A stretch of DNA of 64,000 nt from Paratractidigestivibacter sp. (lineage in GTDB: Bacteria > Spirochaetota > Spirochaetia > Treponematales > Treponemataceae), in the NCBI GenBank assembly GCA_963644915.1, contig CAVIQW010000002.1:44724-108723 (forward strand), given 5' to 3'. Made by a program: the position numbers and the translations under genes. Of this stretch, positions 1 to 64,000 are shown piece after piece. Each line of letters opens with the position of its first letter. Positions within the stretch are counted from its first letter, which is position 1. The notes under the pieces are model-generated. The model saw nothing but the letters and a program-made list of their open reading frames with translations, had not been told where the DNA came from and searched no databases.

Positions 1-1
1 A

Positions 2-619
2 ACTTCTGGAAAAGAACTGCGTACAATCACACTTGATGATAAAGTATTCGGTCTTCCAGTAAATGATGATGTTATTTACTATGCTATTACAAATGAACTT
101 GCAAATATGCGTGTTGGTACTGCTTGTACAAAAACTCGTGCAGAAGTTCATGGTAGCAATGCTAAGCCTTATAAACAGAAGGGAACTGGTAATGCTCGCC
201 GTGGTGATAAAAAGTCTCCACTTATGGTTGGCGGTGGTACAATTTTTGGACCAAAACCACGTGATTATAGCTATTCAATGCCTAAAAAAGCAAAACGTCT
301 TGCTATTAAATCAATTCTTAGTATGCAGGCTCAGAGCGATAGATTTACAGTAGTTGAAGATTTTACAGTTGAAAGCGGTAAAACAAAGGATCTTGCAAAG
401 ATTCTTGGCAACTTTATTAAAGATGAAAGAACTGTGATTGTACTTAAAGATGATGACGCAATGATTAAACGTTCTGGAAGAAATCTTCCTAATGTTTCTT
501 TCTTGGCTTTTAATCGTCTTAGAGCGCATGATTTGTTTTATGCACGCAAGGTTGTGGTTCTTGAATCGGCTGTTAAAAATCTTTCAGATTTTTATGCTGA
601 AGATAAGGAGGCTAAATAA
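2..619 (+). CDS. rplD: 50S ribosomal protein L4, 5'-truncated by the window edge
   Basis: The frame is open from nt 2 (TSGKELRTITLDD...). It contains the L4-like KQKGTGNARRG motif. It sits first in the L4-L23-L2-S19 order and its stop overlaps the rplW ATG. Confidence 0.93.
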   Translation, partial: TSGKELRTITLDDKVFGLPVNDDVIYYAITNELANMRVGTACTKTRAEVHGSNAKPYKQKGTGNARRGDKKSPLMVGGGTIFGPKPRDYSYSMPKKAKRLAIKSILSMQAQSDRFTVVEDFTVESGKTKDLAKILGNFIKDERTVIVLKDDDAMIKRSGRNLPNVSFLAFNRLRAHDLFYARKVVVLESAVKNLSDFYAEDKEAK

Positions 620-903
620 TGAATTATTCTGATATTCTTATTGAGCCTGTTGTTTCAGAAAAAGCAAATGACCTTCGCGGACAGAATAAATATGTCTTCA
701 AGGTAGCACCTTCTGCAACAAAAACAGAAATCAAAGAAGCTGTAGCAAAACTTTTCAATGTAAAAGTTGTTGACTGCACAACTATTAACGTTATGGGCAA
801 AATGAAAAGACTTCGCGGAAAACCTGGTCGCACAAGCTCATACAAGAAAGCAATTGTACGCGTGGCCGCTGGTGAAACAATCGCGGCTTTTGAAGGCGTG
901 TAA
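619..903 (+). CDS. rplW: 50S ribosomal protein L23
   Basis: 94 aa, L23-like sequence. Position between L4 and L2. TAATG overlap with rplD. Confidence 0.93.
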   Translation: MNYSDILIEPVVSEKANDLRGQNKYVFKVAPSATKTEIKEAVAKLFNVKVVDCTTINVMGKMKRLRGKPGRTSSYKKAIVRVAAGETIAAFEGV

Positions 904-927
904 TTACAATAACTAAGGGGAACTAAA

Positions 928-1752
928 ATGGCTCTTAAGGTATTTAAGCCAATGACTCCAGGTACACGCGGACGCGTTGACCTGATTAGAGAAGAACTGA
1001 CAACCGATAGACCCGAAAAAACTTTGGTGTCAGGTAAAAAGTCTAATGGTGGTCGTGGTCAGGGTGGTCGTATTTCTGTACGTCATCAGGGCGGCGGACA
1101 CAAAAGACGTTATCGTGAGATTGATTTCAAACGAGAAAAGCACGGAATTCCTGGAACAGTAAAAACTATTGAGTATGATCCAAACAGAAGTGCTAACATT
1201 GCTTTGATTTATTATGCTGACGGTGATAAACGTTATATTATTGCACCTAAAGGATTGCAGGTTGAACAGAAGATTATGTCTGGTGAAAATGCAACTCCAA
1301 CAGTAGGAAACGCTCTTCCGCTTGATAACATTCCGGTCGGATTTACAATTCACAACATTGAATTGACTCTTGGTCAGGGTGGTCAGTTGGTTCGCTCTGC
1401 TGGTGCAAGTGCGATGATTGCTGGTCGTGAAGGTGCATACGTAATTGTTCGTCTTCCTTCTGGAGAAATGCGCAAAATTAACGGACGCTGCTACGCTACA
1501 ATCGGTGTTGTAGGAAACGAAGAACACATGAACGTGCAGCTTGGAAAAGCTGGTCACAAACGCTGGCTTGGTATTCGTCCTACAGTTCGTGGTATGGCTA
1601 TGAACCCAGTAGATCACCCTCTTGGTGGTGGTGAAGGTGCTGGTAAAGGTCGTAACCCTGTTACTCCTTGGGGACAGCCTTGTAAGGGTTACAAAACTCG
1701 CAACAAGAGAAAGCCGTCTAACAATTTTATTGTTTCACGTCGCAAAAAGTAG
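928..1752 (+). CDS. rplB: 50S ribosomal protein L2
   Basis: 274 aa. Conserved L2 motifs ([22 protein letters not shown]). AAGGGG RBS upstream. Confidence 0.97.
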
Positions 1753-1769
1753 TCGCATAGGAGATAACG

Positions 1770-2051
1770 GTGTCAAGATCTGTTAAAAAAGGACCTTTTG
1801 TAGAAAAATCACTTTACAAAAAGGTTTCAGCAATGAACAAAGAAGCAGAAAAGAAGATGATAAAAACATATTCTCGCTGCTCTACAATCATACCTGAAAT
1901 GGTAGGTAATACTATTTCTGTTTATAATGGTAAATCATGGATTCCTGTATACGTTACAGAAAACCTCGTTGGTCATAAACTCGGCGAGTTTGCTCCTACA
2001 CGTACTTTCAAAGGCCATGGTGGTACAGATAAAACTGCTTCGGCAAAATAA
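1770..2051 (+). CDS. rpsS: 30S ribosomal protein S19
   Basis: 93 aa, GTG start after an AGGAGA RBS. S19 signature [28 protein letters not shown]. Confidence 0.95.
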
Positions 2052-2062
2052 AGGTGGATATT

Positions 2063-2419
2063 ATGGCTGAAAAGAAAGGTTATGTAGCCACTTCAAAGTT
2101 CCTTATTGCTTCTCCAACTAAGGTTCGTCCAGTTGCAAAGCTTGTTAACCAGAAACCTGTAACAAAGGCGTTGGCAATTCTTGAGAATATGCCACAGAAA
2201 GGTGCGGGTCTTATTAATGCAACTTTGAAATCAGCAATTGCAAATGCGCTGAATTTGAACAATAAGCTTGATGAAGATATGCTATACGTAAAAGAAATAA
2301 GAATTGACGAAGGTCCAAGACTTAAAAGAGTTTGGTTCCGTGCACGTGGTCGTGCGGATCAGCTTTTAAAGCGTATGTGCCATATTACCGTCATCGTTGA
2401 CGAGAAGGCGGGGGAATAA
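2063..2419 (+). CDS. rplV: 50S ribosomal protein L22
   Basis: L22-like sequence in the conserved operon position. I prefer the ATG at 2063, which lies 7 nt after an AGGTGG RBS. The ORF track starts at the GTG at 2054. Confidence 0.9.
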
Positions 2420-2420
2420 A

Positions 2421-3170
2421 GTGGGTCAGAAAGTTAGTCCAATCGGTTTGCGCTTAGGCGTAAACAAAACATGGCAGTCACGTTGGTATGCAGATTTCCG
2501 TGATTATGCAGACTTGGTTCTTGAAGATGTAAAACTTAGAAAAATGGTTATGAATCTTCCTGAATGTAAAAACGCTGATATTGCTGAAATTGAAATTATC
2601 CGTCACCCACAGCGTGTTACAATCGTAATTCACACTGCTCGACCTGGTGTTATCATCGGTGTTAAGGGTGCAACAATTGAAAAGATTAGTGCTGATATTC
2701 AGGCACAGCTTACAAAGAAAGTTCAGATCAAGATTAAGGAAGTTAAACGTGCTGATGTAAATGCAAGTTTGATTGCTCAGAATGTTGGTCGACAGCTTGC
2801 TGGTCATGGTTCTTTCCGCAAGGCTTTGAAACAGGCAGTAAGCAATGCTATGAGAGCTGGTGCACAGGGCATTAAGATTCGTCTTTCAGGTCGTCTTGGC
2901 GGTGCTGAAATGACAAGAACTGAAGAGCATAAAGAAGGACGCGTTCCACTTCACACTCTTCGTGCTGATATTGACTATAGTACATACGAAGCTCATACCG
3001 CATACGGAAAAATTGGTGTAAAAGTATGGGTTTACAACGGAATGAACTATGGTGTTGAACAGAACGAAGATGCAGGTCAGCTTGTTCGCAAACCTCGTCG
3101 TGAACGTTCTCAGCGTCCAGCGGCAGATAAGGCTGAAAAATCAGGACCTTCTGCTAAGGAAAGGAGCTAG
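2421..3170 (+). CDS. rpsC: 30S ribosomal protein S3
   Basis: [13 protein letters not shown]... is the typical S3 N-terminus. GTG at 2421 follows a GGGGGAA RBS. The track ORF 2397 start is an upstream in-frame extension overlapping rplV. Confidence 0.94.
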
Positions 3171-3173
3171 GTT

Positions 3174-3593
3174 ATGCCATTAAGTCCTAAAAGAGTTATA
3201 CACCGAAAGGTGCAGCGTGGTAGAGAAAAAGGAAATGCTACACGCGACAATTTTATTGACTTCGGTAACATTGCTCTTGTTGCAATGGAACCTACTTGGT
3301 TAAGTGCTCGTGTAATTGAAGCGGCTCGTGTTGCTATCAACCGTACACTTGACCGAAAGGGACAGGTTTGGATTCGTGTTTTCCCAGATAAACCGATTTC
3401 TAAAAAACCTGCTGAAGTTCGAATGGGTAAGGGTAAGGGCGCTCCAGAATCTTGGGCTGCTGTTATCAAACCTGGAATGATTTTGTTTGAGGTTGGCGGT
3501 GTTGATCAGAAGCTTGCTCAAAAAGCACTTGAACTTGCTGGTGATAAACTTCCAATCACAACAAGAGTCGCATTTAAGCCTACACAGGACTAA
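3174..3593 (+). CDS. rplP: 50S ribosomal protein L16
   Basis: 139 aa. L16 motifs (RMGKGKG, PESW). Operon position. Confidence 0.96.
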   Translation: MPLSPKRVIHRKVQRGREKGNATRDNFIDFGNIALVAMEPTWLSARVIEAARVAINRTLDRKGQVWIRVFPDKPISKKPAEVRMGKGKGAPESWAAVIKPGMILFEVGGVDQKLAQKALELAGDKLPITTRVAFKPTQD

Positions 3594-3604
3594 GGAGGAA
3601 TAAG

Positions 3605-3817
3605 ATGGCTGAATCAAATAAAAAGACAGATAAAGAATTATCTTATTCTGAACTTGTTGCAAAACGTGATGAGCTTAAGAAAAAGTACATGGATCTCCGT
3701 TTCAAGATGGTTGTTTCTCATGTAGATAATCCAATGCAGAAACGTACAATGCGTCGAGAAATTGCACGTTTGAATACTTTCATTCAGCAGAAAAAAGCTG
3801 CTGAAGAAAATAAGTAG
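3605..3817 (+). CDS. rpmC: 50S ribosomal protein L29
   Basis: 70 aa helical basic protein between L16 and S17. AAGGAGG RBS. Confidence 0.9.
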   Translation: MAESNKKTDKELSYSELVAKRDELKKKYMDLRFKMVVSHVDNPMQKRTMRREIARLNTFIQQKKAAEENK

Positions 3818-3827
3818 GAGCTGAACC

Positions 3828-4106
3828 GTGGCAGAAAATACTGTTCAGACTGTAGAGACAGCAAAAAAACGTGAATTTGTTGGTCTTGTTACAAGCGATA
3901 AGATGGATAAGACTATCGTAGTAACAGTAACAACAAAGAAAATGGATCGTCTTTACAAGAAATATGTTACTCGCTCAAAGAAGTATATGGCCCATGATGA
4001 AAAGAACGATGCTCACATTGGTGATACAGTTCGAATCGTGGAATGCAGACCGCTTAGCAAAGATAAGGCTTGGCGTCTTGTAGAAATTGTTGAACGTGCT
4101 AAATAA
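3828..4106 (+). CDS. rpsQ: 30S ribosomal protein S17
   Basis: 92 aa, GTG start after AGGAG. S17-like sequence ([27 protein letters not shown]). Confidence 0.93.
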
Positions 4107-4126
4107 GGTATAAGGAGTAAAAAGTT

Positions 4127-4495
4127 ATGATTCAGATGCAGTCATGTATGACAGTTGCTGATAACTCCGGTGCTAAGATTGCTCAGTGTATCAAGGTACT
4201 TGGCGGAACACACCGCCGTTATGCCGGAATTGGCGATATTGTTGTTGTTGCAATTAAAGATGCTATCCCGACATCCACAATTAAAAAGGGTGCTGTGCAG
4301 AAGGCAGTAATTGTAAGACAAGCTAAAGAATACCGTAGACCTGATGGAACTTATATTCGTTTTGATGATAACGCTTGCGTAATTGTTGATGAAAATAAGA
4401 ATCCAAAGGGAAAACGCATCTTTGGACCTGTAGCTCGTGAGCTTCGTGATATGGATTTTATGAAAATCGTATCTTTGGCTCCAGAGGTACTTTAA
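4127..4495 (+). CDS. rplN: 50S ribosomal protein L14
   Basis: 122 aa. Starts MIQ..., with ADNSGAK and the FGPVARELR motif. Confidence 0.97.
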
Positions 4496-4507
4496 GGGGT
4501 TATGGTT

Positions 4508-4825
4508 ATGGAAAAGAAATTTAAGATCCGTAAAGATGACACTGTAGAAGTTATTGCAGGTAAAGATAAGGGAAAAAGAGGAACTGTTGTTCGTATCCTT
4601 ACTAAAAAAGATGCAGTAATCGTATCAGGTGTTAATATTGTTAAAAAGGCAATGAAAAAGCGTAGTCAGCAGGATCAGGGTGGAATCGTAGAAGTTGAAG
4701 CACCACTTAACATTTCAAATGTTGGTATTGTTTGCAAGAAATGCGGTCGTCCTGTAAGAGTTGGCTATAAATTGAATGGGGACAAAAAAGTCCGCGTTTG
4801 CCGTAAATGTGGAGAAACACTGTAA
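4508..4825 (+). CDS. rplX: 50S ribosomal protein L24
   Basis: KOW-type L24 sequence ([19 protein letters not shown]). The ATG at 4508 has better spacing from the AAGGGG RBS than the track start at 4502. It has a C-terminal CxxC...CxxC. Confidence 0.9.
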
Positions 4826-5376
4826 TGGCTAATTACGTACCTCGGCTTAAGAAAGTCTACAAAGACGAAATCGCTCCAGCACTTGTAAAAGAATTTAATT
4901 ACACAACTCCAATGCAGATTCCTGTATTGAAGAAAATTGTTGTAAGCATGGGTGTTGGTGAGGCTCTCACAAATAAGAAACTCCTTGATGCCGCAGTTAC
5001 TGACTTGACACAGATTACAGGTCAGAAAGCTGTTAAGACTAGAGCAAAAAAGAGTATCGCTAACTTTAAATTGCGTGAGGGTAATGAAGTAGGAGCAATG
5101 GTTACATTGCGCGGAACAATTATGTATGAATTCTTGGACCGCCTTATTAACGTTGCATTCCCACGAATTAAGGATTTCCGTGGTATCAAGGCAACTGGCT
5201 TTGATGGACGCGGAAACTTCTCAGTTGGTATTACTGAACAGTTGATTTTCCCAGAAATCGATTTTGATAAAATCACAAAGGTTGCTGGTATGAATATTAC
5301 GTTCGTAACAAGTGCAAAGACTGATGCAGAAGCAAAAGCTTTGCTTGCCAAATTCAATATGCCATTCCGTAAGTAG
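4825..5376 (+). CDS. rplE: 50S ribosomal protein L5
   Basis: [16 protein letters not shown]... is the typical L5 N-terminus. The ATG overlaps the rplX stop (TAATG). The track start at 4807 is an in-frame upstream extension. Confidence 0.94.
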
Positions 5377-5388
5377 AGTGAGGGATAC

Positions 5389-5574
5389 ATGGCTAAGAAA
5401 TCATTGATTATAAAAGCCGCTCGCAAACAGAAGTATGAAACTAGACAGTACAATCGCTGTCAGATTTGCGGACGTCCACGTGGATATTTGCGAAAGTATA
5501 AGATGTGTCGTCTTTGTTTCCGCAAATTAGCAAGTGAAGGCCTTCTTCCAGGCGTCACAAAATCATCTTGGTAG
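5389..5574 (+). CDS. rpsN: 30S ribosomal protein S14, short zinc-binding (type Z) form
   Basis: 61 aa with CxxC-x12-CxxC (CQICGRP...CRLCF) and C-terminal KSSW. Lies between L5 and S8. Confidence 0.95.
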
Positions 5575-5592
5575 AGTGGTAGGAGAATAGAA

Positions 5593-5991
5593 ATGAGTGC
5601 ATCAGATCCAGTAGCAGACATGCTCACTAAGGTTCGCAATGCGGCTAATGCCCGCCACGAAAAAGTAGATATTCCTGCTTCAAAGCTTAAGCTTGAAATC
5701 GTAAAGATTATGAAGACAGAAGGATATATCAAGAATTTTAAGAAGGTTCAGGAAGACGGACATTCTGTTATCCGTATCATCTTGAAATATGATGACAGTA
5801 ATAATCCTGTAATCCACGGTGCTAAGAAAATCTCAACACCTGGACGTCGTGTTTATTCTGGTTATAAAGATTTGCCACGCGTATTCAATGGATACGGTAC
5901 AATCATTGTTTCGACTTCTGCTGGTATTACAACTGGCAAGAAGGCTACTGAAAAGCAGGTTGGTGGTGAATTGATCTGCTCTATCTGGTAA
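5593..5991 (+). CDS. rpsH: 30S ribosomal protein S8
   Basis: 132 aa. [14 protein letters not shown]-terminus, [10 protein letters not shown]-terminus. Confidence 0.96.
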
Positions 5992-6003
5992 TAGGAGGAA
6001 GAT

Positions 6004-6543
6004 ATGTCAAAAATTGGTAAACTTCCTGTAGCTATTCCAGCTGGAGTTACAGTTACAGTTGCTGATGGCGTTGTAACTGTAAAAGGTCCAAAGGGTGAAC
6101 TTAAACAGGAATTCGGCAACAATGTTAAAGTTGAAGTGAAAGACGGCAATGTTGATGTTCTTCAGGCAGCTGAAACAAAACAGGGCAATGCATTCCATGG
6201 TCTTTACAGAAATCTTATTCATAATATGGTTACCGGAGTATCAACAGGTTTTACTAAAAAACTGGTTATTACTGGAGTTGGTTATCGTGCAGAAGTTCAG
6301 GGTAAGACTCTTATGTTGAATCTTGGATATTCAAACGATTTCTTTGTAACAATTCCAGAAGGTCTTACTGTTGCTGCAGATGCTAATGGAAACGTTTCTG
6401 TTTCTGGTATCGATAAGCAGTTGGTTGGTGAATTTAGTGCTCAGATTCGTAAACTCCGAATGCCAGAACCTTATAAGGGAAAAGGTATTCGCTACGATGA
6501 TGAAGTTATCCGACGAAAAGTTGGTAAGACTGGTGTAAAATAA
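6004..6543 (+). CDS. rplF: 50S ribosomal protein L6
   Basis: 179 aa. MSKIGKLPV start, [11 protein letters not shown] motif. Confidence 0.96.
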
Positions 6544-6554
6544 GGTAGGCCGCT

Positions 6555-6917
6555 ATGTTTAAGAAACTTAATGATAAAGACAGAAAGCGCCTTCACAGAA
6601 AAGTTCACATTCGTAAGACTGTGTATGGAACAGCAGATCGTCCGCGTATGACTGTAACTCGTTCCAACAAGAACCTTTCTGTTCAGGTTATTAATGATGA
6701 CGAGGGAACGACACTCGCTTCAATTTCTACACTAGAAAAAGAATTCGAAGCTCTTAAGCCAAATATTGACGGAGCTAAGAAACTTGGTGAAGCTTTTGGT
6801 GCACGCCTTAAGGATAAGAAAATTACAAAGGTAGTTTTTGACCGCAATGGTTACCTTTACCACGGTGTTGTAAAAGCCCTTGCAGACGGCACTCGCAGTG
6901 CTGGAATTGAGTTCTAG
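6555..6917 (+). CDS. rplR: 50S ribosomal protein L18
   Basis: 120 aa. [20 protein letters not shown] and [18 protein letters not shown] motifs. Confidence 0.95.
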
Positions 6918-6925
6918 GAGTTAAA

Positions 6926-7432
6926 ATGGAACGCAAGAATTTTGATAAAGAACCAAAAGAGTTTGTTGAAAAACTTGTAACTCTTAACAGAACTGCAAAG
7001 ACTGTAAAAGGTGGACGCCGAATGTCTTTCTCTGCACTTACTGTTGTTGGTGATCAAAAAGGACGCGTAGGATACGGATTTGGTAAAGCCAATGATGTAT
7101 CTGAAGCTATTAAAAAGAGCATTGAACATGCCAAGAGAAATCTTGTTACAATGTCAATGAAAAATGGTACTTTACCACATGAAATTATTGGAAAATACAA
7201 GAGTTCTTCTGTTCTCCTTAAGCCTGCTTGTGCCGGTACTGGTATCAAAGCTGGTGGTGCTGTTCGTTCAGTAATGGATGCAGTTGGAATTACAGATGTT
7301 ATTTCAAAATCATTGGGCTCAAGTTCTTCTGTGAACGTAGTTCGTGCAACATTTAATGCTATTGAAAATCTTATGGATGCAAAAACTGTTGCCGCTGCTC
7401 GTGGTAAAACACTTGACGAATTGTGGGGTTAA
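6926..7432 (+). CDS. rpsE: 30S ribosomal protein S5
   Basis: 168 aa. S5 dsRBD motif (LNRTAKTVKGGRRMSFSALTVVGD). Confidence 0.96.
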   Translation: MERKNFDKEPKEFVEKLVTLNRTAKTVKGGRRMSFSALTVVGDQKGRVGYGFGKANDVSEAIKKSIEHAKRNLVTMSMKNGTLPHEIIGKYKSSSVLLKPACAGTGIKAGGAVRSVMDAVGITDVISKSLGSSSSVNVVRATFNAIENLMDAKTVAAARGKTLDELWG

Positions 7433-7434
7433 TT

Positions 7435-7626
7435 ATGGCAAAGGCTAAACAGTTAAAGATTACACTTGTAAGAAGTACAATCGGACAGAAACCTGCCAAA
7501 GTTGCCACAGTTCGCAGCCTTGGATTGAAGAAGATTAACTCTTCTGTAGTACAGGACGATAATGATTCGGTTCGTGGAATGATCGCTTCTGTTGCTCATC
7601 TTGTAAAAGTAGAGGAGGCAGAGTAA
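7435..7626 (+). CDS. rpmD: 50S ribosomal protein L30
   Basis: MAKAKQLKITLVRSTIGQ... is typical of L30. The track ORF 7423 start overlaps the rpsE end, so I prefer the ATG at 7435. Confidence 0.9.
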   Translation: MAKAKQLKITLVRSTIGQKPAKVATVRSLGLKKINSSVVQDDNDSVRGMIASVAHLVKVEEAE

Positions 7627-8102
7627 TGTCTGAATACAATCCAGTACTTAGCGCACCTAAAGGTGCAAATAAAAAGCCAAAACGTGTTGGTCGCGGTTCA
7701 TCTTCTGGACTCGGTACAACAGCTGGTAAAGGTAATAAGGGTCAGCAGTCACGTTCTGGATCTTCAATTCCTTACGTAGGATTTGAAGGTGGTCAGATGC
7801 CACTTTACCGCCGTGTTGCTAGACGTGGATTTTCAAATTATCCTTTTAAGAAGGAATTTGTTTGTATTAATGTTGGAATTCTTGATGCAAAATTTGCAGA
7901 CGGAGAAACAGTAAACAAAGAAACTCTTGCAGCAAAAGGATTCATTTCAGCAAAAGCAGCACCGCTTGTTAAGATTCTTGGCAACGGTGAAATCACAAAG
8001 AAACTTACAATTGATGTTGACAAGGTTTCGGAGTCTGCTAAGGCTAAAATTGAAAAAGCTGGTGGCAGTGTAAAAGCTGTTGCTGCTGAAGAATCTAAAT
8101 AG
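7626..8102 (+). CDS. rplO: 50S ribosomal protein L15
   Basis: 158 aa. GRGSSSGLGTTAGKGNKGQ motif. TAATG overlap with rpmD. Confidence 0.95.
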   Translation: MSEYNPVLSAPKGANKKPKRVGRGSSSGLGTTAGKGNKGQQSRSGSSIPYVGFEGGQMPLYRRVARRGFSNYPFKKEFVCINVGILDAKFADGETVNKETLAAKGFISAKAAPLVKILGNGEITKKLTIDVDKVSESAKAKIEKAGGSVKAVAAEESK

Positions 8103-8117
8103 GTGTCGGAGTAAAAC

Positions 8118-9452
8118 ATGGCAAGCAATCCAGTAGTAAATATGTTTAGAGTAAAGGAAATCCGTATACGGTTGCTCTTTACATTATTAATTTTGGCAAT
8201 TTTCCGTTTGGGAAGTGTACTTACAATTCCTGGTATTGATGCAACAGTTTTGTTTGATTATTTCAACAATCTTGCTGCTCAGAACAAGAATGCATTTGCT
8301 AGTTATATGGACTTCTTTGTAGGTGGTGCTTTCTCAAATTTCTCAATTTTTATGTTGGGAGTAATGCCATACATTTCTACACAGATTATTTTGCAGCTTG
8401 CTGTGATTATTTTCCCGAGCATGAAACGTGCTATTCAGGAAGATGGTGGTCAGCGAAAAATGGCTGCATGGACTAGAATTGGTACAGTATTTGTATGTTT
8501 GCTTCAGTCTTATGCAGTTACAGTTTATGCCCGCTCAATTCCTGGATGCATTGTGTTCAGTTCGCTTTTGAAGTTCAATCTTTTGGCTATCCTTACAGTA
8601 ACTACAGGTTCTATGGTTACTGTATGGCTTGGCGATCGGATTACAGCAAACGGTATTGGTAATGGTATCTCTATGATGATTTTTGCCGGTATCGTTGCAC
8701 GGCTTCCGAATGCGATTGCTGAACTTGTACGAAAAGTTTCGGCTGGAGAAATTCAGTTGGTTTTCGTTATTGTCGTGCTTGTAATGTTTGTTGCTATTAT
8801 TGCGTTGGTAATATTTGAAGAGTCTGGTGTAAGAAAAATTCCGGTTCATTACGCAAAACGGGTTGTTGGAAGAAAAATGTATGGTGGTCAGAACACATAT
8901 ATTCCTTTCAAAGTAAATCCGTCTAACGTTATTCCGTTGATTTTTGCCTCTTCTCTTCTTACATTGCCTTTGCAGATTGTTTCTACTTTGGGAAATAACC
9001 AGGAATCTGCTAGGTGGATAATTCGCCTTTCGAATATCTTGACACCAAACGGTCTCTGGTACAATGTTTTGTTGGTCGTTCTTATTGTTTTCTTTGCATA
9101 TTTCTATACTCAGGTAACTTTGAATCCTGTTGAAATTGCAAAAAATATTCGAGAGAATGGCGGTTCTATTCCAGGTATAAGCACTGATAAAACAGAGGAA
9201 TACCTTAATAAAATATTGAACCGACTTGTTTTACCGGGTTCTTTGTTCTTGGCATTTATTGCTATAGTTCCATCTGTAATTCAGAGATTGTTCAATTTCC
9301 CGCAGTCAGTTGCTATGCTGATGGGCGGTACATCACTTATCATTATGGTGGGTGTTGATTTGGATACTATGAGTCAGATAGAAGCGCTCTTGAAAATGCA
9401 TCATCAGGATGGTCTGACAAGGAAAGGTAAGATTAGATCACGAAATCTTTAG
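8118..9452 (+). CDS. secY: Preprotein translocase subunit SecY
   Basis: 444 aa polytopic membrane protein in the conserved position after L15. SecY-like motifs (GISMMIFAGIVA, IPGI..G..T). Confidence 0.95.
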   Translation: MASNPVVNMFRVKEIRIRLLFTLLILAIFRLGSVLTIPGIDATVLFDYFNNLAAQNKNAFASYMDFFVGGAFSNFSIFMLGVMPYISTQIILQLAVIIFPSMKRAIQEDGGQRKMAAWTRIGTVFVCLLQSYAVTVYARSIPGCIVFSSLLKFNLLAILTVTTGSMVTVWLGDRITANGIGNGISMMIFAGIVARLPNAIAELVRKVSAGEIQLVFVIVVLVMFVAIIALVIFEESGVRKIPVHYAKRVVGRKMYGGQNTYIPFKVNPSNVIPLIFASSLLTLPLQIVSTLGNNQESARWIIRLSNILTPNGLWYNVLLVVLIVFFAYFYTQVTLNPVEIAKNIRENGGSIPGISTDKTEEYLNKILNRLVLPGSLFLAFIAIVPSVIQRLFNFPQSVAMLMGGTSLIIMVGVDLDTMSQIEALLKMHHQDGLTRKGKIRSRNL

Positions 9453-9513
9453 AAAAGTTTAGAAAATCGTGTTCTAAGTAGTAGAAAAAGATTGAGAATA
9501 TATGATATATTAT

Positions 9514-9571
9514 TTCTCACCGAATTGTCTCTCATTGCGAGGTGCTAAGATTCGGTGAGAATGTTTATTCT
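9514..9571 (+). promoter_or_regulatory. Stem-loop in the secY-rpmJ spacer (possible attenuator or processing site)
   Basis: Perfect 12-bp stem TTCTCACCGAAT (9514-9525) / ATTCGGTGAGAA (9550-9561), followed by TGTTTATTCTC. The function is not established. Confidence 0.35.
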
Positions 9572-9583
9572 CAGGGGGTCTTT

Positions 9584-9697
9584 ATGAAAGTACGAACCAG
9601 TGTAAAACCTATCTGTGATAAGTGTAAGGTAATCAAAAGAAACGGTATTGTCCGTATCATTTGTTCAAACCCAAAACACAAGCAGAGACAGGGCTAA
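9584..9697 (+). CDS. rpmJ: 50S ribosomal protein L36 (absent from the ORF track, 37 aa)
   Basis: Manual translation gives [37 protein letters not shown]. This is the canonical L36 zinc-ribbon sequence. A GGGGG RBS lies 6 nt upstream and the gene precedes rpsM. Confidence 0.93.
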
Positions 9698-9707
9698 GGA
9701 GTAACAG

Positions 9708-10073
9708 ATGGCTCGAATATCGGGAGTTGATATCCCAAATAAACACATAAGTATTGCTTTAACTTATATTTATGGTATCGGAAATTCTTTGGCAAAAAAA
9801 ATCCTTGAAGAAGCTAAGATTGATCCGGCTAAAATGGCTAATGATCTTACTCAGGATGAAATTGCAAAGATTCGTGATATTCTGGATAAGAACTACAAGG
9901 TAGAAGGTCGTCTTCGTTCAGAAATCGGTCTTAACCTTAAACGCCTTATTGATATTGGCTGTTACCGCGGTCTTAGACACAAAAGAGGTCTTCCAGTTCG
10001 TGGTCAGAGAACACGCACAAATTCTCGTACCCGCAAAGGTAAGAAGAAGACTGTTGCTAATAAGAAGAAGTAA
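9708..10073 (+). CDS. rpsM: 30S ribosomal protein S13
   Basis: [13 protein letters not shown]... with a basic C-terminal tail. Confidence 0.96.
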
Positions 10074-10087
10074 GGCGGAGGAAACTA

Positions 10088-10468
10088 ATGGCTACAGCTA
10101 AAAAACGAAAGGAAAAGAAAAGCGTTTACGAAGGTAATGTTTACATTCAGGCAACGTTTAATAATACTATCGTTACAATTACAGACTTGAATGGTAATGC
10201 TCTGTCTTGGGCATCATCAGGCGGTCTTGGTTTCCGTGGAGCAAAGAAATCTACTCCATTTGCTGCCCAGTCAGTTGCAGAAACAGCTGTTCAGAAGGCA
10301 GTAAGCTACGGTTTGCGAGAAGTTCACGTTTATGTAAAAGGACCTGGAATGGGACGCGAAAATGCTATCCGTTCTCTTGGTGCTATGGGATTAAGAGTAA
10401 AATCAATCCATGATATTACTCCAATTCCGCATAACGGATGCAGACCTCGCAAGACTCGCCGTATGTAA
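10088..10468 (+). CDS. rpsK: 30S ribosomal protein S11
   Basis: 126 aa. [11 protein letters not shown] and [15 protein letters not shown] motifs. Confidence 0.96.
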
Positions 10469-10620
10469 CGGAAATTGAAAAGATAGTAATCCTGTCTGCC
10501 GGATGTCAGTGGCAGACTGTTTTGACAGAGATGTCTAAACGAAGTTATAAGCCAGAGGATTCTGGTTTGTCTGATGTAAAATTGGGGGGTTGAGCTTTTT
10601 CAACCTCAAGAGGAGTTCTG

Positions 10621-11676
10621 ATGGCTCGCAAAAATCTGCTTAAAGGTTTTAAGAAACCAAAAGGTATTACTTTTGAGCATCTTGAGACTAATCCGAATTA
10701 TGGTAAGTTCACAGCTTATCCTTTTGAAACAGGATTTGGTACAACAGTAGGAAATACTTTGCGCCGTGTTTTGCTTTCATCAATTCAGGGTTACGCCATC
10801 ACATCAATCCGCATCACTTCTTATGATGCAGATGGTGTGCCACACGTAATTTCAAGTGAATTTGAAGCAATCCCAAATGTTTCTGAAGATACATTGGAAA
10901 TCATCAACAGTCTTAAACAGATTCGTTTGCGTCTTCCTAACGATGTTGAACAGGACACTATCCTTTATGAATTTAAAGGTCCTGGTGTTGTAAAGAGCGA
11001 TGATCTTGCAAAGGAAAATCAGCTTGAAGTTATGACTAAAGATATGCTTGTCTTTACGATGATGGAAGGTTGTCACCTTGAAGTTGAAATGCAGGTTGAT
11101 CTTGGTCGTGGTTATGTTCCAGCGGAAGTGAATGAACACTATATTGAAATTGTTGGTACACTTCCTATGGATGCAATCTTTACACCTGTTCCAAAGGTAA
11201 AGTATTCTATTGAGCCTTGCCGTGTAGGACAGCGAAATGATTACGATAAGCTTGTTCTGGAAATTTGGACAGATGGAACAATTGCACCTGAAGATGCGTT
11301 GGCAGAAGCTGCAAAGATTGCTAAAGATCATTTTTCAATTTTTGTAAACTTTAATGACAGTGATGTCGCTAGTAGTGATGAAGATAGTGAAGATGATGCA
11401 AGAATTAAGGAAATTCTTAATACTCCTGTAGAGGAGCTTGAGCTTTCTGTTCGTTCTTCAAATTGTCTTAAAAATGCAAATATCCGCACTATTGGTGAAT
11501 TAACTAAAAAGACAGAAGATGATATTGCAAAGACTCGAAACTTTGGTAAGAAGAGTCTTACAGAAATCAAAGAAAAACTTCAGGAATGGGGCTTGACTCT
11601 TGGTATGACTGACTATAGTCATCTGAAGAATGCTGCAAACTTAACAAAGCAGAAGGAAGAAACAGATGAATCATAG
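10621..11676 (+). CDS. rpoA: DNA-directed RNA polymerase subunit alpha
   Basis: 351 aa. N-terminal dimerisation domain ([14 protein letters not shown]) and C-terminal HhH domain ([17 protein letters not shown]). Confidence 0.96.
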
Positions 11677-12220
11677 AAATGGTTTTAATCCGCTTTCGCG
11701 CACAACAGCACACCGTCGTGCAATGTCACGCAATATGGTGACTTCGCTCTTTAGATTTGAACGTATTACTACAACAAAAGCTAAAGCGTTGGAAGTTCGC
11801 AAAGCTGCTGAAAAATTAATTACTAGAAGCAAAATTGATTCAGTTCACAATCGTCGTGAAGCTGCAAAATTTATTGCAGATGAAAAGATTTTGAACAAAC
11901 TTTTTACTGAAATCGGTCCTAGAATGAAAGACCGCAACGGTGGTTATACTCGTGTTCTTAAAATTGGTTTCCGACAGGGTGATGCTGCTGATATGGTTAT
12001 TCTTGAACTTGTAGACTACAAACTTGATACTGAAGTTAAAGAAGAAAAAACTGCGGCTAAAGCAAAAAAGTCTGCTAAATCTACAGAGGAAAAGAAAGAG
12101 CCAGCTAAAAAAGCTGCAACTGCTGAAAAAAAGCCTGCTGCAAAGAAGACTTCTGCAGCTAAGAAAACAACTGCAAAGAAAGCTGCTGAACCTAAAGCAG
12201 AAGATGCAGATAAGGAGTAG
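11666..12220 (+). CDS. rplQ: 50S ribosomal protein L17 with a ~65-aa Lys/Ala-rich C-terminal extension
   Basis: The L17 core runs about aa 1-117 ([21 protein letters not shown]). The tail is [14 protein letters not shown]...[14 protein letters not shown]. The gene overlaps the rpoA end by 11 nt. Confidence 0.93.
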
Positions 12221-12223
12221 GAA

Positions 12224-12460
12224 ATGTCTAAGAACCATCGTGGAACTGGTATCCGTTCACTTCCAGCACACGGAAGAGCTACTTGCCCTATCTGTAAGAA
12301 GACAGATGTAAAATGCCTTTATGAAAAAGAAGTTGACGGTCAGACTTTAAATATCTGCAAAGTATGTAACGCTACTTTGAAGAATAAAGAAAGAGTTGCT
12401 GCAAAGGCTGCGGCAAAGGCGGCTCCGGCTGCTGAAACTTCTGCACCAGCTGCAGAGTAA
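12224..12460 (+). CDS. Small basic zinc-ribbon protein (78 aa) embedded in the r-protein operon, function unknown
   Basis: AAGGAG RBS 8 nt upstream. The ATG is 3 nt after the rplQ stop. It has CPICKK...CKVC (a four-Cys ribbon) and an Ala/Lys-rich C-terminus. rpsD follows directly. I recognise no family. Confidence 0.7.
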   Translation: MSKNHRGTGIRSLPAHGRATCPICKKTDVKCLYEKEVDGQTLNICKVCNATLKNKERVAAKAAAKAAPAAETSAPAAE

Positions 12461-12481
12461 AAAAATAAATAGGAGCATAAA

Positions 12482-13075
12482 ATGGCTACTAGAAGAAGTC
12501 CTCGTTTTAAAGAATGTAGAAGACTTGGTGTAAACGTATGTGGACACCCTAAAGCACTGGAAAGAGCAAATTCCCCTGCTTTTGCTAAAAAAAAGAAGGT
12601 TTCTGAATATGGTCTTCAGTTGATTGAAAAACAGAAAGTAAAGGCTTATTACGGAATCCTTGAAAAACAGATGAGAAGATATTTCGAAGCGGCAGCTCGT
12701 GCAACAGGTAATACTGGAGATGAATTGCTTATTCTTTTGGAACGTCGTCTTGATAATCTTGTATATCGTGCTGGTTTTGCTAAGTCTATTCGTCAGGCTC
12801 GCCAGATGGTAAGTCACGGACACTTTACTGTTGATGGAAAGAAAGTAAATATTCCTTCTTTCTCTGTAAAAGTTGGACAGATAATCGCATTGAGCGAAAA
12901 AGCTCAGAAGTCAGGTGCTTTAAAAGCAATCTTCCTTGAAGATAAGGCTGGAAAACTTGAATATATTGAAAAGAATGTAGACGGCTTTACTGCTAAGTTT
13001 AGCCGCTTGCCACTTCGTTCTGAAATTCCAGTTGATGTAAAGGAAAATCTTGTAATCGAATACTATTCTAAATAG
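12482..13075 (+). CDS. rpsD: 30S ribosomal protein S4
   Basis: 197 aa. S4 N-terminal and S4 RNA-binding domains (RLDNLVYRAGFAKSIRQARQMVSHGHFTVDGKKV). Confidence 0.95.
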   Translation: MATRRSPRFKECRRLGVNVCGHPKALERANSPAFAKKKKVSEYGLQLIEKQKVKAYYGILEKQMRRYFEAAARATGNTGDELLILLERRLDNLVYRAGFAKSIRQARQMVSHGHFTVDGKKVNIPSFSVKVGQIIALSEKAQKSGALKAIFLEDKAGKLEYIEKNVDGFTAKFSRLPLRSEIPVDVKENLVIEYYSK

Positions 13076-13092
13076 TGCTTGAGCGATAACAA

Positions 13093-13124
13093 ACGGCAGT
13101 CCATGCGGCTGTCGTTTTTTTTTT
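13093..13124 (+). terminator. Rho-independent terminator closing the r-protein superoperon
   Basis: 7-bp stem ACGGCAG / CTGTCGT (one G-U pair) followed by a T10 run. Confidence 0.7.
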
Positions 13125-13252
13125 GTCATTTTTAGTTTTGTGTCTTTATAAAATTTAATTTGTGATAAATATTTGTCTAGCAAAACTCTTCCATAAGAAT
13201 TTGAAATAAATTATTATTATATAAAAATATTTTTTCATTTTCGGAGGAAAAT

Positions 13253-14389
13253 ATGAAAAAGTTTGTTGGATTTGCTGGTCTTGCTACAATGGCTTTTGCT
13301 TTGGCGGGTTGTTCTAAAACATCTGGCGATACTATAAAAATCGGTGGTGTGGCACCTCTTTCGGGAAGTGTTGCTGTATATGGTGTTGAATGTAAAAATG
13401 GTATTGATCTTGCTGTTGAAGAAATTAATGCCGCTGGTGGCATTGCTGGAAAGAAAGTTGAATTTATCTGCGAGGATGATGAAGGTTCTCCAGATAAGAC
13501 TGTAAATGCTTTTAAGAAGCTTATTACAAAGGACGGCGTAAAATATGTGATTGGTTCTTTGACTAGTGGCTGTACTCAGGCAATTACAACTTTGGCACAG
13601 GCTAGCAAGGTTATTCAGATTGCTCCTGCCGCTACTGCTCCTGCGATTACAGATGCTGGAAATTATATTTTCCGCACTTGTTTTATTGACCCATTTCAGG
13701 GAACTGTAGGTGGAAAATTTGCGGCTGAAAATTTAAAGACAAAGCGTGCCGCTGTTCTTTGTGATAGTGGAAACGATTATTCAGTAGGTCTTTCTGAAAA
13801 TTTTCAGAAAGCTTTTATGGCTAACGGTGGAGAAATTGTTGCCCTTGAGTCATATTCAACTGGTGACAAGGATTTTAATGCTCAGCTTACAAAAATTAAG
13901 AATGCTAAGCCTGATGTAGTTTATTTGCCTGATTATTATGGAACTGTTGCTTTGATTGCAAAACAGCTTAGGGCTCAAGGAATAAACACTCCGATTGTTG
14001 GTGCTGACGGTTGGGACGGACTTACAGCAAATGCTGGCGAAGAGGTTTTGAACGGTTATTATTCAAACCACTATGCGGAAGATTCTACAGAGCCTGCTGT
14101 TCAGAATCTTGTAAAGTCGTTCAAGGCTAAATACAACAAGGCACCAAATTCTTTTGCTGTTCTTGGTTATGATTCTGTTTATATATTGAAGGACGCGATT
14201 GAGGCTGCTGGAACTTTTGATGTTGAAAAAGTTCGTGATGCTCTTGAAAAAACTGATGGTAACTATGTAACAGGACATATTACTTTTGATGAAAAACGAA
14301 ATCCTGTAAAGTCTGCGGTTATGATTGAGTTTGTAAAGGGAGCAGATGGAAAAATTACAACTGCGTATAAGACTACGGTAAACCCGTAA
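13253..14389 (+). CDS. ABC-transporter substrate-binding lipoprotein, Leu/Ile/Val-binding (LivJ/LivK, type I PBP) family
   Basis: 378 aa. Signal peptide plus lipobox LAGCS. Family-typical IKIGGVAPLSGSVAVYG start of the mature domain. No permease or ATPase genes are adjacent. Confidence 0.8.
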   Translation: MKKFVGFAGLATMAFALAGCSKTSGDTIKIGGVAPLSGSVAVYGVECKNGIDLAVEEINAAGGIAGKKVEFICEDDEGSPDKTVNAFKKLITKDGVKYVIGSLTSGCTQAITTLAQASKVIQIAPAATAPAITDAGNYIFRTCFIDPFQGTVGGKFAAENLKTKRAAVLCDSGNDYSVGLSENFQKAFMANGGEIVALESYSTGDKDFNAQLTKIKNAKPDVVYLPDYYGTVALIAKQLRAQGINTPIVGADGWDGLTANAGEEVLNGYYSNHYAEDSTEPAVQNLVKSFKAKYNKAPNSFAVLGYDSVYILKDAIEAAGTFDVEKVRDALEKTDGNYVTGHITFDEKRNPVKSAVMIEFVKGADGKITTAYKTTVNP

Positions 14390-14701
14390 GGAAAATACGT
14401 CCTGTATTTTCCTTACTACGAGAAATCCTAGGGGATTTCTCGCTCGGGTAAGTGCGGGCGTCCTTGCCCGCAGGTGATTGAGAGAACTAGTTTTTTTTAG
14501 CTGGCGATGAAAAAAATGCATCCTTGCATTTTTTTACTGGCGGTTGAAAGACTGGAAAAGTTATTTTGTAGATTGTGGATGCTGGTGGCTTTTGCTGCCG
14601 GCATTTTTTTTGTGCGAAAAAAATTTTAAAAACTGTACAGTTTTTAAGGGGTTTACAAAACCCCTTAATCCGAAACCTTGCTTTGCTCGGTTTCGGATTA
14701 A
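14388..14701. repeat. Chain of at least 7 independent hairpins/palindromes in a 363-bp spacer
   Basis: Stems: 14388-14414 (11 bp, loop GTCCT); 14419-14442 (10 bp); 14454-14471 (6 bp, loop GTCCTT); 14510-14535 (11 bp, loop TCCT); 14626-14647 (22-nt perfect palindrome); 14644-14668 (11 bp); 14665-14701 (13 bp). The last three share TTAA junctions. Confidence 0.8.
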
Positions 14702-14752
14702 ATATCTTGTGCTTTTTAGGTTCTTTTTAAAAGGAGAGAACTGGGAGTTTTT

Positions 14753-15454
14753 ATGAAAAAGTTTTTTTTTGCAATTGCTTTGGTGGCTGGATTAGGAGTA
14801 AACTCGTTATTCGCAAATGTTGAGATGGGGTTGAACCTTTATGGAACGCCGTATTCGGGAATCAAACTTGATTCTGATCCGGACTGTAGGGCTCAATTTA
14901 AGGATCCGTTTGGTTGTGAAACACAGTTTGAATTTTTCTTTGGTGCACCTGCAAAATTTGTTGATATTGGTATGGGACTTTCTTGGGGAATGGATTTTTT
15001 TAATAAGTGTAAATTTCTCTCGGGTGGAGATTCTGTAGGTTCTAATTATTTATGGCCTGCGTTTGATGTTTTTATGACTCTTGGACCTGCGGTTAGATTC
15101 CATATTGGTGATATGAATTCATTTTTAGTAAGTCCAGGTCTTATTTGCAATTTTGGTTATGGTTCAGGCAGAAGTGTTACAATTTTAGGATTTTACTCAG
15201 GTCTTAATCTTGATTTAGGTTATAGGGTTTGGATTGTGAACAGAACTGGATTCCACTTTGGATTTGATGTCGGTGCTGATTTGAATTTCCCATTCGCAGG
15301 TTTTTCTGAAGTATTTTCTCATCGTGATGAAGATGATAGTGATATGAGTGGTAGTTTTGATATAATTGGCGGAAGTGATGCTAAGATTTATTTTGGAGTT
15401 GTTTTTAATTTTGGGGACAAGGCTCCGGATAAGGCAAGAAACAGGGCTGAATAA
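14753..15454 (+). CDS. Secreted hypothetical protein, possibly an outer-membrane beta-barrel
   Basis: 233 aa. N-terminal signal peptide (MKKFFFAIALVAGLGVNSLFA). Gly/aromatic-rich alternating segments. GGAGAG RBS. The function call is weak. Confidence 0.6.
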   Translation: MKKFFFAIALVAGLGVNSLFANVEMGLNLYGTPYSGIKLDSDPDCRAQFKDPFGCETQFEFFFGAPAKFVDIGMGLSWGMDFFNKCKFLSGGDSVGSNYLWPAFDVFMTLGPAVRFHIGDMNSFLVSPGLICNFGYGSGRSVTILGFYSGLNLDLGYRVWIVNRTGFHFGFDVGADLNFPFAGFSEVFSHRDEDDSDMSGSFDIIGGSDAKIYFGVVFNFGDKAPDKARNRAE

Positions 15455-15474
15455 TAAATTTATATGTTAGGTTG

Positions 15475-15510
15475 AAAAGACTGTCCGATTTTAGGGCAGT
15501 CTTTTTTTTT
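15475..15510 (+). terminator. Rho-independent terminator
   Basis: Stem AGACTGTCC / GGGCAGTCT, loop GATTTTA, then a T9 run. Confidence 0.75.
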
Positions 15511-15813
15511 CTTTGAATGGTAGTCGCGGTTTTCGTGGTGGCTAAGAATGAGCGGAGGGATTGTTGTGCGGTTTGCGCGGTGAAAAAAACTTGCGCGGGT
15601 ATGGAGCGGCCGCCGTGGCGGTTGCGGAAAAGAAAACGTCTGGAGGATTTTTGTTTTTTTTTAGAAAAGGATGTTTTGTGTTCTGGGGCTTTTTTTTGTT
15701 TTTTTTAATAAACCTGGCGTTTTCTTTGCTGCAATGAGGTTACGAAACCGCGGAACACCCGTTGCGGTGGTAGTTTGCGCCCAAAGAAAGAAAAAAGTTA
15801 TTTGCATTGTGCG

Positions 15814-15842
15814 TTGAAAGGGCGTTTGAATATCTTTATAAT
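15814..15842 (+). promoter_or_regulatory. Sigma70-type promoter candidate directly abutting the purL ATG
   Basis: TTGAAA (15814-15819), 17-nt spacer, TATAAT (15837-15842). The ATG is at 15850, only 7 nt after the -10 hexamer, and there is no Shine-Dalgarno sequence. Confidence 0.4.
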
Positions 15843-15849
15843 GTAATTT

Positions 15850-18800
15850 ATGTTTCGTTTATATGTAGAAAGGAAGCCTGGTTTTGCTAACGAGGCTGAA
15901 AGTTATTTGTCGCAGATTAATAATTTTTTGGGAATTTCTGGTGTGACTGGAGTTCGTTATCTTAACCGCTATGATGTTGAAAATATTGGCGAGGCTGTTG
16001 GTAAGGCGGCGGCCACAAGAATTTTTAGCGAACCTCAGAGTGATTTTGTTTTTTATGACAGGGTTGATATTGCTGACGGAGATACTGTTATTGTATGGGA
16101 ATATTTGCCGGGTCAGTATGATCAGCGTGCGGACAGTGCGGAACAGTGTTTGAATTTGCTTAGGGCGGGAATGGCATCTTCTGTGCCAGTTTTGAAGGAA
16201 ACTCCTCGTGTTCGTTGTGCAAAAATGGTTGTTTTGAGCGGAAAGGTTTCTGCGGATGATGTTAAGAAGATTGAGAATTATTTAATTAATCCGGTTGATA
16301 GCCGTTTGACTGATGACAAGATTCCTGAAACTTTGGAGATAAAGTCTGATGTTCCGGGCGATATTCCTGTGGTGGACGGTTTTATTGGTTGGAACGACAA
16401 GGTGTTGGAAGATTACCGCAAAAAAATGGGTCTTGCAATGGATTTTGCGGATATTAAATTTTTGCAGAGTTATTTTGTTGGTGAAAAGCGTGACCCGACT
16501 GAAACTGAAATTAGGGTTCTGGATACTTACTGGTCTGACCATTGCCGACATACGACTTTTTTGACTGAATTAAAGAATATTAAGGTTGAGGACGGTCCGT
16601 ATGCGGATTTGTTCAAAAAATCTTTGCAGAATTACACTGAGATGCGCACTGAGATGTATACTGGACGCACTGACAAGCCTGTTTGTCTTATGGATATGGC
16701 TGTTATTGGCATAAAATATCTTAAGAAGCATGGAAAACTTGATAATCTTGAAGTTAGCGAAGAAAACAATGCCTGCTCTGTTTATATTGATGTTCATTAC
16801 ACTCATGATTGCGATGGAAATGAATGTGACAAAAAAGAAACTTGGCTTTTGATGTTTAAAAACGAAACTCATAACCATCCGACAGAAATTGAGCCTTTTG
16901 GTGGGGCGGCCACTTGTATTGGTGGGGCAATTCGGGACCCGCTTTCTGGGCGTTCGTGGGTTTACCAGTCTATGCGTGTTACTGGGGCGGCAGACCCTAC
17001 TGTTCCTTTGAGTGCAACAAGAAAAGGTAAACTTCCTCAGGTTAAGATTTGCCGCGAGGCTGCCCAGGGATTTAGTTCCTATGGAAATCAGATTGGTTTG
17101 ACTACTGGGCAGGTTGTGGAGCTTTATCATCCTGGATATTTGGCAAAGCGAATGGAGCTTGGTGCGGTTGTTGCGGCTGCTCCTGTTGATACTGTTATGC
17201 GTGAACGACCTGAGCCTGGCGATGTTGTGATTCTTGTTGGTGGCGGAACTGGTCGTGATGGAATTGGTGGCGCTACTGGTTCTTCTAAGGTTCATACTGA
17301 AAAATCTGTTTCTACGGCTGCCGCGGAAGTTCAGAAGGGAAATGCGGTTGAGGAACGAAAAATTCAGCGTTTGTTCAGGAATAAAGATGTGAGCCTGATG
17401 ATTAGACGTTGCAATGACTTTGGTGCTGGCGGTGTTTCTGTTGCGATTGGGGAACTTGCTCCAGGACTTGATATTGATTTGGATAAAGTTCCTAAAAAAT
17501 ATGAAGGTTTGAACGGAACGGAACTTGCGATTTCTGAATCTCAGGAACGAATGGCTGTTGTTGTACGCGCAAAAGATGCTGAAAAATTTATTGATGCGGC
17601 GGCAAAAGAAAATCTGCAGGCGGTGAAAGTTGCTGATGTTACGGATACGAATCGCCTTGTGATTAACTGGCGCGGCAAAACGATTGTGAATCTTGGGCGT
17701 GAATTTTTGGATGCGGCGGGGGCGCACCATGAGGCGGTTGCGTTGATTGAAAGTCCTGCCGCACAAAAAGATTCTCCGCTTGTAAATGCGTTGGATTCTG
17801 TAAAAGAGGAGCTGGCTAAGCGTGAAACTGTTGGCGGTGAAACTGCACTTAAAAACGCTTGGATGAAAAATATAAGCGATTTGGCTTGTTGTTCTCAGCG
17901 TGGATTGGGCGAACGGTTTGATGGTTCGATTGGTTCTTCTACAGTTTTGTTCCCTTATGGTGGAAAATATCAAAGTACGCCGGAATCTGGAATGGTTGCA
18001 AAAATTCCTGTTGTTAGTCCGCTGGAAACTTCCACTGTAAGTATGATGGCTTTTGGCTATGACCCTAGGGTTGGTGAATGGTCGCCGTGGCACGGAGCGC
18101 AGACTGCGGTTCTTTCTTCTTTGGCGAAGATTGCTTGTATGGGCGGAAAGCCTGTTGACTGTCGTCTTTCGTTCCAGGAATTTTTTGGGCGTGCTGTAAG
18201 TGAAAAAACTTGGGGTTACCCGGCAGCGGCTCTTCTTGGTTCTATTGATGCACAAAATGCGATGGGAACTGCTTCTATCGGTGGAAAAGATTCAATGTCT
18301 GGAACTTTTGAAGAATTGAATGTTCCGCATACACTGGTTTCTTTTGCGGTTACAAGCGATGACGTAAAAAATGTTACTAGCGGTTCTTTTAAAAAGGCTG
18401 GTGACAACGTTTATCTTGTTACTGTTCCGTATTCTTCTGTTCTTGCACCGGATTTTGAGGCTTTCACAAAAAACTCAAACAATCTTTATGAACTGAATTC
18501 TCAGGATAAAATTGCTGCGATGTATCCAGTTTGTGCTGGCGGAATTGCTGAGGCTGTTACAAAAATGGCTCTAGGAAATAAAATCGGTGTAAAAATCGAT
18601 AATCTTCCTTTTAGCGCGACTGCGGCTGGTTTTGATAAAATCAAAAAAGTTACTCCAAAGGATTTGTTCACTCCGCTTTATGGTTCAATTATTGTTGAGG
18701 CTGACGGCGAACTTGATTTGGGCGGATTTGCTGAAGGAACTGCCTTTAAGATTGGAAATACTGTTGACGCTGCGGAAATTGAAGTTACAGTTGACAATAT

Positions 18801-19830
18801 TCCAGGTGTAAGGATTGACTTGGCTGATGCGGAAACTGCGTGGGAGTCAAAATTGTACGAGGTTTTCCCTCCAGTGAGCGGTGCAGAAGTTCAGAAACCG
18901 CTTCCTGAATTTGCGGTGAATATTCACAAGTCTTTGTCTGATATAAGAAAAAATCCGGTTTTTGCTGCTCCTAGGACAAACCCGCGTGTTTTGATTCCTG
19001 TTTTTCCGGGAACGAACTGCGAATTTGACATGGCTCGCGCATTTAATCTTGCTGGTGCTGAAACAAAAATTATTGTTTTGGCGAATAAAACTCCGGCTTT
19101 GCTGGAAGAATCTTTGTTGAATTTTGAAAAGGAACTGAAAGAGGCTCAGATTCTTGCGTTGAGCGGTGGTTTTAGTGCAGGTGATGAGCCGGACGGTTCT
19201 GCGAAATTTATTGCAAATTGTTTGCGAGAAGGTCGTGTTTCTGAGCAGGTTATGGCTTTGCTTAAAAAACGTGATGGACTTGTTCTTGGAATTTGTAACG
19301 GTTTTCAAGCGTTGGTTAAAACTGGTCTTGCAATGTACGGTGAATTCCGCGATATGGAACCAGATATGCCTACTTTGACATATAATAAGATTGGCCGCCA
19401 TATCAGCAGAATTGTGAGAACTCGTTTGGTTAGCGCGACAAGTCCGTGGGCAATGGATCCTAGTGTTGTTGATTCAAGAATTCATCTTGTTCCGATAAGC
19501 CACGGAGAAGGTCGGTTTGTTTGCGATGAAGCAACTGCAAAGAAATTCTTTGAGAACGGACAAGTTTTTACTCAGTATGTGGATGAATATGGAAATCCGG
19601 CGATTACTGAACCAGATAACCCGAACGGCTCTTTGTTTGCAATTGAAGGAATTACAAGTCCGGATGGAAGGGTTCTTGGTAAAATGGGACACAGTGAACG
19701 TACAATTGGAACTGGAGCAAATGGTTCTAGCTGTGATTTGATTATGAATGTTGCGGGAAATCCTCTTACAAATGAATATGAAAACAGTTGTGAAAATGTA
19801 TTTGCTGCAGGCGTTCGTTACTTTAAATAA
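15850..19830 (+). CDS. purL: Phosphoribosylformylglycinamidine (FGAM) synthase, single-chain large form
   Basis: 1326 aa. The N-terminus MFRLYVERKPGFANEA is typical of fused PurS-PurL-PurQ enzymes. It has AIR-synthase-like repeats and a C-terminal glutamine amidotransferase domain (GICNGFQ...SHGEGRF). Confidence 0.93.
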   Translation: MFRLYVERKPGFANEAESYLSQINNFLGISGVTGVRYLNRYDVENIGEAVGKAAATRIFSEPQSDFVFYDRVDIADGDTVIVWEYLPGQYDQRADSAEQCLNLLRAGMASSVPVLKETPRVRCAKMVVLSGKVSADDVKKIENYLINPVDSRLTDDKIPETLEIKSDVPGDIPVVDGFIGWNDKVLEDYRKKMGLAMDFADIKFLQSYFVGEKRDPTETEIRVLDTYWSDHCRHTTFLTELKNIKVEDGPYADLFKKSLQNYTEMRTEMYTGRTDKPVCLMDMAVIGIKYLKKHGKLDNLEVSEENNACSVYIDVHYTHDCDGNECDKKETWLLMFKNETHNHPTEIEPFGGAATCIGGAIRDPLSGRSWVYQSMRVTGAADPTVPLSATRKGKLPQVKICREAAQGFSSYGNQIGLTTGQVVELYHPGYLAKRMELGAVVAAAPVDTVMRERPEPGDVVILVGGGTGRDGIGGATGSSKVHTEKSVSTAAAEVQKGNAVEERKIQRLFRNKDVSLMIRRCNDFGAGGVSVAIGELAPGLDIDLDKVPKKYEGLNGTELAISESQERMAVVVRAKDAEKFIDAAAKENLQAVKVADVTDTNRLVINWRGKTIVNLGREFLDAAGAHHEAVALIESPAAQKDSPLVNALDSVKEELAKRETVGGETALKNAWMKNISDLACCSQRGLGERFDGSIGSSTVLFPYGGKYQSTPESGMVAKIPVVSPLETSTVSMMAFGYDPRVGEWSPWHGAQTAVLSSLAKIACMGGKPVDCRLSFQEFFGRAVSEKTWGYPAAALLGSIDAQNAMGTASIGGKDSMSGTFEELNVPHTLVSFAVTSDDVKNVTSGSFKKAGDNVYLVTVPYSSVLAPDFEAFTKNSNNLYELNSQDKIAAMYPVCAGGIAEAVTKMALGNKIGVKIDNLPFSATAAGFDKIKKVTPKDLFTPLYGSIIVEADGELDLGGFAEGTAFKIGNTVDAAEIEVTVDNIPGVRIDLADAETAWESKLYEVFPPVSGAEVQKPLPEFAVNIHKSLSDIRKNPVFAAPRTNPRVLIPVFPGTNCEFDMARAFNLAGAETKIIVLANKTPALLEESLLNFEKELKEAQILALSGGFSAGDEPDGSAKFIANCLREGRVSEQVMALLKKRDGLVLGICNGFQALVKTGLAMYGEFRDMEPDMPTLTYNKIGRHISRIVRTRLVSATSPWAMDPSVVDSRIHLVPISHGEGRFVCDEATAKKFFENGQVFTQYVDEYGNPAITEPDNPNGSLFAIEGITSPDGRVLGKMGHSERTIGTGANGSSCDLIMNVAGNPLTNEYENSCENVFAAGVRYFK

Positions 19831-19855
19831 ACGAATTTATTTATAGGATGGAAAA

Positions 19856-20866
19856 ATGAAAAAATTGATGATTGCGGTTTCGGTTTTTGTCGCTTTGTTT
19901 TTAGCTTCTTGTGGAAAAGTTCAGGATTCAAACGGTTGGTATTCTGATTTTGATTCTGCAAAAAAGGTAGCACGGTCAAAGAATAAGGAAATTCTGTTTT
20001 TTGCAAATTCTGATGCGGATGTTCCTGGTAGTGCAAGTGGCGTTCAGGCGCTTTTGTCAAAGGAATTTGTAGATTCTGTAAAGGAGGATTTTGTTTGCCT
20101 TCATTTTGATTTTACAGATTTGCAGTCGGTTTTTGGTGTTCCTGACAATGAAATTTCCAGCAAGGAACAGAAGAATCTTGAAAAAAGACGCGACCTTTTG
20201 AATAAGCAGTTTAAAATTGCAGATTTTTATGGAATCCGTGAAACTCCGGTTATAAATATTCTTTCGAAAGACGGATATTTTATTTCGGAACTTAATTGCG
20301 AGTTTAATTCTGATAATGCGGAAGGTTTTTCCGGTTTGCTTAAACTTGAGGCGGACGAAATTTCTGAATTTAATAAAAAAGTCGATTCAACAACAAAAGG
20401 TTCAAAACAGGAAAAACTTGAAGCAATCGATGTTTTGTTTGAAGAGGCTGCGGATGTTCACAAACTTGCACTTTACGACTTGCTGAAAAAAGCGGTTTCA
20501 ATGGATTCAAAAAATTCTTCTGGAAAAATCGGAAAATATCTTTTTCAGATTGCACATACCGAGGCTTACGACAAGTTGCTTGAGCAGGATTTTGCCGGTG
20601 CACTTAAAATTTATGAAAAATGTGCGGAAAATAAGTTTGTTAGCCCGGAAGATGTTCAGTCCTTGTATTATATGTGTGCTGAACTTGCGACAAAACTTCC
20701 GGATGTAAAGATTGAGGATATTATTTCGTACATAAATCAGTCTGTTCAGGCAGCTCCAGAAAGTGAACTTGTTCCTCAGCTTCAGCAGTATATTGAATAT
20801 CTTGAAAATGCTGTTGCTGCTAAAAATAATGCAACTTCTGAAAATTCAGAAAATCAATCTGAGTAA
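19856..20866 (+). CDS. Lipoprotein, possible thioredoxin-fold N-domain lacking CxxC, helical C-domain
   Basis: 336 aa. Lipobox LFLASCG. The N-terminal segment (WYSDFDSAKKVARSKNKEILFF) resembles thioredoxin-like/DUF255 proteins, but no redox cysteines are present. Confidence 0.55.
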   Translation: MKKLMIAVSVFVALFLASCGKVQDSNGWYSDFDSAKKVARSKNKEILFFANSDADVPGSASGVQALLSKEFVDSVKEDFVCLHFDFTDLQSVFGVPDNEISSKEQKNLEKRRDLLNKQFKIADFYGIRETPVINILSKDGYFISELNCEFNSDNAEGFSGLLKLEADEISEFNKKVDSTTKGSKQEKLEAIDVLFEEAADVHKLALYDLLKKAVSMDSKNSSGKIGKYLFQIAHTEAYDKLLEQDFAGALKIYEKCAENKFVSPEDVQSLYYMCAELATKLPDVKIEDIISYINQSVQAAPESELVPQLQQYIEYLENAVAAKNNATSENSENQSE

Positions 20867-20869
20867 AAT

Positions 20870-22144
20870 TTGACAAACCTTGTTCTTTTTGGGCTGCTGT
20901 TGGCTTCGGTGGCTTTAGTAACTTTATCGATGCTCTTTAGTGTTTCTGAAAGCGCGTTTCTTTCGATGAATAAACTGCGTTTGAGGATTTTGCGAAAAGA
21001 AAAAAACAAGAAGGCGTTGAGGGTAAGCCGTCTGCTTGAAAATAAAGAGCATCTGATAAATACGTTGCTCATTGCAAATGACTTGGTTAACATTCTTTTA
21101 AGTTCAATTATTACTGCGGTTGCAATGCATATTTTTGGAAGCAAAGGTGTTGGAATTGCGACTTTTGCAGTAACTTTGGTTCTTTTGATTTTTGGGGAAA
21201 TTACTCCAAAGGCAATATCTACACGAAAACCGGACGGAATAGCATACGCACTTTCTGTTTTTGTGGACGTGATTGTTCATATACTGCGTCCGGTTGTTGT
21301 TCTTTTTACTGCATTCAGCCGGCTGGTCTTAAAAATCCGTGGAATCAGCGTGGAAAAACCAGAGCATACTTATTCAGAAGAAGATATAAAATCTTTTATT
21401 GAAGTTGGCGAAGAAACAGGTGTTCTTGAAAACGGCGAAAAAAATATGATGAATTCTGTTTTTAAGTTTACGGATATTACTGCCGCGGAAATAATGGTTC
21501 CGCGTACTTCAATTGTTCGGCTAAAAGAAACTGCGACTTATTCTGATGTGATTGAAAAGGCTCAAAAGACGAAATTTTCAATGTTTCCAATTTATAGAAA
21601 AAATATTGACGACATAATCGGGATTATTTATTTAAAGGATTTGTTAAAATCTAATCCTGCGGAGTTTGACCTGAAAAAACTTATGCGTCCGCCACTTTTT
21701 ATTCCTGGGACTAGAAAAATTACTTCTGTTGTGCAGGTTATGCAGGAAAATAAGCAGTCAATGGCAATAATTATTGATGAATACTCTGGAACGGACGGAC
21801 TGATTACACAATCTGATATTCATCGGGAAATTTTTGGAACCACAGGAAACAAATCTTCGTGGCAGGATGAAAAAAATCTTGAGATCTTGAAGAATCAGGA
21901 CAATTTTACAGTTGACGGATCAACATTGCTTGTTGACTTGAAAATTTATTTTGGAATAAAACTTGAATCAAACATAAATGACACGCTTGGTGGCTGGATT
22001 ATAGAAAAACTTGACCGTCTGCCTGTTGCGGGAGATTCTGTTGAAGATTCTGGCGTTGTCTATACGGTTGTTGCAATAGAAAAACATAGGATTACTCAGG
22101 TTCAGATTGTAAAAAAAGAAACGGAAGGTAAACTGAATGATTAA
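20870..22144 (+). CDS. CNNM/DUF21-CBS-CorC_HlyC family transporter (hemolysin-like TlyC/CorC)
   Basis: 424 aa, TTG start. N-terminal DUF21 TM domain, CBS pair, C-terminal CorC/HlyC domain. Confidence 0.85.
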   Translation: MTNLVLFGLLLASVALVTLSMLFSVSESAFLSMNKLRLRILRKEKNKKALRVSRLLENKEHLINTLLIANDLVNILLSSIITAVAMHIFGSKGVGIATFAVTLVLLIFGEITPKAISTRKPDGIAYALSVFVDVIVHILRPVVVLFTAFSRLVLKIRGISVEKPEHTYSEEDIKSFIEVGEETGVLENGEKNMMNSVFKFTDITAAEIMVPRTSIVRLKETATYSDVIEKAQKTKFSMFPIYRKNIDDIIGIIYLKDLLKSNPAEFDLKKLMRPPLFIPGTRKITSVVQVMQENKQSMAIIIDEYSGTDGLITQSDIHREIFGTTGNKSSWQDEKNLEILKNQDNFTVDGSTLLVDLKIYFGIKLESNINDTLGGWIIEKLDRLPVAGDSVEDSGVVYTVVAIEKHRITQVQIVKKETEGKLND

Positions 22145-23417
22145 AAATATTCTTTTTATTTGCGTTCTTTTTGTTATTGTTAATCTGATTGCCTTTTTCG
22201 CTGGCTCTGAAACAGCTTTTCTTTCTATAAACAAGATTAAGCTTAGAAAAATGATTGGCGAAGGCAGGAAAAATGCGAAAACTGCGGCTAAACTGCGCGA
22301 GAATATCGACGAACTTTTGACAATCGTTCTTATCGGCATTAATTTTATGAATACGCTTGGTTCTGCGATTGCAACTGCGCTGGCTGTTTCGTTGGTGGGA
22401 AATTCTGGCGTTGGAATTGCGACTGTCTGTTTTACATTTTTTTCGGTAATTTTTGGGGAGATTATTCCAAAAACTGTTGCCGGGCGTTATACAGAAGAAA
22501 CTGTCTGTAAAAATTCTGTTCCTCTTCTTGTTTTGGAAAAAGTTTTTTTTCCGGTTGTGGTGATTTTTAGCACAATTTCTAAAGTGACTGCGAGCCTTGC
22601 AAAAAATATTTTAAAGGATGATTCGCCGCTTGTTACGGAGCAGGAATTAAAAACTCTGATTGATGTTGGTGCTCAGGAAGGAACTCTTGAGGCTTCTGAA
22701 AAAACGATGCTTGACAAGATTTTCAGGTTCAATGATTTGACCGTTCACGACATAATGAAGCATCGTTCGCTTGTAAAATCGGTTTCTGTAGATGACACTC
22801 GCGAAAAAATCGTGCAGATGTTTGTTTCTACCGGTCTTTCTATGTTGCCGGTTTATGAAGGCTCAAAAGAGTCGATTGTCGGTGTAATTCATTATAAATC
22901 AGTTCTTTTTGCCTCTGAAAAAAATAATGAGGGAAGTTTTGCTTCGGCTATTATGAAGAATGTTCTTTTTGTACCGGAAACTTTTACCGCACTGGAGCTT
23001 CTTGCGAAATTTAAGAAAGAACACACTGAATTTGCGGTTGCGTTGAATGAACAGGGGTTTTTGGCTGGCGTTGCTACAATCGATGATATTCAGCGGGTTG
23101 TTTTTGGAAGAATGACTGATGATGACAAGTCTAAAATTCCTGCCGAAGAAAGAATTAAACTTGTCTCTGCAAATGAATTTATTGTTCCTGGCGACCTAAA
23201 ACTTGATGATTTGAATTCAATTTTAAAGCTCAACCTTGAGTCTGACGAATATATGACTCTTGGCGGATGGCTTTTGGAAAAAATTGGTTATTTGCCTTCT
23301 ACCGGAGAAATTTTCAGTTGGGATGATTGTCTGTTTTTTATTGAAGATCAATCACAACGTAGAATTCAGCAAGTCAGAATAAAATTAGTGAAATCGGGTT
23401 CTGTTGCAAAAAAATAA
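22137..23417 (+). CDS. CNNM/DUF21-CBS-CorC_HlyC family transporter, tandem paralog
   Basis: 426 aa. Same architecture as the upstream gene and overlaps it by 8 nt. Confidence 0.85.
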   Translation: MIKNILFICVLFVIVNLIAFFAGSETAFLSINKIKLRKMIGEGRKNAKTAAKLRENIDELLTIVLIGINFMNTLGSAIATALAVSLVGNSGVGIATVCFTFFSVIFGEIIPKTVAGRYTEETVCKNSVPLLVLEKVFFPVVVIFSTISKVTASLAKNILKDDSPLVTEQELKTLIDVGAQEGTLEASEKTMLDKIFRFNDLTVHDIMKHRSLVKSVSVDDTREKIVQMFVSTGLSMLPVYEGSKESIVGVIHYKSVLFASEKNNEGSFASAIMKNVLFVPETFTALELLAKFKKEHTEFAVALNEQGFLAGVATIDDIQRVVFGRMTDDDKSKIPAEERIKLVSANEFIVPGDLKLDDLNSILKLNLESDEYMTLGGWLLEKIGYLPSTGEIFSWDDCLFFIEDQSQRRIQQVRIKLVKSGSVAKK

Positions 23418-23424
23418 GGCGTTT

Positions 23425-24174
23425 TTATTCTGCAAGCGGATCTGAGGCGAAAATTTTTGCCATCTGTTTTCGTGTTGCTTCCATATCTTTTGGATAAGGT
23501 GCAGAAAACGTGAGTTGTTCACCTGTTTTTGGGTGCGTAAAAGTGATTTTGTATGCGTGGAGTGCGAGCCGGCTTAAAAGAGGTTGTTCTTCAAGTTCAT
23601 CGCCACGCCAGGAACGCTTTATTTCGCTAAGCCTGATTGGTTTTTGGTTTCCGCTGTACAAAGGGTCGCACACAATGCTGAATCCGTTTTCTGCCAGGTG
23701 AACTCGAATCTGGTGCGTTCTGCCCGTCTTTGGACACGCTTCAATCCAACTGTATGGACCACATTCCGCAATCACCTTAAAATCTGTTGCGGAAGGCTTT
23801 CCGTATCTTTTGTTTACAACAGTTCTGTGTCTTGCGTCGCCGTCTGGCATAAGAGGAAGTTCAACGTGTAAAGTGTTCCACATGGGTCTGCCGTGGACAA
23901 GGCAATGATATACTTTGTGGATTTTTCGTTCTTGAAATTGCTCTGAAATATTTTTGTGCGCGTCCGGATTTCGTGCGTAAATAATTATTCCTGAAGTGTC
24001 TTTGTCTATGCGGTGAACTGCATAAAGTTTTCCGAATTCTTTTTCTGCAAGAATATCAAGGCGCGGTGCGTCCAAGTCGTATCTGTCGGCGGCAATCAAA
24101 AGTCCGCTTTTTTTGTTAAGAATTACAATGTCATCATCTGAATAAATAGTTGTGTAGTCAGGAATTTTCTTCAT
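23425..24174 (-). CDS. RluA-family pseudouridine synthase
   Basis: 249 aa. Catalytic motif HRIDKDTSGIIIYA, plus the family-typical HQIRVHLA motif. Confidence 0.88.
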   Translation of the reverse strand: MKKIPDYTTIYSDDDIVILNKKSGLLIAADRYDLDAPRLDILAEKEFGKLYAVHRIDKDTSGIIIYARNPDAHKNISEQFQERKIHKVYHCLVHGRPMWNTLHVELPLMPDGDARHRTVVNKRYGKPSATDFKVIAECGPYSWIEACPKTGRTHQIRVHLAENGFSIVCDPLYSGNQKPIRLSEIKRSWRGDELEEQPLLSRLALHAYKITFTHPKTGEQLTFSAPYPKDMEATRKQMAKIFASDPLAE

Positions 24175-24307
24175 AAGCGGATTATACAGGTTGCTTGAAT
24201 ATTGTTCAACTTTTTAAATGTATGATAAAATATTTGAAACTTTTTGAAAGTTTGATTGTCTTATTTATAAATCGGATTTTATTAAATTAATATCTAAAGG
24301 GGTAAAA

Positions 24308-26017
24308 ATGTCTGCTCTATATCATGATTTTCTTGTTGAAGACCGGGAATTTAAGGATTACGATGATTTTAAAAAGCATTGCAAATTAAAAACAAAAGAA
24401 GATTTCAATTTTGCTTACGACATAGTTGATCGCTATGCAAGTGATTTCCCTGGAAAACGGGCATTAGTTTGGGTTGATGATAACGGAGAGGAAAAGAATT
24501 TTACTTTTGATGATATTTCTTGCGAGTCAAAGCGTGCCGCTTATTGGCTTGTTTCAAAAGGAATTAAAAAAGGCGATACTGTAATGCTGATTTTGCGTCG
24601 CCGATATGAATGGTGGATTTTGATGCCGGCACTTCACCGTATTGGTGCGATTGTAATTCCTGCAACCGACCAGCTTCTTCAGTCTGATATTGAATACCGG
24701 GCAAATGCCGCTGAAGTAAAAATGATTATTTCTTACGATAATCCTAACATTCAGGGTGAAATCGACAAGGCGATGCCAAAATCAAATACTGTAAAATATC
24801 TTGTTACAGTTGGAAAAGAAAAACGTGATGGATGGATTAGTTTCCACGAAGAATATGCAAATCTGCCTGCGGAATTTCCTCGTCCTGTTGGAGATGCCGC
24901 GACTCACAACAAAGACCCGATGTTGCTCTATTTTACGTCTGGAACCTCTGGCTATCCAAAAATGGTTCTTCAGGATTACGATTACCCGATTGGTCATATT
25001 ATTACTGCAAAATATTGGCACGGAGTTGTTGAGGATGGACTTCATCTTACAATTGCGGAAACTGGATGGGCAAAATCAACCTGGGGAAAACTTTATGGCC
25101 AGTGGATTGCTGGAACTGCGTTGTTTGTGTATGACATGAACAGTTTTAAACCTACAAAAATGTTGGAAATGATTTCAAAATATGGTCTTACAACTTTCTG
25201 CGCGCCGCCTACAGTTTACCGTTATTTGGTTCGTCAGAATCTTAGTAAATATGACTTGAGCAAATGTACTCGCTTTAGCACTGCTGGAGAAGCCTTGAAC
25301 GGTGAAGTTTACAACAAATGGCTTGAACAGACTGGAAAGAAAATCTACGAAGGTTACGGTCAGTCAGAGTCTACAATTATTTGCGGAAACTTCCTTGACT
25401 ATTCAGAAATTCGTCCGGGTTCAATGGGACGTCCAAATCCGCTTTACGATGTTGAAATTTTAAATGCGAACAACAAGCCTGTTCCAGTTGGAGAAACAGG
25501 AGAGCTTTGTATTCACGTTGAACATGGCCGTCCGTTTGGACTTTTGATGGGCTACCACAAGGATGTCGTTCTTACTGCGAATGCTTTTGACGGCGGAGTT
25601 TACCATACAGGCGATAATGTCTACATGGATAAAGATGGTTATGTCTGGTTTGTGGGAAGAAAAGACGATATTATCAAGACTGCCGGTTACCGGGTAAGTC
25701 CGTTTGAGGTTGAGTCAATTCTTCAGCAGCATCCTGCGGTTATGGAGTGTGCTGTTACAGGCGTTGAAGATCCAAAACGTGGAATGGCTGTAAAGGCTAC
25801 AATCGTTCTTTCTCCGGGATATGACACAAAAGATCCGAAAGAGATGGAAACAGAACTTTCAACGTTTGCAAAAGAAAATACTGCAATGTACAAATGTCCT
25901 AGAATCTTTGAATTTGTAAAGGAATTGCCAAAAACTATTTCTGGAAAAATTCGTCGCGTGGAAATCCGCGAAAAGGACAAGGGAAAGGCGCAGGAAAACA
26001 TCAAACAGGAGTTTTAA
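24308..26017 (+). CDS. AMP-forming acyl-CoA synthetase (medium-chain/ACSM-like adenylate-forming enzyme)
   Basis: 569 aa. AMP-binding motif YFTSGTSGYPKMV, plus YGQSE, GDNVYMDKDGY and the C-terminal SGKIRR. Confidence 0.85.
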   Translation: MSALYHDFLVEDREFKDYDDFKKHCKLKTKEDFNFAYDIVDRYASDFPGKRALVWVDDNGEEKNFTFDDISCESKRAAYWLVSKGIKKGDTVMLILRRRYEWWILMPALHRIGAIVIPATDQLLQSDIEYRANAAEVKMIISYDNPNIQGEIDKAMPKSNTVKYLVTVGKEKRDGWISFHEEYANLPAEFPRPVGDAATHNKDPMLLYFTSGTSGYPKMVLQDYDYPIGHIITAKYWHGVVEDGLHLTIAETGWAKSTWGKLYGQWIAGTALFVYDMNSFKPTKMLEMISKYGLTTFCAPPTVYRYLVRQNLSKYDLSKCTRFSTAGEALNGEVYNKWLEQTGKKIYEGYGQSESTIICGNFLDYSEIRPGSMGRPNPLYDVEILNANNKPVPVGETGELCIHVEHGRPFGLLMGYHKDVVLTANAFDGGVYHTGDNVYMDKDGYVWFVGRKDDIIKTAGYRVSPFEVESILQQHPAVMECAVTGVEDPKRGMAVKATIVLSPGYDTKDPKEMETELSTFAKENTAMYKCPRIFEFVKELPKTISGKIRRVEIREKDKGKAQENIKQEF

Positions 26018-26107
26018 AAGCCGAATAAGATAAAGCCGTCATTAAAAAATTGTTTTAGTGGCGGCTTTATTTTTGTTATCTTTATTATTTTTGTATTAAA
26101 AAGTCTT

Positions 26108-27538
26108 TTATTCCGCAAGTTGCTGAATCAGAAAAACCAGATTTTCTAGTTTTTCGTGCGACATAAGCGGATTCAGCAATGTAAATTTAAGACAGACAAA
26201 TCCATCTGAAACTGTTTGACCGATAACAATTCCGTGCTTGTGCAACAGTTCCCTACGGATTTTTTTATTCGTTTCATCGCCTTTTATGTGCCTGAAAACG
26301 ACGGAAGTAATTTCTGGTTCTGTAACAACTTTGAAATTTTCATTGTTTTTTATAATTTCATAAAGGAATTTTGCATTTTCCATACTTTTTGTGATTATTT
26401 CGTTCCATCCGTCTTTTCCTCTTGACTGAAAAGCCATCCATACTTTGAGCGCATCAAAACGTCTTGTTGTCTGAAGTGATTTGTCAACAAGATTTGTGTA
26501 GCCGTCTTCTTCGTCTTCTGTTCTGTTCAGATAATCTGCGTGGATTGTCAGTGCGTCAAAATCTTCTGATTTTTTTACAAGCAGAGCAGAGCAGCTTATT
26601 GGAAGCAGAAACATTTTGTGAAAATCCACGGTTACTGAGTCGCAAAGGTAAAGATTTTTTACTTTAGAGGAATATTTTTCGCTAAGAATTACACCCGAGC
26701 CGTAAGCCGCATCCGCATGAAGCCACATATTGTAATGGTTGCAAAGAGAAGAAATCTGTTCAATTGGATCAATTGAGCCAAAATCTGTTGTGCCGATTGT
26801 TGCGACCACAAGAAATGGAATGTTTCCAGCCACAATATCTTTTTGAACGAGGTAATTCAACGCTCCAAAATTCATTTTTTTGTTTTCGTCAACAGGAACT
26901 TTTACAACGCTTTCATAGCCTAGCCCTAGAATGTGAGCAGTCTTTTCCATAGAAAAATGGCTTATTTCGCTTGTGTACATTCTGAGTTTTCTAAAATTTT
27001 CTGGGAGTCCGTGTTTTTTTACGTCGTAGTTCATTATTTTTGAAATAAACCAGTCGCGTGCAAGGATAATTGCTGTTTCATTTGACTGGCTTCCCCCGGA
27101 AGTAAAAACTCCATCAGAACCTCGCCTAAAACCAAAAAGTCTGCACAAATGCTTTATTACTTCTGTTTCAATTTCTGTTGCTGCTGGTCCCTGGTCCCAA
27201 CTGTCCATAGACTGATTGAAAGTTGAAATTATCAGTTCGCTCGCAATGCTTTCTAGAATCGCAGGGGAATGCAAATGCGGCATATAATCTGTTGAAGAAG
27301 TCCGCAAAAGGTTCGGAAGAATTTTATCTTTTGTGACTTCAAGAGTTTTTTGCCAGCCCAAGCCTTTCTCTGGTAAAATTGAATTCTGCTGGACAATTTT
27401 TTGAAGTTCCTGTGGAGTTAGTCCAGAATAAGCGGTGTCTGTTGAAAAGGTTTCTAGAATTGCCTGAACAGTTTCGTCGATTATTTTTTTATATTGCTCT
27501 TTTGAATTTTGTTCGTTTGTAAGAAAAATATTTTGCAT
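26108..27538 (-). CDS. ddc: PLP-dependent group II decarboxylase, probable L-2,4-diaminobutyrate decarboxylase
   Basis: 476 aa. Group II decarboxylase fold with the PLP-lysine motif DFHKMF. The substrate is assigned only from the nearby dat gene. Confidence 0.7.
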   Translation of the reverse strand: MQNIFLTNEQNSKEQYKKIIDETVQAILETFSTDTAYSGLTPQELQKIVQQNSILPEKGLGWQKTLEVTKDKILPNLLRTSSTDYMPHLHSPAILESIASELIISTFNQSMDSWDQGPAATEIETEVIKHLCRLFGFRRGSDGVFTSGGSQSNETAIILARDWFISKIMNYDVKKHGLPENFRKLRMYTSEISHFSMEKTAHILGLGYESVVKVPVDENKKMNFGALNYLVQKDIVAGNIPFLVVATIGTTDFGSIDPIEQISSLCNHYNMWLHADAAYGSGVILSEKYSSKVKNLYLCDSVTVDFHKMFLLPISCSALLVKKSEDFDALTIHADYLNRTEDEEDGYTNLVDKSLQTTRRFDALKVWMAFQSRGKDGWNEIITKSMENAKFLYEIIKNNENFKVVTEPEITSVVFRHIKGDETNKKIRRELLHKHGIVIGQTVSDGFVCLKFTLLNPLMSHEKLENLVFLIQQLAE

Positions 27539-27630
27539 AAATTAATTATAAAGAAAAAACAAAAAAAAATCATTTTCGCGCCATTTTAATTTTATTTTTT
27601 TTTAAAATAAGAGTAGAATAATTTAAGCCT

Positions 27631-30600
27631 ATGTTTGAAACTCAATGGGAAATAGTACAAAAATTTGTTTTTACGTGTGAGAGTTCTGTGTGTATTCTGA
27701 GTGTCCCAGATACTGTGATTACGGATGAATTCAAAAAGAATTTTTGCGTAATTGACGTTTGTGCGGATTTTTCGCCGTTTAAACCGTTTCTTTCGATTGT
27801 TTCGCAGAATTCTACACAAGAAACTTTTGAATATGTTGAAAAAAATGCATATTCAGTGCAGAAAGATTCATTTCTCTCGTATTTAAAGACTGGACTCGCA
27901 GATTTGCGGTATGATATTCCGCTTGCAAATGAGTTTGTTTACGAGCAGAACCGTTTTATTAAGACAATTGTTGAGCTTTTGGGACAACTCCCGGTAAAAA
28001 ATTATCTTATTTTGAACAGTCAGTGCCTTTCTAAGGAGTCTATTGAAGTTATAAAGGCGGTTGAAAAATCAGATATAAAAAGCAAATTTGCCTTTTGCTT
28101 TACTTCTGAAAAAAATGATTTGGACCAGACAGAGGCGGCAAAACTTCTTGAAGAATATAGCACAAAACCGAATTATCTTCATTTGATGACAAAATTTGTT
28201 TCAATTGCAAAAGATAAGACTGAATATAAGCTGATTTTTGATTTTTCGCCGGATGAGCAATTTAAAATTGTTCTGAAAACTTTAAGAAACAACCGGGTTT
28301 TTATGGTTTTGGAACAGTTGAAGGATTTTTCGCTTTGGGTTTCTGCAAATTTTGGAAAATTTGATTTTGAGGAAAATGAAAAAAGAATTTTAAGCCTTGA
28401 ACTTGCAAAATCGTTGTTTCAGTGTTCTCTTATTGACGAGGCAATTCTTTATCTGAATGATGTGATTGATGCCCAGGAAGAAGACGAGATTGAAGGCGTG
28501 GCGTTTTATTATCTTGCCCGTGCGTTTTCGTTTAAAAAATCAATTTTGCTTGCCCAAAAATATTATGTTTTTGCGGAAAAAATCTTTCAAAAAGAAAACA
28601 ATATGAGTTATCTTGCGTTGGGTGCGATGCTTGATTTTCATATAGCTAAAAGAATTTCTGCTGAAGATACGATTGCCAAATATCAGTATGCGTTAAAACT
28701 TTTGAGGCAGCAGGGGTTTTTGAACAATTATATCAGTGTTTGTATTTCTGTTCCTTGGAAGTTGGTGAATGACGAGGCTTCTAGAAAAAGTATTGAAGAC
28801 GAAGTCGATATGTGCCTTGAATTGGCGGAAAAAATTGACAATCAGCACCTTGTTTCTACGGCTTGCCATTGGAAAGGAATTATCTGCTCTCATTTTGGCG
28901 AAATTGACAAGGCACTGGTCTGGTACGATAAATGCAACGAAATTCGCACTAAAATTGGTGAACTCGGTCCGATTTTGAATATCAGGAATGGATTGTGTTA
29001 TGATGCGACTTGCCGTGCGATGTACAAAAGGGCTTTTGACCTTGAAAACGGAATAATAGCTCGCCTTTTAGAAATCGGGGATTTTGCCTCTGTTACTGAT
29101 ACTCTAAAAAATGTTGCTTATGCGCTTTTTTATTCCCGGCATTTTACAGAAGCGTACGAACTTTTTAATGTGATTGCCCATTATCTTGATATTTTTAATA
29201 TGTCAGAAATGGCGAACAGTTCATTTTTGCCTTCGCAGAATGATATTTTGATTTTTAAGTCGATTATTAATTTTGCCCAGGGTGATTTTATCCGCGGAAG
29301 AATAAACCATTCAAACATTGTGCAGGATTTGGATTCTGTTACAAAAGAAGACCTTCCGTTCGTTTACTATATTGAGGCAGTTTTAAGCGCTGACGAAAAG
29401 CAGATTGAAGCGTCTGGGGCTTTTTTCGAAAAATGTATTGCTGAATTCAGGGAAATAAAAAGCAAACTTACTCACAAAATCGTTTTTGCCTACTATGAAT
29501 ATGCGGTTGTGCTTGACCGGCTTGGTTATAAGAAAGAATCCGAAGAATACATCAGCAAAGGTTTTGATATTGCAAAGGGTGAAGATTACAAATATTACAC
29601 AAAAGATTTGACAGGCGGCACAAAAAAGTCAATTTCTGTAAAAGAATACGTTGACGACGTTGAAAAATTTGACAAGCTCAATCTGAATATTTCAATGCTT
29701 AATGAAAAAGCCGAAAAAGAACAGCTTTTGACATTGCTCCACAAGAGAATCCACGATTATCAGTTTATAAACAAAGTGAAAACCGGATTCATAAAAGACA
29801 TGAACCTTAAAAAGTATGTTCAGGGCGCTTTGCTGGATGTTGAAAAATATACTTTGTCGGAAGAAGTTTATTTTTGTGCAATTGAAAATGGAAAAGCAAT
29901 AATTTATGAGTCGATTGTTCATAACGAAAAACCTTCTGTTGATGAAACTCTTATAGAGAATCTTTTTGCAAAAAGCAAAAAAAACGATGTTTCGCAGATG
30001 GTTTACAAAGAAAAACAGAATCTTTATTTTGGTGACGCTTCGTATGCGGACTATAAATTTGGCTTAATCGTTGTTCCTTCAAAGGTAAACCCGATAAGTG
30101 TTGAGGTTCTGAACACGTTGAACATTGCGTTGGCAAGTATTCAGTCTCAGGTGGTTATTTACAAACAGGAAGAGCATCTTATGATTATGTCATCTACTGA
30201 TCAGCTTTCTAGGTTGAAGAATAGGCACGCATTCCAGGAGTGCATTGCGCTAGAAAGTGAGCGGGTTCGGCGTTACCAGCAGCGACGGGAAACTGTTATT
30301 CAGATTGCAGTTGCTTTTATTGATTTAGACAATTTTAAATATTACAACGATACTTTTGGACATTCTGTTGGCGACTTACTGATAAAAAGTTTTGCCGGAA
30401 TTTTGCGAGAAACGTGCCGAAAAATAGATTTTATTTCCCGGTACGGTGGCGATGAATTTGTAATTATTATGATTGATACAAATGCGGATGAAGGAAGACG
30501 TGTCTACAGGCGACTTTATGAGAGTTTGCAGAACCATGGATATTTCTTGCCACAGATAAAAGCTCTTCTAAAGCGTGATGATATTGAAGTTCCAGAAAAC

Positions 30601-30765
30601 AGAAGGCTTGGTTTTAGTATGGGAATAAGCACAAATCAGGATGTTGAAAAATGTGATGACATAGACTTGGTTGTTCAGAATGCGGACAAGGCTTTGTATT
30701 ATACAAAAAATAATCAGAAAGGCTCTGTTTCTGTTTGGGCGGAAATAAAAGATATGGTAGAATAA
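27631..30765 (+). CDS. Diguanylate cyclase (GGDEF) with a ~860-aa N-terminal helical/TPR-like region
   Basis: 1044 aa. The C-terminal GGDEF domain has an intact RYGGDEF (GGDEF at 30445-30459) and an RKID I-site five residues upstream. The start codon is uncertain because there is no clear RBS. Confidence 0.85.
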   Translation: MFETQWEIVQKFVFTCESSVCILSVPDTVITDEFKKNFCVIDVCADFSPFKPFLSIVSQNSTQETFEYVEKNAYSVQKDSFLSYLKTGLADLRYDIPLANEFVYEQNRFIKTIVELLGQLPVKNYLILNSQCLSKESIEVIKAVEKSDIKSKFAFCFTSEKNDLDQTEAAKLLEEYSTKPNYLHLMTKFVSIAKDKTEYKLIFDFSPDEQFKIVLKTLRNNRVFMVLEQLKDFSLWVSANFGKFDFEENEKRILSLELAKSLFQCSLIDEAILYLNDVIDAQEEDEIEGVAFYYLARAFSFKKSILLAQKYYVFAEKIFQKENNMSYLALGAMLDFHIAKRISAEDTIAKYQYALKLLRQQGFLNNYISVCISVPWKLVNDEASRKSIEDEVDMCLELAEKIDNQHLVSTACHWKGIICSHFGEIDKALVWYDKCNEIRTKIGELGPILNIRNGLCYDATCRAMYKRAFDLENGIIARLLEIGDFASVTDTLKNVAYALFYSRHFTEAYELFNVIAHYLDIFNMSEMANSSFLPSQNDILIFKSIINFAQGDFIRGRINHSNIVQDLDSVTKEDLPFVYYIEAVLSADEKQIEASGAFFEKCIAEFREIKSKLTHKIVFAYYEYAVVLDRLGYKKESEEYISKGFDIAKGEDYKYYTKDLTGGTKKSISVKEYVDDVEKFDKLNLNISMLNEKAEKEQLLTLLHKRIHDYQFINKVKTGFIKDMNLKKYVQGALLDVEKYTLSEEVYFCAIENGKAIIYESIVHNEKPSVDETLIENLFAKSKKNDVSQMVYKEKQNLYFGDASYADYKFGLIVVPSKVNPISVEVLNTLNIALASIQSQVVIYKQEEHLMIMSSTDQLSRLKNRHAFQECIALESERVRRYQQRRETVIQIAVAFIDLDNFKYYNDTFGHSVGDLLIKSFAGILRETCRKIDFISRYGGDEFVIIMIDTNADEGRRVYRRLYESLQNHGYFLPQIKALLKRDDIEVPENRRLGFSMGISTNQDVEKCDDIDLVVQNADKALYYTKNNQKGSVSVWAEIKDMVE

Positions 30766-30769
30766 GAAT

Positions 30770-31225
30770 ATGTATATGTTTTTTATGAATAACCTTATGT
30801 GGTTTTGGCTTGCAGTTATGGTTGTCTGTATTGTTGTTGAGGCGGCGACTTTTGCGCTTACAACGGTATGGGGTGCAATTTCTGCACTGGTGATGATTTT
30901 TGTAAGCAAGACGAATATGTCGCTAAAATGGCAGTTGGTTCTTTTTCTTGTGATGACAATTGTTCTTGTGCTTACAACGCGTCCGTTTGCAGTAAAAAAA
31001 CTAAAGCTTGGAAAAGACAAGATGAATGTAAATTCTATGGAAGGTCAGGAAGTTCTTGTAATAAAGAAAATCTCCAAGTTTGAAAAAGGCGAGGTAAAAG
31101 CCAAAAACGGTGTGATTTGGAGCGCGAAAAATGCAGACGAGCAGGATGATTCTGAAATTTCAGAGGGTTCTGTCTGTGTAATTTCAAATGTTGATGGAAA
31201 CACTCTTTCTGTAAAAAGAAAATAG
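30770..31225 (+). CDS. NfeD-family membrane protein
   Basis: 151 aa. N-terminal TM helices and a C-terminal OB-like domain. Immediately upstream of an SPFH gene, which is the classic NfeD-SPFH pairing. Confidence 0.8.
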   Translation: MYMFFMNNLMWFWLAVMVVCIVVEAATFALTTVWGAISALVMIFVSKTNMSLKWQLVLFLVMTIVLVLTTRPFAVKKLKLGKDKMNVNSMEGQEVLVIKKISKFEKGEVKAKNGVIWSAKNADEQDDSEISEGSVCVISNVDGNTLSVKRK

Positions 31226-31243
31226 ATAATCAAGGAGATTTTT

Positions 31244-32134
31244 ATGGGTTTTATGTGGGTGATTATTGCACTGCTTGTGATTGTGCTGATTTTGATTCTT
31301 GTGAATGTAAGAGTTGTTCCGCAATCAAAAGCGTTTGTTATTGAGCGGCTTGGGGCTTATTGTTCAACATGGAACGTTGGGCTTCATGTAAAATTTCCGT
31401 TCATAGACCGAATTGCAAATGTTATGAGTTTAAAAGAGCGGGTTATGGATTTTCCTCCTCAGCCAGTTATTACAAAAGACAATGTTACAATGCAGATTGA
31501 CACTGTTGTTTACTGCCAGGTTACAGATCCGAAATTGTACACTTATGGCGTTGAAAACCCTTTAAAAGCACTTGAAAATTTAACGGCAACAACTTTGCGA
31601 AACATAATCGGCGAACTTGAACTTGATGAAACTTTGACTAGTCGCGACGTGATAAATACAAAAATGCGTTCAATCCTTGACGAGGCGACTGACCCTTGGG
31701 GATTAAAAGTAACACGCGTTGAAGTAAAGAACATTGAACCGCCGCAGGCAATCCGCGAGGCAATGGAAAAGCAGATGCGTGCAGAACGAGAACGCCGTGA
31801 GCAAATTCTTATTGCAGAAGGTCATAAACAGTCTGCAATTCTTGAGGCTGAAGGACAAAAACAGGCATTGATTCTTGAGGCGGAAGCACAAAAAGAAGCG
31901 GCTGTTCAAAAGGCAAAAGGTGAGGCGGAGGCAATCCGTGAAGTTCAGGAGGCAACTGCTCAAGGTCTAAAGATGATAAAAGATTCTGCCCCAGATGATG
32001 CAGTAATCCGCTTGCGTGCGCTCGAAGCGTTTGAAAAAGCCGCGGATGGTCAGGCAACAAAAATTATTATTCCTTCGGATATTCAGGCGGTGGCAGGGCT
32101 TGTAGCAAGTCTTTCTGCGGTCGGAAAAAAATAA
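31244..32134 (+). CDS. SPFH/Band-7 (stomatin/prohibitin-like) protein
   Basis: 296 aa. N-terminal TM, SPFH domain, and an Ala/Glu/Lys-rich coiled coil (EAEGQKQALILEAEAQKEAAVQKAKGEAEA). AAGGAG RBS. Confidence 0.9.
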   Translation: MGFMWVIIALLVIVLILILVNVRVVPQSKAFVIERLGAYCSTWNVGLHVKFPFIDRIANVMSLKERVMDFPPQPVITKDNVTMQIDTVVYCQVTDPKLYTYGVENPLKALENLTATTLRNIIGELELDETLTSRDVINTKMRSILDEATDPWGLKVTRVEVKNIEPPQAIREAMEKQMRAERERREQILIAEGHKQSAILEAEGQKQALILEAEAQKEAAVQKAKGEAEAIREVQEATAQGLKMIKDSAPDDAVIRLRALEAFEKAADGQATKIIIPSDIQAVAGLVASLSAVGKK

Positions 32135-32174
32135 GTTTTTCAAAAAAAATGTTATTCAGGAATACAGGTTAAAT

Positions 32175-32216
32175 AAAAAAGGGGCTGTCCGTTCTTTTTG
32201 GACAGCCCCTTTTTTT
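32175..32216. terminator. Bidirectional rho-independent terminator between convergent genes
   Basis: 10-bp GC-rich stem GGGGCTGTCC / GGACAGCCCC flanked by A6 and T7. Confidence 0.85.
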
Positions 32217-33564
32217 ATTCGTAATCTTTGTTTACTTCAAGAACTGCGGATTCAAAAATTTTCATTGCAGTATCAATTTCTTCGTCCGTAACAGTAAGGG
32301 CACAAAGACAGCGCATTACAGAGCCGCTTCTTCCGCCTTTTTCCATTACAAGTTTGTTTTTAAAGCAAATGTTCTGAACTTTTGCGGCGGCTTCTCCGTT
32401 TGGCGGAAATAAACCGCAGCAGTCTTTTGTTCCTTTTGGATTTATAAATTCACAGCCAATCATAAGTCCTTTTCCGCGGACATCGCCAATAATGCTGACT
32501 TTTTCTTTTAAGTTATTCATCCGCGACATTATAAGGTTTCCCTTGCGGATAACTTCGGCAAGGAATTCTGGCTTTGAAACTCTGTTCAAAACAATTGTTC
32601 CGGCTTTCATTGCGAGTTGATTTCCGCGGAAAGTTCCTGTGTGTGCGCCTGGTCCCCAAACATCAAGTTTTTTGTTGTAGATTACAATAGAAAGTGGCTG
32701 GGAACCGCCAATCGCTTTTGAAACAAGAATTACATCTGGAACAATATCCGCATATTCAAAGGCAAAGAGTTTTCCGCTTCTGCCCATTCCACATTGTATT
32801 TCGTCCACAATCATCGGAATCTCAAGTTCTTTTGTTACACGGCGTACAGTCTGAAGAAATTTTACCGGTGCTGGATTTACTCCGCCTTCACCTTGGATTG
32901 CCTCAAGAATAACCGCCGCTGGTTTTGTGATTCCGCTTTCTGGATCTTTTAAGGTTGTTTCAAAATAGTTGCAGGCTGCGTCAATTGCCGCTTCTCCCCT
33001 AAGTCCAAAATGATTTCTGTATGTGTCTGGATAAGGAAAATGCTGAACTCCAGGCATTAAACCGTTGACCTTGTTTTTTGCGCCAAGGTTTCCAGTGCAG
33101 GAAAGCGCTCCGTGTCCCATTCCGTGGAATCCACCCTGAAAAACTATTATATTTGTGCGCCCTGTTGCTGTTTTGCAAAGTTTTAGAGCGGCATCTGTTG
33201 CATCTGTTCCGCTAGGTGAACAAAATTGAATTTTGCAGTTTTCAGCAAGTTCTTTTGGCAACTTAGAAATTACAGTCTGAATAAATTCATCTTTTACTGG
33301 GGTGGTTAAATCAAGCGTGTGCAGCGGAAAATCGCTTTTTAGCAATTCAATCATTGCCTGATTAATTTCATCATCATTGTGACCAAGTGCAAGAGTTCCT
33401 GCTCCGCACAAAAAATCCAGATATTTGTTTCCCTCAATGTCCTCAACCCAAGATCCTTTGGCTTTTGCCAGTGCAAATGGAAATTTGCGCGGATAACTTC
33501 GGGCATTAGATTCTGTGGAATCCTGTCTGGTAATGTAATACTGATTGGTGTCTTTTTCTGACAT
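32215..33564 (-). CDS. dat: Diaminobutyrate--2-oxoglutarate aminotransferase (class III aminotransferase)
   Basis: 449 aa. The N-terminal signature YYITRQDSTESNARSYPRKFPFALAKAKGSWVEDIEGNKYLDFLCGAGTLALGHN is characteristic of Dat/EctB-type DABA transaminases. Confidence 0.85.
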   Translation of the reverse strand: MSEKDTNQYYITRQDSTESNARSYPRKFPFALAKAKGSWVEDIEGNKYLDFLCGAGTLALGHNDDEINQAMIELLKSDFPLHTLDLTTPVKDEFIQTVISKLPKELAENCKIQFCSPSGTDATDAALKLCKTATGRTNIIVFQGGFHGMGHGALSCTGNLGAKNKVNGLMPGVQHFPYPDTYRNHFGLRGEAAIDAACNYFETTLKDPESGITKPAAVILEAIQGEGGVNPAPVKFLQTVRRVTKELEIPMIVDEIQCGMGRSGKLFAFEYADIVPDVILVSKAIGGSQPLSIVIYNKKLDVWGPGAHTGTFRGNQLAMKAGTIVLNRVSKPEFLAEVIRKGNLIMSRMNNLKEKVSIIGDVRGKGLMIGCEFINPKGTKDCCGLFPPNGEAAAKVQNICFKNKLVMEKGGRSGSVMRCLCALTVTDEEIDTAMKIFESAVLEVNKDYE

Positions 33565-33685
33565 CGACGTTCTCCATTACTTAGGATTATGTTTCCCGGC
33601 CGCTGACAACGGCAGTGTTTTATGTCGGGAGTGAATAGCATAACCTAAAAACAAGATAATGTCATTGCTTTTTGAAAAATCCTTG

Positions 33686-33718
33686 TATTTTGACATATTG
33701 ACTAAAAATGTCAAAATA
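33686..33718. promoter_or_regulatory. Perfect 11-bp inverted repeat (operator candidate) in the dat/fabF divergent spacer
   Basis: TATTTTGACAT (33686-33696), 11-nt spacer, ATGTCAAAATA (33708-33718). Confidence 0.45.
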
Positions 33719-33726
33719 ATTTATCC

Positions 33727-33754
33727 TTGAAAGATATTATATTTGCGATATAAT
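33727..33754 (+). promoter_or_regulatory. Sigma70-type promoter candidate for fabF
   Basis: TTGAAA (33727-33732), 16-nt spacer, TATAAT (33749-33754), about 30 nt upstream of the fabF ATG. Confidence 0.5.
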
Positions 33755-33783
33755 TTTTTTAGTTTGTTTTTATGGGAGACAAA

Positions 33784-35043
33784 ATGAGTCAACGTCGGGT
33801 TGTGGTTACAGGATTGGGTGCTGTAAGTCCCGTTGGAAATAATGTAAAAGAAAGTTGGGAATCTATAAAAGCAGGAAAAAGTGGAGTTGATAAAATTACG
33901 CTTTTTGATGCGTCGGATTATTCTGTTCAGATTGATGCGGAAGTAAAGAATTTTAGTATTGAGCAATATGGTCTTGAAAAGAAAATTCTTAGAAAGATAA
34001 ACCGCCAGACACGATTTTTGCTTGGAGCGAGCATTGAAGCGGTGGCCGACGCTGGTTATACAAAAGAAACAATCGGAAGTGAAAATGTTGGAATTGTAAA
34101 CGGTGTTGGAATCGGACTTAACGAGGCGGTTGAGGCTGGATACAAAAAATATGATGACCCGAACGCTGGTGTTAACCGTTTGCCCCCTTTGACTGCTCCA
34201 TTGGCTTTGAACAACGAGGCCGCGGCAAATGTCAGTATGTATTTTAATATTCAGGGACCTGCGTGGACTTTGTCTACGGCTTGTTCTTCTGGAACGGATT
34301 CAATTGGGCTTGCGCTTGATATGATTAGACTTGGTCGCATTGATATGGCTCTTGCTTGTGGCTCTGATGCAAATATTACAGGATTTAATGTTGGTTGCTA
34401 TCAGGTTTTGCAGGCACTTACTCAGAATTTTAATGATAATCCAAAAGTTGCTAGCCGTCCGTTTGACAAGAACCGTTCAGGATTTGTGATGGGAGAAGGT
34501 GCCGCCGTTTTGGTTCTTGAGGAGTTGGAACACGCGAAAGCCCGTGGTGCAAAAATTTATGCTGAAGTTGCCGGGTTTGGAGCAACAAGCGATGCGTATC
34601 ATATTACTGCGCCGCGTGAAGATGGCTCCGGTGGAGCAAAGGCGATGCAGATTGCGCTAAAAGATGCAGGATTGGGGCCGGAGCAGATTCAGTATTACAA
34701 TGCGCATGGAACTTCTACTGGTGCGAATGATTCTGCGGAAACAAAAATGCTGAAAAATGTGTTTGGAGATTATGCGTATAAGTTGCATATTTCTTCTACA
34801 AAATCAGAAACAGGACATATGATTGGTGCGGCCGGAACAATGGAGGCGATTGTCTGTGTAAAGGCAATTGAGGAAGGTTTTGTTCCGCCGACAGCAAATC
34901 TTGAGAAGCCTGATTTGGAGCATGGTTGCGACCTTGATTATACTCCAAAAACAGGCGTAAAGTGCAACATTGAAGTTGCCGCAAGTTGCTCTTTGGGATT
35001 TGGCGGACACAACGGCTGTATAATATTGAAGAAATATAAGTAG
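33784..35043 (+). CDS. fabF: 3-oxoacyl-ACP synthase II
   Basis: MSQRRVVVTGLGAVSPVGN... The active-site Cys context is STACSSG, and HGTSTG and GHMIGAAG motifs are present. I prefer the ATG at 33784 (GGGAGA RBS) over the track start at 33772. Confidence 0.93.
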   Translation: MSQRRVVVTGLGAVSPVGNNVKESWESIKAGKSGVDKITLFDASDYSVQIDAEVKNFSIEQYGLEKKILRKINRQTRFLLGASIEAVADAGYTKETIGSENVGIVNGVGIGLNEAVEAGYKKYDDPNAGVNRLPPLTAPLALNNEAAANVSMYFNIQGPAWTLSTACSSGTDSIGLALDMIRLGRIDMALACGSDANITGFNVGCYQVLQALTQNFNDNPKVASRPFDKNRSGFVMGEGAAVLVLEELEHAKARGAKIYAEVAGFGATSDAYHITAPREDGSGGAKAMQIALKDAGLGPEQIQYYNAHGTSTGANDSAETKMLKNVFGDYAYKLHISSTKSETGHMIGAAGTMEAIVCVKAIEEGFVPPTANLEKPDLEHGCDLDYTPKTGVKCNIEVAASCSLGFGGHNGCIILKKYK

Positions 35044-35055
35044 CGAAAAAAATTG

Positions 35056-35127
35056 TGGGGCGTTACGGGGTGTCCCCGTTAGAGGGGGTAGGTGGCAACA
35101 AAGTGCCACCGAGGGGCAGACGCCCCA
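35056..35127 (+). repeat. GC-rich structured intergenic repeat, copy 1 (three-way junction)
   Basis: Closing stem TGGGGCGT (35056-35063) / ACGCCCCA (35120-35127). Hairpin ACGGGG-TGT-CCCCGT (35065-35079). Hairpin GGTGGCA-ACAAAG-TGCCACC (35091-35110). It shares GGGGCGTTAYGGGG and GGGGTAG cores with 61462-61538 and 63902-63971. Confidence 0.6.
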
Positions 35128-35188
35128 TCCATACTTTGACTGTCGACTGAAAAAAGAATTTATATAAATGGAAGTTTAAGGAGTTATT

Positions 35189-36442
35189 ATGCCAGTTATT
35201 AAACCTATGGTAAGAAGCAGTATGTGTATTAATTCGCATCCTGTTGGTTGTGCTAAAGACACTGAACGTCAGATTGCGTATGTAAAGGCTCAGAAAGCTA
35301 AGCGCGGAACAAAAAGTGTAAAGGAAGGCGGAAAAGGTCCTGAGCTTGTTTTGGTTCTCGGATGTTCTACAGGTTATGGACTTGCTAGCCGAATTGCCGC
35401 CGCATTTGAATATGGTGCTGATACAATTGGCGTTTCTTTTGAAAAGGCTGCTACAGATAAAAAGGGCGGAACTCCTGGATGGTATAACAATGCCGCGTTT
35501 GACCGTGCCGCTGAAAAGGATGGTCTTTTTGCAAAAACGTTTAGTGCGGACGCTTATTCAAATGAAACTCGTGCAATGGTTATTGATGAGATTAAAAAGA
35601 CTGGAAAAAAGGTTGATTTGATTGTTTATTCACTTGCTTCTCCGGTTCGTTCAGACCCTGAAAAAATTGATTCAGCTACTGGTCAGCACGTTCTTTATAA
35701 GTCTGTTATTAAGCCGATTGGAAAAACTTATGCAGGTCAGGCAATTGATATTATGTCTGAAACCTTAAAGGATGCGGCTGCAGAGCCTGCTTCTGAAGAG
35801 GAGATTGCAAATACAGTAAAGGTTATGGGTGGCGAAGACTGGCAACTTTGGATTGATGCTTTGCAGAATGCCGGTGTTTTGAACAATGGTTGCCGCACAG
35901 TTGCATATTCTTACATTGGACCAAAATTGAGCCACGCAATTTACCGTGATGGAACAATTGGTCAGGCAAAAAAGGATTTGGAGGCAACGGCTCACCGTTT
36001 GAACGAGCAGCTTGAAAAGGCTGTTGGTGGTGCGGCTTATGTTTCTGTGAATAAAGGTCTTGTAACTCGTTCTTCTGCGGTTATTCCGATTATTTCGCTT
36101 TATCTTTCTGTGTTGTTTAAGGTTATGAAGGCAAAGGGGACACACGAAGGTTGTATTGAACAGATGGAACGTTTGTTTGCTGAACGTCTTTTTACGGGTG
36201 CAGACGGCGCGGCTGGAACAGTTCCGGTTGATTCGGAGAATAGAATCCGTGTTGATGACTGGGAAATGGCTGATGATGTTCAGGCGGAAGTTGCAAAGCT
36301 TATGGATGGCGTAACTCAGGAAAATCTTGCGGAACGCTGCGACCTTGAAGGTTATAAGCATGATTTCTTGAATATCAATGGTTTTGATGTTGATGGCGTT
36401 GATTACGATAGGGAAATTACAGATATGTCAGCATTGGACTAA
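35189..36442 (+). CDS. fabV: Trans-2-enoyl-CoA/ACP reductase (FabV/TER family)
   Basis: 417 aa. The N-terminus PVIKPMVRSSMCINSHPVGC and the overall sequence are typical of the FabV/TER family, whose Treponema denticola member is a well-characterised TER. AAGGAG RBS. Confidence 0.9.
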   Translation: MPVIKPMVRSSMCINSHPVGCAKDTERQIAYVKAQKAKRGTKSVKEGGKGPELVLVLGCSTGYGLASRIAAAFEYGADTIGVSFEKAATDKKGGTPGWYNNAAFDRAAEKDGLFAKTFSADAYSNETRAMVIDEIKKTGKKVDLIVYSLASPVRSDPEKIDSATGQHVLYKSVIKPIGKTYAGQAIDIMSETLKDAAAEPASEEEIANTVKVMGGEDWQLWIDALQNAGVLNNGCRTVAYSYIGPKLSHAIYRDGTIGQAKKDLEATAHRLNEQLEKAVGGAAYVSVNKGLVTRSSAVIPIISLYLSVLFKVMKAKGTHEGCIEQMERLFAERLFTGADGAAGTVPVDSENRIRVDDWEMADDVQAEVAKLMDGVTQENLAERCDLEGYKHDFLNINGFDVDGVDYDREITDMSALD

Positions 36443-36536
36443 AACTTGGTAGTTGTTTTATCAAAACTTGACATTTGGTTTGTTCAAGAAGGCGAGGTTC
36501 TTAGACTGGAAAGTTTTTGTGGACTTCGCCTTTTTT

Positions 36537-36944
36537 TTAGTGTCGGTTGCAGTTTCCGCAGCCGTTTACGATTACGTGGGGTGTTCCGCTTTTTGTTTTG
36601 TTGAATCTTCGTGCAAGCAGGTATTGGTTTTGTTCAACGCTTTTATGGCAGACTGGGCAAGTTCTTTTTACACCGGGGACGCACCGTGGAAAGCAATGCG
36701 GACAGCCGTAGATGTAACAAATCTGGTCATTTACTTGACCGTTTGTGACAAAGACTTTTGAAACAATATTTTCCCCCGGAATAAGTTTTGTTCCGCATAC
36801 TGGGCAACTTACCAGACTTCCCGGGCACGCAACGCTATTTTTGTGCTTTGCAACGTTTTTCTTTTTTTGAAAATATAGATTCGTAAAATACATTAATGCC
36901 GCAACTAAGACAATTGCGGCAATTCCCATCAGTAGAAAATCCAT
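36537..36944 (-). CDS. Membrane-anchored cysteine-rich (multi-CxxC zinc-ribbon) protein, unknown function
   Basis: 135 aa. N-terminal TM helix followed by CPGSLVSCPVCG, CPHCFPRC, CPVCHK and CGNCNRH. The start overlaps the upstream gene's stop (TAATG). Confidence 0.7.
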   Translation of the reverse strand: MDFLLMGIAAIVLVAALMYFTNLYFQKKKNVAKHKNSVACPGSLVSCPVCGTKLIPGENIVSKVFVTNGQVNDQICYIYGCPHCFPRCVPGVKRTCPVCHKSVEQNQYLLARRFNKTKSGTPHVIVNGCGNCNRH

Positions 36945-37567
36945 TATTTTTTAGGCAAGATTATTAAGTTGCTCTGCGGAAGTTCTTCTATCCAGTGGCA
37001 AAAGGTGTGCCATTCGTCAAGCCGGTGGTTTTTGCGGGTTTCGTAAATGCCCTGCAAAACTTGATAGTTCAGCTGGACGGTCGCTTTTTGGTTCAGGGAG
37101 GCTGGCAAAAGCTGAATCATCTGCCACCAGTCGTCCTTGTTTTTTGTTTCGTTGAACCGGTTTCGTGCAGAATTTATTGTGGAAATCAAAATGTCTAAAC
37201 TTTTTAAAGATTCTTCGTTAAGGTGTTCACATGAAAAATCTTCGCGGACAAATTCCTTTGCCTGAACTTTGTGCATTGTGGAGCAGCTGTTTCTTACAGT
37301 TCCTACTTTATAGGTGTCCATTTCTGCCCACCAGTATCTAGGTGCGGTTATGTCAAACTGTACAGTTATGTATCTAAGAAATTTTGCGTGGCTTGGACCG
37401 GAACGGCTGAGTCTGTCCATTAAATCTATGTCGGCAGGTCCTACAACGTATTTTCTGGTTGAGGCGTCATAATGGCTGTCGCTTTTATCCCAACTGTTAA
37501 AAGAATTTCTCATGCCACGAATGGCCGCTTCCCAGCCAAAAATTTCTGTTTTTTCAATTTTAATCAT
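36944..37567 (-). CDS. Divergent ThyX-fold (Thy1-like) protein lacking the canonical RHR/SQRY motif
   Basis: 207 aa. By-eye collinearity with flavin-dependent thymidylate synthase blocks: GPSHAKFLRY vs GHxSxLEH; FDITAPRYWWAEMDTYKVGTVRNSCSTMHK vs F.I.G.SR....QL.RHR..S..Q.S.RY; LLPASLNQKATVQLNYQVLQGIYETR vs ..LP....T....T.N.R.L.HF..LR. Confidence 0.6.
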   Translation of the reverse strand: MIKIEKTEIFGWEAAIRGMRNSFNSWDKSDSHYDASTRKYVVGPADIDLMDRLSRSGPSHAKFLRYITVQFDITAPRYWWAEMDTYKVGTVRNSCSTMHKVQAKEFVREDFSCEHLNEESLKSLDILISTINSARNRFNETKNKDDWWQMIQLLPASLNQKATVQLNYQVLQGIYETRKNHRLDEWHTFCHWIEELPQSNLIILPKK

Positions 37568-37593
37568 TTTTTTATACCAGTTATTATTTTTTT

Positions 37594-38169
37594 TTAAGAA
37601 TTTGTTAAGTCGCCGGAAATGTCATCCATCACTTGAACAGGTTCTTGAACCAATGGCTTGTTTTTTATGTAAAAGACAACAAGTGCAATGCCGACAAGCG
37701 TGAGTACGATTCCTGCGATTCGCACAAGAGCCGTTCCTACATGGACTGGAATAAGGAGCATAACCAGTGCCAAAATAATAGAAATAACTGCTTCGGTTAT
37801 AAACTGTCGGCGGTCAATGTTTGTGTCCTGCAGTTTTCCGCAAGAAAACAAAAGAAGAATAGAGCCCGCCAAAAGATAAATTGCAAGGACGTAAAGCATT
37901 ACAGTCCAGATCATTTCTGCAAAATGTAAAGGCAGGAAAAACGCTAAAAGTCCGATAACAATGCTAAGCATTCCCCTGATGATTACGGAATATTGAAAAG
38001 CCGCATCGGGAAAGAGTTTTCTTGTGTAAACCAGCTGGTAAATACCATTTGCAACAGCTTCGATTCCAAGGATTATAACAACCGCTTTTATGCATCCTGC
38101 TGGAGTGATGGTCATGATCAAACCAACAACAGCAAGAATGATTCCAAGTAACAGACTATTTTTTTTCAT
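37594..38169 (-). CDS. HdeD/DUF308-family integral membrane protein
   Basis: 191 aa with six predicted TM segments and repeated short hydrophobic units typical of DUF308. Confidence 0.7.
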   Translation of the reverse strand: MKKNSLLLGIILAVVGLIMTITPAGCIKAVVIILGIEAVANGIYQLVYTRKLFPDAAFQYSVIIRGMLSIVIGLLAFFLPLHFAEMIWTVMLYVLAIYLLAGSILLLFSCGKLQDTNIDRRQFITEAVISIILALVMLLIPVHVGTALVRIAGIVLTLVGIALVVFYIKNKPLVQEPVQVMDDISGDLTNS

Positions 38170-38498
38170 AGCTCCTCCACATCTTTCTGTAAGACCAAAA
38201 GTCTAGTTTTATAAATTCAATTTATGGATTTAATAAAAAACCGAACATTCGTCTTATAATATAACATAAATTTCGGGAATCTGTATATTGAAAGAAAATT
38301 TTATTTTTAGGTTGAATGTTGTTTTTTTTCGGGCAAACGGATTAGCATTGTTGTAAGAGAGTTACGAATTTTCAATTGCGAAGTTTTTTGACCTAGTGAT
38401 GTGAAGGTTTTATGTTTTTTTAATTTTTTTTATAGTTTTTCTGTTTTTGCTGTTGACATCAACTTTGAATTCCTATATCTTATGTATACATCTTTTTT

Positions 38499-38584
38499 GG
38501 AGCGATACCAAAGCGGTCGTACTGGGGCGGTCTTGAAAACCGTTGATCTTCACGGGTCCGGGGGTTCGAATCCCTCTCGCTCCG
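38499..38584 (+). tRNA. tRNA-Ser (anticodon TGA)
   Basis: Manual cloverleaf. Acceptor GGAGCGA/TCGCTCC, anticodon loop CTTGAAA, long variable arm, T-loop GGTTCGAATCC. No encoded CCA. Confidence 0.9.
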
Positions 38585-38590
38585 ATAGCT

Positions 38591-38675
38591 GGAGGTGTGG
38601 TAGAGCGGTAATACAACGGATTGCTAATCCGTCAGTTCCGAAAGGGCTGGGCAGGTTCAACTCCTGTCGCCTCCG
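38591..38675 (+). tRNA. tRNA-Ser (anticodon GCT)
   Basis: Acceptor GGAGGTG/CGCCTCC, anticodon stem ACGGA/TCCGT with loop TTGCTAA, long variable arm, T-loop GGTTCAACTCC. Confidence 0.9.
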
Positions 38676-38707
38676 AAATCACACAGCTTTAGCTGACATA
38701 TTTGAAT

Positions 38708-38782
38708 GAGATTGTAGCTCAGCTGGATTAGAGCACCACCCTGCGGAGGTGGGGGTCGCACGTTCGAATCGTGTCAGTCTCA
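38708..38782 (+). tRNA. tRNA-Arg (anticodon GCG as read by eye)
   Basis: Acceptor GAGATTG/CAGTCTC, D-arm GCTCAGCTGGATTAGAGC, anticodon stem CCACC/GGTGG with loop CTGCGGA, T-arm GCACGTTCGAATCGTGT. Confidence 0.8.
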
Positions 38783-38790
38783 AGGCTTGT

Positions 38791-38820
38791 AAAACCTGTC
38801 TTTAGATGACAGGTTTTTTT
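38791..38820 (+). terminator. Rho-independent terminator after the tRNA cluster
   Basis: Stem AAAACCTGTC / GACAGGTTTT, loop TTTAGAT, then a T-run. Confidence 0.85.
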
Positions 38821-38862
38821 ATTGATTTTTTGAAATTGTTATTGTAAGATTTTGTAACATTT

Positions 38863-38987
38863 GAACCCTTTGATGAGTCCAGATGCCTTTCAAAGTAACT
38901 TTCAAAACTCCGCCAGGACGGGAACGTAGCAACGGTATGAACTGTTTTACTTGTGCTTAGGATTATCTGGACTCTTCAAAGGGTTTG
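38863..38987 (+). ncRNA. ffs: Signal recognition particle RNA (small 4.5S type); ends approximate
   Basis: Long imperfect hairpin. ~21-nt arms AACCCTTTGATGAGTCCAGAT / ATCTGGACTCTTCAAAGGGTT close it. The apex CCAGG-ACG-GGAA-CGU-AGCA-ACGG reproduces the domain IV architecture (AGG / GGAA tetraloop / AGCA symmetric loop). A T-rich tail follows. Confidence 0.8.
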
Positions 38988-38990
38988 TTT

Positions 38991-40502
38991 TTATTTTTCA
39001 AAAACTTTTTTTCCATTGATAAAAACTGTTTTTACTGTTCCGTACAAAGTTTTTCCTTCAAAAGGTGTTGCTTTTCCTTTGCTGAAGAAATTCTTTGAGT
39101 CAACAGTCCAAGGTTCATCAGGGTTTACAACTGAAAAATCTGCATCGAACCCGATTCTTAGCAAACCTTTTTTTTGTTTTAAAAGTCTTGCCGGATTTGC
39201 AGACATAAGTTGAGAAAGTCTCTTTGCAGAAATTTGACCTTCTTTTACAAGCACAGAGTTGCAGACAGCGTAACTGGTTTCAAGTCCAGTGAATCCTGGG
39301 GCACCGTCGGCTTTGTCTTCTAGCGTATGTGGTGCGTGGTCTGTGGCTATGCAGTCAACAGTTCCGTTTCGGATTGCGTCAATCAGCATAATTCTGTCGT
39401 CTTCTGAACGGAGCGGAGGATTTACCAATGCACGTATGTTAGGTTCGTCTGTTCCACAAAGTGCGATGTGGTGTGGAGTTACTTCGCAGCTTACAGAAAA
39501 TCCGTTTTCAATAGGTTCTATAGGCATAAACTGTATTCCTTCTGTGGAGCAGTTGTATGCTGAATCTGCCATGTCCGCGTAAAAGTCTGCGGCTTCGTCG
39601 GCAAGTTTCTGTTTTGTGCGGCGTACAGCCTCTATTGAATTTGCGGTGCTTACGTGGCACAAATGTATGTGGCAGCCGGCTTGTTCAGCAATGCTTATGT
39701 TTCTTTCGGTTGCGACATCTTCTGCCAATGAAAGTAGCTCGTTTGCGTCTGAAAGGTAATCATCGATTTCTTCAAAAACTGAAGAAGGGACATTTTCCAC
39801 GTTTTTTAGGCTTCCCCAGCTTGGAAGGTTATATTCTTTCATTACTTCTAGGGCGTGTTTTCTTAATGGGCGTGCGGCGGCCGCAAGTTCTGGGTCTTCG
39901 CAGTGGCAGGCAACAATCATTCCTTTGCTGGCGGCGATTTTCATTCCTTCAAGCATTACTGCGCTGGATGCGACTTCTTTTCCGTCCTCGGAGATTACTG
40001 GAACTTCATCGCGGTTCAGGCCAAGAAGGTGGGAAACGTCTTTTCCTTCAAAATCTTTTGTGATTGAGCAGACTTGAAACATATTTGCGGTGTGCAAAGA
40101 CGCTGCGCGTTTCCGGATTTCTCTTGCTTGCTCGCCAGTTGAGGTGATTGGCTTTGTGTTCGGCATTGCAACAACTGTTCCGTATCCGCCTGCGATTGCC
40201 GCTTTTAGTCCGCTTTCTAGATTTTCTTTTTGGATGAACCCTGGGTCGCGCAGATGAACGTGCATATCTATAAAACTTGGCGTTACAGTAAGTCCATTTG
40301 CGTCAAAAAGTTCAATTTCCGAGTTATCTTTGTAACCATCTTCTTTTAGAATTGATTTTGCAAGTTCAGAAACAGACTGAGGTGTTGTGAAGTATCCCTG
40401 ATAAATGGCACGAATTTTTCCTTTTATTGAAAGGATTGCTCCTGGAGAATCAGTTGCTTCGTCAAGAAGACGTGCGTTATAAATAAGAAGAGATTCTGAC
40501 AT
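38991..40502 (-). CDS. pyrC: Dihydroorotase (with two internal insertions relative to typical ~430-aa enzymes)
   Basis: 503 aa. Metal-binding DMHVHLRDPG, plus HCED, HLCHVST and the TDHAPH motif. Last gene of pyrB-pyrI-pyrC. Confidence 0.9.
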   Translation of the reverse strand: MSESLLIYNARLLDEATDSPGAILSIKGKIRAIYQGYFTTPQSVSELAKSILKEDGYKDNSEIELFDANGLTVTPSFIDMHVHLRDPGFIQKENLESGLKAAIAGGYGTVVAMPNTKPITSTGEQAREIRKRAASLHTANMFQVCSITKDFEGKDVSHLLGLNRDEVPVISEDGKEVASSAVMLEGMKIAASKGMIVACHCEDPELAAAARPLRKHALEVMKEYNLPSWGSLKNVENVPSSVFEEIDDYLSDANELLSLAEDVATERNISIAEQAGCHIHLCHVSTANSIEAVRRTKQKLADEAADFYADMADSAYNCSTEGIQFMPIEPIENGFSVSCEVTPHHIALCGTDEPNIRALVNPPLRSEDDRIMLIDAIRNGTVDCIATDHAPHTLEDKADGAPGFTGLETSYAVCNSVLVKEGQISAKRLSQLMSANPARLLKQKKGLLRIGFDADFSVVNPDEPWTVDSKNFFSKGKATPFEGKTLYGTVKTVFINGKKVFEK

Positions 40503-40954
40503 TAGGCTTTCTCCACAACAGTTCCGTCTTCGCCTGCTTTGTACATTGTGTCGCAGTATTCGCAGCAGTAAAGTCCTTTTGACTTGTCAACAAGCAGAAA
40601 AGTTGGTTTTACATAATTTTCTGTTACTGTTATGCAGCGTGGATTTTTGCATTTGAACACGTTTTTGATTCTTGAAGGAAGTTCCATCTTTATTTTACGT
40701 ACGATTTTTTCGTTTTGGATTACGTTTACGCTGATGTTTGGGTCTATAAATCCAAGGACTGAAAAATCTATGTCCATTACGTTTTCGATTTTGATTATGT
40801 CCTTTTTTCCTGTTTTTTTGGAAGGGGCGTTCATTATGAGGGCAGAGCAGAACGGAGATTTGTCTAGACCGAGCCACTGGAAAATTCTCCAGCCAGAACC
40901 AGCACGGATGTGGTCAATGACAAGTCCGTTTTTTATAGAATCGATGTTTAACAT
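40502..40954 (-). CDS. pyrI: Aspartate carbamoyltransferase regulatory subunit
   Basis: 150 aa. N-terminal allosteric domain ([10 protein letters not shown]) and a C-terminal Zn domain (CKNPRC...CCEYC). Overlaps the pyrC start by 1 nt. Confidence 0.9.
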
Positions 40955-40974
40955 ATTACATTATCCTTAGTGAA

Positions 40975-41895
40975 TTAAAGTGCACCTGTTAATTTTGAAA
41001 TAAGAGCCATTCTTGCATACATTCCGAATTTTACCTGCTTGAAGTAGGCGGCGCGCGGGTCATCGTCGATTTCTGGGGAAATTTCGTTTACGCGCGGAAG
41101 CGGATGCAGCACGAACATTCGGTCTTTTGCAAGTTTCATCTTTTCTTTGTCAAGGATGTAGCTGTCCTTTAGCCTAAGATAATCCTGCTCGTTGAAGAAC
41201 CGCTCTTTTTGAACTCGTGTCATATAAAGGATGTCAAGGTCGCCGATTACATCTTCTAGGCGTTCTGCAACAGTGTAGGAAATGCCTTTTTCGTTAAGTT
41301 GTTCAATCATATACTCTGGCATGCAGAGTTCTTTTGGGCTTATGAAGACAAACTTGTTTCCTTTGTATCGGCTGAGTGCCTGCGAAAGGCTGTGGACTGT
41401 CCTTCCGAATTTAAGGTCGCCGCAGAAACCGACTGTAAGTCCTTGGTAGTCGCCAAGAAGTCTTCTGATTGTAAGTAAATCCGTTAATGTCTGGGTCGGA
41501 TGGCTGTGGCCGCCATCGCCAGCGTTTATGATAGGAACTGGGGAATACTTACTGGCAAGCAGAGCCGCTCCTTCTTTTGGAGTTCGCATCGCAATCACAT
41601 CTACGTAAGAGGAAACAACGCGGATTGTGTCTGCAAGGGTTTCTCCTTTTGTGGATGATGTATAGGAAGCGTCCGCAAAACCTTCTACGGTTCCGCCAAG
41701 ATGAAGCATTGCCGCTTCAAAAGAAAGCCGAGTCCTTGTGCTTGGCTCAAAAAAAAGTGTCGCAAGAATTTTCCCGCGACACACATCTTGAAAAGAAATA
41801 GGATCTACTATCATCTGTTCTGCAAGTGAAATAATTTCATCGATTTCAGATACAGACAAATCACCAGGTTCAATTAAATGACGCCCTTTTAACAT
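40975..41895 (-). CDS. pyrB: Aspartate carbamoyltransferase catalytic subunit
   Basis: 306 aa. [17 protein letters not shown] and HPLPR motifs. Confidence 0.95.
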
Positions 41896-41923
41896 ACTAA
41901 GAACTCCACTAAAAATTTTTTAG

Positions 41924-41952
41924 ATTATATCGTATGGAGTGGAATTGTGCAA
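41924..41952 (-). promoter_or_regulatory. Sigma70-type promoter candidate for pyrBIC
   Basis: On the minus strand: TTGCAC (41952-41947), 17-nt spacer, TATAAT (41929-41924), about 28 nt upstream of the pyrB ATG. Confidence 0.45.
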
Positions 41953-42144
41953 ATAAAAGTAAAACGCTATTTTCGGTTGTTTTGGAAAGAGTCTTGCGCA
42001 GGATTGTAAAGGGCGCGTAGCGCGTGTGCAAAACTTGGCTGAAAGTCTGGTTTTGCATACCGACCGTGAGGGTAGCCTTGAAAAGCCTGTTTACTGAAGA
42101 ATTTTTCGCCCAAAAGAAAAAAGAGAATTTTTTTATTTTTTTTC

Positions 42145-42170
42145 TAAAGTAGGTTTGTCATTCTCCGATA
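42145..42170 (+). promoter_or_regulatory. Sigma28 (FliA)-type promoter candidate for flaB
   Basis: TAAA (42145-42148), 16 nt, CCGATA (42165-42170). Consensus is TAAA-N15-GCCGATAA. Confidence 0.6.
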
Positions 42171-42200
42171 GTAAAGTAAAGGGTGGTGAGACCCTTGTAA

Positions 42201-42224
42201 TAAGTTTTGGAAACTTACCAAGGA
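42201..42224 (+). promoter_or_regulatory. Candidate CsrA binding sites in the flaB leader
   Basis: The hairpin TAAGTT-TTGGA-AACTTA presents GGA in its loop (42209-42211). A second GGA lies inside the SD AAGGAG (42222-42224). Confidence 0.35.
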
Positions 42225-42232
42225 GATAAACT

Positions 42233-43093
42233 ATGGTTATTAATCACAATATGAGCGCTATGTTCGCTCAGAGATCTCAGGGAATTCAGGATTTGGCTCA
42301 GCAGAAGAGCATGGAAAAACTTTCTTCTGGTATGAAAATCAACCGTGCTGGCGATGACGCTTCTGGACTTGCTGTTTCAGAAAAAATGCGTTCACAGATT
42401 AGAGGTTTGAAACAGGCTTCTACAAATGCTCAGAATGGTATTTCTTTTATCCAGACAACAGAAGGTTATTTGCAGGAAACTACTGACATTGTTCAGAGAA
42501 TCCGCGAACTTGCTGTTCAGTCTTCAAACGGTATTTATTCTGCTGAAGACCGCATGCAGATTCAGGTTGAAGTTTCTTCTTTGATTGCTGAAGTTGACCG
42601 CGTTGCTTCTGCTGCTCAGTTCAACGGTATGAATATGTTGACTGGTCGTTTTGCTCGCCCAACTGGTGAAAATGTTGTAACTGGTTCTATGTGGCTTCAT
42701 ATTGGTGCAAATATGGATCAGAGAACTCAGGTTTACATTGGAACAATGTCTTCTATGGCTCTTGGTCTTCGCAATGTTGGTGATGAAACAATTATGTCTT
42801 TGGAAAGTCCAGATGAAGCAAACCGCGCTATCGGAACTTTGGATGAAGCTTTGAAGAAGATTAACAAGCAGCGTGCTGACCTTGGTGCTTACCAGAACCG
42901 TCTTGATATGACTGTAAAGGGATTGAACATCGGTGCAGAAAACCTTCAGGCTTCTGAATCAAGAATCCGTGATACAGACATGGCTAACGAAATGGTTGAA
43001 TTCACAAAAGACCAGGTTCTTTCACAGGCAGGAACAGCAATGTTGGCTCAGGCAAACCAGAGCTCTCAGAATGTGCTTTCACTCTTGCGCTAG
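42233..43093 (+). CDS. flaB: Periplasmic flagellar filament core protein FlaB (flagellin)
   Basis: 286 aa. N-terminus [17 protein letters not shown] and C-terminus [14 protein letters not shown] are typical of spirochete FlaB. Confidence 0.95.
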
Positions 43094-43117
43094 AAATAAA
43101 GTTTCGTGAGAAGATAG

Positions 43118-43148
43118 AAAAATGCGTCCGGAAGGGCGCATTTTTTTT
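43118..43148 (+). terminator. Rho-independent terminator of flaB
   Basis: Stem ATGCGTCC / GGGCGCAT, loop GGAA, then T8. Confidence 0.85.
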
Positions 43149-43151
43149 GAG

Positions 43152-43488
43152 TAAATCTGATTTGCCTGAGCCTGTGAGAAAGGAATTGAAGCAAGTTTTT
43201 GCTTGCCAAAAACTTGGAAGCGGGCTGGAGGGACTAGTGGGCGAAGAAATTGCTAGCCCGCGAGCAAACCAGTCAAGTCAGAATGTGCTCAGTTTGTTGA
43301 GATAGTTCTAGTTTTTTACTTGAATAGTAAAAGCGTCCGGATGGACGCTTTTTTTATGAATAAATCTGATTTGCCTGAGCCTGTGAGGAAGGGATTGAAG
43401 CAAGTTTTTGCCTAGCAAAAACTTGGAAGCGGGCTGGAGGGACTAGCGGGCGAAGGGATTTCTAGCCCGCGTACGAATCAGTCAAGCC
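43152..43488 (+). repeat. Tandem direct repeat, period ~210 bp (units 43152-43280 and 43361-43488, ~90% identical by eye)
   Basis: Both units start TAAATCTGATTTGCCTGAGCCTGTGAG. Both contain the hairpins CAAGTTTTTG..CAAAAACTTG and GCGGGCT..AGCCCGC. Each is preceded by a GCGTCCGGAnGGnCGC terminator (43118-43148 and 43328-43355). Confidence 0.9.
43264..43305 (+). pseudogene. 3'-terminal remnant (13 codons plus stop) of a second flaB-type flagellin gene
   Basis: gca aac cag tca agt cag aat gtg ctc agt ttg ttg aga tag translates to [13 protein letters not shown]. This is identical in protein to the flaB C-terminus, but 6 of 13 codons differ synonymously. A shorter remnant (TNQSS) lies at 43473-43487. 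Confidence 0.7.
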
Positions 43489-43492
43489 ATTT

Positions 43493-44209
43493 CTATTTGT
43501 TTTTGTTTATGATTCTTGTTTCGTGTTCTCCGGTTTCTATGTCGATGTAGCGTACGAAAAGAGAAACTTTATTCTGTTCGTTCAGCCATGACCAAAGGTT
43601 GTTTGTGAAAGTGTCGATGTCGCCTTCTATTTCTATTGGAGTAGGTTCGCCTTCGTAACTTGGGAGCGGATTTCCGTCGCCCATGTATGTGTGGATGTAG
43701 TGACCTTTGCCTGGCTGAGGATTATCGTATGTGAACGTAAAACGCAGGCAGTTGTCAGCGTTTCCGTTGTCGCTTTTGAGTATTGAGATTGCGTAGTTGT
43801 ATTTTCCGCCTTCAATATCTAGAACGCTTGAAATTCTTGGAGTAAAGTTCGGGGCATCGTGTTCGTATTTGCGGCTTCTGAGCGATTCTTCGAAAGTTTT
43901 TCCTTCTTTTAGTCCGTCAAAAATTGTGTCTGTCTGGTCGCCGTTTGTAACGATTGTTTTTGAGTCAAGAACGCGAACTGCACGGTAAATGATTAAAGTC
44001 GGGTCTCCTGCAATAAGGCTCGGGTCAAAAGCCTGGGTTCTGATTCCTTCTTCGTCAGTTACAAAAACTCTGTTACGGCTGCCTGCACTGCGTCCCATTG
44101 TCCAGTATGCGCTAACGGCGGTTTTTCCGTCTTTTGAAAGACCTGCGATAATTCCTCGTCCTGGATATGAGTTTTCTGTTAATTCTTGTTTTAACGATGC
44201 GATTTTCAT
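43493..44209 (-). CDS. purO: IMP cyclohydrolase, archaeal PurO-like family
   Basis: 238 aa. Blocks YPGRGIIAG..DGKTAVSAYWTMGRSAGSRNR, VTNGDQTDTI and YEHDAPNFTPRIS align by eye with the PurO family (YLGRILAVG..., SNGSHTDTI, YEKDELNTPRI). Confidence 0.65.
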   Translation of the reverse strand: MKIASLKQELTENSYPGRGIIAGLSKDGKTAVSAYWTMGRSAGSRNRVFVTDEEGIRTQAFDPSLIAGDPTLIIYRAVRVLDSKTIVTNGDQTDTIFDGLKEGKTFEESLRSRKYEHDAPNFTPRISSVLDIEGGKYNYAISILKSDNGNADNCLRFTFTYDNPQPGKGHYIHTYMGDGNPLPSYEGEPTPIEIEGDIDTFTNNLWSWLNEQNKVSLFVRYIDIETGEHETRIINKNK

Positions 44210-44266
44210 TTTAATTCCTTTTTAACTGGATTTTTTAGAAATTATAATGAAAATGCGCTGTTGATT

Positions 44267-44581
44267 CTACGCGTTTTTTATAAGTTCAAGAATTGCATCT
44301 TTTGGAACCGCGCCTACATTTTTTGCCTTTTGTTCGCCATTCTTGAAAACAATCAGCGTTGGAATACTCATAATTCCGAAATTTTTTGCAAGAGTTTCTT
44401 CCTCATCAACATTTACTTTGCAGAATTTGAATTCGTTGTGTTCTTCTGCAAGCTCGTCAACCAAAGGTGAAAGCATTCTGCACGGACCGCACCAGGATGC
44501 CCAAAAATCAATTAGAACTGGCTTTTCGCTTTTTAGGACTTCTTCCTCAAAATTTTTTTCTGTTAAGGTTGTGAGGTTCAT
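44267..44581 (-). CDS. trxA: Thioredoxin
   Basis: 104 aa. [10 protein letters not shown] active site. Confidence 0.95.
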
Positions 44582-44613
44582 AGTTTCCTCTCTTATGTTT
44601 TTTAATATGAATT

Positions 44614-44796
44614 TTTGAGTTTTAATTAATTTGAAAGAACGCTCACGGAGAATTTACAATTTGCTCCAGATGGTTGAGCTCGTGCTGCGCTTGTATTAGT
44701 TCGGGTGCTTCGCACTTTAATCGGTTCAATCGCTCAAAATCTTCACAAATTGTAAATTCTCCTGCGCTTTTGTTCATTGTTTAAATTAAACTCAAA
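44614..44796. repeat. Structured palindromic element, copy A (candidate ncRNA or MITE-like element)
   Basis: The ~135-nt core (44633-44770) is ~85% identical to 54010-54150. Helices: TTTGAGTTTTAATT / AATTAAACTCAAA; GAGAATTTACAATTTG / CAAATTGTAAATTCTC; TTGAGC (44674-44679) / GCTCAA (44732-44737). Confidence 0.75.
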
Positions 44797-44917
44797 ATCA
44801 ATCTTATTCAAATATAAGATGGAATTTCTAAAATACAAATGAATTTTTTTTGATATTAGGACTTATTACTATTTACAAAATAAAAATTCTGCTTATAATA
44901 CTAATCATCAGGGGCGG

Positions 44918-45322
44918 ATGAAAGGAAAATCTATGCAGAGCAGAAATACAAACCAACGAAAATTGATTCTAGAGCTTATGACAGAAAATTATTCACATCC
45001 GACTGCTGACGAAATTTATGAGCTTGCAAGAAAGAAGGATTCGCACATAAGCCGAGGAACTGTGTACAGGAATCTGAATTTTCTTGCAGAAAAAGGGGAT
45101 ATTTTGAAAATAAGTGTTCCCGACAGTGCAGACCATTTTGATAGCACGATAAAGGAGCATTATCATTTTCATTGTTCAAAATGTGGAAGAATGTTTGATG
45201 TTCCAGAAACTGTTTCTGTTGAAATGGAGGAGGCTGCAAAAGAAATGAGTCTAAAAGGCTTTTTGGTGGAGGGGCATAACCTGATTTTTACAGGAATCTG
45301 TCCGTCTTGCAAAAAGGTCTAA
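44918..45322 (+). CDS. Fur-family transcriptional regulator (PerR-like)
   Basis: 134 aa. Winged-helix N-domain, HFHCSKCG and CPSCKK Zn site. Adjacent to rubrerythrin. An alternative start is at 44933. Confidence 0.85.
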   Translation: MKGKSMQSRNTNQRKLILELMTENYSHPTADEIYELARKKDSHISRGTVYRNLNFLAEKGDILKISVPDSADHFDSTIKEHYHFHCSKCGRMFDVPETVSVEMEEAAKEMSLKGFLVEGHNLIFTGICPSCKKV

Positions 45323-45381
45323 AATAATTTTTCAGAATTTGATTTTGAAAAAAAATGAATCTAAACGTAAGGAGAACGACG

Positions 45382-45915
45382 ATGGATTTGAAGGGAACAA
45401 AAACGGAGAAAAACTTGCAGGCGGCTTTTGCCGGAGAATCTCAGGCAAGAAATAAGTATACTTATTTTGCGAGTGTTGCAAAAAAAGAAGGATACGAGCA
45501 GATTGCCTCAATTTTTGAAGAAACTGCGAACAACGAAAAAGAACACGCGAAAATGTGGTTCAAACTTTTGGGTGGAATCGGAAATACAGCCGAAAACCTG
45601 AAATCGGCCGCAGACGGTGAAAACTATGAATGGACAGATATGTATGATGAATTTGCAAAAACTGCCCGGGAAGAAGGCTTTGAGCAGATTGCAAAAATGT
45701 TTGAGGGTGTAGGTAAGATTGAAAAACATCACGAGGAACGCTACCGAAAATTGCTTAAAAATGTTGAAGACAAACTTGTTTTCAGCAGCGAAGGTGATGC
45801 AATCTGGATTTGCAGAAACTGTGGTCACGTTTGCGTTGGAAAAGAAGCCCCAAAAGTTTGTCCGGTTTGTGCGCATCCGCAAAGCTACTTTGAAAAACTT
45901 AGTGAAAATTTCTAA
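45382..45915 (+). CDS. Rubrerythrin
   Basis: [26 protein letters not shown] begins the ferritin-like diiron domain. The C-terminal rubredoxin motif is CRNCGH...CPVCAH. I prefer the ATG at 45382 after AAGGAG over the track start at 45355. Confidence 0.93.
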
Positions 45916-45934
45916 TTAGAAAATTATCTTATGT

Positions 45935-45977
45935 AAAATCCTGTGCTTCTAAATTTTAGGGTACAGGATTTTTTTTT
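45935..45977 (+). terminator. Rho-independent terminator
   Basis: Stem AAATCCTGT / ACAGGATTT followed by a T-run. Confidence 0.8.
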
Positions 45978-46020
45978 CTCACTTTATTCATCAAAAAAAA
46001 TCTGTTAAACTTCTTTCATT

Positions 46021-46965
46021 ATGGAAAACAAAAATCAGACTGAAAATCAGATGGGACCGGAAAATTCGGGAATCGGGGAAAAAACTGCGCTTGTTGCAAT
46101 TCTTGGACGACCTTCGGCAGGAAAATCAACTTTTATAAATACGGCTTGTCAGGAACCTGTTTCGATTGTTTCGCCAGTTCCGCAGACAACCCGAAACGCA
46201 ATCCGCGGAATTGTGAATACTTCTCTTGGACAACTGGTTTTTGTTGATACGCCAGGCTATCATGACTCGGAAAAAAAACTTAATCTTAGGCTTAAATCAG
46301 TTACAGAAGAAACTTTGGAGGGGGCGGACTGTATTCTTTACGTTATTGATACAACGCGCGAGGCTGGAGAAGAAGAAAAAATGAATGCAACCCTTGCTTC
46401 AAAATACATTGAACATCTTGTTGTTGCACTTAATAAAATTGATGCAGGTGATTCAAAAATAAAAAAAACAAGGGAATTTGTAAAACTTTATTTGCCGGAA
46501 TTGCCAGAAGAGCGAATTCTTGAGATGTCTGCAAAAAATGATTCTGGGATAAACGAGGTTCTGCGTGCGCTTTACGATGTCGCGCCAGTTGCTCCTGCCC
46601 TTTACACCGAAGATGTGTATACAGACCAGGATATTGCCTTTAGAATCAGCGAAATTGTCCGGGGCGAGGCGATAAACCGGCTTCAGCAGGAGTTGCCACA
46701 TTGCCTTTACGTTGATATTGCCGATTTGGAAAAGCGTGGAAATAACGGAAAAATCTGGGTTAGGGCGTTTCTTTGTGTTGAACGAGATAGTCAAAAAGGA
46801 ATGGTGATTGGCAAGGGTGCAAGCATGATAAAGCAGATTCGTCTTGCGGCGATAAAAAAAATCCATGAAGTTTTTCCGTTCAAGGTTGATTTGGATTTGC
46901 AGGTTAAGGTTGATAAAAATTGGCGACAGCATGACAACACGATTACAAAGCTGATTCCAGAGTAA
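46021..46965 (+). CDS. era: GTPase Era
   Basis: 314 aa. G1 GRPSAGKST, G3 DTPG, G4 NKID, and a C-terminal KH domain. Confidence 0.92.
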   Translation: MENKNQTENQMGPENSGIGEKTALVAILGRPSAGKSTFINTACQEPVSIVSPVPQTTRNAIRGIVNTSLGQLVFVDTPGYHDSEKKLNLRLKSVTEETLEGADCILYVIDTTREAGEEEKMNATLASKYIEHLVVALNKIDAGDSKIKKTREFVKLYLPELPEERILEMSAKNDSGINEVLRALYDVAPVAPALYTEDVYTDQDIAFRISEIVRGEAINRLQQELPHCLYVDIADLEKRGNNGKIWVRAFLCVERDSQKGMVIGKGASMIKQIRLAAIKKIHEVFPFKVDLDLQVKVDKNWRQHDNTITKLIPE

Positions 46966-46992
46966 TTTTTTTGTGGAAATCGACTTGTATTT

Positions 46993-49131
46993 GTGTTAAA
47001 CTTGACGAATATGAACGTAGGTCAGATTTCTGAGGGCCGTCCTGAAATACTTGGTGCAACTCCATCAGGAAACGGTGTTAATTTTGCGGTGTATAGCAAA
47101 AATGCAGAGAGAGTTGTTCTTGATTTGTTCGATACTCCTGATGCAAAGCAACCGTCTTTTTCAATAGATTTTGATCCTGTGAAAAACAAGACAGGAAGTG
47201 TCTGGCATATCTTTGTTGAAGGTCTTTCTGCAGGAACTCTTTATCTTTTTAGGGCTGATGGGCCGTATAATCCGCCGTTAGGACATAGGTTCAATTTTAA
47301 CAAATATCTTTTTGACCCTTATGCAAAGGCTTTTTCGCAAGGCTCTGTTTTTCAGTCTTATAATAGGCAGCGGGAACTTGGACTTGCCGGAATTGAAAAT
47401 GGAAAACTTTCTGATTTGTCAAATTTTCCAAAGTGTGTGGTTGTTGATGATTCGGATTTTGACTGGCAAGGCGACAAGCCATTGAATTATCCTTTGAGCG
47501 AAACGGTTATCTATGAGGCACATCTAAAAGGTTATACCGCTTCACAGTCTTCAGAAGTAAGCGCCCCGGGAACATACAAGGGTTTTGTAGAAAAAATTCC
47601 TTATTTAAAGAAACTTGGAATTACTTCTGTTGAACTTATGCCTATCTTTGAATTTGACGAGCATGAAACTGGAGCAATAAACCCAAAAACTGGAGAAACT
47701 CTTTCAAATTATTGGGGCTACAGCACAATCGGATTTTTTGCGCCAAAGACAACTTACTCTTTTGACCGAACTCCGGGGGCTTCTGTCCGCGAATTTAAAA
47801 CTCTTGTACGAGAGCTTCACAAGGCTGGAATTGAAGTGATTCTTGATGTTGTATTCAATCATACTGCGGAAGGAAACGAGCACGGCTACACATTCTGTTT
47901 CCGTGGACTTGAAAATTCAACCTATTATATGCTTCCTGAAAATGAAAAACAGTATTACCACAATTTTTCTGGTTGTGGAAACACCGTGAATGCGGCTCAT
48001 CCGGTTACAACAAGATTGATTTTGGACAGCTTGCGTTATTGGGTTGGCGAAATGCACGTTGACGGTTTTCGTTTTGATTTGGCGGCGGCTCTTTGTCGCG
48101 ACCAAAAATCTTATATGCAGAATTTTCCGTTTCTTACAAACGCGATTTCCGAGGATTCTATTCTTTGCCATTCAAAGATTATTGCTGAGCCTTGGGATTG
48201 TGGCGGCGGTTATCTTGTCGGTGGCTTTCCTGGTGGAAGATGGAGCGAGTGGAACGACCGCTACAGAAATGATATAAGACGTTTTATCCGCGGTGACGAA
48301 GGTGTTGCAACTGCTGCGGCTACCCGGCTTGCAGGAAGTTCTGATTTGTACAACCATTCAGGAAGAAATCCAGACGCTTCAATCAATTTTGTGAGTTGCC
48401 ACGACGGTTTTCCTATGAATGATATTGTAAGTTACAACGGAAAGCACAATGACGAAAATGGTGAAAACAACCGCGATGGTTCTGATGACAATAACTGTTA
48501 CAATCACGGCTACGAAGGTGTTACTGTAAATCCTAAGATTGAAACGCTTCGCCTTAAAAAACTGAAAAATTTTATGGTTTGCCTTATGGTTTCTCAGGGA
48601 GTTCCAATGTTTTCCGCAGGCGATGAATTCCGTCGTACTCAGATGGGAAACAACAACGCTTACTGTCAGGACAATGAAATTTCATGGGTGAACTGGAATC
48701 TCGAAAAAAAGAACCAGGAACTTTTTAACTTTACACGAAAAGCGATTCAACTTAGAAAGTCGCATCCTGTTTTCCGTAGAAAAAAATTCTTTTCGGGTTC
48801 AAAGGCGGAAATTGAATGGTACGATGTTGACGGAAAAAATCCGGACTGGGTAAATATGAAGCGTTTTCTTGGGTTTAAATTGGTTGGTTCTTCTGTTTCT
48901 GATGAAGGCGGAAAGCCAGACAATGATTTTTATATTGCAGGGAACACAGATATTTACGATGTTACAATAACTTTGCCAACACTTCCAAAAGGAAAACGAT
49001 GGTATTACGTTGCCGATACTTCTGTTACTGGCGATGAAGGATTTGCAGAACCGGGCAGTGAAACGTTGCTTCAGGAGCAGCAGAGATATGTTCTTCCGAC
49101 TGCAAGTTTTGTAATATTGATTGCCAAATAA
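46993..49131 (+). CDS. glgX: Glycogen debranching enzyme (GlgX, GH13)
   Basis: 712 aa. N-terminal CBM48, and GH13 motifs DVVFNHT, GFRFDLA, EPWD, FVSCHD. The start could be the GTG at 46993 or the ATG at 47011. Confidence 0.9.
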   Translation: MLNLTNMNVGQISEGRPEILGATPSGNGVNFAVYSKNAERVVLDLFDTPDAKQPSFSIDFDPVKNKTGSVWHIFVEGLSAGTLYLFRADGPYNPPLGHRFNFNKYLFDPYAKAFSQGSVFQSYNRQRELGLAGIENGKLSDLSNFPKCVVVDDSDFDWQGDKPLNYPLSETVIYEAHLKGYTASQSSEVSAPGTYKGFVEKIPYLKKLGITSVELMPIFEFDEHETGAINPKTGETLSNYWGYSTIGFFAPKTTYSFDRTPGASVREFKTLVRELHKAGIEVILDVVFNHTAEGNEHGYTFCFRGLENSTYYMLPENEKQYYHNFSGCGNTVNAAHPVTTRLILDSLRYWVGEMHVDGFRFDLAAALCRDQKSYMQNFPFLTNAISEDSILCHSKIIAEPWDCGGGYLVGGFPGGRWSEWNDRYRNDIRRFIRGDEGVATAAATRLAGSSDLYNHSGRNPDASINFVSCHDGFPMNDIVSYNGKHNDENGENNRDGSDDNNCYNHGYEGVTVNPKIETLRLKKLKNFMVCLMVSQGVPMFSAGDEFRRTQMGNNNAYCQDNEISWVNWNLEKKNQELFNFTRKAIQLRKSHPVFRRKKFFSGSKAEIEWYDVDGKNPDWVNMKRFLGFKLVGSSVSDEGGKPDNDFYIAGNTDIYDVTITLPTLPKGKRWYYVADTSVTGDEGFAEPGSETLLQEQQRYVLPTASFVILIAK

Positions 49132-49219
49132 TCAGGTTATTTTGGGAAATCTAATTGAAAAATCTTGTGATTCTGTGTACTCTTTAACGAAGTGAAAAAT
49201 ACCGTGGAGGTTATTTTAA

Positions 49220-51718
49220 ATGAAATTTGATGCCGCAAAATTTAAGGAAAATCTTGAAGGTCGACTTAAGAGACAATACGGTAAAGATATTTCGCAGGCA
49301 AATAAACATGATCTTTTTGATGCAGTTTCTGCTTCTGCACTTGAAGTTATCATGGATAACTGGATGGCTACACGCCAGGAATATGAAAAAAAAGCTACAA
49401 AACAGTTGTATTATTTATCAGCAGAATTCTTGATGGGTCGTGCTTTGAGCAACAATCTTATCAATGCAGGAATTTTGGATGATGTAAAAAAAGTTCTAAA
49501 AGGAATGAACATTGATTACAACATGGTAGAAGATCAGGAGCCGGATGCTGGTCTTGGAAACGGTGGTCTTGGTCGTCTTGCCGCTTGTTTCTTGGATTCT
49601 TTGGCAACTTTGGACTATCCTGGACACGGATATGGAATCCGCTACCGTTACGGTATGTTTGAACAGAAAATTGAAAACGGTTATCAGGTTGAATACCCGG
49701 ACAATTGGCTTGCACACCGTGATCCGTGGGAAATCAAACGTTCTGATTTGGCTGTTACAGTAAAATTTGGCGGAAACATCGCTTATGGAAAAACTCCTGA
49801 TGGTCGCGACAGATATTATGTTGAAAATGCGGAAGAAGTGACAGCTACTCCTTATGATATGCCGATTGTTGGCTATGAAACAGGAACTGTAAATACACTC
49901 CGCTTGTGGCAGGCTTCTTCTCCAAACGGCTTTGACTTGCAGCTTTTCAATAATATGGAATATAACCGGGCTGTTGAACGTCAGAACAGTGCGGAAAACG
50001 TTTCTGCGGTTTTGTATCCGAATGACTCAGGTCCGTCTGGAAAAACTCTCCGCCTTAAACAGCAGTATTTCTTTAGTTCTGCTTCTTTGCAGGATTTGGT
50101 TCGTCATTACGTTTCTGACTATGGAACAGATTTTAGCAAATTTGCAGATCTTCATGTGATTCAGTTGAACGATACTCATCCGGTTGTTGCAATTCCTGAA
50201 CTTATGCGCATTTTAATGGATGAATATAATGTTGGTTGGGATGACGCTTGGGATGTTGTTACTCATACTTTTGCATATACAAACCACACAATTTTGGCTG
50301 AAGCGCTTGAAAAATGGCCAATCGAAATTTTCCGCGGACTTCTTCCACGTATTTATCAGATTGTAGAAGAAATTAACCGCCGATTTATGATTGAACTTTG
50401 TGCAAAATATCCAAACGATTATGCACGCCATGGACGAATGTCTATTATCAACAACGGTAAAGTTTATATGGCTTGGCTTGCAATCCACGCAAGTTTCAGC
50501 GTGAACGGTGTTGCGGAACTTCATACTCGTCTTCTTAAAGAAAAAGAACTTAATGACTGGTACGAATTGTATCCTGAAAAGTTCAATAATAAGACAAATG
50601 GTATTACTCAGCGTCGTTGGTTGTGCAGTGCAAACCCAGAACTTTCTTCATTCATCACAGAACGTGTTGGTCATGGCTGGGAAAAAGATCTTACAAAACT
50701 TAAAGGTCTTGAAAAATACCTTGACGATGACAAATCTCTTAAAGAATTGATGGCTATCAAGGAAGAAAATAAGCGTCGTCTTGCTGAATATCTAAAAAAT
50801 ACTCAGAACGAACTTATTGATCCAGAGTCAATTTTTGACGTTCAGGTAAAACGTTTGCACGAATACAAGCGCCAGTTGATGAACATTTTGCACGTTATGT
50901 ATGTTTACAACAAAATGCTTGAAGATCCGAACTATAAGCCAGCAAAAAAGACTTATATTTTCGGTGCAAAATCCGCTTCTGGATACCGACGTGCAAAGGC
51001 TATTATCAAACTTATCAATACAGTTGCAGAACGAATCAACAATGATCGTCGCGTAAACGACAGACTTCATGTTGTATTTGTTCAGAATTACCGTGTTTCT
51101 GTTGCAGAAAAGATTTTCCCTGCCGCAGACCTTTCTGAGCAGATTTCTACTGCTGGGCTTGAAGCTTCTGGTACATCAAATATGAAATTTATGTGTAACG
51201 GTGCTTTGACAATGGGAACAATGGACGGTGCGAATATTGAAATTGTTGAAGAGGCTGGCAAGGAAAACGCGTTTATCTTTGGTCTTCTTACAGATGAAAT
51301 CAAGAAGATTGAGGAAGCACACAGTTACAATCCGCAGGAATATATTGAAAGAAATCCTGGATTGGCAAAAGTTCTTAATCAGCTTGTTGATGGAACTTAT
51401 GATCCAACTCACCAGATGTTCAAGGAATTGTATGATTCTTTGGTATACGGAATTGAAGGTAACCGTGCAGATGTTTACTACGTTCTTGCAGACTTTGATG
51501 ATTATTGCCGTGCACAGAACGATGCTGAAAAACTTTATTCTGACAAAAAAGCTTGGGCTAAGGCTTGCTTAAAGAATATTGCAAATGCTGGTAAATTCTC
51601 TTCTGACCGAACAATCGAAGATTACGTCCGCGATATTTGGCACTTGAAAAGAGTTCCACGCCCATTAGATGGTGGAGCAAAAACTTGTGCTAAAAAATCA
51701 ACAGCAAAGAAGGCTTAG
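49220..51718 (+). CDS. glgP: Glycogen/maltodextrin phosphorylase (GT35)
   Basis: 832 aa. PLP-lysine motif EASGTSNMKFMCNGA. N-terminal GNGGLGRLAACFLDS. Confidence 0.95.
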   Translation: MKFDAAKFKENLEGRLKRQYGKDISQANKHDLFDAVSASALEVIMDNWMATRQEYEKKATKQLYYLSAEFLMGRALSNNLINAGILDDVKKVLKGMNIDYNMVEDQEPDAGLGNGGLGRLAACFLDSLATLDYPGHGYGIRYRYGMFEQKIENGYQVEYPDNWLAHRDPWEIKRSDLAVTVKFGGNIAYGKTPDGRDRYYVENAEEVTATPYDMPIVGYETGTVNTLRLWQASSPNGFDLQLFNNMEYNRAVERQNSAENVSAVLYPNDSGPSGKTLRLKQQYFFSSASLQDLVRHYVSDYGTDFSKFADLHVIQLNDTHPVVAIPELMRILMDEYNVGWDDAWDVVTHTFAYTNHTILAEALEKWPIEIFRGLLPRIYQIVEEINRRFMIELCAKYPNDYARHGRMSIINNGKVYMAWLAIHASFSVNGVAELHTRLLKEKELNDWYELYPEKFNNKTNGITQRRWLCSANPELSSFITERVGHGWEKDLTKLKGLEKYLDDDKSLKELMAIKEENKRRLAEYLKNTQNELIDPESIFDVQVKRLHEYKRQLMNILHVMYVYNKMLEDPNYKPAKKTYIFGAKSASGYRRAKAIIKLINTVAERINNDRRVNDRLHVVFVQNYRVSVAEKIFPAADLSEQISTAGLEASGTSNMKFMCNGALTMGTMDGANIEIVEEAGKENAFIFGLLTDEIKKIEEAHSYNPQEYIERNPGLAKVLNQLVDGTYDPTHQMFKELYDSLVYGIEGNRADVYYVLADFDDYCRAQNDAEKLYSDKKAWAKACLKNIANAGKFSSDRTIEDYVRDIWHLKRVPRPLDGGAKTCAKKSTAKKA

Positions 51719-51741
51719 TTAAAAACTAAAGGTTAAATGAT

Positions 51742-51781
51742 AAAACCGTTCAGAAAGATTTTCTTTTTGAACGGTTTTTTT
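51742..51781. terminator. Bidirectional rho-independent terminator
   Basis: 11-bp stem AAAACCGTTCA / TGAACGGTTTT with a T-run, between convergent glgP and the acyl-CoA ligase gene. Confidence 0.85.
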
Positions 51782-51802
51782 ATTTTAAAATTATTTTTGA
51801 GA

Positions 51803-53839
51803 TTATTTTTCGGAATTGTCTTTTTTGATTCCTGGAATTTTTTCCAGAATTACGCTTTTTACAGAACTTAAGTCTTTTAGGTTGTCGGCAAGGTTTCCTG
51901 TAAGGTTGCTTAATCCAGAAAGCCCCTGGGCAAGTACGGAGTCGCTGAACATTGAGGCAATTTGCCATTTGTAAAGTTCGTTTACTTTACTGCGGATTAC
52001 AGTTCCTTTTGCGGTAAGTTCCACTCCGATTTCAAACTGGCGGTCCAAAAAGCAGAATGAGCCTACTTTTTCAAATGGCTTGAATCCGTTTTTTGGGGTT
52101 ATAAGGCGTTCTAGTTCAGAATTTATTAAGGTTTTTATTTCGTTGCTCTTTAACAGTGCGGTTGTGTTTTCAGACTCAATATTGTTTGATTTTGCGTATT
52201 CAATTATATTTTCTTTTTTTGGAATCAGCAGTGCACCTAGAAAATTTTTGTCTTGACCTACGATTACGGCCTGTGCGATGAATGGCGATTCAACCAGCTT
52301 GTTTTCTATCGGAAGCGGTTCAACGTTTTCTCCTGAACGCAAAACGATTGTGTCTTTTGCGCGTCCTTTTACCATGATGTCGCCTTTTCTAGAAAGGAGT
52401 ACAAGGTCGCCAGTGTTAAGCCAGCCTTCTTTTAGGACTAAATCTGTTAGTTCTGGCTGTTTGTAGTAGCCTTTCATAACATTGTCGCCACGGACATAAA
52501 GCACTCCCATTTGACCAGGTGCACATTCAACGCCGAATTTGTCTACAACTTTTATTTCGTTGTATGGCATTGCCTTGCCGATTGTACCCATTACAGGTTT
52601 TCTTGGGTTTCTTATGCAGATGATAGGTGCTGTTTCTGTAAGACCGAATCCTTCCACGAGCCTTATGCCGATTGAGTTAAAAAATCTGTCAAGTTTTGGA
52701 GCCAAAGCACCGCCACCACTCATTCCCACTTTAAAGTTGCTTCCAAAAACTGCGCGTGCTTTTGAAAAGAACATAACGTCGCCTAATGCTTTTAAAGGCA
52801 GCAAAAGTTCGCGTGGAATATAAAGCCATTTATTCAGTACGGTAAGAATCCACAACGGCTTTTTGAACTGAAGGTTGCGTCCCATAATTATGTCCAGCAT
52901 CCAGCGGCGAGTGGTTACAGCACCTATGCAAAGTTTAAAAAGAACTTTTTTAAAGGAAGATTTTTCTGTGGCGTTTTTTTCAATCTGCTTGTAGATGGCA
53001 TCCCAAATTCGAGGAACGCAGGCCATGAATGAAATGTTTATTTTTTTGAAATCCGCAAGAATCATGCTTGGAACAGGTTTTGAATAGCACAGTGAGATTT
53101 CTTTTGACATATAATAATATTCCATTTCTCGTTCGTAGACGTGCCAGACAGGAAGAACACAAAGAGTTTTGTCACCAGCTTTTAAATTTAATGTTTCGGA
53201 AATGCCTTCGATTTGGCACATAAAATTCTTGTGCAGAAGTTCAACGCCTTTTGGTGTTCCGGTTGTTCCTGATGTAAAGATTATTGTTGCAGTGTCAGTG
53301 TCTTTTCCGTTTTTTACGCTTTCTTCAATTTTTTCTGGATTTGAGTTTCTGAATTCTTTTCCAAGCGATAAAACTTCATCATAAGAAAGAACTTTTACAT
53401 CTGTCGCAGTTTTTTCAACATTTTTTATGTCAATAACAATAATATTTTCAAGTTTTTTTAGTTCCGGGCGACATTCAACAATTTTTTTGTAGCTGGAATT
53501 GTTTTCAACAACAATTATTTTACATTCCGCAAAACTTAAGATGTATGACAAGTCTTTTACAGTTGCTTCGCTTCCGCGTGGAATATCGCAGCAGCCAGCA
53601 GACATAATTCCAACAGAAGAAACGAGCCATTCTTTTCGGTTGTCGGCAATCAGTCCTATGTGGTCGCCTTTTGTTGCGCCTAAAGAAATAAGTCCTGCGG
53701 CAAAATTTAAAGATGTCTCTGCAAAATCCGCATAGGTTACAGGCTGAAAAATGCCTTTGCTGTCTTTTGAATACTGAAGAACAGCAGTTGGGGAATTTTT
53801 TGCTTTTTCATATAACATCTGTGGAATTGTTGAATACAT
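51803..53839 (-). CDS. Long-chain fatty acid--CoA ligase (AMP-forming)
   Basis: 678 aa. AMP-binding motif IIFTSGTTGTPKGVEL, plus GFGLTET and GDLV..GD.. motifs. Has a C-terminal extension. Confidence 0.85.
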   Translation of the reverse strand: MYSTIPQMLYEKAKNSPTAVLQYSKDSKGIFQPVTYADFAETSLNFAAGLISLGATKGDHIGLIADNRKEWLVSSVGIMSAGCCDIPRGSEATVKDLSYILSFAECKIIVVENNSSYKKIVECRPELKKLENIIVIDIKNVEKTATDVKVLSYDEVLSLGKEFRNSNPEKIEESVKNGKDTDTATIIFTSGTTGTPKGVELLHKNFMCQIEGISETLNLKAGDKTLCVLPVWHVYEREMEYYYMSKEISLCYSKPVPSMILADFKKINISFMACVPRIWDAIYKQIEKNATEKSSFKKVLFKLCIGAVTTRRWMLDIIMGRNLQFKKPLWILTVLNKWLYIPRELLLPLKALGDVMFFSKARAVFGSNFKVGMSGGGALAPKLDRFFNSIGIRLVEGFGLTETAPIICIRNPRKPVMGTIGKAMPYNEIKVVDKFGVECAPGQMGVLYVRGDNVMKGYYKQPELTDLVLKEGWLNTGDLVLLSRKGDIMVKGRAKDTIVLRSGENVEPLPIENKLVESPFIAQAVIVGQDKNFLGALLIPKKENIIEYAKSNNIESENTTALLKSNEIKTLINSELERLITPKNGFKPFEKVGSFCFLDRQFEIGVELTAKGTVIRSKVNELYKWQIASMFSDSVLAQGLSGLSNLTGNLADNLKDLSSVKSVILEKIPGIKKDNSEK

Positions 53840-53987
53840 ATCATCCCTTCTTTTTTTTTGCTTTTTGCCAAATTGACATTTTTTGTATTTTTGTCAGTAT
53901 ACTTAAATTTTATCACAATTTCCATAGAAAAAAAATATTTAGACACATTTTTTTTGAAATGGTTGCAGAAAAAAAAATAAATTGAGA

Positions 53988-54177
53988 AAATTTCGGGTTT
54001 TTTAGATTGTGAAAAAACGCTCTCAGAGAATTTGCAATTTGCTCCAAACGGTTGTGCTCGCGCTGCGCTTGTAATAATTTGGGTGCTCCGCACTTTAATT
54101 GGTTCTATCGCACAAAGTCTTCACAAATTACAAATTCTCTTGCGCTTTTATCGGTTTTCTTGGAAAACCCGAAATTT
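53988..54177. repeat. Structured palindromic element, copy B
   Basis: Same core as 44633-44770. Helices: AAATTTCGGGTTTT / AAAACCCGAAATTT; GAGAATTTGCAATTTG / CAAATTACAAATTCTC; TTGTGC (54052-54057) / GCACAA (54110-54115). Confidence 0.75.
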
Positions 54178-54290
54178 ATTCAAATAATATAAAATTTACC
54201 CCATCCATTTTCCTGTTTATTTAAAAAATCAGTTGACGTAGATATTTTCTTAGTGCTAATGTATTACATCGTCATCAGCGTTACTGTACT

Positions 54291-54380
54291 GGCGATTCTC
54301 TGGAGAGTTCCCATTTTCAGGTGGGACGCCGAAGGGTTAAGGTTATAAAAACCGATATCTCAGGCATAAGGGACAGGGCT
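54291..54380 (+). promoter_or_regulatory. Glycine riboswitch aptamer (single aptamer visible)
   Basis: Matches the conserved core CTCTGGAGAG ... GGGACGCCGAAGGG ... GGTT-ATAA-AACC ... TCTCAGGCATAAGGGACAG. It lies upstream of an AgcS-family symporter, which is a known glycine-riboswitch target class. Confidence 0.75.
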
Positions 54381-54405
54381 AAAAGATTCTTGTCATACTC
54401 TTTAG

Positions 54406-54447
54406 AGAGCGAAATACGATTTTGTGTTTTCGCTCTTATTTTTTTTT
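54406..54447 (+). terminator. Intrinsic terminator (expression platform of the glycine riboswitch)
   Basis: 9-bp stem AGAGCGAAA / TTTCGCTCT followed by TATTTTTTTTT, 15 nt before the agcS ATG. Confidence 0.7.
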
Positions 54448-54461
54448 AAAGGACAAGCAAA

Positions 54462-55925
54462 ATGTTCGACACAATTATCAACAAGATTGATGATATTGTC
54501 TGGGGTATTCCGACAATCGTCCTTATTCTTGTAACTGGATTGCTTTTGACAATCCGTCTTCGTGGTATGCAGTTCCACAAGTTGGGACGCGCATTAAAAT
54601 CAATTTTCCGAAAGTCTTCTGACAAAGAAAAAGGTGAAGTTTCTAGTTTTGGAGCGCTTTGCACGGCGCTTTCTGCAACAATCGGAACTGGAAATATTGT
54701 AGGTGTTGCAACAGCCATTGCGGCCGGTGGTCCAGGGGCACTTTTCTGGATGTGGGTTGCCGCTCTTGTCGGAATTGCAACAAAATACACAGAATGTATG
54801 CTTGCTGTAAAATACCGTAAGCATATGCCAGACGGACACGTTTTGGGCGGACCTTTCTATACAATTGAAACAGGATTGAAAGAAAGAACTGGTTTTTCAT
54901 GGAAGTGGCTTGCTGTTGTTTTTGCAATTTTTGGTGTTTGTGTAGGTCTTTTCGGAATCGGAACTTTTACACAGATTAACGGTATCGCTTCTGCTGTAAA
55001 AAATGCTTTTGACCCAGAAACAACGCACGTTGCTTTCTCTTTGTTTGGAACACAGTATTCTTGGGCAACAGTAATTGCAGGTGCTTTTGTAACAATTTTT
55101 GCCGCTCTTGTAATTATCGGCGGACTTCAGAGAATCTCAAAAGTTGCGCAGGTTATCGTTCCGTTTATGGCAATTCTTTACGTTTTCCTTGGTGTAAGCG
55201 TTCTTGTTATGAATGCAACAAAAATTCCAGCCGCATTTGCAATTATTTTTAAGGCCGCATTTGCTCCAAAGGCAATAACAGGCGGTGTTGTAGGTTCTAT
55301 GATTGTTGCAATGCAGAAAGGTATTGCGCGTGGAATTTTCTCTAACGAAGCTGGTCTTGGTTCTGCCGCAATCGCCGCTTCTTCTGCAAAAGTAGAAGAA
55401 CCTGTTGCGCAGGGACTTGTTTCTATGACAGGAACTTTTATTGATACAATCATTGTTTGTACAATGACAGGTCTTTCAATTGTAATTGCATTTAGCAACG
55501 GCGGAGTTTTTACGCTTCCAACAAATGGACTTGGCGAAACACTCAAAGGCATTGAACTTTCTTCTGCGGCATTCAATTCTGTTCTTGGCGGAGACGGTCG
55601 TTCGGTTCAGTTCCTTCTTATGGTTTGTCTTGTGTTCTTTGCGTTCACAACAATTCTTGGCTGGGACTATTATTCAGAACGCTGTCTTGAATATCTTTCA
55701 AACGGCAAAATGAAACTTGTAATGATTTATCGCGTAATCTACATTCTTGCAGTTGCAATCGGACCATATATGACAATCAGTCAGGTTTGGACAATTGCGG
55801 ACATTACAAACGGACTTATGGCTTGGCCAAACTGTATCGCGCTTATCCTTTTAAGCGGAGTTGCGGCTCGCACAACAAAAGATTACTTTAACCGATTCCC
55901 TACATTGGAATCTGAAAAAGCATAA
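54462..55925 (+). CDS. agcS: Sodium:alanine/glycine symporter (AGCS family)
   Basis: 487 aa polytopic membrane protein. AGCS signature GALCTALSATIGTGNIVGVATAIAAGGPGALFWMW. Confidence 0.9.
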   Translation: MFDTIINKIDDIVWGIPTIVLILVTGLLLTIRLRGMQFHKLGRALKSIFRKSSDKEKGEVSSFGALCTALSATIGTGNIVGVATAIAAGGPGALFWMWVAALVGIATKYTECMLAVKYRKHMPDGHVLGGPFYTIETGLKERTGFSWKWLAVVFAIFGVCVGLFGIGTFTQINGIASAVKNAFDPETTHVAFSLFGTQYSWATVIAGAFVTIFAALVIIGGLQRISKVAQVIVPFMAILYVFLGVSVLVMNATKIPAAFAIIFKAAFAPKAITGGVVGSMIVAMQKGIARGIFSNEAGLGSAAIAASSAKVEEPVAQGLVSMTGTFIDTIIVCTMTGLSIVIAFSNGGVFTLPTNGLGETLKGIELSSAAFNSVLGGDGRSVQFLLMVCLVFFAFTTILGWDYYSERCLEYLSNGKMKLVMIYRVIYILAVAIGPYMTISQVWTIADITNGLMAWPNCIALILLSGVAARTTKDYFNRFPTLESEKA

Positions 55926-55964
55926 CAAACAGTCAGGGGGAAAAGCCTTTCCCTCGGCTCAATC

Positions 55965-56058
55965 TAAGGGCTGCCTAGTAAGTGCGCAAACTAGTGCGGA
56001 TTTAGTTTTTCAAATTCAATCCGCCCTGGTTTGAGATTATTGGGCAGCCCTTATTTTT
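55965..56058 (+). terminator. Terminator-like 11-bp stem enclosing a 67-nt branched insert
   Basis: TAAGGGCTGCC (55965-55975) / GGCAGCCCTTA (56043-56053) followed by TTTTT. The internal hairpins are CTAGT..ACTAG and GCGGATT..AATCCGC. Confidence 0.5.
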
Positions 56059-56152
56059 CGCCTACCCATTCTAGCGGGCACATCCCGCAACGCCCTGCTT
56101 TATTATTAAGAAAATTTTTGCCTTTTTCATTTTTCTTCTATATCATATAACT

Positions 56153-56650
56153 ATGAAAGAAATAAAACCTTACGAATTATCAGAAAATCCATTTAAACTT
56201 ATTGGGGAAGACTGGCTTCTTGTTGCCGCAGAAAAAGAAAACCGTGTGAATATGCTTACTGCTTCCTGGGGACAGGTTGGAATTATGTGGGGAAAACCTG
56301 TTGTGAATATTTTTATCCGCGAGTCGCGTTTTACAAAAACATATATTGACAGCGGCGAAACTTTTACGATTTGTGTTCTGCCACAGGAATTACGAAGTGT
56401 CTACAATTTTTGTGGCTCAAAGTCTGGCAGGGATTTTGACAAAGTAAAGGAAACCGGGCTTACAGTTGAGCATGACGGAGTTTTTCCGTATTTTAAGGAA
56501 AGCCGCCTTGTAATTGAATGTAAAAAACTTTATGGTCAGGTTCTTCCAGAATCAGCGTTCATGGACAAAGAAACTTATAAAAAATGGTATCCGACAAATG
56601 ATTTGCACACGCAGTACATCGCAGAGATAACTAAAATTCTTGTAAAATAG
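56153..56650 (+). CDS. Flavin reductase-like (FMN-binding split-barrel) protein
   Basis: 165 aa. The sequence pattern (NMLTASWGQVGIMWGKPVVNIFIRESRFT) is typical of the flavoredoxin/flavin reductase family. Confidence 0.65.
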   Translation: MKEIKPYELSENPFKLIGEDWLLVAAEKENRVNMLTASWGQVGIMWGKPVVNIFIRESRFTKTYIDSGETFTICVLPQELRSVYNFCGSKSGRDFDKVKETGLTVEHDGVFPYFKESRLVIECKKLYGQVLPESAFMDKETYKKWYPTNDLHTQYIAEITKILVK

Positions 56651-56760
56651 TTTTTAGAACTCTGAGGTGTCTAAAAAGTTCAGCCTGCAGTTTTGTAAGG
56701 AAGTTTTGTAAAGTAAAACGTGTTGAGAATCGTTGTTTTTTTTTGTAAACTTATAAAATT

Positions 56761-58437
56761 ATGAAACGATTTTTTGCAATTCTTTTTACTACGGTTTTTT
56801 GCCGATTTTTGTTTTGTCAGACTAAGATTCCTGAAAACGCAAATTTTTGGAGCAATTTTCCAGAACAAGAACTTGCAGAATTTATTGTGGGCCGTATGAC
56901 GGATGAAGAGCTTCTCAGTCAAATTCTTATGTTTGGCTGGGCTGGTGCAGAACCGGATAACCTTTTGTTTCAATGGGTTGGTGGTCGTGGCTTGGGCAGT
57001 GTAAAAGTATTCGGCTGGAATACCGATAATATTAATCTTGTTGCAAAATCGATTTCATCCCTGCAAAAAAGTGCCGCTTCAAGGCGTTTTAAAATTCCTC
57101 TTTTTGTTGCAACTGATCAGGAAGGCGGGTGGATTCGCCACGTAAAGGGTGAAACAGCGGTAACACCAGGAAATATGGCGATTGGTGCTGGTGGATTCCC
57201 TGTAGATGCGTGGTGTTCAGCGTATTACATAAGCCGTGAAATAAAAGTTCTTGGAATAAATATGAATTTTGCGCCAACTGTTGATTTATTTACAGACCAC
57301 GATTCAACGATAATAGGAACGCGTTCATTTGGTGATGACCCGGAGCGAGCGGGAATTCTTGGTGCGGCTTGGGCAAATGGCAGCCTTGCGGCTGGAGTGA
57401 TTCCCACAGTAAAGCATTTTCCTGGTCACGGCGACACAAGTTACGATTCGCATATAAATCTTCCAGAAATTGATATTGACTGGAAGACTTTTAAAAACCG
57501 CGAGCTTGTTCCGTTTGAATATCTTATAAAAGAAAAAGTTCCAGCGGTTATGTCTGGTCATTTAAGTTTTCCGCAGATTGACAAAAGCGGTGCGCCGGCA
57601 AGTCTTTCAAAATATTTTCTTACAGAACTTTTACGAAATCAACTTGGCTACGAAGGTCTTATTATCACTGATGATATGATGATGAACGGAGCTACAACGT
57701 ATGCTGGCTCGCTTTCTGCGGCTTTTAGGATGGCTATTGAGGCTGGAAACGACATTGTGATTTCTTCTACAACCGCACGACTTGGTGAAAATCTTTGGAC
57801 AAGCAATCTTTCTTTAATGAAAACTGACGAAAATTTTAAATCCCGGGTCAAAGATGCGGCTTTCCGTGTAATAAAGGCGAAACTTGAATATTTTAAAGGT
57901 GAAAACGCGGCTCCCCTTTATCCGAATCCTTCTGAAATCAGTAAATTTATTCCAGACAAGGAAGGAGAAAAATTTTTTCTTCAGCAGGCGTGCCGTTCTA
58001 TAACATTTTATAAAAAACCACAGGAAACATTGACAACAGAAAAAGCTGGCCGTGTTCTTTTGTGTGGTTCTTTGCCGCAATTTTTTACAGAAGGAAAAAA
58101 ACGTTATCCGAATTCTGGTGAATTTAAGTTCAGCTATGAACTTGGACCGAATGAAACTGCGTGGATGAGCGAAAATATCCTGAAACTTTGCGATTCTTAT
58201 GATACGTTTGTGTTTCTTGTGGCAAACCAGCGAAGCGCAAAAATTGCAGAGCAGTTAAAGGGCAAAGGCAAGAACGTTGTGATTTTTTCAATTATGACAC
58301 CGACATATTCTTTCGGGCTTGAATGGGCGGACGAAATTTTGCTTGGGTACAGCTGGAGCGGCTACACTTTGGAAGCAATGTTCGGTGCTTTGGATGGCGA
58401 ATTTGAGGCGGAAGGAATTCTTCCTTTTAAAAATTAG
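56761..58437 (+). CDS. Glycoside hydrolase family 3 beta-N-acetylhexosaminidase (NagZ-like), secreted
   Basis: 558 aa. Signal peptide, and the GH3 motifs DQEGG, KHFPGHGDT, GLIITDD. Confidence 0.85.
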   Translation: MKRFFAILFTTVFCRFLFCQTKIPENANFWSNFPEQELAEFIVGRMTDEELLSQILMFGWAGAEPDNLLFQWVGGRGLGSVKVFGWNTDNINLVAKSISSLQKSAASRRFKIPLFVATDQEGGWIRHVKGETAVTPGNMAIGAGGFPVDAWCSAYYISREIKVLGINMNFAPTVDLFTDHDSTIIGTRSFGDDPERAGILGAAWANGSLAAGVIPTVKHFPGHGDTSYDSHINLPEIDIDWKTFKNRELVPFEYLIKEKVPAVMSGHLSFPQIDKSGAPASLSKYFLTELLRNQLGYEGLIITDDMMMNGATTYAGSLSAAFRMAIEAGNDIVISSTTARLGENLWTSNLSLMKTDENFKSRVKDAAFRVIKAKLEYFKGENAAPLYPNPSEISKFIPDKEGEKFFLQQACRSITFYKKPQETLTTEKAGRVLLCGSLPQFFTEGKKRYPNSGEFKFSYELGPNETAWMSENILKLCDSYDTFVFLVANQRSAKIAEQLKGKGKNVVIFSIMTPTYSFGLEWADEILLGYSWSGYTLEAMFGALDGEFEAEGILPFKN

Positions 58438-59107
58438 GAATTTTCTTTAATTTTGTGTATTTTGCATCGCATCCGTGAACGTCTGGACGCAGTCCAAGAA
58501 TCCGTTCGTTTTCCGCCCGAAGCTGATTTTTTATCATTTGCTTAAAAACATCCATAAGCGGTTCTGGATTTGCCTGCTGGTTTGCAAGGTCTGCGCTTTG
58601 AAATTCTTTTATCAGGTAATAGCATGTTTCAATTGTGGAAACACATTCTGGTCGTGGTTCTTTTTTGAATGTAAAAATTGAGCGGTATTCGCCGGCAAAA
58701 GAAACTTTTGGCAACTGCAAAAGATTCGGGTTGTGCTGGATGATTTTTCGGCTGCAGAACCAAGTTGCGTCAATTATGATGGCAAGAATTGTGCGTCCGT
58801 TTACTTTTTCTTTGAATCCCTGCTTTTTTGCGTTCCAAGCGTCTTCTCCAGGGTAAAGCAAAACTGGAAAATATTGCGGGTCATTTAAAAGATTGTTCAG
58901 CCGTTCATTTTTTGAAAAATCAAGTCCTTCCAGAATTTCGCAGCCTTTTAAGGAAATTCTTGTTATCCAGCCAGTTCCGGTTCTATTTTTTTTGACTTCT
59001 TTTGGATGCATTAAAAGCACAAATTTTATTCCAGAATCAATTTCTTTCGTATATTTGCAAAGACAAAAATCGCCTTTTTTTTGGCAACGCGGACAACGGT
59101 AATTCAT
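58427..59107 (-). CDS. DTW-domain protein (tRNA-uridine aminocarboxypropyltransferase family)
   Basis: 226 aa. N-terminal CPRC...CLC Zn motif and the DATW motif (IIIDATWFCSRK). Confidence 0.8.
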   Translation of the reverse strand: MNYRCPRCQKKGDFCLCKYTKEIDSGIKFVLLMHPKEVKKNRTGTGWITRISLKGCEILEGLDFSKNERLNNLLNDPQYFPVLLYPGEDAWNAKKQGFKEKVNGRTILAIIIDATWFCSRKIIQHNPNLLQLPKVSFAGEYRSIFTFKKEPRPECVSTIETCYYLIKEFQSADLANQQANPEPLMDVFKQMIKNQLRAENERILGLRPDVHGCDAKYTKLKKIPNF

Positions 59108-59199
59108 AGGAATATTATATAGAATTTTTCTTATTGCTCAAGATGACAAAAAGATGTATTTTGTCAGAACACTATTTTTTATTTTTCTTGGAGCATTTG

Positions 59200-60918
59200 A
59201 TGTATAAGCCAGAGTTATTAAATACGTTAAAAAACTATAATGGAAAGCAGTTTTTGACAGATTTTATTGCAGGCGTGATTGTTGGAGTTGTTGCGCTGCC
59301 GCTTTCTATTGCTTTTGCTATTGCCAGTGGTTGTAGCCCTGAAACTGGACTTTATACTGCTATTATTGCCGGTTTTTGTATTGCGGCGTTTGGTGGAACT
59401 CGCTGCCAGATTGGCGGTCCGACTGGGGCTTTTACTGTAATAATTTATGCGATTGTGAATAATCCTCATCTTGGCGTTGGCGGCCTTGCCACTGCGACTG
59501 TTCTTGCTGGTGTTATGCTGATTCTTCTTGGAGTTTTTAAGCTTGGCGGTCTGGTTAAGTTTATTCCGTATACAATTGTTGTTGGTTTTACGGCAGGAAT
59601 TGCTGTTACTATTGCGACTGGTCAGATTGGTGATTTTTTTGGGCTTCATCCGCAGTTTCCGCTTGCAGTTTTTGGAAATGAATATTCAAAAATGCCGGGA
59701 ACGTTTAGCGGAAAAATTCTTGTGTATGTGGCTTCCATAAAATCAATCAATCTTTATTCTTTTGGAATGGCCGCTGTTTGTCTTGCTGTAATTTTTTTGT
59801 GGCCAAGAGTAACAAAAAAGATTCCTGGCTCTCTGGTTGTGATTGTTCTTGCAACTCTTGTAAATCTTTTGGTTTCGAACTTTTCAGGGGAAAATCCTGC
59901 GTGGCATACAGATATAATAAAAGACCGCTACACAATTCCGAATGGGCTTCCAAAACCAGCTCTTCCAGATTTTAGTCTTTCTACAATAAAAACAGTTTTT
60001 CCTACTGCGTGTTCGATTGCAATTCTTGCGGCGATAGAATCTTTGCTTTCTGCGGTTGTTGCGGATGGTATGCTTGGAACAAAACACGATTCAAACAATG
60101 AGTTGATTGGTCAGGGAATTGCGAATATTGCAAGCCCATTGTTCGGTGGACTTCCGGCTACAGGAGCGATTGCAAGAACAGCCACAAACATAAATAACGG
60201 TGGAAGAACTCCAGTTGCCGGCATTATCCATGCGGTTGTTCTGCTTTTGATAATGATGCTTTTTGGAAAATATGTTGGATATATTCCGATGTCGGCGTTG
60301 GCTGCAGTCCTTATGAGTGTTGCTTGGAATATGGCAGGAATTCCTTCTATACGAAAACTTTTAAGAGGTCAGAAGTCTGATATTGCAGTTCTTGCGGTAA
60401 CTTTTTTAATTACTGTTTTTGTTGACTTGACTTATGCTATTGGAGTCGGGCTGATTTTTGCGGCATTCTTCTTTATAAAAAAGATGATAGATGTAAGCGA
60501 AGTTCAGGAGAAGAGAAATACAATTATTTCTGGAATTACCGGTGATGGAACTGAGGAGCAACTGGATGTTCCTGCTGGTGTGATTGTCTATGAAATTGAA
60601 GGTCCTTTATTTTTTGCAACAGTTCAAAAGTTTGAGATTGCCGTTGAACGTGCAGGTGCAGAATTTGCGGTGCTTGTTATCCGTATGCGTAATACAATTT
60701 ATCTTGATGCTGGTGGAGTTCAGGCTCTTGAGCAGTGTAAAGCCGCTTGTGACCGTCGTGGCGTAAAAATCGTGATTTCTGGAATTCATACGCAGCCATA
60801 CATTTTGTTTGAAAAAACTGGAATGGCGGAAAAAATTGGTCGCGAAAATATTTTTGACAATATTGAAGGCGCAATGAACCGTGCAAAGGAAATTGTTATG
60901 CAAAAACAAAAGAATTAA
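59200..60918 (+). CDS. SulP-family anion transporter with C-terminal STAS domain
   Basis: MYKPELLNTLKNY... About 12 TM segments with SulP motifs and a STAS domain (VIVYEIEGPLFFAT). I prefer the ATG at 59200 after GGAGCA over the track start at 59134. Confidence 0.88.
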   Translation: MYKPELLNTLKNYNGKQFLTDFIAGVIVGVVALPLSIAFAIASGCSPETGLYTAIIAGFCIAAFGGTRCQIGGPTGAFTVIIYAIVNNPHLGVGGLATATVLAGVMLILLGVFKLGGLVKFIPYTIVVGFTAGIAVTIATGQIGDFFGLHPQFPLAVFGNEYSKMPGTFSGKILVYVASIKSINLYSFGMAAVCLAVIFLWPRVTKKIPGSLVVIVLATLVNLLVSNFSGENPAWHTDIIKDRYTIPNGLPKPALPDFSLSTIKTVFPTACSIAILAAIESLLSAVVADGMLGTKHDSNNELIGQGIANIASPLFGGLPATGAIARTATNINNGGRTPVAGIIHAVVLLLIMMLFGKYVGYIPMSALAAVLMSVAWNMAGIPSIRKLLRGQKSDIAVLAVTFLITVFVDLTYAIGVGLIFAAFFFIKKMIDVSEVQEKRNTIISGITGDGTEEQLDVPAGVIVYEIEGPLFFATVQKFEIAVERAGAEFAVLVIRMRNTIYLDAGGVQALEQCKAACDRRGVKIVISGIHTQPYILFEKTGMAEKIGRENIFDNIEGAMNRAKEIVMQKQKN

Positions 60919-60936
60919 TGCGCTTTTTCTTGTAGT

Positions 60937-61446
60937 TCATTCTATTTTTTGGATTTCTCCATCTTTTAGGTGGAGAAGCCGTTGATTTTCTGAGCCACGG
61001 AAGCGCAGCATAAGGTTTTTCTTTTCCTGAATAAAAGGACCGTCAATAAGAACATCAATGCAGTTGAGCATAAGTTCTGTGTAGTCGGGAAGATAGCACC
61101 TTCCGCCGGGCTGCAAATCTTTTTCAAAAATATAACCTGTCCAGCACCAGATATCTTTTTTGGGATAAATTTCTTTTAGTTTTTTTAAAAATGGAGCAAG
61201 AATCTGCTGGTTTTCTGGCTCAAACGGTTCACCGCCGAGCAAACTGAATCCCTGGATGTGAGACGGCTTTAACGCTTCAATTATTTCGTTCTGGGTTTCT
61301 TCTGTAAATTCATTGCCAAAGTTAAAATCCCATGTCTGTGGCTGAAAACATCCTGGGCAACAGTTTCTGCAGCCAGAAACAAAAAGGCTTACGCGAACGC
61401 CTTCGCCATCAGCTACGTCGAATTTTTTAATTGTGCCGTAAAACAT
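60937..61446 (-). CDS. nrdG: Anaerobic ribonucleoside-triphosphate reductase activating protein (radical SAM)
   Basis: Starts MFYGTIKKFDVADGEGVRVSLFVSGCRNCCPGCFQPQTWDF (CxxxCxxC cluster). The track ORF extends 65 codons further upstream, through a repeat element and into nrdD. I trimmed it to M66. Confidence 0.88.
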   Translation of the reverse strand: MFYGTIKKFDVADGEGVRVSLFVSGCRNCCPGCFQPQTWDFNFGNEFTEETQNEIIEALKPSHIQGFSLLGGEPFEPENQQILAPFLKKLKEIYPKKDIWCWTGYIFEKDLQPGGRCYLPDYTELMLNCIDVLIDGPFIQEKKNLMLRFRGSENQRLLHLKDGEIQKIE

Positions 61447-61461
61447 AAAAACCTTCAAAAT

Positions 61462-61542
61462 GGGGGCGTTATGGGGAACTCCCCATACGGTGGGTAGTCT
61501 AAAACCGTAGGGTTTAGACGTAGGGCGGTTGCCCGCCCTTTT
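61462..61542 (+). repeat. GC-rich structured intergenic repeat, copy 2 (nrdD-nrdG spacer, antisense to the operon)
   Basis: GGGGCGTTATGGGG-AACT-CCCCAT hairpin. Then GGTGGGTAG plus hairpin GTCTAAAACC..GGTTTAGAC. Then CGTAGGGCGG-TTGC-CCGCCC plus TTTT. Confidence 0.6.
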
Positions 61543-61552
61543 AAATTTTGAA

Positions 61553-63715
61553 CTATAAGTGAAGAACTCGTTCCTTGATTTCCTGGGTTCGTCCCTGATT
61601 CCAGTATTGAGTTCCGATGTAGCCACAGGTTCGGCGCGCAACGTTCATTGTTGACTGGTCTGTGTTGCCGCATTGTGGGCATTTCCAGATAAGTTTTCCG
61701 TCGTTGTCTTCTACAACTTGGATTTCGCCTGTGTAGCCACATTTTTGGCAGCAGTCTGATTTTGTGTTCAGTTCTGCGTACATTATGTTTTCGTAAATAT
61801 GCTTTAGGACTGCCATTACCGCTGGAATGTTCTGTTCCATATTCGGAACTTCAACATAACTTACTGCACCGCCTGGAGAAAGTTCCTGGAACTGGCTTTC
61901 AAATGTGAGTTTTTGGAAAGCGTCGATTGGTTCTGTAACGTGAACGTGATAACTGTTTGTGATGTAATTTTTATCTGTTACGTTTGGAATTTCACCGAAT
62001 CTTCGTTTTAATGATTTTGCAAACTTGTATGTTGTTGATTCAAGCGGCGTTCCGTAAAGACTGAATGCAATGTTTGTCTGGTCACGCCATTCCGCACATT
62101 TTTTGTTCATATAGCGCATTATGTCCAAAGCGAATGGTGTTGCACTTGAATCCGTGTGAGGTTTGCCTTTCATGTAGCGGACACATTCGCAAAGTCCTGC
62201 GTAACCAAGTGAAATTGTGGAATAGCCGTTGAACAGCAGATTGTCAATTTTTTCACCTTTTTCAAGGCGGGCAAGAGCGCCATTTTGCCAAAGTATTGGC
62301 GCAACGTCTGATGGTGTTCCTAAAAGTCGTTTGTGGCGAAGCATAAGCGCGCGTTTGCAGAGTTCAAGGCGGTCGTCAAAAATTTTCCAGAACAGGTCAA
62401 TATCTTTGCCGGATGAGCAGGCAACATCAACAAGGTTGATTGTGACTACACCTTGGTTGAACCTTCCGTAGAATTTTGGTCGGCCGGTTTCATCGCGGTA
62501 AACTGTAAGGAATGAACGGCATCCCATGCAAGGGTAGCAGTTTCCTTCTTTTAGTTCGAACATCTTTTTTTCTGAGATATAATCTGGAACAAGCCGTTTT
62601 GAGGTGCATTTTGCCGCAAGTTCTGTAAGGTAATAATATTTTGCGCCTTCTGTTATGTTGTCTGGCTCAAGGACGTAAATAAGTTTTGGGAATGCTGGAG
62701 TAACCCAGTAGCCTTTTTCGTTTTTTACGCCCTTATAACGCTGCTTTAAAACTTCTTCTATGATAAGAGCAAGATCGGCTTTTTCTTGTTCGTTTTTGGC
62801 TTCGTTTAAATACATAAAAACTGTTACGAATGGGCTTTGTCCGTTCGTTGTCATAAGAGTTACAACTTGATACTGGATTGTCTGTACACCGCGTGCGATT
62901 TCGTCTGAAAGTCGGCGTTTTACGATTGCGTCAAACTGTTCTTTTGAAAATTTGATTCCAGTTTCTTCTTCTGTTTCGGCAAGTTCTTTTGAAATCTTTT
63001 TGCGGCTTACGTCCACGAATGGCGCAAGGTGTGCAAGGGAAACGCTCTGACCGCCGTACTGTGATGAGGCTACCTGTGCGATGATTTGTGTTGCAATGTT
63101 GCACGCTGTTGAAAATGAATGTGGGCGGTCTATTTTTGTGCCGCTGATAACAGTTCCGTTCTGGAGCATATCCTCAAGGTTTACAAGGTCGCAGTTGTGC
63201 ATGTGCTGGGCAAAATAATCTGCGTCGTGAAAATGTATGATTCCTTCGTTGTGTGCCTGAACAATGTCTTCGTCCAAAAGAAATCTTTTTGTTATGTCTT
63301 TAGAAACTTCACCTGCCATGTAGTCGCGCTGAACAGAAACTACGGTTGAATTCTTGTTTGAATTTTCCTGTTTTACTTCTTCGTTTGCACATTCCAAAAG
63401 TGAAAGAATTTGCTTGTCTGTGGAATTCTGCTTTCGCATAAGCATATGGCGATAGCGGTAAGTTATGTAAAGTTTTGCAATGTTGAACGCACCAATGCGC
63501 ATAAGTTCGGTTTCTACAAGATCCTGAATTGCTTCTACGTTAAGTTCTACTTTGCTGGCGTGACATTGATTTGAAACCTTTGATGCTACTGCCTGAATAT
63601 ATTCTTCTGAAAGACGGTCGCTTTCTGGTACTGCGGCGTTTGCCTTTTCTATGGCTGTTACGATTTTCCTTATGTCAAAAATTACTTCTTCGCCGTTACG
63701 CTTGATTATTTTCAC
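61553..63715 (-). CDS. nrdD: Anaerobic ribonucleoside-triphosphate reductase (class III)
   Basis: 720 aa, GTG start after AGGTGG. N-terminal ATP-cone, C-terminal Zn site CCQKCG...CPQCG, and glycyl-radical motif RTCGYIG. Confidence 0.95.
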   Translation of the reverse strand: MKIIKRNGEEVIFDIRKIVTAIEKANAAVPESDRLSEEYIQAVASKVSNQCHASKVELNVEAIQDLVETELMRIGAFNIAKLYITYRYRHMLMRKQNSTDKQILSLLECANEEVKQENSNKNSTVVSVQRDYMAGEVSKDITKRFLLDEDIVQAHNEGIIHFHDADYFAQHMHNCDLVNLEDMLQNGTVISGTKIDRPHSFSTACNIATQIIAQVASSQYGGQSVSLAHLAPFVDVSRKKISKELAETEEETGIKFSKEQFDAIVKRRLSDEIARGVQTIQYQVVTLMTTNGQSPFVTVFMYLNEAKNEQEKADLALIIEEVLKQRYKGVKNEKGYWVTPAFPKLIYVLEPDNITEGAKYYYLTELAAKCTSKRLVPDYISEKKMFELKEGNCYPCMGCRSFLTVYRDETGRPKFYGRFNQGVVTINLVDVACSSGKDIDLFWKIFDDRLELCKRALMLRHKRLLGTPSDVAPILWQNGALARLEKGEKIDNLLFNGYSTISLGYAGLCECVRYMKGKPHTDSSATPFALDIMRYMNKKCAEWRDQTNIAFSLYGTPLESTTYKFAKSLKRRFGEIPNVTDKNYITNSYHVHVTEPIDAFQKLTFESQFQELSPGGAVSYVEVPNMEQNIPAVMAVLKHIYENIMYAELNTKSDCCQKCGYTGEIQVVEDNDGKLIWKCPQCGNTDQSTMNVARRTCGYIGTQYWNQGRTQEIKERVLHL

Positions 63716-63754
63716 TTTGTTCCCACCTCTTTGTTTTAAGCATAAAAAAAAGCA

Positions 63755-63801
63755 ACGCTATATATAGCGTCTGCGTGATAAAACTATACTATTGCTAGTG
63801 T
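63755..63801. promoter_or_regulatory. Tandem NrdR-box candidates upstream of nrdD
   Basis: Box 1, ACGCTATATATAGCGT (63755-63770), is a perfect 16-bp palindrome. Box 2, ATACTATTGCTAGTGT (63786-63801), matches 12/16. The centres are 31 bp apart. The consensus I recall is acaCwAtATaTwGtgt. Confidence 0.6.
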
Positions 63802-63811
63802 TTTTTTACAA
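63783..63811 (-). promoter_or_regulatory. Sigma70-type promoter candidate for nrdDG
   Basis: On the minus strand: TTGTAA (63811-63806), 17-nt spacer, TATAGT (63788-63783). The -10 hexamer overlaps NrdR box 2. Confidence 0.4.
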
Positions 63812-63901
63812 GATTTATAACGTAAATTTAGAAAACTATTTTTCTTGCAAAATTTTTAAATATGTGATTCAAAGTTGGACGAGTTTGCGATGTCCTGTGT
63901 C

Positions 63902-63971
63902 GGAGGGGTAGCCGAAGACCATAGGCTGAGGCGTAGGGCAGGCGCCCTTCTGGGGCATAATAAGACTGCCC
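63902..63971 (+). repeat. GC-rich structured intergenic repeat, copy 3
   Basis: GGAGGGGTAG plus GCC..GGC hairpin. Then GCGTAGGGC-AGGC-GCCCT hairpin. Then GGGCA..TGCCC hairpin. It shares the GGGGTAG and CGTAGGGC cores with 61462-61538. Confidence 0.5.
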
Positions 63972-64000
63972 GTGCCAAAAAACTGAATTTTTAGTCCTTG

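Follow-up and report, generated by a model that had tools for sequence, protein, structure and literature searches.

ERIC (IRU) sequences of enterobacteria are imperfect palindromes of ~127 bp that lie between genes and are co-transcribed, with compensatory stem substitutions reported; most of their copies sit fixed at orthologous sites, and they are not known to have clear target duplications. Correia elements have a TA duplication and 26-nt repeats. The element that we describe here differs from ERIC in that many of its copies look recent, with duplications intact, and from Correia elements in its T(A/T)-rich duplication of 5–6 bp, its 14-nt repeats, and its unrelated sequence. In other respects the Correia (NEMIS) elements of Neisseria resemble it, being MITEs of 100–160 bp with terminal inverted repeats (TIRs), a target duplication and a long hairpin, present in hundreds of intergenic copies, some of which, when next to a gene, can provide it with a promoter or a site of RNA processing (PMC3184786). 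Also similar are bcr1 (~155 bp) and its allied group-A repeats in the Bacillus cereus group (Klevan 2007; Kristoffersen 2011), which, as PMC3184786 presents them, share with our element the character of a non-autonomous mobile repeat of 150–200 bp, flanking direct repeats (5 bp in bcr1), a distribution not conserved between relatives, and a stable fold preserved by compensatory base changes. They belong to another phylum, with no sequence relationship shown, and bcr1 is known to be transcribed and to fold into a two-stem cruciform-like structure, whereas the present element forms one long hairpin and has true 14-nt TIRs. More generally, MITEs typically form long stable stem-loops, some of which, bcr1 among them, carry compensatory changes (PMC3184786), and a census of conserved MITEs (cMITEs) found the Spirochaetes (Leptospira, Sediminispirochaeta, and Treponema) to be MITE-rich, at ~145 per genome, mostly intergenic (PMC11602168).

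We have followed up two copies of a repeat in a 64-kb window (the whole stretch of DNA analysed) that had been put forward from the window's sequence as a candidate novel structured RNA. We conclude, with a probability of roughly 0.87, that both are aged copies of a high-copy non-autonomous MITE of related Treponema from gut and rumen, and not a two-copy RNA gene. The family is a classical MITE, whose termini, target preference, and subfamilies are defined here. What stands of the original prediction is that the helices and their covariation are real and that one copy is strongly conserved; what does not stand is the class of object, since the family is a high-copy mobile element.

Copy A (44606–44804, plus strand) belongs to the A-type subfamily, lies in the family-consensus orientation, and is 24 nt upstream of the trxA start codon; its boundaries, taken from alignment with 58 other family representatives, are accurate to within about ±5 nt, and the nhmmer family profile matches it at 44613–44800. 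Copy B (53984–54181, plus strand) is of the B-type subfamily, with termini GAGAAAATTTCGGG (53984–53997) and CCCGAAATTTATTC (54168–54181), and lies between a divergent AMP-binding-enzyme gene and a glycine riboswitch-agcS operon. The similarity and shared orientation that had been noticed are confirmed: mean column identity in the pairwise alignment is 84%, and BLASTN aligns the copies in the same orientation at 84.5% over 161 nt (E 1.5e-44), while finding no third copy in the window. Pfam and Rfam likewise support the predicted gene context. Around copy A are trxA (thioredoxin; 44267–44581, minus strand; PF00085), a Fur-family (PerR-like) regulator (44918–45322, plus strand; PF01475), and rubrerythrin, with copy A placed between the trxA start codon and any upstream promoter. 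Around copy B are the gene for the AMP-binding (acyl-CoA ligase-like) enzyme (51803–53839, minus strand; PF00501 and PF23562), which is divergent from the copy, and the glycine riboswitch (54290–54386, plus strand; RF00504, 49.6 bits) upstream of agcS (AgcS-type symporter; 54462–55925; PF01235). The copies lie 24 nt (A) and 144 nt (B) from different genes.

On both strands each copy is predicted to form a single long hairpin with imperfect pairing. The MFE lies between −57 and −62 kcal/mol and z between −5.8 and −7.0 (−7.0 for copy A), and none of 200 shuffles was as good. The nested inner, 16-bp, small-hairpin, and outer helices can be read from the sequence where the original prediction had placed them. 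In copy A, the outer helix pairs 44614–44627 with 44784–44796 and has the terminus variant TTTTGAG/CTCAAAA, as compared to TTTCGGG/CCCGAAA in copy B. Within it, a 16-bp sub-terminal helix joins GAGAATTTACAATTTG (44648–44663, plus strand) to CAAATTGTAAATTCTC (44746–44761, plus strand) and encloses an asymmetric conserved core (44664–44745, plus strand) that contains most of the near-invariant columns of the family alignment. The core holds the inner helix (TTGAGC at 44674–44679 with GCTCAA at 44732–44737; TTGTGC/GCACAA in copy B) and the small hairpin GTGC-TTC-GCAC (44705–44715). The left TIR of copy A, TATGAATTTTTGAG (44606–44619, plus strand), includes the left half of what had been called the outermost helix and can be aligned both to the family terminus GSCYKAATKTCGAG and to A-type termini, for example GTTTGAATTTTGAG (L157 and L100); the right TIR, CTCAAAATCAATCT (44791–44804, plus strand), aligns with the family right terminus CTCGAMATTCANSC. 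The outermost helices, described earlier as completely different in the two copies, are therefore both variants of the family terminus. One caveat on the right TIR of copy A is that L113 has a string resembling it that sits outside that locus's own element.

Scanning metagenome contigs with the 19-nt core pattern GGGTGCTNCGCACTTTAAT gave at least 120 loci, and a family profile search of these found at least 178 distinct element positions and at least 121 unique near-full copies, so that "two-copy" is correct within the window and not for the family. Some contigs have several copies, and among the matches listed 47 partial ones abut locus ends, many of which are contig ends. A scan of genomes with GAGAATTTNCAATTTGCTC gave 41 loci, which are chance matches except for L004 and L041. 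At ~200 bp (some variants measure ~185 bp), the family consensus extends through the supposed outermost helix. It is bounded by 14-nt TIRs (5'-GSCYKAATKTCGAG ... CTCGAMATTCRRSC-3') at which, among the matches listed, conservation stops sharply; the terminus pattern is ..AATTTCGAG TTTT.. / ..AAAA CTCGAAATT.., of which copies A and B have recognisable variants. Inward from the termini, one side has a T-run and the other an A-run; the element further comprises long sub-terminal arms of imperfect complementarity and the asymmetric core of ~80 nt, and there is no transposase gene. Nor is there a conserved ORF: 1-nt indels between subfamilies break the frame, and copy A contains stop codons. By eye, the major-subfamily consensus has an ATG-initiated open frame, which we rejected as coding: in copy A it meets a stop after 9 codons, and copy B has no ATG.

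Copies of both the A-type and the B-type are found at unrelated loci among the matches listed, and the differences between A and B were therefore inherited from their source copies and did not evolve in place. The compensatory changes that had been offered as evidence for an RNA are diagnostic of subfamilies. A variant with a 15-nt deletion in the core has itself been amplified, so the deleted stretch is dispensable for spread. Across subfamilies the core is more conserved than the termini in the family alignment, which is unusual for a MITE, although this conservation is inflated by the collection of loci with a 19-nt core pattern. Identical 14-nt ends also surround unrelated interiors, namely a ~230-bp element, seen at L144:5364 and again at L125:9055, and two mini elements, ~50 and ~36 bp long (L114:261 and L110:8777); as judged from these sequences, such sharing would fit one transposase mobilising several non-autonomous families. 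Tandem arrays with a common terminal hairpin occur at L058, L102, L124, and L149.

Among the matches listed, 49 of 79 copies (44 of 73 distinct sites) lie directly between identical direct repeats 5 bp or more in length; when flanks were mismatched as a control, the count averaged 4.5 and never exceeded 10. The duplications are 5–6 bp and AT-rich (e.g. TAAATA, TATATA, TATTTA, TACTA, and TAAAA). It had been argued that a MITE would show direct duplications and not copy-specific inverted flanks; those flanks are the element's own TIRs, and the 49 copies have the duplications. Inspection of the flanks of copies A and B revealed no recognisable target duplication at either, and their identity as MITEs rests on their homology to copies that have one. 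Placement is mostly intergenic (96 of 104 evaluable copies, with a median of ~65 nt to the nearest ORFs), beside unrelated neighbors whose arrangement is divergent in 38 cases, tandem in 28 + 12, and convergent in 18 (both tallies among the matches listed). Orthologues of copy B occur at L041 (99% identical), L118 (99%), and L004 (91%), whereas the corresponding spacers of L113/L179/L180 and of L177/L178, which are syntenic, lack the copy; at L113/L179 and L177 the spacer lacking it has no hairpin at the site and is not palindromic. Insertion of copy B probably predates the divergence of the window species, RUG314, and UBA7590, and the copy has stayed nearly unchanged from then on. The trxA-perR spacer of L113 contains a major-subfamily copy with an intact TAAAA duplication. 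Look-ups with trxA and perR led to nothing beyond the same species, whose spacer is identical, and are therefore uninformative on the history of copy A.

We infer that a DDE-type transposase, supplied in trans from an IS, binds the termini and that insertion at T(A/T)-rich sites proceeds by a staggered cut of 5–6 bp. Terminal-sequence BLAST and mismatch-tolerant searches of ~1.3 Mb of loci retrieved no autonomous IS, and no bounded repeat of 0.6–3.5 kb that might be one was found in those loci. Several candidates were set aside: the "solo" ends (L044:8309 and L074:7518) belong to elements that are truncated or mini and lie beside ordinary genes, L064:3700–7864 consists of ordinary genes, and the IS1202 family targets dif sites, as compared to the AT-rich sites used here. 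Scanning viral contigs with the terminus gave five matches, all by chance, and a consensus copy had no BLASTN match in plasmids or phages. Rfam 15 returned nothing at the gathering threshold and nothing at E≤1, in keeping with the earlier statement that no Rfam family was recognised in it, and strings from the element gave only chance matches in the searchable literature.

The pair-preserving differences seen between A and B generalise to the whole family. Under a pairing scheme voted from per-sequence folds, 89% of cells in the family helices are paired and 28 of 68 pairs have double changes (218 cells in all). Covariation scores 0.185, as compared to 0.094±0.004 for shuffles, none of which, out of 500, attained the observed value; sliding the partners gave no more than 0.059, about one-third. 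Helix 1, at the terminus, is paired in 79% of cells; helix 3 (the 16-bp helix corresponds to helices 3–4) has double changes at 8 of 11 pairs; and helix 6, the inner one, shows both UA/GC and GC/AU/UA covariation. The original prediction had allowed for a simple mobile element, with many copies bearing TIRs and target duplications and with covariation lacking support; such copies are abundant, and the covariation is supported. Potential G·U pairs among the arm mismatches are as frequent on the plus strand (232) as on the minus strand (253), and transversion mismatches predominate (1240). In the absence of a G·U strand bias, the arm covariation, though real, is therefore no demonstration of RNA, and it is equally expected for a DNA inverted repeat with co-evolving arms.

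The long hairpin and the seemingly compensatory differences between A and B reflect separate subfamilies, in each of which both arms changed together. Likely causes at the DNA level are that both ends must suit one transposase and that template switching or repair in a quasi-palindrome can homogenise the arms; selection on RNA is a less likely cause. Template switching can produce multi-base "compensatory" changes in a single step (PMC8794818). The covariation in helices 3 and 6 lies 45–100 nt from the ends, well inside the 14-nt termini; it goes beyond what transposase binding alone needs, and it counts against a plain MITE reading.

Among other readings, the one that fares best is compatible with MITE origin, and we regard it as possible, if tentative: copy B, and perhaps copy A, may have been co-opted as cis-regulatory DNA or as a structured RNA leader or sRNA and come under purifying selection, B serving the acyl-CoA ligase-like gene and the glycine riboswitch-agcS operon, and A serving trxA. 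At 99.0% identity, copy B is the most conserved 198-nt stretch of the 4.4-kb interspecies alignment (0.5% of alignment windows are as high). It is thus conserved as tightly as the adjacent promoter and riboswitch (98.5%), compared to 85–92% for other spacer DNA, and far above the four-fold sites of the genes flanking it (56% and 74–76%). Such conservation would not be expected of a purely junk copy. The orthologue at L004 moreover keeps the structure in place: after 17 substitutions it folds at −58/−63 kcal/mol, compared to −49±6 for random substitutions (p ~0.01–0.09), and one G-C pair of its terminal helix has become A-T through a double change. Near-total identity that includes loops and bulges is, however, also expected from recent recombination or conversion of that segment, species without copy B retain the same genes and the same riboswitch, and, since copy B is found in three species only, in-place covariation there rests on one or two events. 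Another orthologous pair of copies, L083/L117, is not specially conserved (78% identical, with flanks at 76–87%).

For copy A, co-option is favored by position, because the copy is 24 nt from the start codon and trxA transcription must start within it or cross it; the copy sits in the trxA leader or promoter region. A weak promoter-like site lies inside it on the correct (minus) strand (44776–44749; TGAACA-16-TACAAT, 9/12 matches), whereas the regulator's promoter-like site is outside the element (44872–44899; TTTACA-16-TATAAT, 11/12 matches), and the related species at L113 has a family member at the same spot. Precedent exists in bcr1 and Correia elements, which are transcribed and affect expression according to PMC3184786. 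Against co-option, copy B is upstream of both divergent promoter-like sites and hence of, not within, both likely transcription units, and the G·U strand bias is again lacking. Scans at the two copies found no terminator-like sites.

Extending co-option to the family as a whole is a more doubtful proposition: the MITE would carry a structure-constrained cargo, comprising the ~80-nt core and co-varying arms, whose insertions would be domesticated repeatedly, with B a selected module of cis-regulatory DNA or RNA beside the glycine riboswitch-agcS operon and A a trxA leader or promoter. If this were true, the family would be a mobile regulatory hairpin, and its deep covariation would reflect selection on a folded single strand, whether RNA or DNA.

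Derivation from a REP/REPIN or IS200/IS605 palindrome moved by a single-strand (HUH/Y1) transposase would account for the richness in hairpins, the maintained complementarity of the arms, and the terminal hairpin shared by some tandem arrays. Such elements, however, are not known to have target duplications or terminal inverted repeats; here TIRs and 5–6 bp duplications are present, the element is AT-rich and ~200 bp as compared to a GC-rich palindrome of 20–40 nt, and an associated RAYT/TnpA(Y1) gene was not seen, which makes this origin very improbable. Equally hard to credit is a free-standing structured non-coding or cis-regulatory RNA family spread by ordinary duplication and not mobile. 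Strong predicted structure, family-wide covariation, and a conserved core speak for it, but it is already contradicted by direct duplications of 5–6 bp at sharp termini, and further by at least 178 positions in mixed orientations beside unrelated genes, the same ends on unrelated interiors, presence and absence at orthologous sites, and the lack of both a strand-specific wobble signature and an Rfam match. Least probable of all is the earlier suggestion of a mobile element inserting into the loops of existing hairpins, which the different but complementary outermost helices of A and B had prompted, for both helices share homology with the termini of the family, younger copies are flanked by direct and not inverted repeats, and the spacers without copy B (L113/L179 and L177) are no pre-existing palindromes.

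Identification of the two copies as members of a MITE family removes a false "novel structured RNA" candidate from annotation. A MITE's own diverged terminal repeats can mimic copy-specific helices with perfect covariation; because the co-evolving arms of a DNA inverted repeat pass both shuffle and slide controls, they are a trap for covariation-based RNA discovery. For these bacteria, the family breaks assemblies, marks lineage-specific insertions, and adjoins genes for redox functions (trxA/perR) and amino-acid uptake. Copy B, conserved as tightly as the neighboring riboswitch, provides a concrete case of possible MITE exaptation.

The two look-alike stretches of the window, copy A (~44606-44804, in the trxA/perR spacer) and copy B (53984-54181, upstream of agcS), are in our judgement both old and both belong to a high-copy family of Treponema MITEs, non-autonomous elements of ~200 bp, a reading to which we give a probability of about 0.87 and which replaces the originally predicted novel structured RNA. 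The original prediction described the sequences accurately: A and B share 84% column identity in pairwise alignment (BLASTN: 84.5% over 161 nt in the same orientation, E 1.5e-44), and reading and folding them recovered its helices, which in copy A are an outer helix (44614-44627/44784-44796), a 16-bp helix (44648-44663/44746-44761), an inner helix (44674-44679/44732-44737) and a small hairpin (44705-44715), with A/B differences that keep the pairs. Each strand of each copy gives a long imperfect hairpin of -57 to -62 kcal/mol (z -5.8 to -7.0), a stability reached by 0 of 200 dinucleotide shuffles. Rfam 15 was empty at the gathering threshold and at E<=1, in keeping with the claim that no Rfam family applies. 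The neighbouring genes are also as described, namely thioredoxin, a Fur-family regulator and rubrerythrin for A, and an AMP-binding enzyme, an AgcS-type symporter and a glycine riboswitch (54290-54386) for B.

The supposed restriction to two copies did not survive wider searching. BLASTN found no third copy in the 64-kb window, and when species-representative genomes were scanned for a portion of the 16-bp helix, only two true relatives emerged, both copy B orthologues, in Treponema sp. UBA7590 (locus L004) and uncultured Treponema RUG314 (L041). Scanning metagenome contigs with the core motif GGGTGCTNCGCACTTTAAT yielded at least 120 loci, in which a profile search placed at least 178 distinct positions and at least 121 unique near-full copies, often several to a contig (e.g. 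at least five in the 77-kb OBSA01000021.1). Among the loci listed, 47 partial matches abut the locus end, many of these being contig ends, as expected of an assembly-breaking repeat. Where taxonomy could be judged the hosts are Treponema, as the names of L004 and L041 state and as is supported by synteny with the window at 80-87% identity (L113, L048/L154, L161) and by the Treponema names on AgcS homologues. The window also holds three tRNA genes followed by a small SRP RNA (38499-38975; Rfam RF00169, 62.9 bits), the tRNA block being 97% identical in L048 and L154. A second small repeat at 61463-61541, with GC-rich hairpins and a terminator-like end GGGCGGTTGCCCGCCCTTTT, recurs at 76-82% identity in L004 (5003-5079), L041, L118, L075, L083 and L117, apparently at gene 3' ends, and may be another dispersed repeat family.

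When 104 copies are aligned with 70-nt flanks, conservation passes through the predicted outermost helix and then stops sharply; the family consensus is 5'-GCCTTAATTTCGAG T7-8 GCAAATTATGAAAGAACGCTCTCGGCAGATTTCCAATTTGCT ... core ... CAAATTGCAAATCTGCCTGCGCTTTTATTCTTTTTAC A6 CTCGACATTCAGGC-3'. Neither the outer helix of A (TTTTGAG/CTCAAAA) nor that of B (TTTCGGG/CCCGAAA) is thus flanking DNA; both align with the family's own 14-nt terminal inverted repeat and are subfamily versions of it. Since A-type copies (L140, L137:5568, L100, L075) and B-type copies (L135/L080) occur at unrelated loci in other organisms, the "compensatory" differences between A and B were inherited from different source copies. 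A ~185-bp variant missing 15 nt of the core (CGCTACGCTTGTATT) has itself been amplified (L159:12497-12681, L047:1186-1371 and about 20 others), many sites having intact target duplications, so that this core segment is dispensable for mobility. One subfamily, with termini GCRTGAATTTGCAG / CTGCAGATTCATGC, forms head-to-tail tandem pairs with a period of 188-189 nt (L058:1488-1876, L102:12057-12446, L124:2047-2436, L149:6954-7343), whose two units have one terminal hairpin (CTGCAGATTCATGCAG) in common.

Of the copies whose ends can be recognised, 49 of 79 (counting distinct sites, 44 of 73) have exact direct repeats of at least 5 bp directly outside the termini; pairing the left flank of one copy with the right flank of another gives 4.5 such repeats on average and 10 at most. 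The GCC...GGC subfamily has 6-bp duplications and the GGC...ACC subfamily 5-bp ones, with a T(A/T)-rich target (TAAATA, TATATA, TATTTA, TACTA, TAAAA); duplications of 5-6 bp occur in several IS families, which offers a lead to the transposase. Other short elements have unrelated interiors between the same 14-nt termini (GCCCGAATKTCGAG...CTCGAYATTTGGAC), among them a family of ~230 bp and mini-elements of ~50 and ~36 bp (L144:5364-~5600; L125:9055(-) and 14248; L133:1371; L085:4896; L114:261(-); L110:8777), the pattern that one transposase mobilising several non-autonomous families would give, and the same transposase has probably moved them. No autonomous IS with these termini was found in the ~1.3 Mb of fetched loci or in searches of viral contigs, plasmids and phages. 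Most evaluable copies (96 of 104) are intergenic, with the closest ORFs a median ~65 nt away, and lie between genes in divergent (38), tandem (28+12) or convergent (18) arrangement. These features fit the MITE definition (PMC3184786), and a census found Spirochaetes including Treponema to be MITE-rich (PMC11602168).

The suggestion of a mobile element that targets palindromes fails at copy B. The window, L041, L118 and L004 carry this copy, and the syntenic spacers of L113 (= L179/L180) and L177/L178 lack it; there the empty site is ~50 nt and non-palindromic, ruling out insertion into a pre-existing hairpin. In another Treponema lineage the same spacer upstream of an agcS homologue (L173:~1000-1330, L174, L175) carries, in place of the MITE, an insert that looks like a tRNA gene on the reverse strand and contains ..GGACTTGGACCCTCGACCCCGAGATTACAAATCACGTGCTCTACCAACTGAGCTAAGGCAGC...

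The structured-RNA reading drew on the pair-preserving changes, and these are real and family-wide. A vote over the individual folds of 59 representatives gave a structure of 68 pairs, with 89.1% of cells paired and double changes in 28 pairs (218 cells); its covariation score is 0.185, while the 500 shuffles score 0.094+-0.004, none of them as high, and sliding the partners gives no more than 0.059. Pairs covary in the termini (11 of 14) and also deeper, 45-100 nt into the element, in helix 3 of the voted structure, in the 16-bp helix region (8 of 11), and in helix 6, the inner helix (3 of 6); in 97% of copies the two arms complement one another better than they do the arms of distant subfamilies. 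Yet this covariation is not evidence for RNA, as the arms of an inverted repeat in DNA are expected to co-evolve too. No RNA-specific strand signature is seen: mismatches in the arms that would form G·U are balanced between strands (232 plus, 253 minus), transversion mismatches predominate (1240), and copies are in mixed orientation relative to genes. One transposase must fit both ends, a likely cause of arm co-evolution, and template switching within quasi-palindromes, which in one step makes "compensatory" changes at several bases (PMC8794818), is another. Direct repeats of 5 bp together with compensatory changes are likewise seen in bcr1, a mobile repeat of Bacillus (PMC3184786).

Neither A nor B has a recognisable target duplication, and both MITE copies are therefore old. 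A gap of 24 nt separates the left end of A from the start codon of trxA, so trxA transcription must run through A or start inside it; the right arm of A contains a promoter-like site on the strand of trxA (44776-44749, 9/12 matches). All other recovered sequences of this spacer come from the same species and are identical. In L113 the trxA-perR spacer houses a copy of the major subfamily, whose TAAAA duplication is intact and whose location nearly coincides with that of A. Directly outside that duplication, TAAAACTCAAAATACC (L113:10460-10490, minus strand) matches the right terminus of A (44788-44803), a sequence match that suggests successive occupancy, repeated insertion or replacement at one spot upstream of trxA.

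Copy B is upstream of both divergent promoter-like sites. Nearby, GCCAAATTGACATTTTTTGTATTTTTGTCAGTATACT (53868-53905) shows few changes among the window, L041, L004 and L113/L179 and is partly kept in L173-L175, several of these being without B; it is likely a promoter or operator of the AMP-binding-enzyme gene, and a TGACA...TGTCA inverted repeat lies within it. Over 198 nt, B has 2 mismatches to L041 and L118 and 17 to L004, and is the most conserved stretch of that length in a 4.4-kb alignment. Flanking genes are 86-91% identical overall (84-90% to L004; four-fold sites 56% and 74-76%), other spacer DNA 85-92% and the riboswitch 97-99%. Other orthologous copy pairs are 78% identical with flanks at 76-87%, and 94% with flanks at 84-85%. 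In the terminal helix of the L004 copy one G-C pair has become A-T, a double change, and this copy keeps hairpin stability better than under random substitution (p about 0.09 for the plus strand, 0.013 for the minus strand). This conservation may reflect exaptation, or may reflect recent recombination or conversion confined to the B segment. Two traits of the MITE family are mildly unusual: pairs covary far into the element, and one of its copies is as conserved as functional sequence would be.
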